Source: Polyangium sp. y55x31 (GTDB lineage Bacteria; Myxococcota_A; Polyangia; Polyangiales; Polyangiaceae). Taken from it: DNA of 64,000 nucleotides. The stretch lies in NCBI RefSeq assembly GCF_029946505.1, contig NZ_JARZHG010000009.1, positions 106,927 through 170,926 on the forward strand, in the 5' to 3' direction. Positions within the stretch are counted from its first letter, which is position 1, and each line of letters starts with the position of its first letter. The notes beneath the pieces are model-generated. The model was not told where the DNA came from. It ran no database searches and was given only the letters and a program-made list of their open reading frames with translations. Position numbers and translations under genes: made by a program. Positions 1-64,000 of this stretch are shown one piece after another.

Positions 1-463
1 GCGTGAGGGCGCTGCGCGGAGAGGCGAGGAGCTCCTCGCAGCGGAGGGTGTCCTCGACGATGCGGCCGATGACGTCGAAGTATCGCGCGAGCCCCTTGCG
101 CTCGTGCGGGAAGCGGGAGACGAGGCGCTCGAAGTAACGATCGAATCCGCGCGGGACGTCGAAGCGCTCGCCGGCGATGAGGAAATGGTCGAATCCGTCC
201 GGCTCGAGCTCGTGAAACGTGAGGTCGGAGGACAAGCCGAGGCCTTCATAGAGCGCGCGGACGGACTGCCCGGGGCCGAGCTCGCCGATGTAATGCACGC
301 CCGGGCTGAACCGATACCCTTCGAGCGCGAAGCTGTGCGTCCAGCCGCCCGGCAAGTAATGCTGTTCGAGGACGAGCACGCGCTGCCCCGCCCGCGCGAG
401 CGCGAGCGCGGCCGTGAGCCCCCCCGAGCCCGAACCAACGACGATCGTGTCCCAGCGCTCCAT
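1..463 (-). CDS. FAD/NAD(P)-binding oxidoreductase (phytoene-desaturase/amine-oxidase-like), 3'-truncated by the window edge
   Basis: Reverse-strand translation from the ATG at 463 reads [36 protein letters not shown]..., a classic GxGxxG...E dinucleotide-binding fold. The ORF runs off the window start, so it is absent from the ORF track. The opposite-strand ORF 104..526 has no recognisable features. Confidence 0.6.
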   Translation of the reverse strand, partial: [154 protein letters not shown]

Positions 464-646
464 CGGAAGATCCTCCTCGATCCATCCTTTGATGCCCAAA
501 GGGCGAGGTGCGTTGCGGGGGCATGACATTTCGTCGAGCAACAGGCGAGGCGCAGACGGAACGGACGAGCGGATGACGGCTTCCGCGCCGCCCGCCCGGC
601 TGGTAAGCTTCTTGCTCGGAATGCCCTGCCTGCAAGGTGTGCTTGA

Positions 647-3600
647 ATGAGGGTCGTTCGTGCGTCGCCCGAGGTGGACGTCGACGTGGAGAGCAGCACG
701 GTGCTGGTCGATCCCGCGCTCGCGCAGACGGAACTCGGCCCGCCTTCGGGGCCCCGGTCGGAGCGTCGCGGCGTACCCCCGTCCCTCGCGGAGCGGTACG
801 AGGACATTCATTTCCTCGGCGAAGGCGGGATGGGGGCCGTCTATCGCGGCCGGGATCCGCGGCTCGGACGCACGGTGGCGCTCAAGCTGCTCAAGGGCAG
901 CGATCCGGAGCTCGGGCGGCGCTTCCTGCAGGAGGCGCGGTCGCAGGCGAAGGTCCAGCACGAGAACGTTTGCCGGATCTACGAGGCCGGAGAGGCCGAC
1001 GGCGAGCCTTTCATCGCAATGCAATACATCGACGGTGAGCCGCTCTCGAAAATGGCTGGACGGCTATCGCTCGAACAACGCGTGAAGCTGATGCGGGAGG
1101 TCTCGGCCGCGGTCCACGAAGCGCACCGGCTCGGGCTCATTCACCGGGACATCAAGCCCGGCAACATCATGGTCGAAAGGAGCGCGGACGGGGACATCAA
1201 GCCCTACGTGATGGATTTTGGTCTGGCGCGGGAGGTCGCGGACAAAGGAGAGACGGTGACGGGGGCGGTGCTGGGGACCCCGGCGTTCATGTCACCGGAG
1301 CAAGCGCAAGGCGACGTACGAGCGCTGGATCGACGCTCGGACGTATATTCGCTCGGCGCGACGCTCTACGACGTCGTCGCGGAGCGGCCGCCGTTCGTCG
1401 CGCCACACACGTGGAAGCTCCTGATGATGGTCGCCTTCGAGGAGGCGCCTGCACTGGGGCAGGTGAAGAAAGGGGTGCCGGCGGATCTCGAGACGATCGT
1501 GATGAAATGCCTGGAGCGAGATCCGCGGCAGCGATACGATTCGGCGCGGGCGCTCGCCGAGGATTTGCAGCGGTTTTTGGACGGAGAGCCGATCCTGGCG
1601 CGGCAGGCGTCGGTGGGGTACGTGCTGTGGAAAAAGGCGCGGAAACACAAGCTCGCGACGGCGGTCTCCGGCGTGCTCCTCGTCGCGGCGCTTGCGCTCG
1701 CCGGCGTGTGGTGGAAGGGGCGGCAGCAGGCGGCAGCCGAGGCGAGGATCGCGCAGGAGCTCGGGGAGCGGGTCAAGGAGATGGAGCTCTTCTTGCGCGC
1801 GGCCTACGAGCTGCCGCTGCACGACGTCGAGCGCGAGCGGGACGTGGTGCGGCGGAAGCTCTCGGCGGTCGAGGAGCGGTTGAAGGAGGCGGGGCGCGTT
1901 GGCGAGGGCCCGGGGCATTACGCGCTCGGGCGGGGATATCTGGCGCTGGGGGATCCGGAAAAGGCGCAGGAGCATCTGGAGAAGGCGGTCTTCGCGGGGT
2001 ATCGATCGCCGGAGCTCGAATACGCGCTGGGGCGGACGCTCGGGGAGCTTTACCGGCGGGCGCTCGCGAAGACCAAGCGGATCACGAACGCGGAGGAGCG
2101 CAAGAAGCGGGAGGCAGAGCTCGCGGCGGCGCTGCGGGATCCGGCGCTCGGGCATTTGAGGGCGGCGTCGGGGGCGGAGATCGAGGCGCCGGCCTACGTG
2201 GAGGGGCTCATCGCGCTGTACGAGGGGAAAAACGAAGAGGCGCAGGCGAAGGCGCGGGAGGCGTTCGAGCAGGCGCCATGGATGTACGAGGCGAAGAAGC
2301 TCGAAGCGGATGCCTTGTTCGCGGAGGGGAGCAAGCACCGGCACGATGCGGCGTTCGACTGGGACAAGATGATGCTGTCGTTTGGCCCGGCGGCCGAGGC
2401 GTACAAGGTCGCGGCGGAGATGGCCGAGAGTGATCCGGAGGTGCATCGGGCGGCGTGTGAGCTGTGGGAAAAGATGGCGCGCGGGACGGAGGCCATCGGC
2501 AAGCGACCGGATCACGAGCTCGACGTGGCCGAGGGTGCGTGCTCCAGAGCGGTGCAGGCGAGCTCGCGTGATGCGGAGGCGCGGGTGCAGCGCGCCCATG
2601 CCATGCATTATCGGTTCTGGGTCGCCAACCAGTCAGGCGCACATTCCCAGAAACTCGAGGCGGCGGCGCTCGAAGCCGTCGAGGAGGCTGTTCGCATTCG
2701 GCCGAACGACGCCTTTGCCCGATATTTGTTGGCGACGACGTTGCAGACGCAGGCGACGGGAAAGTCCTTCCGGGGCGAGCAGGTCGAGACGGGAGAGACC
2801 ATCCGGGCCTACGAGAAGGTGCTGGAGATCGAGCCTCGCTTCACGTGGGCGCTGAACGAGCTCGGGCAGACGTATCTCCTCCAAGCGGAGTTCGATCGAT
2901 TGCATGGGCTGGACCCTCGCCCGTTGCTCGATGGCGCATCGAAGCGATTCGACCAGGCCGTCGCGGTGGATCCGAATTTCACCTTGCCCGTGTTCGGAAA
3001 AATCCGCGCGGCCATTTACCGAGTCGTGTACGAGACCGACCACGGAATCGACGCTCAGGTGAGCCTGTCCACGCTCGCCGACGCCGTCGCGCTGCTCGAA
3101 GAGCGAAAGCTCGGAGGCTTTTTGCCCGTCTACTACGCGGCGAAGTCCGCGCGGGTTCGCGCGGCGTACGAGGACGCGATCGGCCTGGACCCTCGCCCAG
3201 CGATCGAGGCAGGCGTGAAGAAGATCGAGCCCTTCGCGGCGCCGGACACGAATACGGTGTATCCCCTGATGGAGCTCGCCGAGTTCCGGCTGGTCGAATT
3301 CGAGTACATGCTCTCCGCGGGGCTCGAACCTCTCCCCGACCTCCGGCCCCTGCGGGACGCCGTGAAGAGAGCCTCCGAGAAAGACGCGTCGGGGATCGAC
3401 CTTCAGGACCTCACGGCGAGGATGGATCTCCTCGCGATCCTCGCGAAGGTCGAGAAGGGTCAGGCCGACGAGCGAGCGTTCGACGATGCGGCGGCGGTCC
3501 TGGAGCCCGTGATCGCCACGGAGCGAAACGACCCTCGGCCCTACCAGACCCTCGCCCGCATTCACGCAGCAAAGGCAAGATGGCTCGAAGCGCACCGGAA

Positions 3601-3850
3601 GGCGCCGGACACGGTCGTCGCCGTGGGGCTCGACATGGCGAAAAAAGCGCGCGCCATTCATCCACACAACGCGAGGACGTTCTCGACGACGGGAGAGCTC
3701 CTCCTCGTGCGGGCGAAAGCTTCCCGCGGGGAGGATCGAAAGAAAGCTGCGCGCGCGGCGGGCGAGGCGTTCGCGGCAGCGATCCGAGAAAACCCGCGGC
3801 TCGCGGCGGCGCATCAGGCGAACATTCAGGAGGCGAAGGGAATGGAGTGA
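647..3850 (+). CDS. Ser/Thr protein kinase with TM segment and C-terminal TPR-like helical repeat region
   Basis: Hanks kinase motifs are present: GEGGMGAVY, VALK, HRDIKPGNIM, DFG and SPEQ. A TM helix LATAVSGVLLVAALALAGVWW follows, then a ~700-aa helical repeat region. Confidence 0.85.
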   Translation: MRVVRASPEVDVDVESSTVLVDPALAQTELGPPSGPRSERRGVPPSLAERYEDIHFLGEGGMGAVYRGRDPRLGRTVALKLLKGSDPELGRRFLQEARSQAKVQHENVCRIYEAGEADGEPFIAMQYIDGEPLSKMAGRLSLEQRVKLMREVSAAVHEAHRLGLIHRDIKPGNIMVERSADGDIKPYVMDFGLAREVADKGETVTGAVLGTPAFMSPEQAQGDVRALDRRSDVYSLGATLYDVVAERPPFVAPHTWKLLMMVAFEEAPALGQVKKGVPADLETIVMKCLERDPRQRYDSARALAEDLQRFLDGEPILARQASVGYVLWKKARKHKLATAVSGVLLVAALALAGVWWKGRQQAAAEARIAQELGERVKEMELFLRAAYELPLHDVERERDVVRRKLSAVEERLKEAGRVGEGPGHYALGRGYLALGDPEKAQEHLEKAVFAGYRSPELEYALGRTLGELYRRALAKTKRITNAEERKKREAELAAALRDPALGHLRAASGAEIEAPAYVEGLIALYEGKNEEAQAKAREAFEQAPWMYEAKKLEADALFAEGSKHRHDAAFDWDKMMLSFGPAAEAYKVAAEMAESDPEVHRAACELWEKMARGTEAIGKRPDHELDVAEGACSRAVQASSRDAEARVQRAHAMHYRFWVANQSGAHSQKLEAAALEAVEEAVRIRPNDAFARYLLATTLQTQATGKSFRGEQVETGETIRAYEKVLEIEPRFTWALNELGQTYLLQAEFDRLHGLDPRPLLDGASKRFDQAVAVDPNFTLPVFGKIRAAIYRVVYETDHGIDAQVSLSTLADAVALLEERKLGGFLPVYYAAKSARVRAAYEDAIGLDPRPAIEAGVKKIEPFAAPDTNTVYPLMELAEFRLVEFEYMLSAGLEPLPDLRPLRDAVKRASEKDASGIDLQDLTARMDLLAILAKVEKGQADERAFDDAAAVLEPVIATERNDPRPYQTLARIHAAKARWLEAHRKAPDTVVAVGLDMAKKARAIHPHNARTFSTTGELLLVRAKASRGEDRKKAARAAGEAFAAAIRENPRLAAAHQANIQEAKGME

Positions 3851-3892
3851 GCGCGTGTCCGGCAGCGCAGGGACGTCGGACGGAGCGGGCGC

Positions 3893-4819
3893 TCAGGGGC
3901 AAGTCGCGTTGCTCGCCTTCAAGTAGCTGTGAATCGCGTAGGAGCGGTTCGAGCAGCCCTCGAACGTCGAATTCAACGGCTCACTGCAGAAGGCATCGAA
4001 GGTGCTGCAGGTTCCCATGTAGCTGAAGCCGCAGGGCGTATACGTCACGTCACATGCCCGAAAAGTCGCCCCCTCGGCAGAGCTGCAGAACGTCACGTCG
4101 CTACAGATGTACGCATTGAACGCGGGAGAGCTGTCGGTGTTGCTACCCAGCGGCATCGTAGAATCGAACATATTGCCCCACACCGTCGACTCCGGCACCG
4201 TGTAGGGGTAGGCCTCGCTGGCTCGATAGGTGATCTCCGGGTGAGCGCCTCCGAGCAGGATGTCGATCGTCGCGCCGTAGCGGTTGGTGCGCGAAAGGAC
4301 GCAGGCCGTGACCCACCTCTTTTCATCCGTCGTGAGCGCGCGCGTCCTCCAGTCCGGCGCAAGACCGATCTCGCCGTGGTACTGCTGGAACACGGGCACG
4401 GAGACCCCCCCACCCGTCATGTACCCGACAATATGGCCCGCGTCCCCCACGGTGGTCCCCTCGGCCAAGGCGCAACCGATGAGCTTCTCCAGAAACTCGA
4501 CCCTGGCGCCTGCCCACTCACCCGCCGCGCTGGGCGATGGCATGTCGGGCATGCTGGGCAGGACGCCGGAAGGGGCCAGCGCGGCATTACCGATCACACG
4601 GACGGTCCGCTGCACGCCATGATTATGGGCAACCCGATACCGCAAGCCGTTGTTGGTCCCCGGATCGCCACCCGTACCGAGCTCGGCCTCCCCGAGCTCC
4701 TCCTCCTCGGGATCCCAACCGGAGTCCACGGGGTCGGCCATGCAACCCAGGCCATAGAGGCTCATGGCAATGAACACGAACGGCGAAGCACAACGAAGCA
4801 GCGTAGTTCCAGGGTTCAT
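3893..4819 (-). CDS. secreted Cys-rich lipoprotein, hypothetical
   Basis: Signal peptide with lipobox (LYGLGC) and a Cys-rich C-terminus. RBS GGAG lies upstream of the ATG at 4819. A sigma-54-type promoter lies just upstream. Confidence 0.6.
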   Translation of the reverse strand: MNPGTTLLRCASPFVFIAMSLYGLGCMADPVDSGWDPEEEELGEAELGTGGDPGTNNGLRYRVAHNHGVQRTVRVIGNAALAPSGVLPSMPDMPSPSAAGEWAGARVEFLEKLIGCALAEGTTVGDAGHIVGYMTGGGVSVPVFQQYHGEIGLAPDWRTRALTTDEKRWVTACVLSRTNRYGATIDILLGGAHPEITYRASEAYPYTVPESTVWGNMFDSTMPLGSNTDSSPAFNAYICSDVTFCSSAEGATFRACDVTYTPCGFSYMGTCSTFDAFCSEPLNSTFEGCSNRSYAIHSYLKASNATCP

Positions 4820-4855
4820 GAGAAGGGTCTCCTGTCGAAGGTGACGATCACGGAC

Positions 4856-4874
4856 ATTGCACCCGTCGTGCCAG
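4856..4874 (-). promoter_or_regulatory. sigma-54 (-24/-12) promoter candidate for the lipoprotein gene
   Basis: The minus strand reads cTGGCACGacggGTGCAat, with GG-N10-GC spacing and a perfect TGGCACG -24 box. The predicted TSS is ~28 nt upstream of the ATG at 4819. Confidence 0.6.
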
Positions 4875-4893
4875 AGGTCGTCCGGAGGTGATT

Positions 4894-5006
4894 CAGGCCC
4901 GAAAGGCGCGTGAAAGCTGCGTGCACACGAGCCTCGCCCGGACGCGGGGGCCCGAGCGAGGGTCGGCGCGCGTAACGTAGGTACGCGCGTGCGTCATCCG
5001 TGAACG
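4894..5006. repeat. copy 1 of ~115-bp duplicated upstream element, with inner palindrome cgcgcgta-N7-tacgcgcg at 4967-4989
   Basis: About 90% identical to 6943-7058. It lies 20-130 bp upstream of the sigma-54 -24 box of gene 3893..4819. Confidence 0.8.
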
Positions 5007-5060
5007 CTCAGGGGCAGACGGCGTCGTTCATGCGCCCGAAAGAGCGCACGCCGCAGGACC

Positions 5061-6851
5061 TCAGTAGGTCTGTCTGACGAAGACGCCTTGCGTTGCAAAG
5101 CCGACCACGTCCTGCGTTCCATCACCATTGATATCCGCCATCATGCGCGGGTGCATGTCCACGCGCCATCCGAAATCATAACCGAAGCCTTCTACCAGGT
5201 GGCTCGGCAGCTCGAATGAGCTCCCGGTCGAGCGCGAGATATGAACGCCGTTGCCCGCAAAGCCGACCACGTCAGCTTTCCCGTCATTGTCCACATCCGC
5301 CATCATGCGCGGGTGCTGCTCCACGCGCCATCCGACTTGATTGTACCCGAAGTTGCTGACCCAGAGCTGGGGCGTCGTGAAGGAGCTCCCCGTCGAGGTA
5401 GAGACGACCACGCCGTTGTCACCGAAGGCGACGATGTCCTGCTTCCCGTCGCCGTTGACATCGGCCGTCATCCGCGGATGCATGTCCACGCGGTAGCCGT
5501 GGTTGTAACCATAATCTCCGACCCAAAGCGATGGCGTCGAGAAGGAGCTTCCCGTCGAGAGCGCCACGTACACGCCGTTGTTGGCAAAGACGACGACGTC
5601 TTGTTTCCCATCGTTGTTGACGTCGGCCATCATGCGCGGGTGCTGGTCGATGCGATAGCCATGATTGTAGCCGTAATTGGCGAGCCAGAGCGACGGCGCC
5701 GTAAACGAACTTCCCGTCGAGAGCGAGACCACCACGCCATTGTCCCCGAAAGCGACGACGTCCGGCTTCCCATCGTTGTTGACATCCGCCATCATGCGCG
5801 GGTGCTTGTCCACGCGGTAGCCCTGATTCCAGCCATAATCGCCGACCCAGAGTGACGGCGCCGTGAACGAGCTTCCCGTCGAGAGCGAGACCAGCACGCC
5901 TGCATCCCCAAAGCCGACGACGTCCGGCTTCCCATCGTTGTTGACATCCGCCATCATCCGCTCGTGATTCTCGGTGCGCCAGCCGTGGTTGTAATTGAAT
6001 TGGTCCACCCATAGTTCCGCAGCCATGAAGCCGGTCCCGGTGGACCTGGACACGAGCGTCCCCGCATCGCCGAATGCGACGATATCCTGCTTCCCATCGT
6101 TGTTGACATCCGCCATCATACGCGGGTGCTTGTCCACGCGCCATCCTTGAACATAGCCGTACTCCGTTATCCATCGCGGAGTGCCGTACATCTTGATCGC
6201 GCCCTGGATGTCGCTCTCGCTGAGCTTGCCGTTGCCGTTCCACACCGGATTGCAGTAATTCATCACCGAATCCAGATCCCACAGGTTCAGCGTAAGGTCA
6301 CCGTCGCTCCCCTGCTCCTCATCGCACCACGACGGGGTGTCGGGCCGATTCTGCTCGTGAGCGAATCCGAGCGCGTGCCCGAACTCGTGCACCGCGATTG
6401 CTTCGATGCAGAACCGGCGCGAGTTCTGACAGTCCGGGGACCAGTTCTGGAAGGTAAAGTTCAATACCATACCATCCGTTTCGCCGTCGAGATCGGTGCC
6501 GAGGCCATCTGTGTGTGGGCCTTCATCGGAGATCCGGATGCGAATTCCATTCGACGAGCTGGTGCATGTACCCCAGCCATTGAAATCCACCCGCGTGTGG
6601 GCGTCCCACGACGCGAGGACGGCTTGTCGGACCCAGTCTCTCTCGGCTTGAGGCGCCGCGCTGGGGTTTTCCCAGCAGACCTGGACGGACTCTCCGCTCC
6701 ACAACTTCGACGAGGCTACATAAAGCGGGGCCACGTCCGTCTGAACGTTTTCCTCGGCGGAGGGTTCGGCCGGGCCAGAGCAGCCGGTCGACGCGTAGGA
6801 AATGGCAAGGACCGACGCGATGGCAATCGCCATCGAATGATGATGTTTCAT
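5061..6851 (-). CDS. secreted astacin-family zinc metalloprotease fused to an 8-blade FG-GAP-like calcium-binding beta-propeller; lipoprotein signal
   Basis: The astacin signature HEFGHALGFAHEQNRPD is followed by the Met-turn SVMNY. There are 8 tandem ~47-aa repeats (HPRMMADVNNDGKxDVVxFGDxGVxVSLSTGSSF). The start is reassigned to ATG 6851 (MKHHHSMAIAIASVLAISYASTGC lipobox) with an upstream GGAG. Confidence 0.8.
   Translation of the reverse strand: MKHHHSMAIAIASVLAISYASTGCSGPAEPSAEENVQTDVAPLYVASSKLWSGESVQVCWENPSAAPQAERDWVRQAVLASWDAHTRVDFNGWGTCTSSSNGIRIRISDEGPHTDGLGTDLDGETDGMVLNFTFQNWSPDCQNSRRFCIEAIAVHEFGHALGFAHEQNRPDTPSWCDEEQGSDGDLTLNLWDLDSVMNYCNPVWNGNGKLSESDIQGAIKMYGTPRWITEYGYVQGWRVDKHPRMMADVNNDGKQDIVAFGDAGTLVSRSTGTGFMAAELWVDQFNYNHGWRTENHERMMADVNNDGKPDVVGFGDAGVLVSLSTGSSFTAPSLWVGDYGWNQGYRVDKHPRMMADVNNDGKPDVVAFGDNGVVVSLSTGSSFTAPSLWLANYGYNHGYRIDQHPRMMADVNNDGKQDVVVFANNGVYVALSTGSSFSTPSLWVGDYGYNHGYRVDMHPRMTADVNGDGKQDIVAFGDNGVVVSTSTGSSFTTPQLWVSNFGYNQVGWRVEQHPRMMADVDNDGKADVVGFAGNGVHISRSTGSSFELPSHLVEGFGYDFGWRVDMHPRMMADINGDGTQDVVGFATQGVFVRQTY
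5064..6197. repeat. 8 tandem ~141-bp coding repeats (propeller blades) inside the protease gene
   Basis: Near-identical peptide repeats are visible in the translation. Confidence 0.8.
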
Positions 6852-6913
6852 GGGTGTCGAAGCTCCAGCGGGATACTTGTTGGGCCGCGTTGCTCGCGGT
6901 GCGGATAGCCGCA

Positions 6914-6931
6914 GAGCAACCCGCATGCCGA
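6914..6931 (-). promoter_or_regulatory. sigma-54 (-24/-12) promoter candidate for the astacin-propeller gene
   Basis: The minus strand reads tCGGCATGcgggTTGCTc, with GG-N10-GC spacing and a TTGCT -12 box. It lies ~54 nt upstream of the ATG at 6851. Confidence 0.5.
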
Positions 6932-6942
6932 CACGCGAGAGG

Positions 6943-7058
6943 CAGGCCCGAAAGGCACGTGAAAGCTGCGTGCACACGAGCCTCGCTCGGACGCGGGCCC
7001 CGCGCGAGGCTCGGCGCGCGTAACGTAGGTACGCGCGTGCGTCACCCGTGTACGCGGA
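6943..7058. repeat. copy 2 of ~115-bp duplicated upstream element, with inner palindrome at 7015-7037
   Basis: About 90% identical to 4894-5006. It lies between the EBP stop (7070) and the protease promoter. Confidence 0.8.
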
Positions 7059-7069
7059 GCCCGGGGCGC

Positions 7070-8788
7070 TCAGGCCTCGTCGTCCCCCAGCTCCCGAAAG
7101 GGCCCGCCGTCCTCCCCGAGCGCCTTGCAGAGCGCCTCCACCTTCTCCAGCTCACGCCGCAGCATCTTGTGGTGATTGCGCGCCTGCACCTGCGCGCCCT
7201 TCCCAAAAAGCCGGAACGCCGCGTCCTTGCTGCCGAGCCGCTCCACCGCCGTGCCGAGCACGATGCCGCGGAATGCGTCCGAGAGCTCCAGGTCGAGCAC
7301 GAGGCCCTTTCCCTGCTGCCGCTCGGCCTCTTCCACGATCGCGCCCGCCGCGACGCGCAGGTCGTCGAGGGTCGACCTGCGCCCGCTCCCCCGCTCGTAG
7401 CTCAGGGCGCGCGCGAAATGCTTTTCCTCCAGCAAGATCTCGAGCCCTGCCTCGCCCTGCGTCATGAGCGCGAGCGCGTACGCCCGGCGGACGACGTTGT
7501 CGAGCTGCCGCAAATTGCCCGGCCAGCCGTGCTCGCCGAGCAGCCGCTCCGCGCCGGCCGCGATCCGCGCTTCCCCGCCCGGGACCGATTCTCGATGGCG
7601 CCGCGTGGCCATGAAGCGCGCCCATTCCGCGATCTCGTCCCGGCGCTCGTCGAGCGGGGGGATCTGCACCGGGAGCACGTTGATCCTATAATAAAGATCC
7701 TCCCGAAATCGACCGGCCTTCACCTGATCGTACAGGTCGACGTTGCTCCCCACGATGAAACGTACGTTCGCCTGCTGCTCGCGCGCGCCGTCCCCGATCG
7801 GGCGATACGTACGCGATTCGAGGAGCTGGAGCAATCCAGCCTGCGCCTTCAGCGAGAGTTTGTCGATCTCGTCGATGAACAACGTCCCCTTGAAGGCCCG
7901 CGTGATGCACCCGGGCGTGTCGCGCACCGCGCCCGTGAACGCGCCCTTTTTCCAGCCGAAGAGCTCCGCCATTTGCAGCTCCTCGGGCACGGCGATGAGG
8001 TCGAGGACCTCGAAGGGCGCCCCACGCCGGACCGATCGCGCGTGGCACCAGCGCGCGAGGCGCGATTTGCCTGCGCCCGTGGGACCGCCGATGAGCAGGG
8101 TCTCCTCCTGCTGCGCGAAGACGTGGAGCATGTCGATCAAGCCCGCCATGCTCTGGCCCATGACGGGCAAGAGGTCGTCGGTCGCGCCGGTCGCCGCGGG
8201 CCGCGGCGGGAGGGTCGCGAGGTAAGGCGCCGCGAGGTCGGCGAGGAGCTCCAGCGGTTCGTGAATGGCCGGAAAAATGAAATCGTCGCCGACGGCCCTC
8301 GGGCACCCCGCCTCGACCGTGGCCATTCCCTCGATCGCGCCGTGCAGGGTGCGCAGCGGGATCGCGTAGAGGTGGCTCGTGTCGCGGCTCGTCAGCCGAA
8401 GCACGCTGTCCTGACCGGAGAATCCGCCCTCCTGGAACACGTTCGCGGATTCGTTTCGCCACGTCCATACGCGGCTCAGCGGGACGTCGATCGCAATGGG
8501 GCATGCGCGCGTGACGACCCAGCGCCACGCGCTCACGGAGGGCAAATAGTTGATGATCGGCTCGCCGCCGCGCTGCGTATCGTCGAGGAGGACCAATCGC
8601 CGGTAGCCGTCGCCGGGCCGCCAGTGCGCCATGCCGCGGAGGATCTTGCCGCGGCCGGCGAAGCTGCTCTCCGCGAGCGCCGCGAGCGCCGCGTCGAGCA
8701 TCGCGCGCAACAAGGTGTGCGCGGCGTCCTCGAAGGTCCTCGCCTTCCGGAGCCGGTCCACAAAAGCAAGGATTTCCCGCTGGTTCAT
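7070..8788 (-). CDS. sigma-54-dependent transcriptional activator (bEBP) with N-terminal GAF-like sensory domain and C-terminal HTH
   Basis: The AAA+ sigma-54 interaction domain carries the GAFTGA signature, Walker A GGPTGAGKS and Walker B FIDEID. The C-terminus is Fis-type. The start is taken at ATG 8788 (MNQREILAF...), 9 nt after the kinase stop. Confidence 0.85.
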   Translation of the reverse strand: MNQREILAFVDRLRKARTFEDAAHTLLRAMLDAALAALAESSFAGRGKILRGMAHWRPGDGYRRLVLLDDTQRGGEPIINYLPSVSAWRWVVTRACPIAIDVPLSRVWTWRNESANVFQEGGFSGQDSVLRLTSRDTSHLYAIPLRTLHGAIEGMATVEAGCPRAVGDDFIFPAIHEPLELLADLAAPYLATLPPRPAATGATDDLLPVMGQSMAGLIDMLHVFAQQEETLLIGGPTGAGKSRLARWCHARSVRRGAPFEVLDLIAVPEELQMAELFGWKKGAFTGAVRDTPGCITRAFKGTLFIDEIDKLSLKAQAGLLQLLESRTYRPIGDGAREQQANVRFIVGSNVDLYDQVKAGRFREDLYYRINVLPVQIPPLDERRDEIAEWARFMATRRHRESVPGGEARIAAGAERLLGEHGWPGNLRQLDNVVRRAYALALMTQGEAGLEILLEEKHFARALSYERGSGRRSTLDDLRVAAGAIVEEAERQQGKGLVLDLELSDAFRGIVLGTAVERLGSKDAAFRLFGKGAQVQARNHHKMLRRELEKVEALCKALGEDGGPFRELGDDEA

Positions 8789-8796
8789 GCCGGTCC

Positions 8797-9933
8797 TTAG
8801 CGCCCAAGGAGCCCGAGGGCCATCACGATTGCCGCCACCAGGACGACGGCGATCCCGATCCACACAGGCCATCGCCGGGGGCGCGACGAGACCGTCGCCT
8901 CCGTCGGCGCCCGTTCCTCGGCCACCGCGCGCTCGATCATGGCGTACGAACCGCTCTCCACGTGGCTCATGCCCACCTCGCTGGGCGCGTTCCTGCGGCC
9001 GACGAGCATGTCCTCCCGCAGCGCCATGCCTCCCGGCAAGAGGGGCTTCATCGCTTCGAGCATCGCCGCAGCGCTGGAGAACCGTTCTTCACGCGAAAGC
9101 CGTGACGCCCGTTCGAGGAGCGCCTCCACGTCGAGGCCGACCCCCGGCACGACCTCGCGCAACGTGGGCATCGGTTTCGTCGCGATATGGTTGAGCAGCA
9201 AGGGGAACGATTTGAGGTCCGCATGCGGCGGCTTTCCGGTGAGCATCGCGAACAGCGTCACCGCCAGCGAAAACAGGTCGCTGCGTGCGTCGATGCCTTT
9301 CGCGCCGTCGAGCTGCTCCGGCGACATGTAAAGCGGCGAGCCGAGGAGCTGCCCCGTCTCGGTCATGGATAGCTGCGGCGCCGAGAGGGCCGAAGGCGCG
9401 GCGCTCGTGGAAGAATCCGGCGGGAGGCGCCGGATCTTGGCGAGGCCAAAATCGAGAATCTTGACCACGATGGCGCCGCCTTCCCGCCGCGCGAGAAAGA
9501 GATTGCCGGGCTTGATGTCCCGATGCACCACGCCCGCCGCATGCGCCGCCGCGAGCCCCGCGCAAACCTGCGCCGCGATCCGCAAAGCCACGTCGACCGG
9601 CAAGGGGCCGACCCTGTCGAGGAGGGATTGCAGGTCCTCCCCGCGGAGCAGTTCCATGACGAGGAACGGGGCGTCCGTGGCGGGATCCCGCTCGATGTCG
9701 AGCACCTGGGCGATGTGCTCCGACTCGAGCGAACCCGCGATGCGCGCCTCCTGGTCGAAGCGCAAAAGCTCGGGATCCCGCGGGTCGAGGGCGCTCCCCC
9801 GCAGCGACTTGATCGCCACGCGCCGGCCGGTTCGCAGGTTCTTCGCGGCGTAGACCGTGCCTATCGCCCCCTCCCCGAGGACGGCGGAGAGCTCGTATTT
9901 GTCGCCGATTTTCCCCTGAACCCTGGTCGCCAA
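8797..9933 (-). CDS. Ser/Thr protein kinase with C-terminal TM anchor
   Basis: Motifs GEGAIGTVY, VAIK, HRDIKPGNLFL, DFG and SPEQ are present. The C-terminus has the TM helix VWIGIAVVLVAAIVMALGLL. The annotated start is TTG at 9933, and no in-frame ATG is nearby. Confidence 0.75.
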   Translation of the reverse strand: MATRVQGKIGDKYELSAVLGEGAIGTVYAAKNLRTGRRVAIKSLRGSALDPRDPELLRFDQEARIAGSLESEHIAQVLDIERDPATDAPFLVMELLRGEDLQSLLDRVGPLPVDVALRIAAQVCAGLAAAHAAGVVHRDIKPGNLFLARREGGAIVVKILDFGLAKIRRLPPDSSTSAAPSALSAPQLSMTETGQLLGSPLYMSPEQLDGAKGIDARSDLFSLAVTLFAMLTGKPPHADLKSFPLLLNHIATKPMPTLREVVPGVGLDVEALLERASRLSREERFSSAAAMLEAMKPLLPGGMALREDMLVGRRNAPSEVGMSHVESGSYAMIERAVAEERAPTEATVSSRPRRWPVWIGIAVVLVAAIVMALGLLGR

Positions 9934-10001
9934 GGTTGCGCGAAGGTATCGCCATCGCGCGTGGCGGGCAAGGGCTGTGGAGGAGGGCAGGGCGCGAGGC
10001 G

Positions 10002-10877
10002 TTATCTCTTGGCCTTCGCCTTCAGGGCGGCGGCCTGTTCCAGCAGCGCCTTCGCCTGTGCTTCGAGCTGCTCGACGGCCTGCGCCTGGGCCCTCTGCTC
10101 CTCAGCGGCGCGGGCCTCGGCCTCGGCTTCCTCTTCGAGCTTTTTCAGGAGGGCATTCCGCTCTTCGAGCTGGGCGGTGAGCTCGGCGATGGACGTCTTG
10201 ACCTCGTCGATCGTCTCCTCCTGCTCGCGGGGCGGCTCGCGATAAAAGAAACCATCGGCGAAGTCCTGCGGGAGCGCGGGGTTCTGGAAGGGCAGCTTTC
10301 CGAGCCCGCCGTGCGCCTCCTTGCGGGCGGCATTGACCTTGTCGATGAACTGCTTGCGCTTGCCGACGTCGCGGAAATCGCGATTGCTCGCCTGCGCAGC
10401 CTTGCGCAATTGCTCGGCGTCCTTGCCTGCGGAGACGAACTCCTCTGCCTCGGGCGCCAGGGCCACGAGCGCGGGCACGCCGCATTTCGCGAGCGTCTCG
10501 GCCCAATCGCTCATGGAATCGAGCTGCCCGGCGAGGACGGGCCGCCGGAATTTCCCGAGCGGCTTGTTCTTGAAGAGCGCCGTGCGGAGCTGCTTTCGTG
10601 TATTGCCGTCGGTCGTATCGTCGATGGTCCGCGAGACGCGGCCGGCGAAGCCATCGAGCGCGCCGTCGGCCTTGTCGACGGTGGCTTGCGCGCGTGAGAC
10701 GGCATCGAGGATTTCGATTTCTTCGAGGAGGACGAGCTTCCATTCCTCGTGGAGGCCCTGAAAGACAGGCACGTAAACCGCGGCGTGAGGCTCCTGGCGC
10801 GCGCGGGAGAGGGTGTATTGCAGCTCCCGGAGGAGCGTAAAAAGACCGATACGATAGGCAAGACTGCGGGCAGCCAT
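10002..10877 (-). CDS. hypothetical protein with C-terminal Ala/Glu/Gln-rich coiled coil
   Basis: The ORF track ORF is trimmed to ATG 10877 (MAARSLAYRIG...). No recognisable domain was found. Confidence 0.45.
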   Translation of the reverse strand: MAARSLAYRIGLFTLLRELQYTLSRARQEPHAAVYVPVFQGLHEEWKLVLLEEIEILDAVSRAQATVDKADGALDGFAGRVSRTIDDTTDGNTRKQLRTALFKNKPLGKFRRPVLAGQLDSMSDWAETLAKCGVPALVALAPEAEEFVSAGKDAEQLRKAAQASNRDFRDVGKRKQFIDKVNAARKEAHGGLGKLPFQNPALPQDFADGFFYREPPREQEETIDEVKTSIAELTAQLEERNALLKKLEEEAEAEARAAEEQRAQAQAVEQLEAQAKALLEQAAALKAKAKR

Positions 10878-10996
10878 GGTGGGGGACGCTACGCGAACCG
10901 CCTTGGACGGCGCAAGGGAAATGTGCAGCCCGCACCACAACTTTCGACGTGGGTGCGCGCGCGGAGCATGGGATGGCCCCGCCTTCCCCCTCGGGT

Positions 10997-12208
10997 TCAG
11001 TTGATGTCGAGGTAAAACGGCCCGAGACAGCAGAACGTCACCGCGCCGATGGCGTTCCGCGTCGCCGCCCCGGTAGGCGTGCCGCCGCTGCTCAGGCATT
11101 CACCGGGCACGTAGGCGAGATCCGTGATCGCCTTGGCGCCGAGGGCCCGGCCAGGGGCGACGATGTTGATGCACTTCTCGTAGCCGGAAGCGAGGCCGCC
11201 CTTCTCGAACTCGGATGCGCAAGCGGCGTCGTTGTAGAGCCTCACCGATCCAACACAACCACTCCCCACGACAGGCCCGCACGCGCACGCCTCGCAAGCG
11301 CGATCGTCGGCCACGTCTTTCGGATACCCCACATACCATGCATAACGATAATTTAGCGGACAGTCCTCCAGCGTGAACTCTCCCCCTCGGTGCACGCAAT
11401 GAAGGTATTCCGGCCCTGGATCCGCGACGCAAGACTTCTCGCGCGAGCCGCACGAATCATCGTCCAGGTTGGCCGTGCACCCGAGCACCGCCGTCTTCCA
11501 CTCGGTCTTCGTCGTGAAGTCCGGCGCCGCCTTCACGAGCTGGCACGGCTCCTCCGTCGTCGGCCCCGGGAGCGGCGAGACCACCACGGATTGCGCACAG
11601 GGCTCCCCGCCGCAATCAGCCCCCGCCGGAAGGGCGTTCATGCTGGTGCACGAGCCGTCCCAACCGGCGGGTCCGTCGAAAGGGACGGATACCGCTCCCA
11701 CTTCCCCGCAGACACCTGCACGCACATCGATCGACGCCGGAAGCTCCGTGCACGTGCCCGACGAGGGCCCGCATTCGCACGGCCCGCATTCGGCCGGCGG
11801 CGCGACGAGGTCCATGTAGAGGCGGAATTGCTCGCTCGATGTGCCCTTCGGACACACGAGCGGAGGATCGCCCTCCTTGGGCGTCGGACCCACCAGGAGC
11901 GCAATGGGCTCTTTGCTCCACAGCCCCGCGTGTTGCCCGCCGCTCGGCACCGGGACGCAACGACCGCCGCCATGCTCACAGCTCGTCGACTGTGGATCGA
12001 TGCCTTGTGGATCGGAACCGGGCAGCCCCGCGTCTTCGTCGCTCGCGTCGGGAGCTGCGTCGGTTCCAGCGTCGATGCACAGCTTTCCCGTTGGGTAGCG
12101 AGGATCCGGATCGCAGTCGCCCCAGGACGCTGCCGGTGCCACGGTGCACGCGCTCGCGAGAGGCACGACAATGGAGGCGACACAAAAAAGAACCTTCCGC
12201 ATGATCAA
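10997..12208 (-). CDS. secreted Cys-rich lipoprotein, hypothetical
   Basis: The signal/lipobox VVPLASAC is present and the protein has >30 Cys. Its start overlaps the stop of the upstream gene in ATGA, indicating translational coupling. Confidence 0.6.
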   Translation of the reverse strand: MIMRKVLFCVASIVVPLASACTVAPAASWGDCDPDPRYPTGKLCIDAGTDAAPDASDEDAGLPGSDPQGIDPQSTSCEHGGGRCVPVPSGGQHAGLWSKEPIALLVGPTPKEGDPPLVCPKGTSSEQFRLYMDLVAPPAECGPCECGPSSGTCTELPASIDVRAGVCGEVGAVSVPFDGPAGWDGSCTSMNALPAGADCGGEPCAQSVVVSPLPGPTTEEPCQLVKAAPDFTTKTEWKTAVLGCTANLDDDSCGSREKSCVADPGPEYLHCVHRGGEFTLEDCPLNYRYAWYVGYPKDVADDRACEACACGPVVGSGCVGSVRLYNDAACASEFEKGGLASGYEKCINIVAPGRALGAKAITDLAYVPGECLSSGGTPTGAATRNAIGAVTFCCLGPFYLDIN

Positions 12209-13431
12209 AACTCCCAGCTTCCAGTGATGGACGTCCCCACCATCAGCGGCGGCGTCTCCGAGACGACGGTGTCTTCCACGCCGACCCGGATCCCACGGGA
12301 CAATCCGAGCACATCGATTGCAGCTTGTACAGCAAAAGAGGGGGAAGGGACAAACCTAACGCCGAGACGCCCGCCAATGCCGGGCATGACGAACGTATCG
12401 GATCGACTTGTAAACGTCTCGGTGGAGAAATCGATCTTGATCACGCCGACGTGTCCGAGCGCGCAGCCGAAGGCCCAGCGGTAGTGTCCACAAACGCTCA
12501 GGATCCCGCCCGCGGTCATCGCGTCGATCGGCTCTCCGCCCACCCCGGCGGGCACCCAGGCGGCACGCCCTTCGAGCCCGATCGATACGTTCTCGTTGGG
12601 CCTCAAGCTCAGACCGAACACGGGCCCCACCGCAGGCGACCATGTCGCCACGCCAAACACGACCACGGGCCCCGCATAGATTGAGCCGCGCAAGCCGCTC
12701 TTCCTCTCGTGCCCAGCCGTACGTGGATCCGTGTCGGGGTAGGCATAGGGATCCTCTTGCTTGGGGAGCTGTCCCTCGTCCGCCACGACCGTCCGCTGGA
12801 TCTTCATCGGCCCCGCCTCTGCCACGGCGGGCGCAATCGCCTCCACCGGCTCGGCCTCGGGCAGCGGAACGAGCGTCACGTAGACCGGCCGATCCTTCTT
12901 GCTCTCGGCCTCGAACGTCACCACCGCGTCCTGATACCCCGCGAGGCTCGCCTTGATCTCGTGTTTCCCCGCGAGCACGAACACGTAAAAGGCCGACCGT
13001 CCCGCTCGATTACGCGCCACGCCGTCGAGCAGCACCGAGGCGCCCGCGTGCGAAACGACCACCTCGATCCACGCGCCCTGCGCCTGGGCCGCCTCGAATG
13101 CACGGAAAAATGCTCGTCGCTCGGCCGTCGATGCCTGCGTGGCGCGCTGAATGGCGGCGAGGAGAAGCTCCGGCGCCTGCTCGGGCGTGCCTAGTTCCAC
13201 GAGCAGCACACCGAGCCGACCCGCCACGAGCGGATCGTTCCGCACCTCCAGGGCCTGTCCGTACGCGATGGCCGCTTCCTGGAGCCGCCCCGCGGCGCGC
13301 GCGCGGTCCCCCATCGTCGCGAGGGCCTCGAATCGAACGGCCGCGGCAACGTCCGCGTCCGTGCCGGTCTCCGCGCGGGCAACTCCGTGGAGCGTCGCCA
13401 GGAGCGTCAGAACCCCGAAGGCTCGAATCAT
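12205..13431 (-). CDS. secreted TPR-like + PEGA-like domain protein with C-terminal beta-barrel-like region (terminal Phe)
   Basis: Start is taken at ATG 13431 (MIRAFGVLTLLATLHGVARA signal) with a GAAGGG RBS. There is a PEGA-like segment VVVSHAGASVLLDGV...GKHEIKASLAGYQD. The C-terminus ...SITGSWEF has an OMP-like terminal aromatic residue. Confidence 0.55.
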   Translation of the reverse strand: MIRAFGVLTLLATLHGVARAETGTDADVAAAVRFEALATMGDRARAAGRLQEAAIAYGQALEVRNDPLVAGRLGVLLVELGTPEQAPELLLAAIQRATQASTAERRAFFRAFEAAQAQGAWIEVVVSHAGASVLLDGVARNRAGRSAFYVFVLAGKHEIKASLAGYQDAVVTFEAESKKDRPVYVTLVPLPEAEPVEAIAPAVAEAGPMKIQRTVVADEGQLPKQEDPYAYPDTDPRTAGHERKSGLRGSIYAGPVVVFGVATWSPAVGPVFGLSLRPNENVSIGLEGRAAWVPAGVGGEPIDAMTAGGILSVCGHYRWAFGCALGHVGVIKIDFSTETFTSRSDTFVMPGIGGRLGVRFVPSPSFAVQAAIDVLGLSRGIRVGVEDTVVSETPPLMVGTSITGSWEF

Positions 13432-13476
13432 CCCTTCATGGTACACGGGGCGCGACGCGCGCCGCAAGGCCGTCCA

Positions 13477-14397
13477 TTACCGGGACGAACCCCCTTGGTC
13501 TCCGGGCGTCATGCCCTCCATTGAAAACACGAGCCTGGGCTTGACCTTGCGGCGGGGCGGAAGGGGCGTCGCCTTGCGATCCACTCCGGCAGGAGGGAGC
13601 ATCGAGGGGACATCTGCGAGCCGCGTCTCCGCCTCCTGCACAGGCGCAAGCGCCACGCGGACAGGGGGAACACGCAGCCCTGCGCGTGCATGGACGGCGG
13701 AAACCGGCTGGACGCTCGCGAGGAGAAACGCCCAGATCGCGCTGCCGAGGAGCGCCCCGCGACACGCTTGGTCGTGGAGCTTGCGCCACCGCTCGAGCCG
13801 ACGCGGCTCCGACGGCGGTTCGCCGAATGCCGAAAGCAGGAGGACCACGCCGAGGTGGTCGTCGAGCGAGAGGCCGAGCTTATCGGTGAGGTATTCACGG
13901 GCGCGGTGATAACGCTGTTTGGCCGCCGCTTCGGAGATGCCGAGGCGCTCCGCTGCTTCGCGGTGCGAGAGCTCTTCGATTGCGATCAGGCGGAAGACCT
14001 CGCGCTGATTGCGCGGCATACGTTCGAGGCTCTTTGCCATACGCGCCTGGGCCTCCTGCACCTGCGCGTGTCGTTCGGGGGAGGGCATGTTCGTCACGCA
14101 CACCTCGGCCTCCCCGCAATCGGGCCAGAACCGCGCCTGATACCGGTGCCGCTTTCAAGAGCAGTCCTTCACCACGTTCATCGCGACGCCCTGTACCCAT
14201 GGCCGCAGCTCGCCGAGCTCGGGGCGATAGGTCGACGCGCAGCCAAGGAGCGTGATGACCACGTCCTGGATCAGATCCTCGGCCAAAGCCAGATCGGCTC
14301 CCTGCCGTAGCAATGCACCCGTGACGACCTGGCGAATGTCGGGCACGAGGGCCGCAATGGCGGCGGGGAAGTCGGTCGACGGCGAACGAGGCGTCAT
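13477..14397 (-). pseudogene. ECF sigma factor (region 2 + region 4) with C-terminal TM extension, interrupted by one in-frame TGA at 14155-14157
   Basis: ORF 14397->14155 encodes sigma region 2 (DLIQDVVITLL...YRPELGELRPWVQGVAMNVVKDC). ORF 14103->13477 is in the same frame and encodes region 4 (MPRNQREVFRLIAIEELSHREAAERLGISEAAAKQRYHRAREYL) plus a TM helix. Only a single TGA separates the two. Confidence 0.5.
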
Positions 14398-14540
14398 GCG
14401 GGGATCTTTGCCGCAGGGGGGAACGAGGTGACGGGTGATTTTACCAGGAACGACCTGCGCCCGAGCTGCGAGATCCGCGGCAGGATGCTCGTCTTCCCGC
14501 GCGGAGTGGTGTAGGCTCGAAGAGCCCAGGGGAGACAGCC

Positions 14541-15056
14541 ATGAAACGCCGCGGTCCGTACATCGCCGTCGCCGCCGTCGCGCTGGTCACCGTGGGGCTG
14601 GGGGCGTCTCGGGGGGAGCCCAGGAGCACGGGCCGAACGAGCGACGAGATGTGTGAGGACCTCGAAGAGCTGTTCGAGGGGTACTGCAAGAACGTTGATT
14701 GCCCAGGGGTGGCGGAGGAGTACACGGACGCGTGCCTGGCCGGCTGCGTCCGGGGGCTCTGTCCGGAGAAGGTGCCTTGCACGGGGCTCGACCCGATCTG
14801 GTGCGCCTCGTGCGAAGACATGCACGGCGCGCGGTTCTGGGATGACATCGAGACCGCCCTGATTCGCTGCGAGCACACGCTACGAAAAAAGTACCAGACG
14901 CTGAACATCGACCGCGAGGAGCACTACGCTTGTTTTGAAGCGCGCATGGAGTCGGATTGCCCCGCGCTGAAGGGCACGGATTGGTACGCCAAGTTGCGGG
15001 AGGCCACGGGACAATCGCCACTTTCAGGCTCGTCCGGCGCGATTCCTGAGCGGTGA
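14541..15056 (+). CDS. small secreted Cys-rich protein, hypothetical
   Basis: A GGGGAGA RBS precedes the ATG at 14541. It has a signal peptide and 14 Cys. It is divergent from the ECF sigma gene. Confidence 0.55.
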   Translation: MKRRGPYIAVAAVALVTVGLGASRGEPRSTGRTSDEMCEDLEELFEGYCKNVDCPGVAEEYTDACLAGCVRGLCPEKVPCTGLDPIWCASCEDMHGARFWDDIETALIRCEHTLRKKYQTLNIDREEHYACFEARMESDCPALKGTDWYAKLREATGQSPLSGSSGAIPER

Positions 15057-15630
15057 TCACTCTCCGCCGTGCCCAGCCTCCCCGGACTCTTCGCTGAACC
15101 CTCCAGCGCCGCCCACGCCCCCCGCGCCACCCACTCCCTGCTCAGTGATCCTGTTCCACGATACAGCAAGGCCCCGCCGAGCCCCTCATTTCGCGCAACC
15201 CGAAACCGACCCCATCCTCGGGAGACGGAGCCTGTTCCGCGGCCGAACAAGGGGGAAACCGGCGAGCCGAGGACCGTCTCGCCCCTGGACAGGACCCGCG
15301 CGGAGCCCCTCTTCGTTTTCAGCCAAAACAACACCCGACCGCGGGAGCGGCCCAGGGCTGTTTCGGGAAACCGAGGGTGGCCGCCGACGTGGCCCCGGGT
15401 GGTTTTGCAAGGGAACGACGTCCGGCATGTCGAGCCCGGGGCAGTCACGGCGCAGAACGAGGGGCGGCGCCAAAGACAGGCGCGGATTCCACGCAAAATA
15501 GAGGGCGGCAGGAAGGCCCGGGTGCGCGTGACACGGACCCGCATAGGGCCGAAGCGAGAGGCAAAGGCAGTTCAGCGAGAGAACAGCAGGCGGCAGCGCA
15601 AACGAAGCCCGTTACGAAATGCGCGTCCGG

Positions 15631-16011
15631 TCAGCCCCCACCATCCACCGCCGGCCGCGCCGCCATCGAAAGCAGCGCCCCCGGACAAACCACCGGCTGC
15701 GTCCGCTCGTTGCTCCCCTCCCGCATGCACGATTTCCCCATCACACGAATACGCTCGCCCACGTGCAAATCCTGCGGGCAAGCCGTGCGCGTGGCCGGGG
15801 AGACGACGTCCCGGTCGACCGAATACACCTCGCATCGCTCGGCCGTGCGGGCGAGGTAATGGCGAATCGTCGGGCGGCGCGGCATGGCGGCCGAGGGCGC
15901 GGCCGATGCCATGGGCGCAGGCGGGGTCGGCAAAGGCTCGGCCGATTCGCCGCTCCGGCACGCCGGGAGCAAGGCCACGAGGAGCAGCAGCGTGGTCCGG
16001 AAGGGCGTCAT
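15631..16011 (-). CDS. small lipoprotein, hypothetical
   Basis: Start is ATG 16011 (MTPFRTTLLLLVALLPAC lipobox), overlapping the HDAC stop in ATGA. Confidence 0.5.
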   Translation of the reverse strand: MTPFRTTLLLLVALLPACRSGESAEPLPTPPAPMASAAPSAAMPRRPTIRHYLARTAERCEVYSVDRDVVSPATRTACPQDLHVGERIRVMGKSCMREGSNERTQPVVCPGALLSMAARPAVDGGG

Positions 16012-16907
16012 CCGAAGACCTCGCGGGCGACGGCGTACGTTCCGCAATGCGCGTCGAGCGTCGCGTCGATGGGATCGGCATAACCGCCGCCGAGGGTGAG
16101 CGCGATCGGAATGCCCCGGCGCCGCGCCTCGCCGAGGACACGCTCGTCCCTCCGGCGCATGCCCGCCGCCGTCATGCCGAGCCGGCCCAGTTTGTCCGCC
16201 GCGAGCGCGTCCACGCCGCCCTGGAAAAACACGAGATCGGGGTTCGATTCGGCGAACGCGCGGGCGAGGAACGGTTCGAGCGCGGCGAGGTATTCGTCAT
16301 CGCCCGTCTGGTCCGGGAGCGCGAGGTCGAGGTCGCTTTGCTGCTTGTGGAAGGGGAAGTTCTTTTCGCCGTGGATCGAGGCCGTGTAGACGCGGGGCTC
16401 GTTTCCGAAAATGGCGGCGGTGCCGTCGCCCTGGTGGACGTCGAGGTCGAGGACGAGGACGCGGCGGACGTCGCCCGCGTCGAGCAAGGTGCGGCAAGCG
16501 ACGGCGATGTCGTTGAAGACGCAAAATCCAGCGCCGCGATCGGCGAACGCGTGGTGCGTTCCGCCGGCGAGGTTTCCCGAAATGCCGTCTTCGAGGGCGG
16601 CGCGGCCCGCGGAGATCGTGCCGGAGACGCTGGCGCGGGACCGGCGCAGGAGGGCGTCGGACCAGGGAAAACCGATGGCGCGGAGGATGCGGGGGTCGAG
16701 CGTGCCCGAGAGCAAGCCTTCGAGGTAGTGCGGCGCGTGGACACGCTCGAGGTCGAGGGCCGCAGCCGGCGTGGAGGGCAGGAGGTCGGTCGGATCGAGC
16801 AGGCGCGCCTCCAGCAAGCGCTCGCGAAGGCGCGCGTACTTCGCCATCGGGAAGCGATGCCCGGGCGGAAGCGGGACCTCCACGTGATCGCAGAAGAACA
16901 CGCGCAC
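16008..16907 (-). CDS. histone deacetylase-family (acetoin utilisation AcuC-like) deacetylase
   Basis: The sequence has the hallmarks of the HDAC fold family, including the HHxF motif (GGTHHAF), the zinc ligands in LVLDLDVHQGDGT and the conserved GGGY motif. Confidence 0.85.
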   Translation of the reverse strand: MRVFFCDHVEVPLPPGHRFPMAKYARLRERLLEARLLDPTDLLPSTPAAALDLERVHAPHYLEGLLSGTLDPRILRAIGFPWSDALLRRSRASVSGTISAGRAALEDGISGNLAGGTHHAFADRGAGFCVFNDIAVACRTLLDAGDVRRVLVLDLDVHQGDGTAAIFGNEPRVYTASIHGEKNFPFHKQQSDLDLALPDQTGDDEYLAALEPFLARAFAESNPDLVFFQGGVDALAADKLGRLGMTAAGMRRRDERVLGEARRRGIPIALTLGGGYADPIDATLDAHCGTYAVAREVFG

Positions 16908-16975
16908 GGTCCTCTCCTTGCCACAAGTTTTGTCGTGGCGGGCCTTTGGCGTTGGGGTAATTCATCCGTCCCCCC

Positions 16976-17911
16976 ATGGCCGAGCTTCGCCCCTCGTCGC
17001 GCTCCGGAAAGGACGGGATCCCCATCGACTGGGGGAGCCTCGCGCCGCTGCGCCTGAAGGCCCGGACGCTGGCCGAGGGCGTGTACGCAGGCGGGCACCG
17101 GAGCGTGCGCAAAGGGCCGGGCGTGGAGTTCGGCGGGCACAGGCCCTACGTGCCCGGCGACGATCTGCGGTTCTTCGACCGGCGCGCCCTGCTCCGGCAC
17201 GACCGGATGATGGTGCGCGAGTTCGAGACGGAGACGGATCGCGCGCTCTGGCTCGTCGTGGACGCGACGGCTTCGATGGCCTACCGCAGCAGCCGCGCCC
17301 CGGGCGCAAAGCTCGCCTACGGGGCGCTCGTGGCCGCGGCGCTCGCGCGCGTGGCGCTGTCGACGGGGGATCCCGTGGGCCTCGCGTGGATCGGCGGGCG
17401 CGGGACGTTGCCGCTGCCGGCGTCGAGCGGGCGCGAGGCGTTCGACAGGGTCGCAGGGGCGCTCGAAGGGGCCGCGGCCGCGGGCGACGCGAGCGCGGAC
17501 GAGGCGGCGATGGAGCGGGCCCTCGCCCCGGTGGCGCGGCGCGCGCGGCGAGGCGCGGTGATCGTGCTGGTGAGTGATTTCGTGGACCTGCCGGAGCGGG
17601 CGCTCGCGGCGTTCACGGCGCTCGGGGCCGGCGGGCGCTCGCTCGTGGCGCTGCGGGTGCTCGATCCGAACGAGGCGGATCTCGGTTTCTCGGGGCACGT
17701 GCGGCTCCGCGCGAGCGAGGGCGACGTGGTCGTGGAGACGGACGCCGAGGAGGTGCGCGCGATCTATCGGGAGCGGCTCGCCGGGATCGCCGAGCGCTGG
17801 TCGACGGAGCTCTCCGCGAGGGGCGGGCGCTGGGTCGAGTCGATCACGTCCACGCCTCCCGCCGACGTGGTGCGCGCCGTGGTGCGCGCCGTGGCCGAGG
17901 CACGCGCATGA
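16976..17911 (+). CDS. DUF58 family protein (vWA-like, MoxR-associated type)
   Basis: DUF58-like motif GDDLRFFDRRA is present. It overlaps the next gene in ATGA. Confidence 0.75.
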   Translation: MAELRPSSRSGKDGIPIDWGSLAPLRLKARTLAEGVYAGGHRSVRKGPGVEFGGHRPYVPGDDLRFFDRRALLRHDRMMVREFETETDRALWLVVDATASMAYRSSRAPGAKLAYGALVAAALARVALSTGDPVGLAWIGGRGTLPLPASSGREAFDRVAGALEGAAAAGDASADEAAMERALAPVARRARRGAVIVLVSDFVDLPERALAAFTALGAGGRSLVALRVLDPNEADLGFSGHVRLRASEGDVVVETDAEEVRAIYRERLAGIAERWSTELSARGGRWVESITSTPPADVVRAVVRAVAEARA

Positions 17912-19941
17912 GCTTCGCCACGATCGCCGCGCTGCTCGTGGCGCTGCTCGTCGCCGCGCCGGTCGCGGCCCACCTGCTCCGGCGAAGGCAAGCCGAGGAG
18001 CAACCCTTCCCGCCCGCGAAGCTCGTGCCGCCGACGAAGCCTCAGGCCCGGCGGCGGAGCATGCTGGAGGATCGCTCGCTCTTCGCGGTGCGAGCGCTCA
18101 GCGTGGTTCTGCTCGCGGTGCTCGGCGCGACGCCGTTCGTGCGGTGCGCGCGGCTCGGTCTGTCGCGGAAGGACGGGGCATCGGTGGCGCTCGCGATCGT
18201 GATCGACGATTCGCTGAGCATGCGCGCGCCGCTGGAAGGCGGGACGGGCGCGCCGGGGAAACGGACGAAGTTCGATCGGGCGCTCGCATCGGCGCGGGAG
18301 CTCGCGACGGGCCTGCGCAGCGGCGACGCGGTGGCCGTGGTCCTCGGGGGCGCGCCCGCGCGCGTGGCGCTCGCGTCCACGACGAACATGGCGGCCGTGA
18401 CGGGCGCGCTCGACACGATCGAGCCGTCGGATCGCGCGACGGATCTGGACGGCGCGCTGGCCCTGGCGCGGGAGCTTTTGCGCAGCGTGCCGCACGCCGA
18501 TCGGCGGGTGGTTCTTCTGAGCGATCTCGCCGATGGAACGCCGAACGCCGCGCCCCTCGGCGGCGGCTCGGACACGACGCTCTGGGTGCCGCTGCCGGAG
18601 CTCGAAGCCAAGGGCAGCGACTGCGCGGTGACGCGCGCGGATCTGCGCTCGGGCAAGGTGCGGGCGCGGGTCGTGTGCAGCCCCGAGGGGCGCGCCGCGG
18701 GCGAGGGCGCGGCGGTGATCTCGGCCTCGGCGGGTCGGGCGGTGGAGCTGCGCGCCGAGGGGAAGGTGCTCGCGTCGGCGCCGCTCGGGGCCGCAGTCCG
18801 CGCCGAGGAGGTCGCGCTCGACGTGCCGGACGGCGCGCCGGAGGAGCTCGTGGTCGGGCTCTCGCCGGGCGACGCGATCCTGGAGGACGACGAGGCGCCG
18901 GTCGTGCCGGCGGGCGGAGCGCTGCCGATCGCGGTCGTGGTGGACGTGGCCTCGACACACGTGGCCACGGGCGGGCCGCCGCCGATCGAGCAGGCCCTCG
19001 CGGCGATGCATCTCGACGCGGAGGTGCGGCCGCTTCCCGCGGTGCCGGACCACGCGGACGAGCTCGCCGCGTTCGCCGGGCTCATCGTGGACGACGTGCC
19101 GGGGTTCACGCCGGAAGGGCGGCGCTCGCTTTCGGCGTGGGTCGAGCGCGGGGGCGTGCTGCTCTTGACGTTCGGGCCACGCGCGGCGACGGCCCCGCTC
19201 GGAGCCGGGTTCGATCCGCTCATGCCGGGCGTGGTGCGCTGGGGGCCGAGCCCGTCCCAGGGCGCGGATCCGGCGAGCGCGGTGTTTTTCGGGCCGAGCG
19301 CGGAGGGCCTCAACAAGCTGTCGCCCGACGGGCGCGCGTCGTTCGACCCGGCGGCCGTGACGAACGCGGACCTGCTCGCGCGCTGGGACGACGGCGCGCC
19401 GCTGCTCTTGCGGCGCTCGCTCGGCCGCGGCGCGGTCTTCGCGCTGTCGCTGCCGCTCAGCGTGGACGAGAGCGACTTCGTCCTCAGGCCGGCCTTCCTC
19501 GCGCTGCTCGACCGCTTCGTGGGCACGGCGCGGGCGCGGGGCGGGGCGCGGCAGATCGACGTCGGCGACGCGTTCACGTTCGACGGGTTCAAGGACGTGT
19601 CGATCGAGCGATTGCCGGTCCGCGCGGGCGAGGCGCGGCGGCCGATCCCGGTCGTGGAGCAGGACGGACGCCGCCGCGCCGTGGCGCCGCTCCGGGGTCG
19701 GTACGAGGTGCGCCTCGACGGCGAGCGCGCGATCCGCGTCGCGACGGTCCCCGAGCGCGAGATCGATCTGCGCCCGCGGCGCGTGATCGACGCGGCGCGT
19801 GCCGAGGCGCTCGGCGGCGTCGTGCCCTCGATTGACGCGTCGCCGTACGTCGCGCTCGGTCTGCTCGGCCTCGTCGTGCTGGAGTTGTTCCTGCGCGCGG
19901 TGGGGCAAAAGCGCGAGGGTTCGGCGTCCACGACGGCCTGA
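17908..19941 (+). CDS. BatA-like N-terminal TM + vWA domain protein
   Basis: N-terminal TM helices are followed by a vWA fold with a degenerate MIDAS motif (IVIDDSLSM). There is a C-terminal TM helix. Confidence 0.75.
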   Translation: MSFATIAALLVALLVAAPVAAHLLRRRQAEEQPFPPAKLVPPTKPQARRRSMLEDRSLFAVRALSVVLLAVLGATPFVRCARLGLSRKDGASVALAIVIDDSLSMRAPLEGGTGAPGKRTKFDRALASARELATGLRSGDAVAVVLGGAPARVALASTTNMAAVTGALDTIEPSDRATDLDGALALARELLRSVPHADRRVVLLSDLADGTPNAAPLGGGSDTTLWVPLPELEAKGSDCAVTRADLRSGKVRARVVCSPEGRAAGEGAAVISASAGRAVELRAEGKVLASAPLGAAVRAEEVALDVPDGAPEELVVGLSPGDAILEDDEAPVVPAGGALPIAVVVDVASTHVATGGPPPIEQALAAMHLDAEVRPLPAVPDHADELAAFAGLIVDDVPGFTPEGRRSLSAWVERGGVLLLTFGPRAATAPLGAGFDPLMPGVVRWGPSPSQGADPASAVFFGPSAEGLNKLSPDGRASFDPAAVTNADLLARWDDGAPLLLRRSLGRGAVFALSLPLSVDESDFVLRPAFLALLDRFVGTARARGGARQIDVGDAFTFDGFKDVSIERLPVRAGEARRPIPVVEQDGRRRAVAPLRGRYEVRLDGERAIRVATVPEREIDLRPRRVIDAARAEALGGVVPSIDASPYVALGLLGLVVLELFLRAVGQKREGSASTTA

Positions 19942-19983
19942 ACCGCGGTAGCATCGCGATCCTTGCTTCGGAGGAGTGAGGAC

Positions 19984-20991
19984 ATGCGAATCACACGCTT
20001 GCTCGCGATCGCCGCGCTCACCGCGGCCGGGTGTACCGCCGACGGCAGGGACCTCTTCGGCTCGCCGAGTCACCCCGGCGCGGGAGGTGAAGGCGGCGCC
20101 GGGGGCAGCGGCGGGATGGGCGGCATGAACGCGTCGTCGTCCTCGTCCGGGAGCACGTCTTCCTCGTCGAGCGCGTCGAGCTCCAGCGCGTCGTCGTCCT
20201 CGTCGTCGTCCTCGTCCGCCTCGTCCTCGTCCGCCTCGTCCTCGTCCGGCGGCGGCGATACCTGTCAGCACGCCGTCTGCACCGTGGGCGATCCGCTCCT
20301 CGACGGCTGCAACGCCTGCGTGGCGCAGGTCTGCGCGACGCAGGAGGGCGCGGGGTGTTGCGAGAACTTCTGGGGCGGCAACTGCGTGGCGCTCGCCGAT
20401 CAGCTCTGCAACGCCGGCTGCTGCGGCAACGGCGAGTGCAACGGCGAGACGTGCGACTCGTGCCCGAACGACTGCGGCGCTTGTTTCTGCGGCGACGGCA
20501 TCTGCAACGGCGGCGAGGACTGCACCTCGTGCGCCGAGGATTGCGGGCCCTGCGCGGAGTGCCCGCACTCGGTCTGCGGCACGGGCGCGGCCCTCGATCC
20601 CGACGTTTGCCGCGCGTCGTGCGTGGACGAGGTGTGCATGCAGGACGCGAACTGCTGCGGCGCGAACTCGAGCGCGCCGTGGAACGGAGCGTGCTCGTAC
20701 CTCGCGGACACGCTCTGCGGCGCGGATCCGTGCATCACGTCGGTGTGCATGGATCAGCCGGAATGCTGCACGACGGGCTGGAACGAGACCTGCGTGGCGG
20801 CGGCGAAGGCGAAGTGCGGGGTGAGCTGCGCCTGCGCGCACTCGATCTGCCAGGGAGGCGGCGCGCTGGATCCGACGTGCAACCCGTGCGCGGCGGCCGT
20901 TTGCAAGGCCGATCCTTATTGCTGCGAGCAGAACTGGGACGGGATCTGCGTCGGCGAGGTCGAGCTCGTCTGCGGCATCAACTGCAATTGA
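19984..20991 (+). CDS. lipoprotein with poly-Ser linker and three tandem Cys-rich modules
   Basis: A strong RBS GGAGGAGTGAGGAC precedes the ATG at 19984. The lipobox is LTAAGC. The repeat pattern is C.H(A/S).C..G.ALD..C..C....C.....CC...W.G.C. Confidence 0.6.
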   Translation: MRITRLLAIAALTAAGCTADGRDLFGSPSHPGAGGEGGAGGSGGMGGMNASSSSSGSTSSSSSASSSSASSSSSSSSSASSSSASSSSGGGDTCQHAVCTVGDPLLDGCNACVAQVCATQEGAGCCENFWGGNCVALADQLCNAGCCGNGECNGETCDSCPNDCGACFCGDGICNGGEDCTSCAEDCGPCAECPHSVCGTGAALDPDVCRASCVDEVCMQDANCCGANSSAPWNGACSYLADTLCGADPCITSVCMDQPECCTTGWNETCVAAAKAKCGVSCACAHSICQGGGALDPTCNPCAAAVCKADPYCCEQNWDGICVGEVELVCGINCN

Positions 20992-21042
20992 TGCGCAAAA
21001 CGCGAGGGCGGGCTCCGATCCCGGGCCCGCCCCCGCCAAACC

Positions 21043-21984
21043 TCAATGCGTTTGCCAGTGCGGAGGGATCTCCTCCAGCACCGCAGTCGCGGCCGCGGGC
21101 TCGGCCGGCGGCGAGATGCGGCGTGGTCCGTTCGGCTTGAAGCTGTGCTCGGCGCCGGGGAACGTGCGCGCTTGCACTTCCTCCACGTACGCCCGCGTCG
21201 CCGCCATGATCTGCTCGCCGACCTCGGCGAAACGCTTCGCGAAGCGCGGGCGAAGATCCGGGTACATGCCGAGCATGTCGTAACAGACGAGCACCTGCCC
21301 ATCACATCCCGCGCCCGCGCCGATGCCGATCGTCGGGACCGACACGGCCGCCGTGATCTCCTCCGCGAGATCCGGCGGGATCGCCTCGAGCACGATCGCG
21401 TACGCGCCGGCCTCGTCGAGCGCCTGCGCATCCCGCACGAGCCGCGCGGCCGCATCTTCGCCCTTGCCCTGCACCTTGAAGCCGCCCATCGCGTGCACGG
21501 ACTGCGGCGTGAGCCCGATGTGCGCGCAGACCGGAATGCCCGCCGTGACGATGCGGCGCACGTGTTCGGCGACTTCCTCGCCGCCCTCGATCTTCACGCT
21601 CTCGAACGCGCCGTCCTTCATCAAGCGGCCCGCGCTCTCCAGCGCCTGCACGGGCGAGAGCTGGAAGCTCATGAACGGCAGGTCCCCGACCACGTGCGCG
21701 CGCCGCGCCCCGCGCGCGACCGCGCGGCCGTGGTAGCAGATCTCCTCGATCGTCACGGGCAGCGTCGTCGTATGCCCTTGCACGACCATGCCGAGCGAGT
21801 CGCCGACGAGCAGCATGTCCGCGCCGCCCTCGTCGAGGAGGCGCGCCATCGTGAAGTCGTAAGCCGTCACCATCGCGATCGGCGGCCCGCCTGCCTTCCG
21901 CGCGCGAATGTCCGGCACGGTGACCTTCTTCGGGGCCGCAGTCGGACGCCCACCGCCGCTGCTCTGACCTTTGGGACCGTACAT
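21043..21984 (-). CDS. panB: 3-methyl-2-oxobutanoate hydroxymethyltransferase
   Basis: Full-length PanB-like sequence. A GGAGG RBS precedes the ATG at 21984. Confidence 0.9.
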   Translation of the reverse strand: MYGPKGQSSGGGRPTAAPKKVTVPDIRARKAGGPPIAMVTAYDFTMARLLDEGGADMLLVGDSLGMVVQGHTTTLPVTIEEICYHGRAVARGARRAHVVGDLPFMSFQLSPVQALESAGRLMKDGAFESVKIEGGEEVAEHVRRIVTAGIPVCAHIGLTPQSVHAMGGFKVQGKGEDAAARLVRDAQALDEAGAYAIVLEAIPPDLAEEITAAVSVPTIGIGAGAGCDGQVLVCYDMLGMYPDLRPRFAKRFAEVGEQIMAATRAYVEEVQARTFPGAEHSFKPNGPRRISPPAEPAAATAVLEEIPPHWQTH

Positions 21985-22133
21985 GTTTCCTCCGGGTCGC
22001 GGCCGCATGGACGCGGTCCACGCCTACGAACGAGGCTAGGGCGACCCGAACGAAACGGCAAGACGGGTGATCCGCGAAAAAATCGCGCCGGGCCGCGCGC
22101 CCGCACGGCCCGGAAAAACCTACGCGACGGGGA

Positions 22134-23513
22134 CTAGCGACGGCGACGGCGACGCGCGACCGAGAGCAACATCGCGCCGCCCAGGAGCCCGAGCGCCGCG
22201 GGCATGCTCGCCTCGCCGCCGACGGCGCAGCTCGCGTTGCTCTTCGAGCCGAGGTTCGGGTCGTCCTCGCCCACGCCGAAGCCATTGTCCCAGGGGTTGA
22301 CGTCGGGGTCGGTATCCGGCCCGGGGCCCGGATCGAAGCACCAATCCGGCGGCGGCGGGCACGCGGGCGGCGTGCCGACGGCCGTCGTGACCTGCAGCCA
22401 TCGCTCGACGTACGACTGGTCGTTCGACGCGCCCAGCGTGAGGTCGGCCTTCAGCGCCTCGCGCGAGAGCTCGGCGTGGATGCGCGTCACCCAGAGGCTG
22501 TTTTCGGGGATCGCGCCGAAGAGCGCGTCGAGGTCGGCGGCGCACTCGTCGAGCGCGCTCGGGCCCATCGGATCGCCGCCGTAGCCGCTGTTCTCCGGAT
22601 CGAATTCGGCCGTGTACTTCAGGCTGTCCTCGATCCAGAAGCGCGAGAGCGGCTCGCCCGCCTCGACGAGCCACGCCTTGCCGCTCGACGCGTCGAAGCT
22701 CTGCTGCTTGAGGTCCTTGTAGTTGCTCGACTGCGTGTCCCAGTTCCACACGAGATCCGCGGGCTTGATCTGGAAGCTCGGGAAGTTCGTCGGCTCGTAG
22801 CGGCCCTCGGCGAGGACCCAGAGCGTGATCGGCGTGATCGCGCCCGTGCCCGCGGCGACCATGCGCAGCGGCAGGACCGGGACCGCGCCCGGCGACGTGA
22901 CACGCACGGGGCGCATCGAGTTGATGCCCTGGCCGGGCACGAGCTTGAGGGCGAGGAAGTCGAAGCCCTCGTTCACGTACGCGTCGACGATCGGCTTGAT
23001 GTCGGGCGGGATGTTGTAGCCGTTCGAGAGCAGCCAGTTCGCGAGCGCGTTCGGATCCTGCGACGAGAGCTGCACGGTCGCGTAGGGACCGACGACCTCC
23101 TCGGCGATGACCTCGACGCCGGCGCCGCCCCCGCCGCCCGTGCCCGAGTTGTCGCCGCCCGCGCTCGGCGCACCGACGCAGCCCGACGGAAGGCAGTTGA
23201 TCGAGGGCGAGAGGACCGAGACCTGCGTGGCCTGTTCGAGCGCGCCGAAGACCGCGTCGGACGAGAGCCCGATGTCGACCTGCCCCTTGATCGGCAGGAG
23301 CCATGCGAACGAGGAAGGATCCCCGGCGTAGGTGATTTGATCCCAAAGGGTCGTCCGATCGTTTGAGATCGAAAGAACCATGCGGTGGCCCGTGACCTGC
23401 GTGGTCTCCTGCTGGGTGATGAAACAGCCGCCGCACGCATTCGAATCGGTCGCGTAGAGGGCAGGCACCACGAGAAAGGGCAAGGACAAGGCGAAGGCGC
23501 GAAGGAGCTTCAT
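22134..23513 (-). CDS. DUF2330-like secreted protein with MYXO-CTERM-type C-terminal sorting tail
   Basis: Start is ATG 23513 (MKLLRAFALSLPFLVVPALYA signal). The C-terminus ...CAVGGEASMPAALGLLGGAMLLSVARRRRRR has a Cys, a hydrophobic helix and an Arg cluster. Confidence 0.7.
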   Translation of the reverse strand: MKLLRAFALSLPFLVVPALYATDSNACGGCFITQQETTQVTGHRMVLSISNDRTTLWDQITYAGDPSSFAWLLPIKGQVDIGLSSDAVFGALEQATQVSVLSPSINCLPSGCVGAPSAGGDNSGTGGGGGAGVEVIAEEVVGPYATVQLSSQDPNALANWLLSNGYNIPPDIKPIVDAYVNEGFDFLALKLVPGQGINSMRPVRVTSPGAVPVLPLRMVAAGTGAITPITLWVLAEGRYEPTNFPSFQIKPADLVWNWDTQSSNYKDLKQQSFDASSGKAWLVEAGEPLSRFWIEDSLKYTAEFDPENSGYGGDPMGPSALDECAADLDALFGAIPENSLWVTRIHAELSREALKADLTLGASNDQSYVERWLQVTTAVGTPPACPPPPDWCFDPGPGPDTDPDVNPWDNGFGVGEDDPNLGSKSNASCAVGGEASMPAALGLLGGAMLLSVARRRRRR

Positions 23514-23674
23514 CGCGGTTCTCCAAAGCAAGGGCCCGGCAGCGCCGAGCGAGGGACGCTTCGCCACGCGCGTCCCCCATGACGGCGCGTGGCGCCTTCA
23601 TTCTACGCGTCTCGACGCTCCACGGACCGACGGCGGCTGGAGATTCGTGAATGGAAGGCGGCCGGGAACGCCCC

Positions 23675-25852
23675 TTACGGAGCGTGCAGCATGCCCTCGT
23701 CGAGGCGGCGCATGCCTTCGAGCAAGAGCGCCTCGGGCGAGACGGCGATCGTACGGCCCGAGGGCTCGACGCCCGGTTCGAGCCGGAACTCGCCCTCGTG
23801 GAACTGGAGCATCCGGTAGAAGGCCTCTTCGCCGACGACCTGCTCCCAGCGCGCGTCCACGATCTGCCCCTCGGCGAAGTGGATCTCGCCCGTGCCCTTG
23901 CCCGTCTGGATCCGAAGCGCGCACGTCTTGCGGCCATGCCAGAGGACCTGGACCATGTCCGGGATGCTCATCTCCGCGAGGGATCCCGTGACGCCGCGCC
24001 CACCGCCGCGCGCGACGCGACGCTCCACGAGCTGACGGAGCTTCGCAGCGAAGATGTCCGCGGACGTCGGCTTCGAGACGAAGTCGTCCACGCCGAGATC
24101 AAAGGCCCTCTGCGCGCTGTGGCGGTCGTTCTTGCGCGTGAGGATCACCCACGTGATCCCGCGCCCCCACGACTCCTTTTGCGCGTCGGCCCGGAGCGCG
24201 AGGCCCATCTCCGGCTCTTCGAGGTCGATCTCGCTGACGACGGCCGCGATCTCGCCGCCTTCGAGCTCGCGCCACGCCTGCGCCACGGTCCGCGCGACGC
24301 GCACCTCGAAGCCCTGCTCGATGAGGCGAAGCTCGAGCACCGTGGTCTCCTCGGGATCCGGATCGATGACGAGCACGGTGTAGCGCTCGGACAAAAGCCG
24401 CGCGCGCATGTCGTCGCCCGTGACCTCGTGCCGGAAGAGGTCGACGATGTTCGGATCGAAGACGGTGCCGCGATAACCGGCGAGCACGTCGCACGCCTCG
24501 GCCGGGCGGAGGATCTTGCGGAACGGATTGCGCGGGTTCTGCGTGAGGTCGGCGTAGGTGTCCGCGACGGCGAGGATACGCGCGCCGAGCGGGATCTCCT
24601 TGCCCGCGAGGCCATGCGGCAAGCCGCGGCCATCGTAGCGCTCGTACATGGCCTGGAGCGCGGCCACGGTCTCGGCCGGCAAGCCCACGGACCCCATGAG
24701 CTGCGCAGGGAGCGCGACGGCCTTGAGCCCCGCGACGCGGTGGCCCTCGTACTCGGCGACGTTCAGCGCAGTGAGGTGATACGCGCCCATCTTGCCGAGA
24801 TCGTGCAGGTACGCGGCCACGACAAACGCCGCGACGTGCGCAGGCGCAAGTCCAATGCGCTCGCACGTGCGGCGGCAGAGGCGCGCGACGACGGCCGAGT
24901 GACCGCGCAGATCCTGGCGGTTCGCTTCGAGCAAGCTCACGAGGACGTTGAGCGACTCGATGTACTCGTGCGTCTCGATCGGCGTGAGCAACGGGACCGG
25001 AGGCGGCGGCGGCGTGTTCGAAGGCGCAGATCCGGCTTGCGGGCGCACCTGCGTGGGCGGCGGTTGCCCTCCGGTCGGCGACGTCTGCGCGGTCGCCGCG
25101 ATCGGCGCGTGCCCACCGTTCATGGAAGGCTGCGTGCTGCCCGTGTGCACCGAGGGCTGCGTCTGCTCACGCGCGCCGGTGGGGCTGGTTTGTCCGGTCG
25201 CGGAGGGCGACGTGGGCATCGGCGCGCGCGGCGGCGGCGGAGACTGCGCAGCCGCGCTGCGCGGCGACGCGGCAGGCGAAGGAATGGGCCCCGTCGCAGG
25301 GCGCGCCGGCGAAGGGCCGAGCTCGATGTCGATGAAGTCGCCGGTCTGCGCGTTCGTCGCGACCGGACGGAGGAGCGCCTCGAAGGCCGAAGCCTCCTTG
25401 AAGTAATGCCGCGCGATCGCCGCGCGCACCGCGGCTGGCCGGGCCACGAGCGCGCGCACCTCGCGCACGCCCGCTGCGAGCTTCACCTCGTGGATCGCAG
25501 CGTCGTTGTCGGGATCCGCGGTGACCACGGAGAGCACCGATTTCGCCTCGTCGAGCAGCACCGGAAAGACGCCGTGCATCTTCGCGGTCTTCGGCAAGAC
25601 GCGACCGAGCACGCGCGGCTCGATCGCGGCCTTCGCGAGCTTTTCGGTCGAGACGAACCGCGTGTTGTGCAGCGTCGCGACGTACTTGAGGAGATCACCC
25701 TCGGGCATGATCTCGAGCTCGATGAGCGAGTCCTCGATCCGGCCGCGCTGACGGCTCGCGTGATCCACGGCGCGCCGATGCTCCTCGGCCCCGATCCGGC
25801 CCTCGGAGAGCAGGCGATCAGCGACACGCTGGTTGGTGCCGAGCACGGACAT
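23675..25852 (-). CDS. multidomain signalling protein: T2SSE_N/MshEN-like N-domain, Pro-rich linker, HD-GYP-like domain (GYP replaced by GLP), REC receiver, DUF4388
   Basis: The MshEN-like domain is RVADRLLSEGRIGAEEHRRAVDHASRQ. HD motifs are H..HDLGK and YERYDGRGLP. The REC domain has IDPDPEE and the phospho-Asp in VVSEIDLEEPEMG, followed by T and KP. The C-terminal DUF4388 is PDMVQVLWHGRKTCALRI. Start is ATG 25852. Confidence 0.75.
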   Translation of the reverse strand: MSVLGTNQRVADRLLSEGRIGAEEHRRAVDHASRQRGRIEDSLIELEIMPEGDLLKYVATLHNTRFVSTEKLAKAAIEPRVLGRVLPKTAKMHGVFPVLLDEAKSVLSVVTADPDNDAAIHEVKLAAGVREVRALVARPAAVRAAIARHYFKEASAFEALLRPVATNAQTGDFIDIELGPSPARPATGPIPSPAASPRSAAAQSPPPPRAPMPTSPSATGQTSPTGAREQTQPSVHTGSTQPSMNGGHAPIAATAQTSPTGGQPPPTQVRPQAGSAPSNTPPPPPVPLLTPIETHEYIESLNVLVSLLEANRQDLRGHSAVVARLCRRTCERIGLAPAHVAAFVVAAYLHDLGKMGAYHLTALNVAEYEGHRVAGLKAVALPAQLMGSVGLPAETVAALQAMYERYDGRGLPHGLAGKEIPLGARILAVADTYADLTQNPRNPFRKILRPAEACDVLAGYRGTVFDPNIVDLFRHEVTGDDMRARLLSERYTVLVIDPDPEETTVLELRLIEQGFEVRVARTVAQAWRELEGGEIAAVVSEIDLEEPEMGLALRADAQKESWGRGITWVILTRKNDRHSAQRAFDLGVDDFVSKPTSADIFAAKLRQLVERRVARGGGRGVTGSLAEMSIPDMVQVLWHGRKTCALRIQTGKGTGEIHFAEGQIVDARWEQVVGEEAFYRMLQFHEGEFRLEPGVEPSGRTIAVSPEALLLEGMRRLDEGMLHAP

Positions 25853-25956
25853 CGCGAGTGCAGAGATAGTACATGTCCGCAAGGACGGGGTATCCCTGGA
25901 CCAGCCGAAACAGCAGTCATCCGGCGGATCGATGGGGGACGGCGCGTACCTGGCCG

Positions 25957-26001
25957 AACAAAAAGCGCACGCCCGCGCCTTGTGACAGGGCGGGCGTGCG
26001 T
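25957..26001 (-). terminator. Rho-independent terminator after rpoC
   Basis: The minus-strand RNA reads GCACGCCCGCC-cugucacaagg-CGCGGGCGUGC followed by GCUUUUUGUU. Confidence 0.7.
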
Positions 26002-26047
26002 CTTTGGGGTCAGGAGGCCGTCGCCGACGACGACCCCCCTCCCCTGC

Positions 26048-30376
<4,329 letters not shown>

Positions 30377-30382
30377 TCGGCA

Positions 30383-34510
<4,128 letters not shown>

Positions 34511-34689
34511 CGATATTCCTCCGGCTCCTACGGGTGCGCAGGGCTCGTTCCCCGCGCGCTCCACGAACCGAGCATCAGCCTCGAAGCTACGAAACAGCCA
34601 TCAAAGGTCCCGGCGACGGACAAACTCGGCTGTGCTACCGCGACCTGGAAGACGCGCTCGAATCACGCGACAGACGCAGCAGCAAACCC

Positions 34690-34735
34690 CCCAAAGACAA
34701 AACTCGACGCGCGGCAGGGACGTTCGCCCCTGCCG
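34690..34735 (-). terminator. rplL–rpoB intergenic attenuator-like hairpin with U-rich tail
   Basis: The minus-strand RNA reads GGCAGGG-gcgaacgu-CCCUGCC followed by ...GAGUUUUGUCUUU. Its position matches the known E. coli rplL-rpoB attenuator. Confidence 0.45.
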
Positions 34736-34782
34736 CCGTCGCATGGCGGATCGCGCTGTCCCTGAACGGGAAGCCCGGATCC

Positions 34783-35175
34783 TTACTTGAGCTCGACCGT
34801 CGCACCTGCCTCGGCGAGCTTCTTCTTCATCTCCTCGGCGTCGGCCTTGGAGACCGCTTCCTTCACGTTCTTGGGCGCGCCCTCGACCAGGTCCTTCGCC
34901 TCCTTGAGGCCAAGGCCCGTGATCTCGCGGACCGCCTTGATGACCGCGATCTTGTTCGCGCCGGCGTTCGCCAGCACGACGTCGAACTCGGTCTTCTCCT
35001 CGGCCTTCGGCGCAGCCTCAGCACCACCGCCACCAGGAGCAGCAGCCACCGCCACCGCCGCCGGTGCAGCCTTCACGCCCCACTTGTTCTCGAGCTCCTT
35101 GATGAGCTCGGCGATCTGGATGACCGGCAGGTTGGAAAGGTAATCGACGACCTGCTCCCGCGTGATCTCAGCCAT
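34783..35175 (-). CDS. rplL: 50S ribosomal protein L7/L12
   Basis: Typical L7/L12 sequence. Confidence 0.97.
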
Positions 35176-35348
35176 GACGAGACTCCTTCAAACCGTCTGC
35201 GCGCCGCGGTGGGATGAGTACCCCGGGGCGCGTCTGTAGATCAAAACCCGAAGGGCGCAATGCCCTTTCTCACTGGTCGAGCGTTTGGAGCTCCGGACCA
35301 CCTCCGGTCCCCCTTCTCCCCGACCACGATCGGACTCGGAACGTGGGC

Positions 35349-35885
35349 TCAGCCCGCCCCGCCCGCCGCGTCCTCCTTGGCCTTCAACAGGTACGCGAAG
35401 TTCTGAAGAGGCGCATTGAGCTGCTGCAAGAACTGCTGGAGAGGCGCCTGCAACGTGGCAAGCAGCGTCGCCCTGAGCTCGTCCTTGCCGGGCATCGTCG
35501 CGAGCTGATTCTCCACGCCCTCGGCGTCGAGAATCTGGCCCTCGATGAGGCCCGCCTTGATCTTCAGCTTCTCGTGATCCTTGTCCTTGCGGAAGGCCTT
35601 CACGACCTTGGCGGCCGCGCTGGGATCCTCGTAACTCCAGGCGATCCCGGTCATCCCGACAAGCGTATCGTCGAGCTTCTTCGACCACGCGTGATGCTTG
35701 ATCGCGTGACGAACGAGCGTGTTTTTCACGACTCGATACTCGACGCCCGCCTTCCGGAACTCGTCGCGCAGCTTCGTGACCACGGCGACGTTGAGACCCG
35801 TGAAGTCGAGGAAGACCGCCGAGGTCATGCGATCGAAGCGCTGCTTGACCTCGCCGACCAGAGCCTCTTTCTCCGTGCGCTCCAT
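35349..35885 (-). CDS. rplJ: 50S ribosomal protein L10
   Basis: L10 sequence. It starts 2 nt after the rplA stop. Confidence 0.95.
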   Translation of the reverse strand: MERTEKEALVGEVKQRFDRMTSAVFLDFTGLNVAVVTKLRDEFRKAGVEYRVVKNTLVRHAIKHHAWSKKLDDTLVGMTGIAWSYEDPSAAAKVVKAFRKDKDHEKLKIKAGLIEGQILDAEGVENQLATMPGKDELRATLLATLQAPLQQFLQQLNAPLQNFAYLLKAKEDAAGGAG

Positions 35886-35887
35886 GA

Positions 35888-36598
35888 TCAGCCCTCCTCA
35901 CCCTTGTCGCTGAGGTGCACCGGGTCGATCCGGACGCCCGGCCCCATCGTCGAAGACAACGTGATGCTCCGGAGATAAATCCCCTTCGCCGTCGACGGCT
36001 TCGCGCGGATGAGAGCCTGAATCAAGGCCTCCGCGTTCTTGGCGAGCGCGTCCTCCTTGAAGGAGACCTTGCCGATCCGAGCGTGCACGATGCCCGCCTT
36101 CTCGACGCGGTACTCCACCTTGCCGGCCTTCGCTTCGGACACCGCCGTCTTCACGTCGACGGTGACGGTGCCGACCTTCGGGTTCGGCATGAGGCCTCGC
36201 GGACCGAGGATACGACCGAGCTTACCGACCAAACCCATCATGTCGGGCGTCGCGATCACGCGGTCGAAGTCCATGAAGCCTTCCTGGATCTTGTTCACCA
36301 GGTCGGCCTCACCGACGAAATCGGCGCCCGCCGCTTCCGCTTCCTTCGCCTTTTCGCCCTTGGCGAAGACGAGGACGCGGACCGACTGGCCCGTTCCTGC
36401 CGGCATGACCACGGCGCCGCGAACCATCTGGTCCGCGTGACGCGGGTTCACGCCCAGCCGCACTGCGATGTCGACGGTCTCGTCGAACTTCGCCGATGCA
36501 GCCTGCTTGACGAGTGCACACGCTTCTTGAAGCGTGTACTTGCGCGTGCGGTCCACCATGGCCTGGGCCGCAGCGCGTTTCTTGGCGACTTTCGGCAT
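35888..36598 (-). CDS. rplA: 50S ribosomal protein L1
   Basis: L1 sequence. Confidence 0.97.
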
Positions 36599-36769
36599 CT
36601 GCCCTCCTGTTGTATCGGCTTACGCCTCCCACGGTGCGCCGTTTTAACCGTGGTGCTCTCCTCCCAACGTGGGGGGGTGCTCTTATCGAGCCGCGCTTTC
36701 ACGCGGCCGCGCGTTCGTCGCCGGCTTCTCCGACGAACGGAGATGCGACAGAACGCGCGAAGGACGAAC

Positions 36770-37213
36770 TCAGTCGACGATCGTGATGCCCATCGAGCGG
36801 GCCGTGCCCGCCATGCTGCGCATCGCCGAATCGAGGTTCGTCGTGTTCATGTCCTGCATCTTCATCTGCGCAAGCTCCTGGAGCTGCTTGCGCGTCACCT
36901 GACCAACCTTCACCTTGTTCGGCTCCTTCGAACCCGAACCAGGCTTCTTCTTGGTCTCGAGCCCCGCGGCCTTCTTGAGAAGGACCGACGCGGGCGGCGT
37001 CTTCAAGATGAACGTGAACGACCGGTCCGAATAGACCGTGATCACCACCGGGATGATCATGTCGCCCTGCGAGGCGGTCCGCGAGTTGAAGTCCTTGCAG
37101 AACGCCATGATGTTCACGCCGTGCTGGCCGAGCGCAGGACCGACCGGCGGCGAGGGGTTGGCCTTCCCCGCAGGGAGCTGAAGCTTGACGTACCCGGTGA
37201 CCTTCTTCGCCAT
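36770..37213 (-). CDS. rplK: 50S ribosomal protein L11
   Basis: L11 sequence ([19 protein letters not shown]). Confidence 0.97.
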
Positions 37214-37268
37214 TGCTTTACCCGTTCTGTGCTGCGTCTACCTTGTTCGTACCGACCCGGAGCGTCGC

Positions 37269-37799
37269 TCAGCGCTTCTCCACCGCCGAAAAATCGAGCT
37301 CCACGCTGGTCGGACGGCCGAAGATCGACACCTTGACCTTCAGCTTCTGCTTATCCATCTTCACGTCGTCCACGGTCCCGGTGAAGTTGGCGAACGCGCC
37401 GTCGAGCACGCGAACCTCCTCGCCGACCTCGAACGTGAGCTTGGGCTTCGGCTTGACCGCGCCCTCCACGATGCCTCGACGCAGACTCTCGATCTGCGGG
37501 GCCGGGACCTCTTGCGGCGTCTGGTTGCCGATGAAGCCCGTCACCTTCGGCGTGTCCTTCACGAGGTGCCACACCGTCTCGCTCATCTCCATCTCGGCAA
37601 AGATGTAGCCAGGCAAGCTGAGCTTCTGACGAACCCGCTGCTTGCCCCCCGGGCGATTCTCCGTGACCGTTTCATGCGGGATCAAGATCTCGCCAATCTT
37701 GTCCTCGAGGCCGTGCTGCTTCGCTCGCTGCTGGAGCGCATCGCGCACCTTCGCCTCGTATCCCGAGTAGGTATGAATGACGTACCACTTCTTCGCCAT
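37269..37799 (-). CDS. nusG: transcription termination/antitermination factor NusG
   Basis: NGN and KOW domains are present. Confidence 0.97.
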   Translation of the reverse strand: MAKKWYVIHTYSGYEAKVRDALQQRAKQHGLEDKIGEILIPHETVTENRPGGKQRVRQKLSLPGYIFAEMEMSETVWHLVKDTPKVTGFIGNQTPQEVPAPQIESLRRGIVEGAVKPKPKLTFEVGEEVRVLDGAFANFTGTVDDVKMDKQKLKVKVSIFGRPTSVELDFSAVEKR

Positions 37800-37821
37800 G
37801 GCGCGTGGCTCCCGAACGGCC

Positions 37822-38478
37822 CTAGCTTCCAGTGCCGTAGACGATGCCCGTCACGAACGACCACAACCGGTCGAGCAGCGCGAGATAAAGGGTGGCCACG
37901 GCACTCGCCGCAATGACCACCATGGTTGAGTTCGTGACGTCCTTCTTGGTCGGCCACTTGACCTTGATCAGCTCCGAAGCGACCTCGTCCGTCCACTCGC
38001 GTACGTCCGGACGACGATAGGTCCGCAGCGTGACGATGACCGCGATGACGCCGGCGATCACAGTCGCATACGTCGCCTTGTCCTCGTCCGCGACCGCCGC
38101 CAGCGCAGGCACCGCCCGGCTGAACCAGTCCCGGTTCGAGAGGTTGCCCCAGATCCCGTGGATGGCCTTGCCAAGCACGTACGCGCCGAGGATCGCCGCC
38201 CCGAAGAACCCCGCCATCACGTAGCGATCGGTCCCGAGCTGCCGCGCCGCCGCGACCTCGGCGTCTTCCCCAGCCTCTTCGCCCGCAGCCTGCTCCTCCG
38301 AGCCTTCCGCAGCTTCGTCGTGCTCTTCGCCGGCTTCGTCCGCGCTCGGCGCCACGTCGAGATCGCTCCCCTTGCGCACCGCGAGCGAGGCATCCGCACC
38401 CGAATCCGGGGCGGAATCCGGCGCAGAGCCCTTCTTCTGGGCCTTCCGTGCCTCGTCTTTCTCTCGTCGTGTCGCCAT
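37822..38478 (-). CDS. secE: preprotein translocase subunit SecE with long acidic N-terminal extension
   Basis: The C-terminal TM helix and amphipathic region are SecE-like (WPTKKDVTNSTMVVIAASAVATLYLALLD). Start is taken at ATG 38478. Confidence 0.8.
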   Translation of the reverse strand: MATRREKDEARKAQKKGSAPDSAPDSGADASLAVRKGSDLDVAPSADEAGEEHDEAAEGSEEQAAGEEAGEDAEVAAARQLGTDRYVMAGFFGAAILGAYVLGKAIHGIWGNLSNRDWFSRAVPALAAVADEDKATYATVIAGVIAVIVTLRTYRRPDVREWTDEVASELIKVKWPTKKDVTNSTMVVIAASAVATLYLALLDRLWSFVTGIVYGTGS

Positions 38479-38622
38479 CGCCGTTCGTCCCAACGTGCCG
38501 GATCTCGCTTCGAGCAGCGTCACCGACATCTACGCCTCGCCCGCTCACTTTCGTGAGACCGAGCGAGGCGTCTCATGCTGCCCCTACCTGATGCTGAACG
38601 CGAGAGGAGGGGCCCTTGTGGG

Positions 38623-38695
38623 CAGGGGCAGAGAGGCTCGAACTCCCGACCTGCGGATTTGGAATCCGCTGCTCTACCAGCTGAGCTATACCCCT
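38623..38695 (-). tRNA. tRNA-Trp (anticodon CCA)
   Basis: The minus strand reads AGGGGTATAGCTCAGCTGGTAGAGCAGCGGATTCCAAATCCGCAGGTCGGGAGTTCGAGCCTCTCTGCCCCTG. The 3' CCA is not encoded. Confidence 0.85.
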
Positions 38696-38756
38696 TCAAC
38701 CTGCTCGACCCGGGACAGATGCCACGAGCCGAGCAGTTCGTCTACTTCGGATCCGA

Positions 38757-38954
38757 CTACTTCGTCTCCCGGTGCAGCGTGTGCTTCTTGCACTGCTTGC
38801 AGAACTTCTTCAGTTCCACGTAATCCCCGGGGGATTTGGTCGTCTTGTAGTTCCTCGCCGTACACTCGGTGCAGGCCAACGAGACCGGGATGCGTGTCCC
38901 TCGTTCTCCCGAGGCCCTACCGGAGCCACGGGACCCGCCGTCCTGCACCGACAT
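38757..38954 (-). CDS. rpmG: 50S ribosomal protein L33
   Basis: ...[37 protein letters not shown] has an L33 zinc-ribbon-like C-terminus. Confidence 0.85.
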
Positions 38955-38963
38955 CACGCCTCG

Positions 38964-40154
38964 TTACTTGAGGATCTTGGTCACGATGCCCGCGCCGACG
39001 GTCTTGCCGCCCTCGCGGATCGCGAACCGCATCTGCTCCTCGAGCGCGACCGGCGCGATGAGCTCGATGTCCATCGTGATGTTGTCGCCCGGCATCACCA
39101 TCTTGACCCCCTCGGGGAGCTTGACGGTGCCCGTCACGTCCGTCGTCCGGATGTAGAACTGCGGGCGGTAGTTCGTGAAGAACGGCGTGTGACGGCCGCC
39201 CTCCTCCTTCTTCAGGACGTACACCTCGCCCTTGAAGTGCGTGTGCGGGGTGATCGAGCCCGGCTTCGCGAGGACCTGACCACGCTCGATGTCGTCCTTC
39301 TCGACACCGCGCAGGAGGCAACCGACGTTGTCACCGGCGATGCCCTGATCGAGCAGCTTCCGGAACATCTCGACGCCCGTGACGACGGTCTTGCGCGTGT
39401 CCTTGAAGCCGATGATCTCGACCTCTTCGCCGACCTTCACCACGCCGCGCTCGATACGGCCCGTGGCCACCGTGCCGCGGCCCTTGATCGAGAACACGTC
39501 CTCGATCGCCATGAGGAACGGCTTGTCGACCGCGCGCTCCGGCTCCGGGATGTAGGAGTCGAGCGCGTCGAGCAGCTCGCCGATCTTCGCCTCCCACTTG
39601 GGGTCGCCCTGGAGCGCCGGGAGCGAAGCACCACGGATGACGGGCGCGTTGTCGCCGTTGAAGTTGTACTTGTTGAGGAGCTCGCGGACCTCCATCTCGA
39701 CGAGGTCCAGCATCTCCGGGTCGTCCACCGCGTCACACTTGTTGAGGAAGACGACGAGGTAGTTCAGGCCGACCTGACGCGCGAGGAGCACGTGCTCGCG
39801 GGTCTGCGGCATGACGCTGTCGAGCGCGCTGACCACGAGGATCGCGCCGTCCATCTGCGCGGCGCCCGTGATCATGTTCTTGATGTAGTCAGCGTGGCCG
39901 GGGCAGTCGACGTGCGCGTAGTGGCGCTTCGGCGACTCGTACTCCACGTGCGCGGCCGCGATCGTCACCGTCTTGGTCTCGTCACGGACCGTACCGCCCT
40001 TGGCGATGTCGGCGTACTTGATCTCTTTCGCAAGCTTCTGCTTGGACTGGACCTTGACGATGGCCGCCGTGAGCGTGGTCTTACCGTGATCGATGTGGCC
40101 GATCGTGCCGACGTTCACGTGGGGCTTGGTTCGAGTGAATTTCTCCTTGGCCAT
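38964..40154 (-). CDS. tuf: elongation factor Tu
   Basis: [32 protein letters not shown]... Confidence 0.98.
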
Positions 40155-40218
40155 CGTTCTTGCTCCTGACGGTTGCCGACCGCGACGGTCGCGCGCGCTG
40201 TCCTTTCTTTACGGTTGC

Positions 40219-40294
40219 TGGAGCCCACCATCGGGATTGAACCGACGACCTCGTCCTTACCAAGGACGTGCTCTACCAACTGAGCTAGGTGGGC
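40219..40294 (-). tRNA. tRNA-Thr (GGT), CCA encoded
   Basis: Cloverleaf with anticodon loop CCTTGGTAAGG. Confidence 0.85.
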
Positions 40295-40307
40295 ATGGAG
40301 CCGGCGG

Positions 40308-40380
40308 AGCGGGCGACCGGGTTCGAACCGGCGACGTTCAGCTTGGAAGGCTGACGCTCTACCAACTGAGCTACGCCCGC
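40308..40380 (-). tRNA. tRNA-Gly (TCC), CCA not encoded
   Basis: GCGGGCGTAGCTCAGTTGGTAGAGCGTCAGCCTTCCAAGCTGAACGTCGCCGGTTCGAACCCGGTCGCCCGCT. Confidence 0.85.
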
Positions 40381-40465
40381 AGATAGAGTTCGGGAGGTAC
40401 TCCCCCAACCTCATCTACGTACCGACTTTCCGACTCCGCGGGTCGAGACACCTCATCGGTGTCTC

Positions 40466-40550
40466 GGTGGAGGGTGATGGATTCGAACCATCGAAGGCAA
40501 TTGCCGGCAGATTTACAGTCTGCTCCCTTTGGCCGCTCGGGCAACCCTCC
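40466..40550 (-). tRNA. tRNA-Tyr (GTA) with long variable arm
   Basis: GGAGGGTTGCCCGAGCGGCCAAAGGGAGCAGACTGTAAATCTGC...GGTTCGAATCCATCACCCTCCACC. Confidence 0.85.
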
Positions 40551-40670
40551 AGATTGTCAACGTCTCGCGAGATCCAAGGGCTCGCGGGTCCCTCTCTACT
40601 CTGTTTCGGTCGGTTCGTCTCCTGAGATTTTACTCTCGTTCGTCCGAGCCTTCCGCCCCTGACAGTCCGG

Positions 40671-40746
40671 TGGAGCTGACGAGGGGACTTGAACCCCTAA
40701 CCCCCTGCTTACAAGGCAGGTGCTCTACCGGTTGAGCTACGCCAGC
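40671..40746 (-). tRNA. tRNA-Thr (TGT), CCA encoded
   Basis: GCTGGCGTAGCTCAACCGGTAGAGCACCTGCCTTGTAAGCAGG... Confidence 0.85.
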
Positions 40747-41029
40747 GAGTTCCTCCCTCGAAGACAGACGTGTCCCGTCAAAGGGGAGCAGGCTCTTAGC
40801 CCCTTGCTTTTGACATGTCAAGCCGGATGAAAGGTTTTGTGTTTGGAGCGGGCCGGACGCCGTGCGCCAAACACCGGAATCCCCGGCATCCCAGGCAGAG
40901 GGACCTCCCCCGGCAGGCTGGATCGCGAACCCGTACGTGAGCAGGCAAGCGAGGCACGATCCTCGCGACCTGTCCTTGCCGCAACTTCTTGCACCACCCG
41001 CGCGCATCTTGCGATGCTCGCGCCGCATC

Positions 41030-42949
<1,920 letters not shown>

Positions 42950-43237
42950 CGCAACGCGTCTCCCTCGGACCCCTCGACATGCACGAGCGGCGGCCCTAGA
43001 TGGGAATTCACTCGTGTGTCACCGCGTTTTGACGCGCTTGACGCCCGTTCGACGCGGGTGCTAGATGGATCTTGCGAGCGATGACGCTCGTTCGCAGAAG
43101 CCTCTGCTCGACGGTTCGGCGCAGCGTGTCAAAGGTCACGAGCTGCACTTCGCAGCCCACGTCGGTGCCGATGCCAGAGGTGCAGAGGAGAAGGTCGTTC
43201 ACGGGCAATGGGCAGTAGACGCCGCGGAGCCATGCGG

Positions 43238-43498
43238 ATGACGTGGCTCGATATGTGCCGCTCCGACGAGTATCGGGGGCGGTGGGTCGCGTTGGACAAC
43301 ATCGATTACGAGGACGGCTCGTCCCAACCCCAGCAGGCGGATGTCGTCGACAGCGACGAAGACCTCGGGGAGTTATGCAGCCGGATGCGCGAGTCCGACA
43401 GGACGGCATGCGCGATCCTGTACTGCGAGGGTGAGGCGTTCACGCCGCCCGTCGCCAAGCGGGCCGCCATGTCGACGCGAGGTGCCGCGCACCGCTAG
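43238..43498 (+). CDS. small hypothetical protein, possibly DUF5678-like (YRGxWVAL...VV.SDEDLGEL...ILY)
   Basis: GGAG lies 7 nt upstream of the ATG at 43238 and codon GC3 bias is acceptable. The pattern was recalled from memory, not searched. Confidence 0.3.
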   Translation: MTWLDMCRSDEYRGRWVALDNIDYEDGSSQPQQADVVDSDEDLGELCSRMRESDRTACAILYCEGEAFTPPVAKRAAMSTRGAAHR

Positions 43499-43603
43499 CA
43501 AGCTCAGCGCCGCTTCCGCCTCGATTCCCCCCTCTTTCTTCCCCACGAACTGACGCTGCCACGAAGGACGCGCTCGAAGCCGCGCCCGGGCCGATGCTTT
43601 GAG

Positions 43604-43737
43604 CTCCTAGCAGCCTGTGGAATGATCGTCGCGAGCGCCCCGAAGCTAGGGCGACGGAGCGAGGAATCCTGAAGGATTTCGAGCGATGTCGACCGACGAT
43701 TCGGGGCGCGCAGCAGATAAGTCCACAGGCTCCTAGC
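43604..43737. other. nested inverted-repeat structured element (candidate 3'-UTR RNA structure or ncRNA) abutting the stop of gene 43733..45502
   Basis: The outer stem is 43606-43621 / 43722-43737 (14/16 bp). The inner perfect 10-bp stem is GCGCCCCGAA (43635-44) / TTCGGGGCGC (43700-09). A small hairpin GGAATCC-tgaa-GGATTTC lies inside. Confidence 0.3.
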
Positions 43738-45502
43738 GAAGGATCGGCTTGAGCGTGGGTTTGCCGTCCTTCATCACCACGTTGTAATCGACCGATTTTT
43801 GCGGGTGAGAAGCCTTGAGCTTCTCGGCCTGCTGGCGGAGCTGCTTGGCGAGCGCCTCGTACGTGACGCCCGCGGTCGACTCCTTCGCGGCGCGCTTGGC
43901 CTCGACGTACTGCGCGTAAATCTGGCGGATTCGTGCGTCCGAGAGGTCCTCGGACGAACCTTGCGACGGGCGAGGTCGCGCAGGCTGCGGGCGCGGCTCG
44001 GGCTGCGGGCGCGGCTCGGCCGAGGCTCCCGTGTCCGGCGGCGACGGCGCCTCGGCCGGAGGATCGGGCGGCGGAGGCGCGACGACCGCGCGCATGTTGC
44101 GGCTGCTCTTTCGCCGCGAGGACGGGGCCGGCACGCTCGGCGCGGGTTCGTCGGACACGTTCGGGACGTGGACGGCGGCCCGCGTGCGTGTGCTCGAAGG
44201 CCTGCGTCGCGAGGGCGGCCCTTGCTTGGTCGCGTCGAGGTCGAAGTCGAGATCCAGCGGGCGCGCCGAGGCCGGGCCGCTCGGGCCAGCTTTGCCTTGT
44301 TTCGCCTGGGCCGCGAGCTCGGCGACGCGGCGCTTGCCGAGGTCGGGCGACGAAGCTTGCGGGCGTCGTGCGGCCGGCGCCTCGACCGGCGGAGGGCCCT
44401 CGGCGGGCTTCGTTTCGGCGGGTTTCGCGTCCGCAGGCTTCGCCGCCGAGACCTCGACGGGCCGGCGCATCATCATCATCAGCGGCACGGGCTCGGGCTT
44501 TTTCGCGGGCTCCGGCTTGGCGGGCGGCGCGGGCTCGGCCGGCTTCGCCGCGGGCGGAGGCTCGGGCGGCGGCAGAGGTGCAGGCTCGGGCGGCAGCGCG
44601 GACGGACGATCGATCGGCGTCGAGGGGAGCGGCGGACGCGGCGGCGGCTTGGCAGCGAGCGGAGGCGGCGGCGCAGGGGGTTTGCCCGCGGGCGGCGGCG
44701 GCGGCGCGGCGGGTTTGCCCGCGGGTGGAGGCAGCGGCGGCGCAGCCGGTTTCGTGGCCGCGGGCGGCGGAGGCGATGGCGCCGTGGGTTTGCCCGCGGG
44801 CGGCGGCGGCGGTGCAGGCGGTTTTGCGATCGCGGGCGGCGGCGGAGGCAACGCGGAGATCCGTCCCGGATTCGAAGGCGGCGGCGGAGGCGGCGCAGCC
44901 GGCTTCGTGGCCGCGGGCGGCGGCGGCGGGGCCGCGGGCTTCGGAGGCGGCGGAGGCGGCGGCGCAGCCTTGGCCGGCGGCGGCTCCGCGGTCGTGAATT
45001 CGAGCGCGTCGTCGGCGATCTCCTCGTCGACGAAATCCTCGACGTCGTCGGCCAGGAGATCCTCGTCGGCGAGCGTCTCCTCGTCGATCGTGAGCGCTTG
45101 CTTGCGGATGCGGGCGCGGCGCTCTTCCTGCGCGGCGGCGAGCTTCGCGTACTTCTCTTTGTGCTTCTTGCCGAGGATCGTCAGCGCGTCCTTCGCGCCG
45201 AAGCGCGCGGCGGCGCGGAGCACGTCGCGCTGGTAGGTGCCGTTCTCGATCTCGCGCGCGACCCGGCCCCAGTACTGCTGGAACGTGTTGTAGCGCTGGA
45301 TCAGCGTCTGGAACTTGAAGCGCAGCGCCGTGTTCCGGATCTGCTCGCGGCGCAGGAGCATGATGCGCCGCTCGAGCTCCTTGCGCGGGACCAGCGGCTC
45401 GAGCTTCTCGATGCCAAGGAAGTACTGCTCGTAGAGCGCCCGCAGCCGTTCGAGTCGGCTGTCGAGATCCTCCAGGGCTCGTTCGACCTCGGCGTGTTCC
45501 AT
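43733..45502 (-). CDS. proline-rich repeat protein with conserved helical N- and C-terminal domains
   Basis: The N-terminus is MEHAEVERALEDLDSRLERLRALYEQYFLGIEKLEP.... The centre has ~15 repeats of (A/K)PAAPPPPP. The C-terminus is RIRQIYAQYVEAKRAAKEST...VMKDGKPTLKPILR. Confidence 0.7.
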   Translation of the reverse strand: MEHAEVERALEDLDSRLERLRALYEQYFLGIEKLEPLVPRKELERRIMLLRREQIRNTALRFKFQTLIQRYNTFQQYWGRVAREIENGTYQRDVLRAAARFGAKDALTILGKKHKEKYAKLAAAQEERRARIRKQALTIDEETLADEDLLADDVEDFVDEEIADDALEFTTAEPPPAKAAPPPPPPPKPAAPPPPPAATKPAAPPPPPPSNPGRISALPPPPPAIAKPPAPPPPPAGKPTAPSPPPPAATKPAAPPLPPPAGKPAAPPPPPAGKPPAPPPPLAAKPPPRPPLPSTPIDRPSALPPEPAPLPPPEPPPAAKPAEPAPPAKPEPAKKPEPVPLMMMMRRPVEVSAAKPADAKPAETKPAEGPPPVEAPAARRPQASSPDLGKRRVAELAAQAKQGKAGPSGPASARPLDLDFDLDATKQGPPSRRRPSSTRTRAAVHVPNVSDEPAPSVPAPSSRRKSSRNMRAVVAPPPPDPPAEAPSPPDTGASAEPRPQPEPRPQPARPRPSQGSSEDLSDARIRQIYAQYVEAKRAAKESTAGVTYEALAKQLRQQAEKLKASHPQKSVDYNVVMKDGKPTLKPILR

Positions 45503-45506
45503 GCGG

Positions 45507-46268
45507 TCAGAGCGGCGTCACCTTCAGGTTGTCGAAGCAGACCGGGACTTCCCAGTCGTTGAAGCCGAAATGCTCGTGTCCGGGGCCCGCGAGCGGCTCG
45601 GGGTCCGTGAGCGTGAAGTACTCGACGCCGTTGATGGACCAAACGATCGTCTTTCCGTCCGCGCGCTCGACGCGGAATCGATACGCCTGGCCCACGGCGA
45701 CGGGGCGCTCGCGCTCGTCGTCGCTCTTCGGGTCGATGTCGATCTCGAGCCGGTCGTCGCCGTGCTCGTCGAGGCGCGCGAGGACGTGCTTCGAGTTGCG
45801 CCAGCCGCCGAAGATCGCGATGTAGCTCGTCGCGTTCGTGTAGGACGTGCTCGTCGCGCCACTCTCGCCGTCGCCCCAGAGCTCGACCTTGAGGTCGCCG
45901 ATCGCGTTCTCGGCGTAGGCGTCGAACTCGATCCGCGCGTTCACGGGGAGCCGGCGACGGAGCCAGATGCCGCGGTTTCGCGCGTTTTTGCCGCAGAGGC
46001 GGCCGTTTTCGATGTGCCAGCCCGGCGAGAGCGCGTTCCAGTCCTCGCCGAGCGCAGCGCGGTCGAAGGTGTCCTCGAAGGGCGCGAGGATCGGCGGGCC
46101 GGGCGGGACCAGGGGGGCGGTCGGGGCCGTGGTTTGCGGGCGCGGGGCCGCCGGGCGGGCGGGCCGCGCGGGGCCGGAATCTACCGTGGGCGGTCCCTCG
46201 GGCACACACGAAACGAGCGTGAGCGAGAGGAGGGCGCACGCGCCGATCGTGGTCGCTCGTCTGAGCAC
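45507..46268 (-). CDS. lipoprotein with concanavalin-A-like/LamG-type (DUF1080-like) domain
   Basis: Lipobox LTLVSC is followed by a Pro-rich linker and then a single beta-sandwich-like domain. The assignment rests on general pattern only. It starts with GTG at 46268. Confidence 0.5.
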   Translation of the reverse strand: MLRRATTIGACALLSLTLVSCVPEGPPTVDSGPARPARPAAPRPQTTAPTAPLVPPGPPILAPFEDTFDRAALGEDWNALSPGWHIENGRLCGKNARNRGIWLRRRLPVNARIEFDAYAENAIGDLKVELWGDGESGATSTSYTNATSYIAIFGGWRNSKHVLARLDEHGDDRLEIDIDPKSDDERERPVAVGQAYRFRVERADGKTIVWSINGVEYFTLTDPEPLAGPGHEHFGFNDWEVPVCFDNLKVTPL

Positions 46269-46364
46269 TCCCGCATCGTAGCAGCAGGTGGGGCTCCACC
46301 AAAAGGGTCGCGATCACTTGCGACGCTTGCCCGGCCCTTGGGGCAAGCGTAAGGAAGGGCGGCC

Positions 46365-47915
46365 ATGCATCCGATCCTGTTCCGCGTGCCGCTCCCGCGC
46401 ACGACGCTGCCCCTCCTGTGGGTCCTATGCGCGCTCGCAGGGATCGCGGCGATCGTCGCGATCTACCAGTTCGTGACGAAGAACAGGTCCGTCGCGATCG
46501 GCGCCGCCGTCGCGACCGTGGCCCTCGGCGCCGCGGCCTTCGTGTTCCGCGAGACCACGGTGCCCGTCGGCCCGCTGCCCATCTACAGCTACGGCGTGAT
46601 GCTCGGCCTGTCGCTCGTCGTGGGCTGGTATCTGACGCTCGGGCTCGCGGAGCGTGATGGCCTGCCGAAGGAGCTGATGGCGAACAACTACGTGGTCACG
46701 GCCGTGGCCGCGGTGGTGGGCTCGCGCATCCTGTACATCGTTACGAACCTGAACGAGTTCGAGTCGTTCGGCGCGATGCTCGACGTCCGCAAGGGCGGGC
46801 TCGTTGCGTACGGCGGTTTCCTCGGTGGGTTCATCGGATCGCTGGTGTTCCTGCGGCGGCACGGGATCCCGCTCCTGCCGTGGGCGGACGTGGCGGTGCC
46901 GAGCTTGGCCTCGGGCCTGATGATCACGCGCGTCGGCTGTTACCTCTTCGGCTGCGATTTCGGCCAGCCGCTCGCGAAGACGGCGCCCGCGTGGCTGCAG
47001 AAGCTCGGCACGTTCCCGCGCTGGGATCCCTCGCTGATCGAGACGCCGAGCGGCGCGCCCGGCGGCTCGCCGGCGTGGATCCAGCACGTGAAGAAGCACC
47101 TCATCGACGAGGACGCGACGGGGTCGCTCCCGGTGCACCCGACGCAGATCTACGAGTCGCTCGTCGGCGCGACGCTGCTCGTGATCCTGCTCGTGTCGCG
47201 GCGGTACCAGAAGTTTCGGGGTCAAATCTTTTTGATCTTCACGTTCGCCTACGGCGTCGGCCGCTTCCTGCTGGAGATGCTGCGCGCGGACGACGAGCGC
47301 GGCTGGATCCCGCCGTCCTTGCCCGAGCACATCCTCTTGCCGCTCGCGCTCGTGCTCTTCGCGGTCGGGTACGTGGTCGGCATCTCGAAGATGGTCGAGA
47401 ACCCGACGATGCGGCGCCTGTCGCAGATCCTCGCGTTCGTCCCGGCCGTCGTGCTCTTCCTCGCGCTGCGGCCCGAGTCGTTCGGGACCTCGGCGACGAT
47501 CCAGCTCTCGACGTCGCAAGCGGTGGCGCTCAGCACGGGCGTCGCGGCGGCGATCGCGTTCTCCGTGTATCACCAGGCCGCGCTCGCTCACCCCGAGGCG
47601 GCGATGGCGATCCCGCTGCCGACCTTCGTCGACGACGAAGCGGAGGAGAAGAAGGCCGAGAGCAACGTCGCCGACGAGGACGAAGACGAAGACGGCGAGC
47701 CCGCCGCGGCGAAGAAGAAGGCCGCGGATGCGGATGCAGATGCGGACGAAGATGAAGCTGAAGCGCCGCGCGAGGTGAAGAAGAAGCCCGCGAAGAAGGC
47801 GCAGAAGGCCGCTGCATCGGACGAGGCGCCGAAGGCCGTCGCAACGAAGAAGAAGACGAAGAAGCCGGTGGAGGAAGAGCGGACGAGCGAGCCGCCTCCG
47901 TCCGAGGAGAGCTGA
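46365..47915 (+). CDS. lgt: prolipoprotein diacylglyceryl transferase with long acidic/basic C-terminal tail
   Basis: Lgt signature region ...HPTQIYES... and multiple TM helices. RBS AAGGAAGGG. Confidence 0.9.
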   Translation: MHPILFRVPLPRTTLPLLWVLCALAGIAAIVAIYQFVTKNRSVAIGAAVATVALGAAAFVFRETTVPVGPLPIYSYGVMLGLSLVVGWYLTLGLAERDGLPKELMANNYVVTAVAAVVGSRILYIVTNLNEFESFGAMLDVRKGGLVAYGGFLGGFIGSLVFLRRHGIPLLPWADVAVPSLASGLMITRVGCYLFGCDFGQPLAKTAPAWLQKLGTFPRWDPSLIETPSGAPGGSPAWIQHVKKHLIDEDATGSLPVHPTQIYESLVGATLLVILLVSRRYQKFRGQIFLIFTFAYGVGRFLLEMLRADDERGWIPPSLPEHILLPLALVLFAVGYVVGISKMVENPTMRRLSQILAFVPAVVLFLALRPESFGTSATIQLSTSQAVALSTGVAAAIAFSVYHQAALAHPEAAMAIPLPTFVDDEAEEKKAESNVADEDEDEDGEPAAAKKKAADADADADEDEAEAPREVKKKPAKKAQKAAASDEAPKAVATKKKTKKPVEEERTSEPPPSEES

Positions 47916-47918
47916 AGC

Positions 47919-48581
47919 GTGGAACTCGCCTGGGGCGAGGCGGGGCTTCTGCCCGCGATCGTGCAGGACAGGCTGACGGGTCAGGTGCGCATGATCGCGT
48001 ACATGAACCGCGCGTCGCTCGAACGGACGATCGAGACGGGGCGAGCAACGTTCTTCAGCCGATCCCGCGGCACGCTCTGGGAGAAGGGCGAGACGAGCGG
48101 GAACACGCTCGCGGTCGCGGCGATCGTCGCGGACTGCGACGCCGATGCGCTCCTCCTGCTCGTCGATCCGGCCGGGCCGACGTGCCACACGGGCAAACCC
48201 GCGTGTTTCTTCCGTCGCGTGGACGAGCACGGGATCGCCGCGGAGTCCGGCGTGGACGCGGCCGCGTTCCTCGAGGTGCTGGAGCGCGAGATCGAGGCGC
48301 GGCGCACGTCGACCGCGGAGAAGAGTTACACGCGGTCGCTGCTCGACGGAGGTCCGGCGAAGATCGGCGCGAAGATCCGCGAGGAAGCGGACGAGCTCGT
48401 CCGCGCGATCGAGAGCGAGGACGATTCGCGCGTCGCGAACGAGGCCGCGGATCTCGTGTACCACGTGCTCGTGGGGCTCGCGTCGCGCGGCGTGCCGATG
48501 CGCGACGTGGTGCGTGTGCTCGCCACGCGTGCAGGGACGAGCGGGCACGAGGAAAAAGCGAAACGAAGCGGGCCTCGCTGA
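47919..48581 (+). CDS. hisI: bifunctional phosphoribosyl-AMP cyclohydrolase / phosphoribosyl-ATP pyrophosphatase
   Basis: HisI region (LLPAIVQD...C.TG) plus HisE region (EEADELVRA...DLVYHVLV). Start is GTG. Confidence 0.9.
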   Translation: MELAWGEAGLLPAIVQDRLTGQVRMIAYMNRASLERTIETGRATFFSRSRGTLWEKGETSGNTLAVAAIVADCDADALLLLVDPAGPTCHTGKPACFFRRVDEHGIAAESGVDAAAFLEVLEREIEARRTSTAEKSYTRSLLDGGPAKIGAKIREEADELVRAIESEDDSRVANEAADLVYHVLVGLASRGVPMRDVVRVLATRAGTSGHEEKAKRSGPR

Positions 48582-48647
48582 CACGCGCGCTCCCGGTGAT
48601 CGGGCGCGTTTCGGTCGAGGGTGCTCCTCTGATAATCTCGGTCGACG

Positions 48648-49532
48648 ATGACCGGCGTTCGGCGCGCGGGGGCGCCGCAATCCCCGTTCCGCGAGCCACC
48701 GAAGCTGGAGCTCGGCCCGCTGTCGGTCGGGCTGCATCAAGCCGCGTCACGCGCGATGAAGCACCTGCCGAGCGGAGGGCGCCTCGTGCAACGAGGGCCG
48801 ACGCGGCGCATCGCGCACACGCAAGGGGCGCTCGGGTGCACGGGGCTCGTGCTCGCCGCGAGCGCCGGGTTCATCGCGCTGTCGACGGGGTGGGTGCCAC
48901 GATCGCACGCCGAGGTCGCGATGGTGATGGCCACGGTGGTCGTGGCCGGCGCGTGCCTCGCGGCCGTGCTGCTCGCCCTCGATCGCGCGCGGCCTCTGCC
49001 CACGTGCGAGGCGGAGCCCGTGCGGCATGCAGCGCGGCTCGTGGCGCAGCGGCTCTCGCGGCTCGCGACGTGCGCGACGGACGACGCGGCGCGCTTCGGC
49101 CCGAGGCGGATCAATGCGCTGCGGCGCGCGCTCTCGGCGGCCGCGGATCCCGCGCTCGCGACGTGGATCCCGGACGACGTGCGAGGCCGCGCCGAGCTCT
49201 TGCTCGCGCGGGCGATCGTGGCGCAGGCGCGTCCCGGATGGACGCGTGACGCGGCCGTGCGCGTCGAGGTGCGCAGGCTCCTCGTGCGTGCGGCCGAGCA
49301 CCTCGACGAGCCCGCCGTGGCCGAGGCGGATCTCGCGCGGCTCGACGCGGCGCCGCTCCCGCCGGCGGAGGAGGCGCCCGGCGCGCGGGGCCGGAGGCGT
49401 TTGCGACAGCGATTCGCGAGCGAGCCGCGCGCCGCCGCGGACGAGCACGCGGCCGAGGAAGAGGCCCAGAGCGAAGAGATGCGCTCCCGAGCGAGGCGAC
49501 GGAGGGAACGGCGGGCCGACGTGATACCCTGA
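48648..49532 (+). CDS. hypothetical membrane protein
   Basis: Two predicted TM helices. No recognisable domain. Start is uncertain. Confidence 0.35.
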   Translation: MTGVRRAGAPQSPFREPPKLELGPLSVGLHQAASRAMKHLPSGGRLVQRGPTRRIAHTQGALGCTGLVLAASAGFIALSTGWVPRSHAEVAMVMATVVVAGACLAAVLLALDRARPLPTCEAEPVRHAARLVAQRLSRLATCATDDAARFGPRRINALRRALSAAADPALATWIPDDVRGRAELLLARAIVAQARPGWTRDAAVRVEVRRLLVRAAEHLDEPAVAEADLARLDAAPLPPAEEAPGARGRRRLRQRFASEPRAAADEHAAEEEAQSEEMRSRARRRRERRADVIP

Positions 49533-49578
49533 GCCGGCGTTTTTCGCGTCGCCTTCCTTCTGCCGGCAAAGGTGCACG

Positions 49579-51516
49579 ATGAAGCAGAACCGCTTGCGCT
49601 CGTTCGGCCTCGGGCTCTCGTTCCTCGCAGCCGCTGCGGCCCTCCCGCTCGCCTGCTCGCCCGACTCCGGGATCAAGCCCGTCGGATCGGGCGCGAGCGG
49701 GAGCGGCGGCATGTCGTCGTCCTCCGGCGCCGCGGGCGCGGGCGGCGACGGAGGCTCGCTCTTCTTCGACTCCGGCGGGACGTGCGGCGACCCGACGGAC
49801 AAGGACAAAGACCTCATCGCCGACTTCCTCGAGCTCGGCCCGGACAAGGACACGGACGGCGACGGCACACCCGACGCGCTCGACAACGACAGCGACGGCG
49901 ACGGCGTGCTCGACGCGGACGAGGCCGCGAACCCGTTCCTGTTGAACGACGAGCCCGGACAAACGCGCGACGATAGCTGCGATCCGCTCGCGGACTCGGA
50001 CGGCGACGGCGATCCGGACGTGCGGGATCTCGACAGCGACAACGACGGCGTGTCGGACACGCAGGAGACGACGTACGACGCGGACGGCACGAAGGGCTGC
50101 CGCGTGCGTATCGACTGCGATGACGACGGCGTCATCGATCTCGTCGAGCTCGCGGCCGGATCGAACCCCACGGAGAAGGGCTCGGTCCCCGTGGATGCGG
50201 GGCTCTACTTCGTCCTGCCGTACCAGGGCGGCGAGCAGACGAAAGACTTTACGTTTTCCACCGGCGTCGCCAAGGCGGACATCTACTTCCTGATCGACAC
50301 GACCGCGTCGATGCAGCCAGCGATCGACAACCTGAAGGCGTCGATCGACACCGAGATCATCCCGACGATCTTGAACGGCGATCCCGCGGCGAGCCCGCCG
50401 ATCCCGGCGATCGGCGACGCGTGGATCGGCGTGGGCGAGGTGCGCGACGTGCCGTGGCTTCCGTACGGGCAGGACGGGGACGCGCTCTATCGGTATCGCT
50501 TCCAGGTTGGTGCTCAAACGATCTCCGGGGACCTCGCGCCGCCGGTGTTCGACGGGCAGAAGTACACGGCGCCGGTCGCGACGAAGCAGATCCTCGGCGC
50601 GCTCACGGCGGGCGGTGGCGGCGACGCGCCCGAGGGGACGTCGCAGGCGCTCTGGCTCGCCGCGACGAACCCGAACAACTACGCGCTCACGATCGGCGGG
50701 ATCTGGAACTACCCGCAGCACGCCTGTCCGCTCATGGGCGGCATCGGCGCGCCGTGCTTCCGGCCCGAGTCGCTGCCGATCTTCGTGCTCATCACGGACG
50801 CCGCGTTCCACAACGGGCCGAACGTCACGCACCAGTACGACGGGGCGAAGGTCGGCGGGACGGTGAAGACGTACGCCGACGCCGTGGCCGCGCTGAACAA
50901 CGTCAACGCGAAGGTCGTCGGCGTGCCCGTCGCGACGGGAAGCCCGGGCGCGGCGCGCGCAGATCTCACGGACCTCGCGACGCAGACGGGCAGCCTTTAC
51001 CACGACCCCGCGTTCGGCGGGAAAGACTACCCGCTCGTGCCGAAGACGGACGTCGGCAGCGGCTCGGTGTCGAAGGAGGTCGTGCGGCTGCTCGGCCTGC
51101 TCGCGGGAGCGGGCCTGCACGACGTGACCACCGCGCACGAGAACTACGCGTGCGACGGCGGCGTCGACTGCACGGGCGACGGCGTGCCGGATCTCGCGTA
51201 CCAGAACCCGCCGGTCGATCAGGGGATGGTGCCGTTCGACGCGAGCACGCTCATCACGAAGATCGAGACGCTCGAGAGCGCGGCCACTCCCCTGCCCTAT
51301 GCGAGCCGCACGGAGACCACGTTCTACGGCCTGCAAGGCGACGCGCCCGTGAGCTTCCGCGTGCACGCCGTGAACAACACGATCAAGCCCGCGACGCTGC
51401 TCGTGATGCGCGCCTTGATCCGCGTGCGTACGCCCGACGGGCAGGTCCTCGGCGGCAAGAACGGGATCAAGCTCGTGTACTTCGTCATCCCGCAGTACAT
51501 CCCCAAGGTGAAGTGA
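49579..51516 (+). CDS. lipoprotein with thrombospondin-type-3-like Ca-binding Asp repeats and a vWA domain
   Basis: Lipobox LPLACS. There are many DxDxDGxxDxxD repeats. The vWA/MIDAS motif is DIYFLIDTTASM. Confidence 0.75.
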   Translation: MKQNRLRSFGLGLSFLAAAAALPLACSPDSGIKPVGSGASGSGGMSSSSGAAGAGGDGGSLFFDSGGTCGDPTDKDKDLIADFLELGPDKDTDGDGTPDALDNDSDGDGVLDADEAANPFLLNDEPGQTRDDSCDPLADSDGDGDPDVRDLDSDNDGVSDTQETTYDADGTKGCRVRIDCDDDGVIDLVELAAGSNPTEKGSVPVDAGLYFVLPYQGGEQTKDFTFSTGVAKADIYFLIDTTASMQPAIDNLKASIDTEIIPTILNGDPAASPPIPAIGDAWIGVGEVRDVPWLPYGQDGDALYRYRFQVGAQTISGDLAPPVFDGQKYTAPVATKQILGALTAGGGGDAPEGTSQALWLAATNPNNYALTIGGIWNYPQHACPLMGGIGAPCFRPESLPIFVLITDAAFHNGPNVTHQYDGAKVGGTVKTYADAVAALNNVNAKVVGVPVATGSPGAARADLTDLATQTGSLYHDPAFGGKDYPLVPKTDVGSGSVSKEVVRLLGLLAGAGLHDVTTAHENYACDGGVDCTGDGVPDLAYQNPPVDQGMVPFDASTLITKIETLESAATPLPYASRTETTFYGLQGDAPVSFRVHAVNNTIKPATLLVMRALIRVRTPDGQVLGGKNGIKLVYFVIPQYIPKVK

Positions 51517-51556
51517 GCGCATTCCGAGCGATGTCGCGGGGCAGCGGACGAAACAC

Positions 51557-53047
51557 GTGATCGGCGCGCGCTCGCTCGTCTGGCTCTCCGCCCTCGCCGC
51601 CCTGGTGATGCCGGCCCTCGCTTCGGCCGCCGATCCGCCGCCGAGCGCGACCACGCCGACCGAGGCGCCACAACGGGCCCGCATTCGCTACACGCTCGAA
51701 GGGATCGAGCTACGCGGCAACGTCCGCACCGCGGGCCGCGTGGTGCTCCGTTACGTGAAATTCCGCGCGGGAGATCTGCTCGACGTCGACGATCCGGAGC
51801 TCGAGCTCACGCGTTACCGGCTGCTCGGCACGGGATTTTTCGCGCAGGTGGATCTCAGCCTCCGCAAGGGCTCGCGGCGCGGCGCGGCCGTGCTGATCAT
51901 CGAGGTCGTCGAGCGCAACACGCTCGTCGTGCAGAACCTCTGGGCCGGCGTCGCCGCGGACGAAGACACGGCCGGCAACGCTCGCCCGCTCTCGGCCTTC
52001 CTCGGCGTGCAGGTGGCCGAGACGAACCTCGCGGGGACCGGGATCACGCTCGGCGCAGGCGTCGCGCTCGCCGCGGATCAGTACGCGCTGCGCACGAGCT
52101 TCGTCGATCCCTCGTTCGTCGGGACGGGCTGGTCCGCCGCGCTGACGGTGCTCTACAACGACGCGCGCGATTTCTTCGGCAACCGCGACGTCCTCTTCGA
52201 AGCGCCGCTCATCGCGCAGCGCGAGGTGACGGACTACGCGGTCGTCGCCTACCGCCGCTTCGGCGCCACGATCGGCACGGGCCACGATCTCGGCGTCTCC
52301 TCGTCCTTCGCGCTCGACTACCACCTCGAACAGATCGACGCGACCGTGCCCGTCGCGGCCTCGCACATGCGCGGGCTCTCGCGCGAGCCGATCGATTTCT
52401 CCATCCGGCCCGGCCGCAGCGTGCTCTCGACCGTGCGCGGCACGCTGACGTACGACACGCGCGACGCGCCGTTTTTGACCGCGCGCGGCACGCTCGCGCA
52501 GGCGTCCGTGACGATCGGCATCCCGGGCAGCGATTACAGCTTCCAGAAGTTCGAGGCGACGGTGCGGCGATGGTGGCGCCTGCCGTGGCGGCACGTCGTG
52601 CGGTTCGACGCGTACGCCGGCGCGATCGCGGGCGACGCGCCCTTCTTCGAGCAGTTCTACGTCGGAGATTTCACCGATCTCTTGCCCGATCGCCTGCTCG
52701 CGCTCGCGCCGGATCGCAGGCAACCGCCGAACCTGCTCGGCACGGACATCATCGAGGTCCGTTACGGCGATTTCGCCGCGAAGATCGAGGGCGAATACCG
52801 CATCCCGATCTACACGGGGCGCGAGTCGGTCTACGGCGTGGATCTCTTCGCGTCGGCGGGCATCTACTCGGTGGCGACGAGCCGCGAGCTCACGGATCCG
52901 CCGACGGGATATCGGGGCTGGTCGCGCCTTCCGGTCGACGTCACGGGCAACCTCGGCCTGCGCCTCGACACGAAGCTCGGCGGCGTGACGCTCGCGTTTT
53001 CGAACGTGCTCGGGCTCGTCGCCGCGCGCAACGGGGAACGCAAATGA
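51557..53047 (+). CDS. Omp85-family outer-membrane protein with N-terminal POTRA domain
   Basis: It has a signal peptide. The POTRA-like segment is IRYTLEGIELRGNVRTAGRVVLRYVKFRAGDLLDVDDPELELTRYRLLGTGFF. The C-terminal beta-barrel-like region ends ...NVLGLVAARNGERK. Start is GTG. Confidence 0.65.
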   Translation: MIGARSLVWLSALAALVMPALASAADPPPSATTPTEAPQRARIRYTLEGIELRGNVRTAGRVVLRYVKFRAGDLLDVDDPELELTRYRLLGTGFFAQVDLSLRKGSRRGAAVLIIEVVERNTLVVQNLWAGVAADEDTAGNARPLSAFLGVQVAETNLAGTGITLGAGVALAADQYALRTSFVDPSFVGTGWSAALTVLYNDARDFFGNRDVLFEAPLIAQREVTDYAVVAYRRFGATIGTGHDLGVSSSFALDYHLEQIDATVPVAASHMRGLSREPIDFSIRPGRSVLSTVRGTLTYDTRDAPFLTARGTLAQASVTIGIPGSDYSFQKFEATVRRWWRLPWRHVVRFDAYAGAIAGDAPFFEQFYVGDFTDLLPDRLLALAPDRRQPPNLLGTDIIEVRYGDFAAKIEGEYRIPIYTGRESVYGVDLFASAGIYSVATSRELTDPPTGYRGWSRLPVDVTGNLGLRLDTKLGGVTLAFSNVLGLVAARNGERK

Positions 53048-53727
53048 CGCGTCGGGCGGCGCTCTTCGCGCTGGCCCTCGCCGCCCTGACCGCCCCGGCA
53101 ATGACCGCGCGCGCGGAGCCGCCGAAGACCCCGGCGGCCCTGCCGGCGAGGAACGCAGTCGTCGCGCTGGAGGGCAAGCAGGCGGTGATCAGCGTGCCCT
53201 TTCGCGACGTGGTCGACGCGGAGATCGAGAAAAAACTCTCGAGCGGTTTGCCCACGGTGATCGTGCTCCGCGCGTGGATCTTCCGCGAGGGCGGCACCGA
53301 GCCCGTCGCGCTCACGGCGAAGACGTGCCGCGTCGTCTACGATCTCTGGGACGAGGTGTTCCGGCTTCAGATCACGCAGCCGGGCGGGCTCGTCGACACG
53401 GTCGCCGTCAACATCGAGGGCGTCCTGCGCCAATGCGCCGAGGCCCGAAGGCTCCGCATGATCGAGCGATCACAGCTCGACGACAACATGCGGTACTTCG
53501 TCGCCGCGCTCGTCGAGGTGAACCCGATCAGCCAGGAGACGCAGGACCGCATCAAGCGCTGGGTGACGCGCCCCAACGGCTCGGCCGCGATCGGGCCGGG
53601 CGACTCGCTCTTCGGATCGTTCGTGGGCCTCTTCGTCGCGCGGATCGGGGACGCGGATCGGAAGCTCGCGTTCCGGACGCAGGTGTTTGCCCCGCCGAAC
53701 CCACCGCCGCCCGAAAAGAAGCCTTGA
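53044..53727 (+). CDS. periplasmic hypothetical protein (signal peptide), translationally coupled to the Omp85 gene
   Basis: The ATG at 53044 overlaps the upstream TGA (ATGA). The signal peptide is MTRRAALFALALAALTAPAMTARA. Confidence 0.6.
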   Translation: MTRRAALFALALAALTAPAMTARAEPPKTPAALPARNAVVALEGKQAVISVPFRDVVDAEIEKKLSSGLPTVIVLRAWIFREGGTEPVALTAKTCRVVYDLWDEVFRLQITQPGGLVDTVAVNIEGVLRQCAEARRLRMIERSQLDDNMRYFVAALVEVNPISQETQDRIKRWVTRPNGSAAIGPGDSLFGSFVGLFVARIGDADRKLAFRTQVFAPPNPPPPEKKP

Positions 53728-53749
53728 TGGAGGAACGCGAGAGGAGAGC

Positions 53750-55990
53750 TCAGGCGCAGAGCGCTTCGATTTCGGGCTCGGGTTGTGCCGCCGGGAGCGG
53801 CACCTCGGCCGCCTCGCTGCCTTCACGCACCACGGCTTCGAACGCGCTGCGGAGCTTCGACTTCGTGCGCTCTTCGAGCTGGCGCACGCGCTCGCGCGAG
53901 ACGCCGAGGCGGCGGCCGAGATCCGCGAGACTCACCTCGTCGTCCTCCTCGGAGAGCAGCCGCTCCTCGACGATCAGCCGCTCGCGTGGATCGAGCGCCT
54001 TCCACACGCGGTCCACCACGCCGCGGACGAACGCGTCACGCTCCGCGCTCGCCGTGAGGTGCTCCGGATCCGACGACGGATCGCGCAACGTCTCGAGCAG
54101 CGTCGGCCCGCCCTCCTTTTGCGACTGCGCGTCGAGCGAGGTGTCGCGCGCCGCGACCCGGAGCGACATCGAGCGGATCGCGTCCTCGGTCGTCTGGAAC
54201 CGGGTCGCGAGGAGCGCGTCGATCGAGGCGTCGCCCTCGCCGAGCTGCATCTCGAGCTTCGCCCGCTCGCGCCGCAGCCGGAAGAACGTCCGCGAGACGA
54301 GCGGCCCCGTCCCGCCGCCGACGATGCTCCACTCGCGGAGCAGGTGGTCCACGACATACGCGCGGATCCAGTAGATCGCGTACGTCTTGAAGCGGAGGTT
54401 GCGCGACGGCTCGAAGCGGCGGACCGCTTCGAGCAGGCCGAGGTTGCCCTCCTCCACGAGGTCGGCGAGCTGCATGCCGTAGCCGCGATACTGCGACGCC
54501 ACCTTCACCACGAACTGCAGGTGGCTCTCGACGAGCGCGTTCGCGGCCGCGTGATCACCGTCGCGCCGGTAACGCCAGGCGAGCTCGAGCTCGGTCTCGC
54601 GATCGAGCGCCTGATACCGCTGGATTGCGGCGCGGTAAGCTCCGAACGGCGACTGCGCCGGGCTCACGCCGAGGCTCTCCGAGCGCGGCTTGCGGTGCGC
54701 CGCGTCAGAGCTCGACGCTTTTGGGGCGAGGCGGCTCCGCGGGCTCGTCTCGGAATCGGCAGGTGGATCCGCGGCGGGTGGAGGCTCGGTCGAGCGCTCG
54801 CTGCGCGGCGCGCCGAAGACGTGTTCGTGGGGCACGCGGCTGCCCGCGGCGCCGCCGAGGTGGAGCATCGCGCGGTAGATGAAGCCTCGCGTCTTCTTCT
54901 TGTGGCCGCCGAGGATCGGCTGGATCGTGTTCGGGCTCGTCGCGTAGCCGAGCGCCTCGACCTCGCGCGAGATCTGGATCGCGAGCTTGCGCATCGTCAT
55001 GCCCGGGTGCACGGCCACGTGCTGGCGAGCGAGCTCGGCGATGGGCGCGGCCTTCACCCAGGCGAGATCGAGCTCGGTGCCCGCGGGCAGAGCGTCCTTC
55101 GGCGCGGGCGCCTCGGTCACGACGGGCGCTGCGTCTCCGCGCAGGATCGACTCGATCGCCCGCGCCATCGCGTGTCGCACGCGGCGCGCGCGCCCGTCGA
55201 CGAGCTTCTGCACGTGCGGCAGGCCGATCGTGATGCCTCGCTCGGCGAGCCGCTGCTTCAGCAGGAGCGCGAGCCTGCGTGACGAGGGCTCCTTGTGCTC
55301 GATCTTCCACGCCCTCGCGAGCTCGTGGATGGTTCGAGCGCTCTCGAAGGCCCGGCCTTCCTGCGCGCCGCGGATCTCGCGGGACATCGTCTCGATGCGC
55401 GCCTCGGCGTCGGCCGCGGAGGTCACGCCGTCGTTTCGCAGGAGCGAAAAGAGCGCGTCCTGGATCTCGCGCCGCACGAGGCGCTGCTTGCCGGCGAGGA
55501 TGCTCTGGAGCGAGTCGACGTTGAGGCGGATGCCGATCCGCTGGAGCTCCTCGCGCAGGCGGAAGGCGAGCGCGCGCTTCGATCGCTCGGGGTGCAGGTA
55601 AAGCCAGAGCTGGGCGAGCGGCAGCATGCGCTCGCAGGCGATGTACGTGGGCGTCGTGGCCGCGGACGCGCCCGAGAGGCCCGCTTCGACGAGCGCTTGC
55701 TCGATCTCCGCGACGGCGTCCGCGCCGCCCGCCTCGGCGATCATGTCGCGCAGCGCGCGCTCCACCTCGGGCGGCACCGTCGCGACCGCGCCCGAGAGCT
55801 GCCGCTTCAGCGTGCGCAGGTGATAGCGGATCCCGTGCCGCGCGAGCCGCTCGCGCAGATCCCGCGCCAGCGCTTCCCGCGAGAGGTACGAATTCCTTTG
55901 CAGGTGAAGGGCTGCCGCAGCTCGGAACGCGGCGCCCGGGATCCGTTCGGGCGTCGCTGCCATCACCGCCGCCGGCATCGTCACGCTCAT
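53750..55990 (-). CDS. sigma-70 family sigma factor (regions 2-4 in the C-terminal 300 aa) with ~450-aa N-terminal extension of four internal ~90-aa repeats
   Basis: Region 2 is DLVEEGNLGLLEAVRRFEPSRNLRFKTYAIYWIRAYV. Region 4 is SLADLGRRLGVSRERVRQLEERTKSKLR. The N-terminal repeats carry patterns such as HLRTLKRQLSG... and SLQSILAGKQ.... Confidence 0.8.
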   Translation of the reverse strand: MSVTMPAAVMAATPERIPGAAFRAAAALHLQRNSYLSREALARDLRERLARHGIRYHLRTLKRQLSGAVATVPPEVERALRDMIAEAGGADAVAEIEQALVEAGLSGASAATTPTYIACERMLPLAQLWLYLHPERSKRALAFRLREELQRIGIRLNVDSLQSILAGKQRLVRREIQDALFSLLRNDGVTSAADAEARIETMSREIRGAQEGRAFESARTIHELARAWKIEHKEPSSRRLALLLKQRLAERGITIGLPHVQKLVDGRARRVRHAMARAIESILRGDAAPVVTEAPAPKDALPAGTELDLAWVKAAPIAELARQHVAVHPGMTMRKLAIQISREVEALGYATSPNTIQPILGGHKKKTRGFIYRAMLHLGGAAGSRVPHEHVFGAPRSERSTEPPPAADPPADSETSPRSRLAPKASSSDAAHRKPRSESLGVSPAQSPFGAYRAAIQRYQALDRETELELAWRYRRDGDHAAANALVESHLQFVVKVASQYRGYGMQLADLVEEGNLGLLEAVRRFEPSRNLRFKTYAIYWIRAYVVDHLLREWSIVGGGTGPLVSRTFFRLRRERAKLEMQLGEGDASIDALLATRFQTTEDAIRSMSLRVAARDTSLDAQSQKEGGPTLLETLRDPSSDPEHLTASAERDAFVRGVVDRVWKALDPRERLIVEERLLSEEDDEVSLADLGRRLGVSRERVRQLEERTKSKLRSAFEAVVREGSEAAEVPLPAAQPEPEIEALCA

Positions 55991-56029
55991 TTCCACGACC
56001 GACCTCCCTGCTCTCGCCTGCGCCGACGC

Positions 56030-56190
56030 AAAGATTCGTTGGCGCGCGTAACACTAGACAAACATCAACATGTTACGACAACGTTGTACAAAGGCTGATG
56101 GAAATGAGGGGGGCATGTCAAGGGAGACTTTGTAAAACGTCATCAAACGTTATACAAAGAATGGACAACACAAGACCTGTGGTACACGGA
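56030..56190. promoter_or_regulatory. AT-rich divergent promoter/operator region with palindromes and direct repeats
   Basis: Palindromes aacatgtt and acaacgttgt are present. The direct repeat AACGTT(G/A)TACAAAG occurs twice. A further inverted pair is AACGT..ACGTT. AT content far exceeds the genome background. Confidence 0.5.
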
Positions 56191-56194
56191 ATTC

Positions 56195-56800
56195 GTGCGG
56201 TACTTGCCGATCGAGGTGGATGTGCAGGGTCGCGAGGCCCTCGTGGTCGGGGCGAGCGCGGAGGTCGTGTCCAAGGTGCAGCGGCTGCTCGCGGCGGGAG
56301 CGCGGGTCGTGGTCGTCGCGCCGGGGGAGGTCGATCCGGCGATCGAGGCGATGGCCGCCGAGGGGCAGGTCGCCCTGGAGCGGAGGGAGCCGACGGCGGG
56401 CGACGCCGACGACAAGGCGATCGTCTACGTGGCGACCACCGAAGACGGCCGCGCGGCGCCGTTTCACGCCCGCGGGGTCGCGGAGGGGCGGCTCGTATGC
56501 ACGCTCGACAGGCCCGAGCTGTCGACGTTCGTGAACCCGGCGGTGGCGCGAGCCGCGGGCCTGACGATGACGTTCGCGACCGGCGGCACGAGCCCGGGGG
56601 CGGTGCGGCGCATCCGCGAGGACCTCGAGGCGTTGTTCGGTGATCCGCGGTTCGCGCGGTTCCTGGAGGGGCTCGCCGGCCTCCGGGCCCGGCTGCCGCG
56701 GGGAGAACGAGCGGCCCGGATGGCCGAGGCCGTGAAGGGGTTTGCCGTGGAGGCGAAGCTTCGTTTCCCCGCGTGGGTCGAGCGGGGCGAGGAGCCCTGA
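56195..56800 (+). CDS. precorrin-2 dehydrogenase / sirohydrochlorin ferrochelatase (siroheme synthase N-terminal domain, SirC/Met8-like)
   Basis: Rossmann-like ALVVGASAEVVSKVQRLLAAGARVVVVAP. Start is GTG. Confidence 0.75.
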   Translation: MRYLPIEVDVQGREALVVGASAEVVSKVQRLLAAGARVVVVAPGEVDPAIEAMAAEGQVALERREPTAGDADDKAIVYVATTEDGRAAPFHARGVAEGRLVCTLDRPELSTFVNPAVARAAGLTMTFATGGTSPGAVRRIREDLEALFGDPRFARFLEGLAGLRARLPRGERAARMAEAVKGFAVEAKLRFPAWVERGEEP

Positions 56801-56923
56801 CGTCCGCCGGTGGGGGAGGCACGCGAAAGCGCGCTGCTCAAACCTCTTGTGTCGCGCGGGCAGCGCGAGTTAATTCAGCAAAACTCAGAGAGTCGAGCAG
56901 AGACGAGTGAGGAGGGCTTAGAT

Positions 56924-58195
56924 ATGCGATCGAGTTCGGGCCGGCTGACGTCGTTGCACACGGCAGCAGTGCTCACGAGTCTGTTGGCGCTCACGGCGTC
57001 TCCGGCGGCGTACGCGCAGGCGAAGGCCCCTGCCGCCGCGCCCGCCGCCCCCGCCGCGGACAAGAAGCCTGCGGCGGCGCCGGCCAAGAAGGACGACAAG
57101 GCCGCCGCGCCCGCGGCGCCCGCAAAGAAGGACGAGAAGGCTGCCGCGGCGCCTGCGAAGAAGGACGAGAAGGCCGCCGCCGCGCCCGCGAAGAAGGACG
57201 AGAAGGTCGCCGCGAAGGACGACAAGAAGCCGGCGAAGCCTCTCACCGACAAGCAGAAGAAGGACCTCGCGACGAAGTCCATGAAGGACGGCGACGCAGC
57301 CTTCGAGAAGGGCGAGTACCAGGCCGCGCTCGACGCTTACAAGCTCGCCGACGAGACGCTCCCGGGCCTCAACGCGAAGTTCAAGGTCGCGGTCACGCTC
57401 GAGAAGCTCAACAAGGTGCAGGAGGCCGTCGCGGCCTACCAGGGCTTCCTCGCGGCGATCGACGAGCAGGCCGCCGACAAGAAGAAGAAGTTCGATCCCA
57501 AGAAGTGGGAGGATCGCGTCACCGAGGCGAAGGCCAAGATCGAGGCGCTCAAGAAGACGCCCGCGACGGTCAAGATCGCCACGGCGCCGGAGACGGCCCC
57601 CGGCCTCATGGTCGCGGTCGACGGCAAAGAGCCCGCGCCCGCCGGCGAGCTGAAGCTCGAGCCCGGCAAGCACACGCTCGTCTACTCGGCGAAGGGCTTC
57701 ATCACCTCGCAGCCGCAAGAGGTCGAGGTCGGATTCGCAGAGACGAAGGAGCTGCCGGCGCCGAAGCTCGAAGCCGAGCCGCCGCCTCCGCCGCCCCCGC
57801 CGCCTCCGCCCCCGCCGCCTCCGCCGCCTCCGCCGCCGCCGGAAGCGCCGCCGCCTCCGCCGAAGTCGTACGTCCCCGCGTACGTGACGCTCGGCCTCGC
57901 GGGCGTGGGCGCGGTCGTCGGCACGATCTTCGGCGTCTCGGCTCTCAGCGCGAAGAGCGACTTCGAGGCGAACCCGACGGTCGACAACGCCGACCGCACC
58001 GATCGCAACGCGCTCATCGCGGACATGTCGTTCGCCGTGGCGCTGACGTTCGGCGTGACGGGTGCCGTGCTGCTCTTCGGCGGCGACGACAAGCCCGCGC
58101 AGCAGCAGACGGCGACGACGAAGCTCTACAAGCCGGTCGTCGCGCCCTTCGTGGGCCCGACGGGCGGCGGCGGCGTCGTGTCGTTCAAGTTCTGA
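56924..58195 (+). CDS. secreted protein with Lys/Ala-rich repeats, TPR-like segment, PEGA-like domain, 24-residue poly-Pro linker and TM helix
   Basis: RBS GAGGAGGG precedes the ATG at 56924. The PEGA-like segment is VKIATAPETAPGLMVAVDGKE...GKHTLVYSAKGF. The poly-Pro run maps to 57778-57855. Confidence 0.6.
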   Translation: MRSSSGRLTSLHTAAVLTSLLALTASPAAYAQAKAPAAAPAAPAADKKPAAAPAKKDDKAAAPAAPAKKDEKAAAAPAKKDEKAAAAPAKKDEKVAAKDDKKPAKPLTDKQKKDLATKSMKDGDAAFEKGEYQAALDAYKLADETLPGLNAKFKVAVTLEKLNKVQEAVAAYQGFLAAIDEQAADKKKKFDPKKWEDRVTEAKAKIEALKKTPATVKIATAPETAPGLMVAVDGKEPAPAGELKLEPGKHTLVYSAKGFITSQPQEVEVGFAETKELPAPKLEAEPPPPPPPPPPPPPPPPPPPPPEAPPPPPKSYVPAYVTLGLAGVGAVVGTIFGVSALSAKSDFEANPTVDNADRTDRNALIADMSFAVALTFGVTGAVLLFGGDDKPAQQQTATTKLYKPVVAPFVGPTGGGGVVSFKF

Positions 58196-58208
58196 TCGGG
58201 AACACGCG

Positions 58209-59168
58209 ATGAACGCACGGAGCACTCGAAGCTGGGCAGCGCTCGTGATCAGCACGGGCGTTGCCCTCTCCGTCGGCGCAGGCTGCGAGCTCGTCGCGTC
58301 GGTCGATCGGGACACGATCCCGATCGGCGACGGCGGGACGGGCGGAACGGGCGGCCAAGGCGGCATGGGCGGCGTTGGCGGCACCGGTGGCCAAGGCGGT
58401 CAGGGCGGCCAAGGCGGCGCTGGTGGTCAAGGCGGCGCTGGCGGTCAAGGCGGAGCGGGCGGAGCAGGCGGCGCCATGGGTACATGCGCCGATCCTGCGG
58501 CCGATTGCCCGCCGCCGTCGGGCCCGTGCGTGAACGCGATCTGCGACGCGAACAAGAACTGCGGCGAAGAGCCGAAGGCGCAAGGCACGCCGTCCTCGAA
58601 CGAGGTGGCGGGCGATTGCAAGCAGCACACGTGCGACGCCGCAGGCGCCGAGCAGGTGGCAGACGAAGCCTCCGGAACGGCGTGCGGCGACGCGACGCAG
58701 TCCTGCACGAACGGCGTCGCGAACCAGGCCGACACCTGCGACGACGCCGGCACGTGCCAGCCGAACGACAACGTCGCCTGCGCGCCGTACATCTGCGGCG
58801 CGACGGCCTGCGTCACGGCCTGCGCCGCCGACGCGGACTGCGCCGCGGGCAACTACTGCAACGGCAGCGCGTGCGTGCCGAAGATCGCGACCGGCACGGC
58901 GTGCGCGACGTCGAACGCCTGCCAGAGCGGCTTCTGCGCGGACGGCGTCTGCTGCAACGCCGCGTGCAACGGGACCTGCCTCGCATGCAACAACGCCGGC
59001 TCGGTGGGCACGTGCACGCCGGTCCCGGCGGGCACGACCGATCCCGCGTGCGGCGCGGGCGAAGCCTGCAGCGACGCGACGACCTGCCTCAAGATCGCCG
59101 GCTCGTCCTGCGGTTTGCCGGACGAGTGCATCTCCAACGTGTGCACGAACGGCGAATGCGCGCCGTGA
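58209..59168 (+). CDS. lipoprotein with (GGxGG)n Gly-rich linker and Cys-rich C-terminal domain
   Basis: Lipobox VGAGC is followed by GGTGGTGGQGGMGG.... The C-terminal half has ~40 Cys. ATG at 58209. Confidence 0.6.
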   Translation: MNARSTRSWAALVISTGVALSVGAGCELVASVDRDTIPIGDGGTGGTGGQGGMGGVGGTGGQGGQGGQGGAGGQGGAGGQGGAGGAGGAMGTCADPAADCPPPSGPCVNAICDANKNCGEEPKAQGTPSSNEVAGDCKQHTCDAAGAEQVADEASGTACGDATQSCTNGVANQADTCDDAGTCQPNDNVACAPYICGATACVTACAADADCAAGNYCNGSACVPKIATGTACATSNACQSGFCADGVCCNAACNGTCLACNNAGSVGTCTPVPAGTTDPACGAGEACSDATTCLKIAGSSCGLPDECISNVCTNGECAP

Positions 59169-59231
59169 CGTGACGAACGCGCGGGGGCCCGGCTCCGACG
59201 AACCGGAGCGGATCCCCGCGCGTTTTTCCTT

Positions 59232-61118
59232 TCAAACCCGAAGCGTCGTCCGCCGATAACGCTTGCCCGCCGTGAGCTCGGCGAGCGTCGTGAGCGACGT
59301 CGATTCCGGCTCGGCCGATGCGTCTACCGCGTCGCCCTCACCCGCCTGCTCCGACGTTTCGTCCTCGTCCACGTCGTAGGCCGGCACCGTCCTCGCCTGC
59401 TCCCAGCGATCCTTCAGCCGATCGGCGATCGTCGCGAGCAGCGCGCGTGTCGTCTCGCGGTTCGTCGCGGACACGAGCACTGCGTTCTTGTGGCCGAAGA
59501 GCAGCCTTCGCGCCTCGGCCTTGTCGACGAGGTCGATCTTGTTGAAGACCAGGATCCGCGGGATCGACGAGAGCCCGAGCTCGCCGAGCAGCTCCTCGGT
59601 CGTCGCGATGTGCTGGTCGTGGGCCGGGTCGCTCGCGTCGACGACGTGCAGGATGAGGTCCGCGTCGGCGGCCTCCTCGAACGTGGCGCGGAACGCGGCG
59701 AACAGGTCCTTCGGCAGCTCGCGGATGAAGCCCACGGTGTCCGTGATGATCACCTCGCGCTCCTCGGGAAAACGGATCCGGCGCGAGCGCGTGTCGAGCG
59801 TGGCGAAGAGCTTGTTCTCCGCGATCGTGTCCGAGCCCGTGAGCGTGTTGAGGAGCGTGCTTTTCCCTGCGTTCGTGTAGCCGACGATGCTCACGATCGG
59901 CACGTCCTTGCGCGCGCGCTTGCGGCGCCGCTGCTCGCGCTGACGCGACAGCTTCTTGAGCTGCGCTTCGAGGAACGAGACGCGCTCCTTGGCGCGGCGA
60001 CGACCGATCTCGAGCTTCGTCTCGCCGGGGCCACGTCCGCCGATGCCGCCGGTGAGGCGCGAGAGCGAGTCGTCCTTCATCGCGAGGCGCGGCAGGGCGT
60101 ACTTGAGCTGCGCGAGCTCGACCTGCAGCTTGCCGTCCGCGGACTCGGCGCGCTGCGCGAAGATGTCGAGGATGAGCTGCGTCCGATCGATCACCTTGAG
60201 GTCGGCGTGTTTCGAGATCGCCGAGGCCTGCGAGGGCGTGAGGTTGCGATCGAAGACCAGCGTCACCGCGTCGAGCTCGGCCGCGCGCAGGACGATGTCG
60301 TCGAGCTTGCCCTTGCCCACGATGAGGCGCGGGTCGATCTTGTCGCGGAGCTGAATGACGGTGTCGACGACCTCGACGCCTGCGGTGCGCGAGAGCTCGG
60401 CGAGCTCGCGCAGGCTGTCCTCGGCCTCCGCGTACGCGCCTTGCTTCGACTTCTCCGCGACGTGCACGAGGATCGCTCGCCCGTCCTTCGCGTGCGTGAA
60501 GATGCGCGACCTTCGAGCGAACTCGTCTTCTAGCGCGTTGATGAGCTCGCCGAAATGGATGTCGATGCGGCCGATCGGCATCGGCTCCACGCGCCGGTAG
60601 GGCAAACCATTGCGCGGATCCTCGCCCTCGGCGACCGGCGACGGCGGCGTGTTGTACGCGAGATCCATCGTCTTCGGCTCGCCCTCGGGCGAGAGCTGGA
60701 TCGCGGCCACGAGGTCGAGGCGCAGGCGCACGAGGTCGACGATGTCGTCGCGCGTGAGCTGCTCGTTGTAGAGGTGCGTGTGGACGAGGCGGAGCGCGCG
60801 GAAGCGGCCCTCGGCGGCGCGCAGGCGGCCGATGTCGGGGAGCATGAGCTTCGTCGCGTCGCCGACGATCACGTAGTCGATCTCGCCCGATCGATGCACG
60901 AGCGCGCCGACCTGGCGGCCCGTCACGTGCGAGGCCTCGGCGAGGGATTTGACGAGCTCCGGCGTGGCCACGTGATCGAGGGGCACCTTGCGCCGGTAGA
61001 TACGCTCCAGAAGTCGAACCGCGTGGGGGCTCAGCCCCGTGGTGTTTCCGTAGATCTGTTGCATTCGGACGGTGGTTTGAGGGCCAAGCTCCGCTCGCCG
61101 GAGCGCTCCCCCAAGCAT
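59232..61118 (-). CDS. hflX: GTPase HflX
   Basis: HflX N-domain (IDRTQLILDIFAQRA...GKLQVELAQLKY), then G1 GYTNAGKST, and DTVGF. Start is ATG 61118 with a GGGAAG RBS. ATG 61064 is the alternative. Confidence 0.9.
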   Translation of the reverse strand: MLGGALRRAELGPQTTVRMQQIYGNTTGLSPHAVRLLERIYRRKVPLDHVATPELVKSLAEASHVTGRQVGALVHRSGEIDYVIVGDATKLMLPDIGRLRAAEGRFRALRLVHTHLYNEQLTRDDIVDLVRLRLDLVAAIQLSPEGEPKTMDLAYNTPPSPVAEGEDPRNGLPYRRVEPMPIGRIDIHFGELINALEDEFARRSRIFTHAKDGRAILVHVAEKSKQGAYAEAEDSLRELAELSRTAGVEVVDTVIQLRDKIDPRLIVGKGKLDDIVLRAAELDAVTLVFDRNLTPSQASAISKHADLKVIDRTQLILDIFAQRAESADGKLQVELAQLKYALPRLAMKDDSLSRLTGGIGGRGPGETKLEIGRRRAKERVSFLEAQLKKLSRQREQRRRKRARKDVPIVSIVGYTNAGKSTLLNTLTGSDTIAENKLFATLDTRSRRIRFPEEREVIITDTVGFIRELPKDLFAAFRATFEEAADADLILHVVDASDPAHDQHIATTEELLGELGLSSIPRILVFNKIDLVDKAEARRLLFGHKNAVLVSATNRETTRALLATIADRLKDRWEQARTVPAYDVDEDETSEQAGEGDAVDASAEPESTSLTTLAELTAGKRYRRTTLRV

Positions 61119-61194
61119 GCATTCGTGCTTCCCTTTCATAACGCACGGATCCCCGGGGCGCGAGAGGCGGCGCCTTGATACCGTGCAGCCGGAC

Positions 61195-62166
61195 ATGGGC
61201 ATCTTCACGGCACTCTCCATCGAGGAAGCTCGGGCGCTCGGCGCGCGCTTCGGCCTCGTGATCACGGGCGCGCGTGGGCTCGACGCGGGCAGCGTGAACA
61301 CGAGCTACGAGCTCACGATCGAAGGCGGGAGCCGGGCCTTTTTGCGGATCTACGAGGGCGTGGATGCCGCCTCGGCCGCGCGGGAGGCGCGCCTCGTCGC
61401 GCACCTCGCCGCGCATGGCGTTCCGACACCGAGGCCGCTGCTCCTCGCCTCCGGAGACGGCTCGTTCGTGGCCGAGCACGCGGGCAAACCCGCGGTCGTG
61501 TTCCCGTGGATCGAAGGTGAGGTCGTCTGTCAGCGCGGCGTGACCGAGGCGCACGCGCGCGCCGTCGGGGAAGGGCTCGCGCGGGTGCACCTCGCGGGCG
61601 CGTCGTTCGGCGAGCCGCTCGTCACGCGGTTCGGCCCCGAGGATCTCGCGGCGCGGCTCTCCGCGCTTCGCGAGCGGACGGACGTCCCGGAGCACGTTCG
61701 AACGATCCTGCCCTCGCTCGAACGGAAGCTCGACCGTCTCTCGCGTGTGAGCCTCGGCCCGACGCTCCCGGTGATCCATGCGGATCTCTTCCGGGACAAC
61801 GTCCTGTTCAGGGACGGCGCGCTCACTGCGCTCCTCGATTTCGAGAGCTCGTCGAGCGGCGCGGCCGCGTTCGACCTTATGGTCACGGTGCTCGCGTGGT
61901 GCTTCGGAGACGGCCTCGATCGAGGCCTCGCGCGGGCCCTCGCGGGCGGATATTCCGCGGTCCGCGCCCTCGCGGACGACGAGCGAGCGGCGCTCCACGA
62001 CGCGGCGCTCTTCGCGACGCTCCGCTTCACGATCACGCGCATCACGGACTACGAGTTGCGCCCGCGCGGCGCCTTTGCGTTCAAGGATTACCGGCGCTTC
62101 GTGGCGCGCGCGGAGGCGATCGAAGCGCTCTCCGCGCGCGGACTCGTCGAAATGCTCGGCGTGTGA
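61195..62166 (+). CDS. aminoglycoside-phosphotransferase-fold kinase (homoserine kinase type II-like)
   Basis: APH-fold catalytic motif IHADLFRDNVLF and ...LDFES. Confidence 0.6.
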   Translation: MGIFTALSIEEARALGARFGLVITGARGLDAGSVNTSYELTIEGGSRAFLRIYEGVDAASAAREARLVAHLAAHGVPTPRPLLLASGDGSFVAEHAGKPAVVFPWIEGEVVCQRGVTEAHARAVGEGLARVHLAGASFGEPLVTRFGPEDLAARLSALRERTDVPEHVRTILPSLERKLDRLSRVSLGPTLPVIHADLFRDNVLFRDGALTALLDFESSSSGAAAFDLMVTVLAWCFGDGLDRGLARALAGGYSAVRALADDERAALHDAALFATLRFTITRITDYELRPRGAFAFKDYRRFVARAEAIEALSARGLVEMLGV

Positions 62167-62252
62167 AGGGCGCGTGAAGGAGTTTTGATTTTCGAGGTGG
62201 ATCCTGGGCCGACGGTTGCGCCGTGGGGGGCCCGCCGTTACCTTCGAGGACC

Positions 62253-63146
62253 ATGGCACAGGTCGGGACGCTCGATTTCAAAGGCTTCATCGAGAACCGC
62301 AAAGAACGGCGCGCAGGCGGCGTGGACGGGGGTGGACACGCGTATGCGTACGTCTCCGATCGAACGACGCGCGCCGCGTTCGACAAGATGAAGCCGGTGG
62401 AGCTCGCCGTCGCCGCCTCCGTCCGGTTCTTCAAGGCCGTCGGCAAGAGCGACCTGCTCGGACACGCGGTGAAGGTCGGGACGAACCAGTTCCCGCGCGT
62501 GCACGGCATCGCCGCCGAGTGCGCGCAGACGCTCGGCATCGCCACGCCCACCGTCTACATCCTCAACAACCCGCAGATGAACGCGGCGACGTACGGGACG
62601 AACGACGACTCGTTCATCATGGTCCACTCGGCGCTCGTCGATCACTTCTCCGACGAGGAGCTCAGGAACGTCATCGGCCACGAGTGCGGCCACATCCACA
62701 ACAGCCACGTCGTCTACCTGACGGCGATGCACTACCTGAAGATCATGGCCAGCCGCCTGCTCGGCCCGCTGGTCGAGCCCGCGGTGGTGGCCCTCTCGAG
62801 CTGGTCGCGCCGCGCCGAGGTGACGTGTGATCGCGCGGGCCTGCTCTGCTGCAAGAGCCTCGACGTCGCGCAAAAGACGTTCGCCAAGCTCGCGCTCGGA
62901 TCGACGAAGCTCTACGCCGAGCTCAACATGGACGCGTTCCTCGCGCAGTACGACGAGGGCCGGGAGGGCGTGGGCCGCTACCGCGAGCTGCTCGCGAGCC
63001 ACCCCTACCTGCCGAAGCGCGTGATGGCCCTGCGCACGTTCGCCGAGAGCGAGCTCTACAAGAAGCACATCGGCCAGGATGCCCCCGGCCTCTCGATGGA
63101 AGAGGTCGACGAGAAGGTCCACGACATCATCAAGGTGGTCGGCTAG
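62253..63146 (+). CDS. M48-family zinc metallopeptidase
   Basis: HECGHIHNSH HExxH motif. RBS GAGGA precedes the ATG at 62253. Confidence 0.8.
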   Translation: MAQVGTLDFKGFIENRKERRAGGVDGGGHAYAYVSDRTTRAAFDKMKPVELAVAASVRFFKAVGKSDLLGHAVKVGTNQFPRVHGIAAECAQTLGIATPTVYILNNPQMNAATYGTNDDSFIMVHSALVDHFSDEELRNVIGHECGHIHNSHVVYLTAMHYLKIMASRLLGPLVEPAVVALSSWSRRAEVTCDRAGLLCCKSLDVAQKTFAKLALGSTKLYAELNMDAFLAQYDEGREGVGRYRELLASHPYLPKRVMALRTFAESELYKKHIGQDAPGLSMEEVDEKVHDIIKVVG

Positions 63147-63155
63147 GAGCGCACG

Positions 63156-64000
63156 ATGCTCGAGACATTCCGCACGAGACAGGTCGAAGTCACCACAGCG
63201 CTACGCGAGCTGCTCACGATCGCCGGCCGCGTCGGCGCGCGATCGCTCTCGCGCCGCCTCGGCAGCGACGTGGTCGACAAACTTTCGGCCGACCGCTTCC
63301 ACCTCGTCGTCGTCGGCGAGTTCAACCACGGCAAGACGACCTTCGTGAACGCGCTGCTCGGCGCCGAGGTCCTGCCCGTCGGCGTGACCCCGACGACGGC
63401 CGTCATCCACCACCTCGAATACGCGTCCGAGCCTCGCGCGGAGCTCGTGCGGGCCTCGGGCGAGCGCACGACGATGCCGTTCGAGGAGGTGCGCAAGTTC
63501 GCCGTCGGCCAGGAAAAAGGCTCCGAGAGCGCGACGAGCGAGGTGAAGCACCTCGAGGTCTTCTATCCGGCGGAGCTGCTCCGCGAGCGCATCGTGCTCG
63601 TCGACACGCCAGGCGTGAACGACCTCTCGCTCCAGCGCGCGGACATCACCTACAGCTACATCCCGCGCTCGGACGCCGTGCTCTTCCTCATCGACGCGGG
63701 CCAGCCGCTCAAGGAGAGCGAGCGCGTCTTCCTCAACGAGAAGCTGCTCGGCCAGTCGCGCGACAAGATCATCTTCGTCGTCACCAAGAAGGACATCTGG
63801 AGCGACGACGAGGAGGAAGAGGCGCTCGCGTACATCCGCACCGAGCTCGCGAAGCTCATCCGCACGCCCGTGGTCTTCGCGGTGAGCGCGAAGCGCGCGG
63901 CCGAAGGTCATCCCGAGGAGAGCGGCATGCCGGAGCTGCTCTCGCACCTGACGAAATTCCTCGCCGAGGAGCGAGGCCGCATCCTGCTCGACAACGCGCT
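63156..64000 (+). CDS. bacterial dynamin-like GTPase, 3'-truncated by the window end
   Basis: AGGAG RBS. The sequence reads MLETFRTRQ...VVVGEFNHGKTTFVNALLG (P-loop) and ...LVDTPGVND. There is no stop before the window end. Confidence 0.7.
   Translation, partial: MLETFRTRQVEVTTALRELLTIAGRVGARSLSRRLGSDVVDKLSADRFHLVVVGEFNHGKTTFVNALLGAEVLPVGVTPTTAVIHHLEYASEPRAELVRASGERTTMPFEEVRKFAVGQEKGSESATSEVKHLEVFYPAELLRERIVLVDTPGVNDLSLQRADITYSYIPRSDAVLFLIDAGQPLKESERVFLNEKLLGQSRDKIIFVVTKKDIWSDDEEEEALAYIRTELAKLIRTPVVFAVSAKRAAEGHPEESGMPELLSHLTKFLAEERGRILLDNA

Follow-up and report, generated by a model that had tools for sequence, protein, structure and literature searches.

The DNA at positions 3893–9933 of the window, by which we mean the whole 64-kb stretch of Polyangium sp. 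y55x31 analysed here, encodes what we think is probably, though well short of certainly, a sigma-54 regulon unit organised around a group-III-like bacterial enhancer-binding protein (bEBP, here EBP) with a GAF, an AAA+ and a DNA-binding domain, with a kinase supplying the input. Its four genes, all on the minus strand, encode a Hanks-type Ser/Thr kinase (STPK), the sigma-54 activator with its GAFTGA motif, an astacin-FG-GAP protein and a Cys-rich lipoprotein; the initial annotation had described them as co-directional, and this was borne out with only small corrections. The domains, the motifs, the synteny, and the conservation and phasing of the enhancer and promoter elements are established by sequence and its comparison.

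In the mechanism that we infer, the EBP binds the dyads, the target promoters depend on sigma-54 and the kinase signals to the EBP. Dimers of the EBP would occupy two adjacent 17-bp dyads located about 100–120 bp upstream of each target promoter, and the paired dyads would lie on the same helix face because they are spaced 21 bp apart. Once activated, the EBP would assemble into an AAA+ ring and loop the DNA to the sigma-54 RNA polymerase at the -24/-12 promoter, where its GAFTGA loops would contact the polymerase and ATP use would open the promoter, turning on the expression of exported lipoproteins. The input would most likely enter via the GAF domain, and the tail-anchored Hanks kinase, presumably co-transcribed with the EBP, is the best candidate for delivering it by phosphorylation, possibly acting below a neighbouring receptor kinase-TPR protein. 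The locus had originally been called a complete circuit; the enhancer and promoter part of that description holds in silico, but completeness within 3893–9933 does not, given that the conserved gene for this receptor-type kinase lies outside, at 647–3850.

Promoters, repeat element and paired dyads

Each of the two target genes has its own predicted -24/-12 sigma-54-type promoter, as had been proposed. Motif matching places both on the minus strand, one at 6915–6930 (CGGCATGCGGGTTGCT) and thus 63 nt ahead of the ATG of the astacin gene, the other at 4858–4873 (TGGCACGACGGGTGCA), 38 nt ahead of that of the lipoprotein gene. The pattern YGGCAYG-N4-KTGCW, which was fitted after both sites had been seen, has only these two matches in the 64 kb, with 0.17 expected from shuffled sequences. 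The -24 box of the astacin promoter begins CGGCAT, and the two promoters agree at only 10 of 16 positions. The astacin promoter is identical in two sister strains, and in nine loci of diverged species, genes of the lipoprotein family are preceded by TGGCAy-N5-sTGCw, with conserved GG and GC boxes and a variable spacer.

Before each promoter lies a copy of a repeat element with a perfect inverted repeat, which confirms another early observation. Copy 1 (about 113 bp, 7055–6943, minus strand) follows the EBP stop codon, precedes the astacin promoter and is kept in the sister strains Polyangium sp. 6x1 and P. jinanense, and copy 2 (about 114 bp, 5007–4894, minus strand), delimited by repeat comparison, is likewise flanked by the stop codon of the astacin gene and the promoter of the lipoprotein gene. 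Both contain a perfect 23-bp palindrome, CGCGCGTA-N7-TACGCGCG (7037–7015 and 4989–4967), which is present twice in the window against 0 expected and whose centre is 97.5 bp upstream of the -24 GG for the astacin gene and 106.5 bp upstream for the lipoprotein gene. Within the palindrome lies one member of a pair of neighbouring 17-bp dyads (GCGTwCC-N3-GGkACGC). In copy 1, the proximal dyad GCGTACC-TAC-GTTACGC (7018–7034), a putative EBP dimer site, is 21 bp centre to centre from the distal dyad GCGTACA-CGG-GTGACGC (7039–7055; three mismatches to the consensus); in copy 2, the proximal dyad (4970–4986) is identical to that of copy 1, and the degenerate distal one, GCGTTCA-CGG-ATGACGC (4991–5007), is weak because it has five mismatches to the strict consensus. 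The dyad half-site is short and GC-rich, and the host genome is also GC-rich.

The proposal that the repeat serves as an upstream activating sequence for the EBP is supported in silico by dyad conservation, enrichment and promoter pairing, which suggest that the ~113-bp repeat carries the enhancer in the form of tandem 17-bp dyads. In 1.02 Mb of EBP-family loci there are 11 tandem pairs, with their dyads 21–22 bp apart, against 0.2 in dinucleotide shuffles (about 50-fold). For 10 of these pairs, an automatic scan found the nearest sigma-54-like site within about 170 bp and oriented away from the dyads; for the eleventh (locus L002), the nearest site is a chance 9/12 match, and an 11/12 promoter lies further off. 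The proximal dyad is located 72–150 bp upstream of the -24 GG in fourteen tabulated promoters, and these distances show helical phasing with a period of 10.5 bp (n = 14, Rayleigh p ~0.004), in a test where the promoters are partly related and the period was examined after the data were seen. In P. jinanense, a net loss of 24 bp shortens the distance from 97.5 to 73.5 bp, and the site still falls within the observed phase range. In diverged Polyangium orthologues, only the dyads and the -24/-12 boxes remain conserved upstream of lipoprotein-family genes, and the flanks do not. The same dyads also precede paralogous EBP genes in Myxococcus xanthus and Archangium, linking the motif to this family of EBPs.

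It could be argued that the repeat does not act in regulation and is instead a gene-conversion tract, a small mobile element or the product of a recent segmental duplication: from end to end the copies are 92–96% identical, even in the stretch that separates the dyads from the promoter, and their similarity ends 12–20 nt before the -24 box. This is very improbable, however, given that the dyads survive in diverged orthologues in which the remainder of the element has been lost. Nor is it a widespread intergenic repeat, a concern raised in the initial annotation: there are only two copies in the 64 kb, and beyond these it turned up solely at the orthologous sites of sister strains and in a single metagenome match, which is itself an orthologous kinase-EBP contig. 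We likewise find it hard to credit that the repeat, instead of being a DNA enhancer, encodes an RNA element, be it a small RNA, a leader or a terminator serving the gene before it. Each copy does start 15–50 nt past a stop codon, and a 10-bp inverted repeat within it, CGAGCCTCGC...GCGAGGCTCG, forms a long hairpin on folding, but the stability of this hairpin does not exceed that of shuffled sequence (z = -0.8 to -1.7), there is no match in Rfam, and no terminator with a T-tract was called at the repeat. Moreover, the hairpin region is unconserved in diverged orthologues, P. jinanense has lost part of the sequence immediately 3′ of it, and a terminator role would be compatible with an enhancer role.

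If the dyads are the enhancer, another regulator, either an EBP paralogue or an unrelated transcription factor, could bind them, the position of the EBP being incidental. For instance, locus L007 has the lipoprotein gene, the dyads and the promoter but no EBP within 7–8 kb, and there are several EBP-family paralogues per genome (four loci from a single MAG, and two in each of P. fumosum and Polyangium sp. 6x1), which appear to share the half-site, so that cross-talk is possible. We nevertheless regard this as rather unlikely: dyads co-localise with family EBP genes in at least 10 independent loci, including autoregulatory positions, and the near-invariant R537, N538, H539 and K541 in the C-terminal helices of the EBP fit the conserved half-site. 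Binding by the EBP itself is the reading that we prefer.

The activator and its candidate inputs

The EBP gene (7070–8788, minus strand) encodes 572 aa, comprising a divergent GAF-fold N-terminal domain (residues 1–205), an AAA+ domain with the GAFTGA loop (212–440) and a helical C-terminal domain (~470–556). The AAA+ domain matches Sigma54_activat (PF00158, E = 1e-47), contains KKGAFTGA and has PDB AAA+ matches at E ~1e-46, and the model of the full-length structure has a pLDDT of 86. The early description of the protein as GAF-type finds no support in Pfam, where GAF gives no match for the window protein and scores in only 1 of 28 homologues (E = 0.013), but it is supported by the predicted fold: for an AlphaFold2 model of residues 1–205 (pLDDT 85), GAF-containing proteins dominate among the PDB matches listed (TM 0.5–0.56), including phytochrome and cyanobacteriochrome GAFs, the NifA GAF 8jrc and a PDE5A GAF. 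Pfam revealed neither a receiver domain nor a phospho-acceptor Asp. The C-terminal helical region is a putative DNA-binding domain, as suggested by NtrC models, which align through residues 530–538, and by the predicted helices; Pfam HTH (HTH_8) does not match it.

The adjacent STPK gene (8797–9933, minus strand; 378 aa; Pkinase E = 8e-40) encodes a kinase with the VAIK, HRD, DFG and SPE motifs and a C-terminal TM helix (residues 353–378) that forms a tail anchor; no sensor domain was found in it. The two genes are as closely spaced as had been noted, although the gap is 8 nt and not 9 nt. Orthologues of the kinase (51–96% identity) adjoin the EBP gene in every orthologous locus, with a lipoprotein gene lying between the two in locus L006. 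More broadly, 24 of 53 EBP-family loci have a same-strand STPK within 500 bp of the EBP gene, against a rough chance expectation of about 5% derived from the 508 STPKs among 11,599 genes of one Sorangium genome. The kinases adjoining distant paralogues are of unrelated architectures, and since the M. xanthus homologue and one Sorangium homologue have no adjoining kinase, the kinase is not obligatory for the EBP family. It is the 8-nt gap and the conserved adjacency that suggest a possible step from kinase to EBP.

An additional possibility, which we hold only tentatively, is that the GAF domain directly senses a small ligand, a metal or the redox state, as in NorR, NifA and PexR, and that the kinase is not the input but acts on other substrates or only modulates the EBP. 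His55, Asp101, His139, Cys162 and several Arg of the GAF domain are invariant across 60 homologues, and the former are the residue types (two His, one Cys and one Asp) of the Zn/Fe centre of PexR, a GAF-AAA+-HTH bEBP of M. xanthus; their order and spacing, however, are unlike those of the PexR metal residues H102, H120, C122 and D140 (PMC12754779). The kinase-less homologues and the lack of a sensor domain in the partner kinase also favour direct sensing, but across the EBP family an STPK lies next to the EBP gene far more often than expected, and both inputs could apply together. Input through the kinase remains the explanation that we favour.

A second kinase may also be involved. The gene at 647–3850 (plus strand) encodes a receptor-type STPK with Pfam-supported domains, in which the kinase domain is followed directly by one TM segment and then by a TPR region of about 700 aa, and it is convergent with the lipoprotein gene. 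This synteny is kept in loci L001–L003, L006–L009 and L013, and in all orthologous loci that extend far enough to judge, among them one without a nearby EBP, the gene adjoins that for the lipoprotein. The receptor-type kinase is possibly part of the signalling module.

The target genes

Both secreted-protein targets named at the outset are present, but the conserved one is the lipoprotein family, as the astacin gene occurs only in three sister strains. The Cys-rich lipoprotein (3893–4819, minus strand; 308 aa) has 12 Cys and the lipobox LYGLGC, and it has no match in Pfam or NCBIfam; on sequence evidence, its family is the conserved target, with a domain that is absent from Pfam, and it would be the ancestral one. 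This domain is fused to RCC1 propellers in proteins of Haliangium and Sorangium, fusions that match the separate RCC1 target gene of P. aurulentum.

The astacin-propeller gene (5061–6851, minus strand; 596 aa) encodes a lipoprotein with an astacin-type zinc protease domain (HEFGHALGFAHE at residue 155, SVMNY at 195) and a seven-blade FG-GAP propeller (FG-GAP_3, E = 4e-28) specified by seven 162-nt repeats; its signal peptide ends in a lipobox (...YASTGC). Among the orthologous loci, the gene is restricted to the window, L008 and L009, and is, judging from this distribution, a lineage-specific addition to the targets. In other species its place is taken by a gene for an M4 peptidase or for an RCC1 lipoprotein, with the same type of enhancer upstream. 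The enhancer-bearing segment may have been duplicated before the astacin-FG-GAP gene in the lineage of y55x31, 6x1 and P. jinanense, and the gene would have joined the regulon in this way. The predicted products of the window, fumosum and aurulentum loci have signal peptides ending in a lipobox Cys, and on account of these and of the RCC1 fusions, the predicted targets form a coherent set.

Relation to known systems

In systems of the NtrB-NtrC type, the kinase gene is co-transcribed with the EBP gene, a -24/-12 promoter is preceded, at a distance of about 100 bp, by two adjacent dimer sites, and activation proceeds by oligomerisation and DNA looping. The system proposed here would follow the same logic, with a Hanks-type Ser/Thr kinase instead of a histidine kinase and a GAF domain instead of a receiver domain. 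In M. xanthus, FHA-domain EBPs were reportedly described by Jelsbak et al. in 2005, and Nariya and Inouye are said to have described Pkn8-Pkn14-MrpC, where a membrane kinase acts on a transcription factor by way of another kinase. These are likewise proposed links from the expanded myxobacterial kinome to transcription activators, but the sensory domain of those EBPs is FHA, whereas here it is GAF; an FHA-EBP gene is present in the M. xanthus locus L004, distinct from the family EBP gene.

NifA, NorR and FhlA are group III bEBPs with a GAF-AAA+-HTH architecture, whose ATPase is presumably gated by the GAF domain. The EBP has this architecture in common with them, although the similarity of its GAF domain is at fold level only (~15% identity, TM 0.5; PDB 8jrc), and their ligands and regulons are not those of the EBP. 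PexR is similar in that both systems have interrupted dyad-repeat arrays upstream of yTGGCACGrnnnTTGCw-type promoters and a regulator gene that adjoins its targets, but PexR recognises CACCG-n6-CGGTG, targets ahpC and katB instead of exported lipoproteins, and has no partner kinase (PMC12754779); the GAF domain of the EBP here, moreover, escapes Pfam. The literature searched contained no description of this system and no report of a Hanks kinase phosphorylating a GAF-type EBP. The locus would represent a standard kind of bacterial switch in which a Ser/Thr kinase is the less usual partner.

Predicted promoters and tandem dyads before the putative target genes

The four co-directional minus-strand genes across 3893-9933 are, in order, those of a Hanks-type Ser/Thr kinase (STPK), a GAFTGA-containing sigma-54 activator (EBP) and two putative targets, an astacin-FG-GAP lipoprotein and a Cys-rich lipoprotein; this gene order, with the domains and motifs assigned in the initial annotation, was confirmed. 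The same annotation gave each target gene its own TGGCACG-N4-TTGCW-type promoter, and we did find one site before each start codon, namely TGGCACGACGGGTGCA at 4873-4858 (minus strand), 38 nt 5′ of the lipoprotein gene, and CGGCATGCGGGTTGCT at 6930-6915 (minus strand), 63 nt 5′ of the astacin gene. They score 11/12 and 10/12 to that consensus, and a pattern covering both, fitted after the sites had been seen, has just two matches in the window versus 0.17 expected. The -24 and -12 boxes are kept in orthologous promoters with a variable spacer, and a scan for sigma-70 promoters returned no site. By their boxes, spacing and position, the two sites are predicted sigma-54-dependent promoters. Two more 10/12 sigma-54-like boxes occur in the window, at 11647-11662 (minus) and 20680-20695 (plus), with no dyads nearby, and are probably chance matches.

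Both intergenic regions share a segment of about 113 bp (7055-6943 and 5007-4894, 92-96% identical) that ends 12-20 nt before the -24 box and corresponds to the element of about 115 bp with a perfect inverted repeat noted previously. Chance would give no copy of the perfect 23-bp palindrome that it contains, CGCGCGTA-N7-TACGCGCG, and the 64 kb hold exactly two. This palindrome holds one 17-bp dyad (GCGTACC-TAC-GTTACGC), and 21 bp upstream of that dyad the repeat has a second, weaker one. Such an element might have been a dispersed intergenic repeat or MITE, widespread and unrelated to these genes, and the check on this came out against it: beyond the two copies in the window, the repeat was found in the sister loci examined only at orthologous positions in strain 6x1 and P. 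jinanense, and its one match in metagenomes is itself an orthologous kinase-EBP contig. A reading as a terminator or RNA element was also set aside, because the repeat does not fold significantly more stably than shuffled sequences; terminator calls are not enriched and none falls inside the repeats, and an Rfam scan of 3500-10500 gave a chance-level match only.

The dyads were followed through the loci of close orthologues (P. fumosum, P. spumosum, P. aurulentum, Polyangium sp. 15x6 and two MAGs) and through another 52 loci of the family, recovered by scanning genomes with an alignment of the GAF domain. The 113-bp element as a whole has not been conserved upstream of lipoprotein-family genes in diverged orthologues; what is kept there is a -24/-12 box of the type TGGCAy-N5-sTGCw, together with GCGTwCC / GGkACGC half-sites in arrays. 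Across the 1.02 Mb that the family loci span, we counted 11 pairs of tandem dyads with a spacing of 20-23 bp, versus 0.2 in dinucleotide shuffles, and for 10 of these 11 pairs the nearest sigma-54-like promoter in an automatic scan lies within about 170 bp and points away from the dyads; at the eleventh (locus L002), the nearest site is a chance 9/12 match and an 11/12 promoter lies about 145 bp off. Across the 14 promoters tabulated, the proximal dyad sits 72-150 bp upstream of the -24 GG, and these distances cluster in helical phase (Rayleigh p ~0.004 at 10.5 bp, a period examined after the data were seen, with n=14 and the promoters partly related). The astacin-side repeat of P. jinanense (L009, ~11790-11835) has lost a segment between dyads and promoter, 24 bp net, which shifts their distance from 97.5 to 73.5 bp, inside the observed range of helical phases.

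In M. xanthus and Archangium, paralogous EBP genes are themselves preceded by dyads, which ties the motif to this family of EBPs and not to the lipoprotein genes. Enriched, phased and conserved as they are upstream of sigma-54-type promoters, the tandem dyads qualify by position, symmetry and conservation as a putative EBP upstream activating sequence, the role first proposed for the repeat. The same type of dyad was seen in other settings as well: beside a PAS-LuxR regulator gene just 3′ of the EBP gene in two distant paralogue loci (L044, 11832-11947; L039, ~11811-11838), and by a string of prepilin-peptidase (A24), kinase and EBP genes in two others (L028, 8164-8191; L035, 8136-8163).

Predicted target products and regulon content

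Both target products are predicted lipoproteins with a signal peptide ending in a lipobox cysteine (...YASTGC with Cys24 in the astacin-FG-GAP protein, ...LYGLGC with Cys26 in the Cys-rich lipoprotein, the latter cysteine invariant in 21 family members), as judged from sequence. The first gene (6851-5061, minus strand) had been described as an astacin metalloprotease fused to a beta-propeller, and the fusion is borne out. Its product carries the zinc site HEFGHALGFAHE at residue 155 and the Met-turn SVMNY at 195, in agreement with the patterns HExxHxxGxxHE and SxMxY, together with an FG-GAP propeller (PF13517, E=4e-28, 6 stretches) with six DVNNDG-type motifs. Given that the Pfam Astacin match (26.7 bits against a cut-off of 22.5) spans just 23 residues and that Peptidase_M10 scores similarly, we regard the protein as a divergent astacin-type metzincin. 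The seven FG-GAP blades are encoded by seven tandem 162-nt DNA repeats at 5043-6147, whose identity of 61-79% points to intragenic blade amplification.

The second secreted product, also as first described, is a Cys-rich lipoprotein of 308 aa with 12 cysteines (4819-3893, minus strand). It has no match in Pfam or NCBIfam, and profile searches with its family in Pfam, NCBIfam and PDB returned nothing usable. Its domain nevertheless matches 1,842 cluster representatives at E<=1e-3, far more widely than a word-indexed search had suggested, and is fused to RCC1 or RCC1-like beta-propellers in several long Haliangium and Sorangium proteins (P0209, P0221, P0224, P0246, P0281). These fusions fit the separate RCC1 target gene found in P. 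aurulentum.

Between the kinase-EBP pair and the gene of a receptor-type kinase, STPK-TPR, lies a gene slot whose content varies across Polyangium loci. In the window, Polyangium sp. 6x1 and P. jinanense, it holds the astacin-FG-GAP and lipoprotein genes; in P. spumosum and in Polyangium sp. 15x6, two lipoprotein paralogues; in P. aurulentum, an RCC1-repeat lipoprotein gene and a lipoprotein paralogue, with dyads and a promoter-like site for each; and in P. fumosum, the gene of an M4 peptidase lipoprotein that is divergent from the lipoprotein gene, shares its dyads and has its own box, TGGCACGCGTGCTGCA. A possible further box in P. aurulentum, TGGCATCGATCTTGAA (L003, ~10183-10198, minus strand), is divergent, sigma-54-like and identified by eye, with GA instead of GC at -12; it faces a small Cys-rich Stig1-like gene, which would share dyads with the RCC1 gene.

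From these slot contents, it follows that the Cys-rich lipoprotein family is the conserved target. The astacin gene was, judging from the compared loci, recruited recently, in step with the duplication of the enhancer-bearing segment. The initial view of the four genes as a complete circuit stands in part: its enhancer, promoter and target portion is well supported by sequence comparison, but its boundaries and core are not as drawn, the lipoprotein family being conserved, the astacin gene recent and the STPK-TPR gene outside the interval.

The activator and its predicted GAF domain

The EBP (8788-7070, minus strand; 572 aa) matches Sigma54_activat (PF00158, E=1e-47) over residues 212-374, with the Walker motifs GPTGAGKS and LFIDEID expected of a sigma-54 AAA+ domain and a GAFTGA loop that reads WKKGAFTGA in the translation. 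Its best PDB matches are the AAA+ cores of EBPs (E~1e-46), and in 60 homologues, G282 and F284 of the loop region are invariant, with K281, A283, T285, G286 and A287 nearly so. AAA+ domain and loop together place it, by sequence, among sigma-54 activators of the bEBP class. Full-length homologues are abundant in Myxococcota.

The description of this activator as GAF-type found no backing in sequence searches but was upheld by the predicted fold. Residues 1-210 of the window protein have no Pfam GAF match, a 28-homologue profile of the N-domain matched no GAF structure among the PDB sequences, and profile searches of the GAF region and the C-terminal domain in Pfam, NCBIfam and PDB gave nothing usable. 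Foldseek with the full-length model returned AAA+ cores only, so the N-domain was modelled separately. The AlphaFold2 model of residues 1-205 (pLDDT 85, pTM 0.83) has listed Foldseek PDB matches that are mostly GAF-containing proteins (E down to 2e-5, TM 0.5-0.56), among them phytochrome and cyanobacteriochrome GAFs, the NifA GAF domain (8jrc) and the PDE5A GAF. The EBP is therefore assigned to the group III (GAF-type) bEBPs at the level of predicted fold only. As for the C-terminal end, the last ~100 residues have no Pfam HTH_8 match even at E<=10; the NtrC models TIGR01818 and PRK10923 align to the protein through residues 530-538, near their own C-termini, the full-length model has four helices at residues 500-556, and R537 and N538 are invariant in the homologue alignment. 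This region is likely a DNA-binding domain.

M. xanthus has a full-length homologue with 55% identity at locus L004 (features noted at 7713-7830 and 9749-10552), and tandem dyads and a sigma-54-like box precede its gene, an arrangement that suggests autoregulation. It is not PexR, from which context, size and motif all differ, and literature searches gave no link to a named Nla gene. Its gene is convergent to a heme oxygenase gene, and the best fold matches of the EBP GAF domain are bilin-binding GAFs; from these two observations, one may speculate about a heme- or bilin-derived ligand.

The kinases and the possible input to the activator

The STPK gene (9933-8797, minus strand; 378 aa; Pkinase PF00069, E=8e-40) encodes a Hanks-type kinase with intact VAIK, HRDIKPGN, DFG and SPE motifs in its translation. 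Since residues 353-378, at the extreme C-terminus, form a hydrophobic helix, the kinase would be tail-anchored and devoid of a sensor domain. Its stop codon is separated from the EBP gene by 8 nt, and not by 9 as initially annotated, and the same short tail-anchored kinase adjoins every orthologous EBP gene in the loci compared. Across the family, 24 of 53 loci have a same-strand kinase gene within 500 bp of the EBP gene, against a rough chance expectation of ~5% derived from 508 kinases among 11,599 genes in one Sorangium genome. The EBP homologues of M. xanthus and of one Sorangium have no adjacent kinase, so the kinase does not seem strictly required, and the varied architectures of the adjacent kinases at distant paralogue loci count in the same direction. 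A signal from kinase to EBP is plausible, given the 8-nt gap and the conserved adjacency.

The STPK-TPR gene (647-3850, plus strand), which encodes a kinase domain, one TM segment and a TPR region of ~700 aa, is convergent to the lipoprotein gene. Wherever an orthologous locus extends far enough to include both genes, they stay paired, as they do at L007, which has no EBP gene within 7-8 kb; STPK-TPR may belong to the system, even though it lies outside 3893-9933. A sigma-54-like box, TGGTAAGCTTCTTGCT, lies at 601-616 (plus strand), 30 nt 5′ of its start codon. Only three sister strains share this box (that of the window, P. jinanense and strain 6x1), P. fumosum having lost the GC at -12, for which reason it was left out as a regulon promoter and is probably non-functional. 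Another Ser/Thr kinase gene of the window, at 41144-42070 (plus strand), encodes ~606 aa with a TM helix.

Taken further, the Polyangia EBP family could hold a Hanks-kinase analogue of the two-component sigma-54 systems, in which STPK-TPR, with its large extracytoplasmic TPR domain, and the sensor-less, tail-anchored STPK would relay an envelope signal by Ser/Thr phosphorylation onto the EBP GAF domain, where a conserved, Ser/Thr-rich loop modelled at low confidence (residues 123-138) is a candidate target. The induced lipoproteins would then have their role in the envelope, perhaps with feedback on the TPR sensor; we consider this full scheme unlikely. Literature searches found nothing specific on the control of EBPs by Hanks kinases. 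A serious alternative or additional input is a ligand or metal bound directly by the GAF domain, in which H55, D101, H139, C162 and several arginines are invariant across 60 myxobacterial homologues. There is a precedent in PexR, a GAF-type EBP of M. xanthus that senses peroxide via a His/His/Cys/Asp metal centre (PMC12754779).

PexR is also the closest described relative in kind (PMC12754779), but it recognises another sequence, has other targets and does not share the candidate ligand residues of the present EBP. Its regulon is marked by CACCG-n6-CGGTG repeats and by a link to ahpC or katB (PMC12754779), and because neither the dyads nor the genes around them agree with this here, we do not count the locus as a PexR regulon. 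By its predicted features, the unit would operate as group III bEBP regulons do. It mirrors the operon logic of NtrB-NtrC, with a Hanks kinase in place of the histidine kinase and a GAF domain in place of the receiver domain. Links between kinases and EBPs in myxobacteria have been proposed for EBPs with FHA domains. No publication came up that describes a Hanks kinase together with a GAF-type EBP, the GCGTwCC-N3-GGkACGC motif or the lipoprotein targets, all of these weak negatives, as many subscription papers lay outside the search.

A myxobacterial genome encodes some 50-100 sigma-54 activators and hundreds of eukaryote-like kinases, both of them expanded families. For the connection between the two, the locus offers a compact, testable case, in which an EBP family has a well-delimited candidate recognition sequence, promoters and targets that can be identified, and a partner kinase that keeps its place beside the EBP gene from one species to the next. 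Should the GAF domain indeed be under the control of the kinase, sigma-54 activators would gain a new type of input. The locus also marks a large exported family (at least 1,800 sequence clusters without a Pfam or NCBIfam match) as a candidate regulated product, and it illustrates one way in which a regulon can gain a member, namely, by copying the enhancer segment in front of a new gene.

Follow-up and report, generated by a model that had tools for sequence, protein, structure and literature searches.

Sigma-54-dependent activators of the NtrC class bind upstream activating sequences (UASs, or enhancers) located at least 100 bp upstream of their promoters and act by DNA looping (PMC4641369). 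In M. xanthus, the activator MrpB binds two UASs upstream of mrpC, and MrpC binds sites that overlap those of MrpB (PMC10701913). The locus analysed here lies within a 64,000-nucleotide (nt) stretch of DNA from Polyangium sp. y55x31 (the window) and resembles these systems, as exemplified by the NtrC sites at glnAp2 and MrpB UAS1/UAS2 at mrpC: dyad sites are grouped in an array approximately 80–160 bp upstream of a -24 GG/-12 GC promoter motif, and the gene for an AAA+ activator with a GAFTGA motif stands beside its predicted target, for which activation by looping is expected (PMC4641369, PMC10701913). It differs from them in that the Polyangium half-sites are GTACGC-type and three in number, the predicted enhancer occurs in two copies of ~114 nt for two tandem promoters, the activator is paired with a Ser/Thr kinase and not a histidine kinase, and in this activator Pfam detects no receiver, GAF, PAS or FHA domain, nor does its C-terminal domain match HTH_8.

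Sigma-54 activators with an FHA domain were reportedly described in M. xanthus by Jelsbak, Givskov and Kaiser in 2005. Like the myxobacterial activators that are linked to Ser/Thr kinases, the Polyangium activator is genetically coupled to eukaryotic-like enzymes of this type, but it differs from the FHA-domain proteins in lacking that domain by Pfam. A homologue is present in M. xanthus (55% identity); it has no conserved neighbourhood and was therefore uninformative as a guide to the enhancer.

All genes of the locus are on the minus strand, in the order Ser/Thr kinase, activator, copy 2 of the duplicated element, gene 2, copy 1, gene 1. When copy 1 (4894..5007, minus strand, upstream of gene 1) is compared with the window by blastn, it is identical to copy 2 (6943..7058, minus strand, upstream of gene 2; alignment end at 7055) at 106 of 114 positions (93%), with one 1-nt gap (E = 1e-43). 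The pair of upstream segments of ~90% identity described in an earlier note on this DNA is thus borne out. No third copy was found by blastn in the 64 kb: the matches that follow fall in coding DNA, at no more than 27 bits. Weak matches at 18628–18679 (G+C-rich coding DNA) and 63428–63464 were rejected as chance-level (E = 0.2–7.5). Both copies are non-coding, as the note had also stated, and each occupies a gap between a stop and an ATG: copy 2 starts 12 nt past the activator gene stop (7070) and precedes the gene 2 ATG (6851), while copy 1 lies between the gene 2 stop (5061) and the gene 1 ATG (4819). The placement relative to the two gene starts, which had been given as the same, is similar in distance but not identical: the start codon is 75 nt from copy 1 and 92 nt from copy 2.

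The gene adjoining copy 2 (7070..8788, minus strand) encodes a 572-aa sigma-54-dependent activator (bEBP; Pfam Sigma54_activat PF00158, E = 1e-47), the start of which was placed at 8788 because its orthologues are 572 aa in length. Among PDB structures, it is matched best by AAA+ domains of the NtrC class (E about 1e-46). The protein consists of an N-terminal domain of ~200 aa without an assigned family, the AAA+ domain with GAFTGA, and a C-terminal helical domain of ~95 aa that is modelled with a pLDDT of 93.6 and sits where the class carries its DNA-binding domain. In an alignment of the compared species this C-terminal domain, including a helix that starts with the invariant residues RNHHK, is almost invariant, which is consistent with a conserved DNA target. 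The Ser/Thr protein kinase gene (8797..9933, minus strand; Pfam Pkinase, E = 8e-40) ends 8 nt ahead of the activator ATG, so the two genes probably form one operon. The kinase-activator pair is kept in six related loci (L001, L002, L003 and L006, with L005 and L010 by DNA alignment), and in L007 and L008 the kinase gene is found downstream of the activator. A large TPR-kinase gene lies at the locus boundary.

Gene 1, the conserved target gene under the reading favoured below (3893..4819, minus strand), encodes a predicted lipoprotein of 308 aa with the lipobox LYGLGC and conserved cysteines. It has no match in Pfam or NCBIfam; 17 homologues were found, and all of the named ones are from Polyangium or Polyangiaceae. 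Its AlphaFold model (pLDDT 57) is too poor for a fold search. Gene 2 (5061..6851, minus strand) contains 162-nt tandem units and encodes a predicted lipoprotein of 596 aa in which Pfam recognises an M10/astacin-like zinc-protease domain as well as seven FG-GAP repeats. A longer open reading frame (5061..6977) was rejected as an artefact because the predicted lipoprotein signal peptide begins at 6851. Exact-protein look-ups returned no record for three window proteins or for the in-genome paralogue P0128.

A sigma-54-type promoter motif was identified in each gap between element and gene. P1 (TGGCACGACGGGTGCA, 4858..4873, minus strand; GG at 4872–4871, GC at 4860–4859) has one mismatch to TGGCACG-N4-TTGCW and is conserved in Polyangium sp. 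6x1 (L004) and P. jinanense (L005); P2 (CGGCATGCGGGTTGCT, 6915..6930, minus strand; GG at 6929–6928, GC at 6917–6916) has two mismatches, keeps the GG and GC with correct spacing, and is identical in both of these loci. In gene orientation the motifs lie 22 nt (copy 1) and 14 nt (copy 2) downstream of the element, and transcription is predicted to start near 4847 and 6904, respectively 28 nt ahead of the gene 1 ATG and 53 nt ahead of the gene 2 ATG. By chance, approximately 0.004 such motifs would be expected in a gap of 75–92 nt, given the window density of 6 per 128 kb of strand. The consensus (two mismatches or fewer) is not enriched across the window, with 6 found against 7.5 expected; the sigma-54 argument therefore rests on position and conservation. 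An equivalent -24/-12 motif precedes the gene 1 homologue in L001–L008 and L011, and such motifs also stand ahead of other cargo genes, which are an M4 peptidase gene in the case of P. fumosum and a gene with RCC1 repeats in that of P. aurulentum; in L006 the motif before the RCC1-repeat gene is weaker, at three mismatches from the consensus. No sigma-70-like promoter was found in a scan of 3800–9000. A candidate sigma-54 site picked out by eye inside the element (GTGCACGCAGCTTTCA) was rejected, as it has neither the GG nor the GC.

Taken with the adjacent activator gene, a -24/-12 motif ~100–110 bp downstream argues for an enhancer and not for a sigma-70-type operator. We consider it probable, judging from sequence comparison, that the ~114-nt segments represent a sigma-54 UAS for the adjacent activator, present in duplicate. 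The shared cis-regulatory module proposed in the earlier note agrees with all of the comparative evidence and is here made more specific as a predicted enhancer. The proposed activator-binding site is an array of three GTACGC-type half-sites about one helical turn apart, which reads on the sense strand aTGACGC-acgc-GCGTACC-tacgt-TACGCGCG in copy 1 (4967..4997, minus strand) and GTGACGC-acgc-GCGTACC-tacgt-TACGCGCG in copy 2 (7015..7045, minus strand). To our knowledge, this half-site sequence matches no characterised activator. The distance from the array centre to the -24 GG is 111.5 bp for copy 1 and 102.5 bp for copy 2, and 78–155 bp in other loci; the site-promoter distances (78, 102.5, 112, 133.5 and 154.5 bp) do not keep a common helical phase, which counts against the enhancer reading.

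The array contains the perfect 8+8 palindrome CGCGCGTA-N7-TACGCGCG to which attention had been drawn (4967–4989 in copy 1, 7015–7037 in copy 2), overlapping it in a different register. The palindrome is indeed perfect in both copies but is not statistically remarkable alone, since the window (68% G+C) holds one to eight perfect 8+8 inverted repeats per spacer length. The non-random features are the 114-nt duplication and its cross-species conservation, rather than the palindrome by itself. Across six copies of the element, the array is the least variable part: 2 of its 33 columns vary, compared with 21 of 85 elsewhere (Fisher p = 0.02). The sequence of P. fumosum, P. spumosum and P. aurulentum with which it can be aligned is GGTACGC-N4/5-GCGTACC-N5-GACGC, and this motif is found 78–155 bp upstream of the sigma-54 motifs in five more distant loci that do not have the ~115-bp element. 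In L001 as in L002, GGTACGC-N4-GCGTACC has just one perfect match within 21.7 kb, and a matching half-site array was read by eye in sp. 15x6. In the clade formed by y55x31, P. jinanense and Polyangium sp. 6x1 the left half-site is degenerate (GTGACGC or ATGACGC in place of GGTACGC), so that copy 1 does not match GGTACGC-N4-GCGTACC even with two mismatches allowed, a further point against the enhancer reading. A more loosely written regular expression for the dyad matched too readily to be of use, with 2.3 matches expected per window.

The element also contains a second inverted repeat, absent from the earlier note, with imperfect 14-nt arms in copy 1 (4928..4965) and a single mismatch between the 14-nt arms in copy 2 (6977..7013); copy 2 of P. 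jinanense is a perfect 14+14. Searches of the related loci by blastn and with an nhmmer profile of the element showed no conservation of this repeat outside the three-species clade, and within it a substitution is about as likely to disrupt a pair as to preserve it.

The presence of two separate dyads in one element would suit a module bound by some other regulator, which might be a repressor or an additional activator with CGCGCGTA-N7-TACGCGCG or the repeat with 14-nt arms as its target, in which case the adjacent activator would work from solution or from another site. Some sigma-54 activators, such as Helicobacter FlgR, have no DNA-binding domain, and the C-terminal domain of the Polyangium activator is not demonstrably a helix-turn-helix. 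The MrpC sites that overlap MrpB sites in M. xanthus are a precedent (PMC10701913). Against this, the activator gene adjoins the motif in seven of eight orthologous loci (L001–L007; L008 is without a clear GTACGC array), synteny across L001, L002, L003 and L006–L008 reveals no other regulator gene conserved in the block, and the near-invariant helical domain is retained at the usual DNA-binding position. We regard control by another regulator as rather unlikely.

The wider distribution of the element bears on whether it is a dispersed repeat. It is short, G+C-rich, palindromic and intergenic, as are REP/BIME and MITE-like repeats. A REP or MITE family has tens to hundreds of dispersed copies. 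The Polyangium element differs in having, by an exact 21-mer scan, two copies per genome at one locus: of 185,579 species genomes, only those of P. jinanense and Polyangium sp. 6x1 contain the invariant 21-mer, each with two exact matches at the orthologous locus (four in all), and a metagenome collection of 241 million records adds one match, again at that locus (such a scan would miss copies that have diverged strongly). In the metagenome contig (L010), the orthologous copy 2 lies at the contig end. An nhmmer profile of the six copies found nothing further in the window or the compared loci, and neither terminal inverted repeats nor target-site duplications are visible. The dozens of scattered copies that the earlier note had associated with its repeat-family alternative were not seen, and with only two copies in 64 kb the REP- or MITE-like reading is close to refuted.

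Conservation of the whole 114 nt among the three close species is not in itself proof of constraint, because the identity between paralogous copies (89–94%) is about equal to that between orthologous copies (90–95%). This near equality is also compatible with the segments being a scar of recombination or duplication that has no function of its own, gene 2 having been inserted by homologous (Campbell-type) recombination or local duplication. Gene 2 stands between the two copies, which are direct repeats 2048 nt apart; P. fumosum, P. spumosum and P. aurulentum do not have this gene at the locus, and its G+C content of 60–62% is below the 66–71% of its flanks. The 114-nt element was not found by blastn or nhmmer in those three species or in other loci, where only the short motif is present, and ~70 of its 114 nt are clade-specific, more variable and, in copy 2 of P. 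jinanense, partly lost through a 26-nt deletion. The array, however, predates the duplication: species that do not carry gene 2 have it in the corresponding position ahead of a sigma-54 motif (in P. fumosum, a single copy of the predicted enhancer lies between two divergent promoters). It also varies significantly less than the remainder of the element. A scar accounts for the origin of the copies but not for their kept core, and it is thus largely compatible with a duplicated enhancer; as a full account, with no function for the element, we hold it to be unlikely.

The position of the copies shortly after stop codons (12–54 nt), each with two G+C-rich hairpins, raises the further question of whether the element acts as RNA, whether as a 3' UTR structure, a terminator, a stabilising hairpin or the leader of the downstream gene. 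The sense strand folds slightly more stably than shuffled sequence (z = -2.1 and -2.2, against -0.8 on the other strand), an unconvincing difference. The hairpins are followed by GUGUGCACGC and not by a U-tract, as an intrinsic terminator would require, and no terminator-like site overlaps either copy. An Rfam scan of 3500–9000 at E ≤ 10 produced only two chance-level matches, both outside the element. There is no covariation among the six copies: compensatory changes affect 1 in 22 pairs, no better than shuffles, of which 274 of 500 reach the observed value. The predicted sigma-54 starts lie downstream of the element, which would place it outside the leaders of genes 1 and 2. A role as RNA is therefore very unlikely.

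Returning to the duplicated enhancer as the best explanation, we infer the following sequence of events. The activator, with the probably co-transcribed Ser/Thr kinase as its likely controlling input, would bind as dimers to the half-site arrays of the two copies, form an AAA+ ring and loop the ~100 bp of intervening DNA. Hydrolysis of ATP would then open sigma-54 RNA polymerase at P1 and P2, such that the two tandem lipoprotein genes, gene 1 and the metalloprotease/FG-GAP gene 2, may be switched on from separate promoters. The duplication would have taken place in the common ancestor of y55x31, P. jinanense and Polyangium sp. 6x1, at the time when gene 2 took up its position between activator gene and gene 1. 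The functional part of each copy would amount to only ~30 nt; most likely, the second inverted repeat and the element's 3' third are spacer that the duplication carried along.

The conserved block consists of a Ser/Thr kinase, the sigma-54 activator, a GTACGC-type enhancer, a cysteine-rich lipoprotein of ~300 aa and a large TPR Ser/Thr kinase. A broader and more tentative reading, which we put forward as possible but doubtful, is that this block represents an undescribed signalling module found throughout the Polyangiaceae, to which new secreted cargo is captured by copying the enhancer. The cargo so far comprises the M10/FG-GAP protease of the window, the M4 protease of P. fumosum and the RCC1-repeat protein of P. 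aurulentum. If this reading is true, one capture event of this kind would have left the 114-nt direct repeats on either side of gene 2.

That an enhancer bound by an activator can drive a sigma-54 promoter from an upstream position is textbook knowledge, and the duplicated enhancer is most likely a fresh example of this well-known bacterial gene switch; its value thus lies in annotation and evolutionary study and is not conceptual. Many sigma-54 activators of myxobacteria are uncharacterised; if the duplicated enhancer is confirmed, it would provide one of them with a regulon that can be tested, together with a candidate motif for binding, two promoters and two targets that are secreted proteins, and would link this activator to Ser/Thr-kinase signalling. 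It would also be a natural example of regulatory rewiring, in which a new protease gene has come to stand behind a second copy of its neighbour's enhancer; in a sister species, one enhancer lies between two divergent promoters.

The duplicated element lies at 4894-5007 (copy 1) and 6943-7055 (copy 2) of the window. The two copies share 106/114 identities with one 1-nt gap (E = 1e-43), which bears out the near-identity described in the earlier note; no third copy is present in the 64-kb window. The 8+8 palindrome reported there, CGCGCGTA-N7-TACGCGCG, is indeed perfect in both copies (4967-4989 and 7015-7037), and each copy also has a second inverted repeat, an imperfect one whose arms are 14 nt long (4928-4965 and 6977-7013). 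The window has a 68% G+C content and contains 1-8 perfect 8+8 palindromes per spacer length: a palindrome of this type is not rare in such DNA, and the non-random feature is the duplication. Both copies are outside coding sequence with minus-strand genes downstream, as had been stated. Their placement relative to the gene starts, thought to be equal, is similar but not identical (75 and 92 nt from copy to start codon).

The order on the minus strand is kinase, activator, copy 2, gene 2, copy 1, gene 1. A Ser/Thr kinase gene (8797-9933) is followed after 8 nt by that of a 572-aa sigma-54-dependent activator with GAFTGA (7070-8788). Gene 2 (5061-6851) encodes a lipoprotein of protease/beta-propeller-like type that combines an M10/astacin-like protease domain with seven FG-GAP repeats, the latter specified by seven 162-nt tandem units that are 61-79% identical (5043-6147). 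Gene 1 (3893-4819) encodes a 308-aa cysteine-rich lipoprotein without family assignment, for which the structure model is poor; it shows 100% identity to a hypothetical protein from Polyangium sp. y55x31. A 1067-aa TPR Ser/Thr kinase gene (647-3850, plus strand) converges from the opposite side.

Sigma-54 -24/-12 motifs with correctly spaced GG and GC are found on the gene (minus) strand just downstream of copy 1 (TGGCACGACGGGTGCA, 4858-4873) and copy 2 (CGGCATGCGGGTTGCT, 6915-6930). Consensus matches are not enriched window-wide (6 observed versus 7.5 expected); two of the six sit, correctly oriented, in the two 75-92-nt gaps between copy and gene. No sigma-70-like promoter was found in 3800-9000. 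With transcription predicted to start near 4847 and 6904, the palindrome region is centred at roughly -135 for copy 1 and -125 for copy 2. A further sigma-54-like sequence, TGGTAAGCTTCTTGCT (601-616, plus strand), lies 31 nt upstream of the TPR kinase ATG (647), and no counterpart was found at the orthologous position in P. fumosum.

The earlier note had preferred a specific operator to a REP- or MITE-like repeat, and the copy-number check agrees with this preference. The 21-mer GCGCGTAACGTAGGTACGCGC, invariant in all known copies, was found in only two genomes when 185,579 species (one genome per species) were scanned: Polyangium sp. 6x1 and P. jinanense SDU13, each with two occurrences ~2 kb apart. 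These two loci are orthologues of the window, with DNA identities of 90.6% and 94%, and keep its gene order (activator, copy 2, gene 2, copy 1, gene 1). The single 21-mer match in a metagenome collection is at the end of a contig with the same kinase-activator pair, and a profile HMM of six copies had no further match in the sequences compared. A dispersed repeat is very unlikely, as exact matches to the 21-mer are restricted to one locus in these collections. With respect to a role as RNA, the sense strand folds marginally better than shuffled sequences (z about -2.1); covariation across the 22 pairs of two hairpins is no better than in shuffles (one compensatory change, many broken pairs), and the element has no Rfam match. 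No terminator-like site is present at the element, and the predicted start sites are downstream of it.

Across three species and six copies, paralogous copies are roughly as similar to one another (89-94% identity) as orthologous ones (90-95%), so conservation of the whole 114 nt says little. Varying columns make up 2/33 in an array of GTACGC-type half-sites (4967-4997 and 7015-7045) versus 21/85 elsewhere (Fisher p = 0.02; six copies). The inverted repeat with 14-nt arms is probably spacer DNA, and so is the 3' third of the element. P. fumosum, P. spumosum, and P. aurulentum lack the 114-nt element, yet in each of them the region upstream of gene 1 can be aligned with the array. Its sense strand reads (G/A)TGACGC-acgc-GCGTACC-tacgt-TACGCGCG in the window, GGTACGC-agcc-GCGTACC-tcagg-GACGC in P. 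fumosum, GGTACGC-gctc-GCGTACC-ccacg-GACAC in P. spumosum, GGTACGC-agccg-GCGTACG-ccagg-CACGC in P. aurulentum, GGACGC-aggct-GCGTACC-caggg-GACGC in sp. 15x6, and a degenerate A followed by GCGTCC-cgct-GGTACGC in metagenome contig L006. GGTACGC-N4-GCGTACC has a single perfect match in the 21.7 kb of the P. fumosum locus (L001), and likewise in the 21.7 kb of locus L002. The palindrome of the earlier note matches half-sites two and three, lengthened by CG repeats; the first, ancestral half-site is degenerate in the window's clade.

At all loci, the array centre precedes the -24 GG by 78-155 bp: 77.5 bp in three loci, 78.5 bp in P. jinanense copy 2, 102.5 and 112 bp in the window's clade, and 133.5 and 154.5 bp in two others. 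P. jinanense copy 2 (L005, about 5540-5560) has a 26-nt deletion of TTTCACGTGCCTTTCGGGCCTGCC in the 3' third of the element, giving the same site-to-promoter distance as in P. fumosum, L006, and sp. 15x6. A perfect palindrome resembling the half-site dyad in form, GGCACGC-N5-GCGTGCC, occurs at 22358-22376.

The comparison loci were retrieved via activator orthologues (89% identity in P. fumosum, 84% in P. spumosum, and 79% in P. aurulentum). They share a frame with the small kinase and activator on one side (the kinase being downstream of the activator in L007 and L008) and the TPR kinase on the other. The genes inside vary, with an M4 peptidase in P. fumosum and an RCC1-repeat protein in P. 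aurulentum and L006, and always include a ~280-320-aa gene that matches gene 1 by protein search in P. fumosum (P0130) and sp. 15x6 (P0133). Gene 2 is missing from the locus in the next-closest species. A sigma-54 motif is found upstream of the gene-1 homologue in all of L001-L008 and at the paralogous locus L011; others are found ahead of the M4 peptidase gene and of the RCC1 gene in P. aurulentum, and that before the L006 RCC1 gene is weaker (three mismatches). In P. fumosum, one array lies between two divergent motifs. The annotated M4 peptidase start abuts one of these (L001, 14698-14852), and since a lipoprotein signal peptide, MINRTILPFLFAGVALSAGC, starts 46 codons further in, this start is probably placed that far upstream of the true one.

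In L011 (9080-9290, from a Polyangium sp. metagenome-assembled genome), a gene-1 paralogue (48% identity) has a Ser/Thr kinase gene on one side and a TPR-repeat gene on the other; the latter is probably a TPR kinase gene truncated where the contig ends. The paralogue has a sigma-54 motif of its own, CGGCACGGCCCCTGCAA, and a different upstream palindrome (GGCCTGC...GCAGGCC), suggesting that related modules exist in parallel, with enhancers that differ. The y55x31 genome also has a gene-1 paralogue (P0128). The M. xanthus activator homologue (L009) has no kinase neighbour or gene-1 homologue; a sigma-54 motif ~170 nt upstream of its start (TGGCACGGGACGCGCA, 7815-7830) may reflect autoregulation or control by another activator.

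The activator has a canonical AAA+ domain. Its N-terminal ~200 and C-terminal ~95 residues match no Pfam family, and both domains are shared by the Polyangium and Myxococcus proteins, which are 55% identical overall. Across Polyangiaceae, the C-terminal domain hardly varies, with an invariant RNHHK opening the last helix, and AlphaFold models it with confidence (pLDDT 93.6, five helices). Given its position and conservation, DNA binding by this domain is plausible.

Judged from sequence, the most economical reading is that the element is an enhancer for sigma-54 promoters, present in duplicate. The general scheme is established: sigma-54 activators bind sites at least 100 bp upstream of their promoters and act by looping (PMC4641369). 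A precedent within the myxobacteria is MrpB, which binds upstream of mrpC in M. xanthus (PMC10701913). Gene 2 has a G+C content of 60-62% (5001-6500) versus 66-71% in the flanks, consistent with later acquisition. Because it is also missing in the next-closest species and has the copies on either side as direct repeats, the second copy was probably generated as gene 2 entered the locus, in the common ancestor of y55x31, P. jinanense, and sp. 6x1; gene 2 would thereby have gained its own predicted enhancer. The feature is real and of an ordinary kind, most likely a member of the sigma-54 enhancer class, and its modest evolutionary interest lies in the probable duplication of an enhancer inside a so far uncharacterised, kinase-linked activator module.
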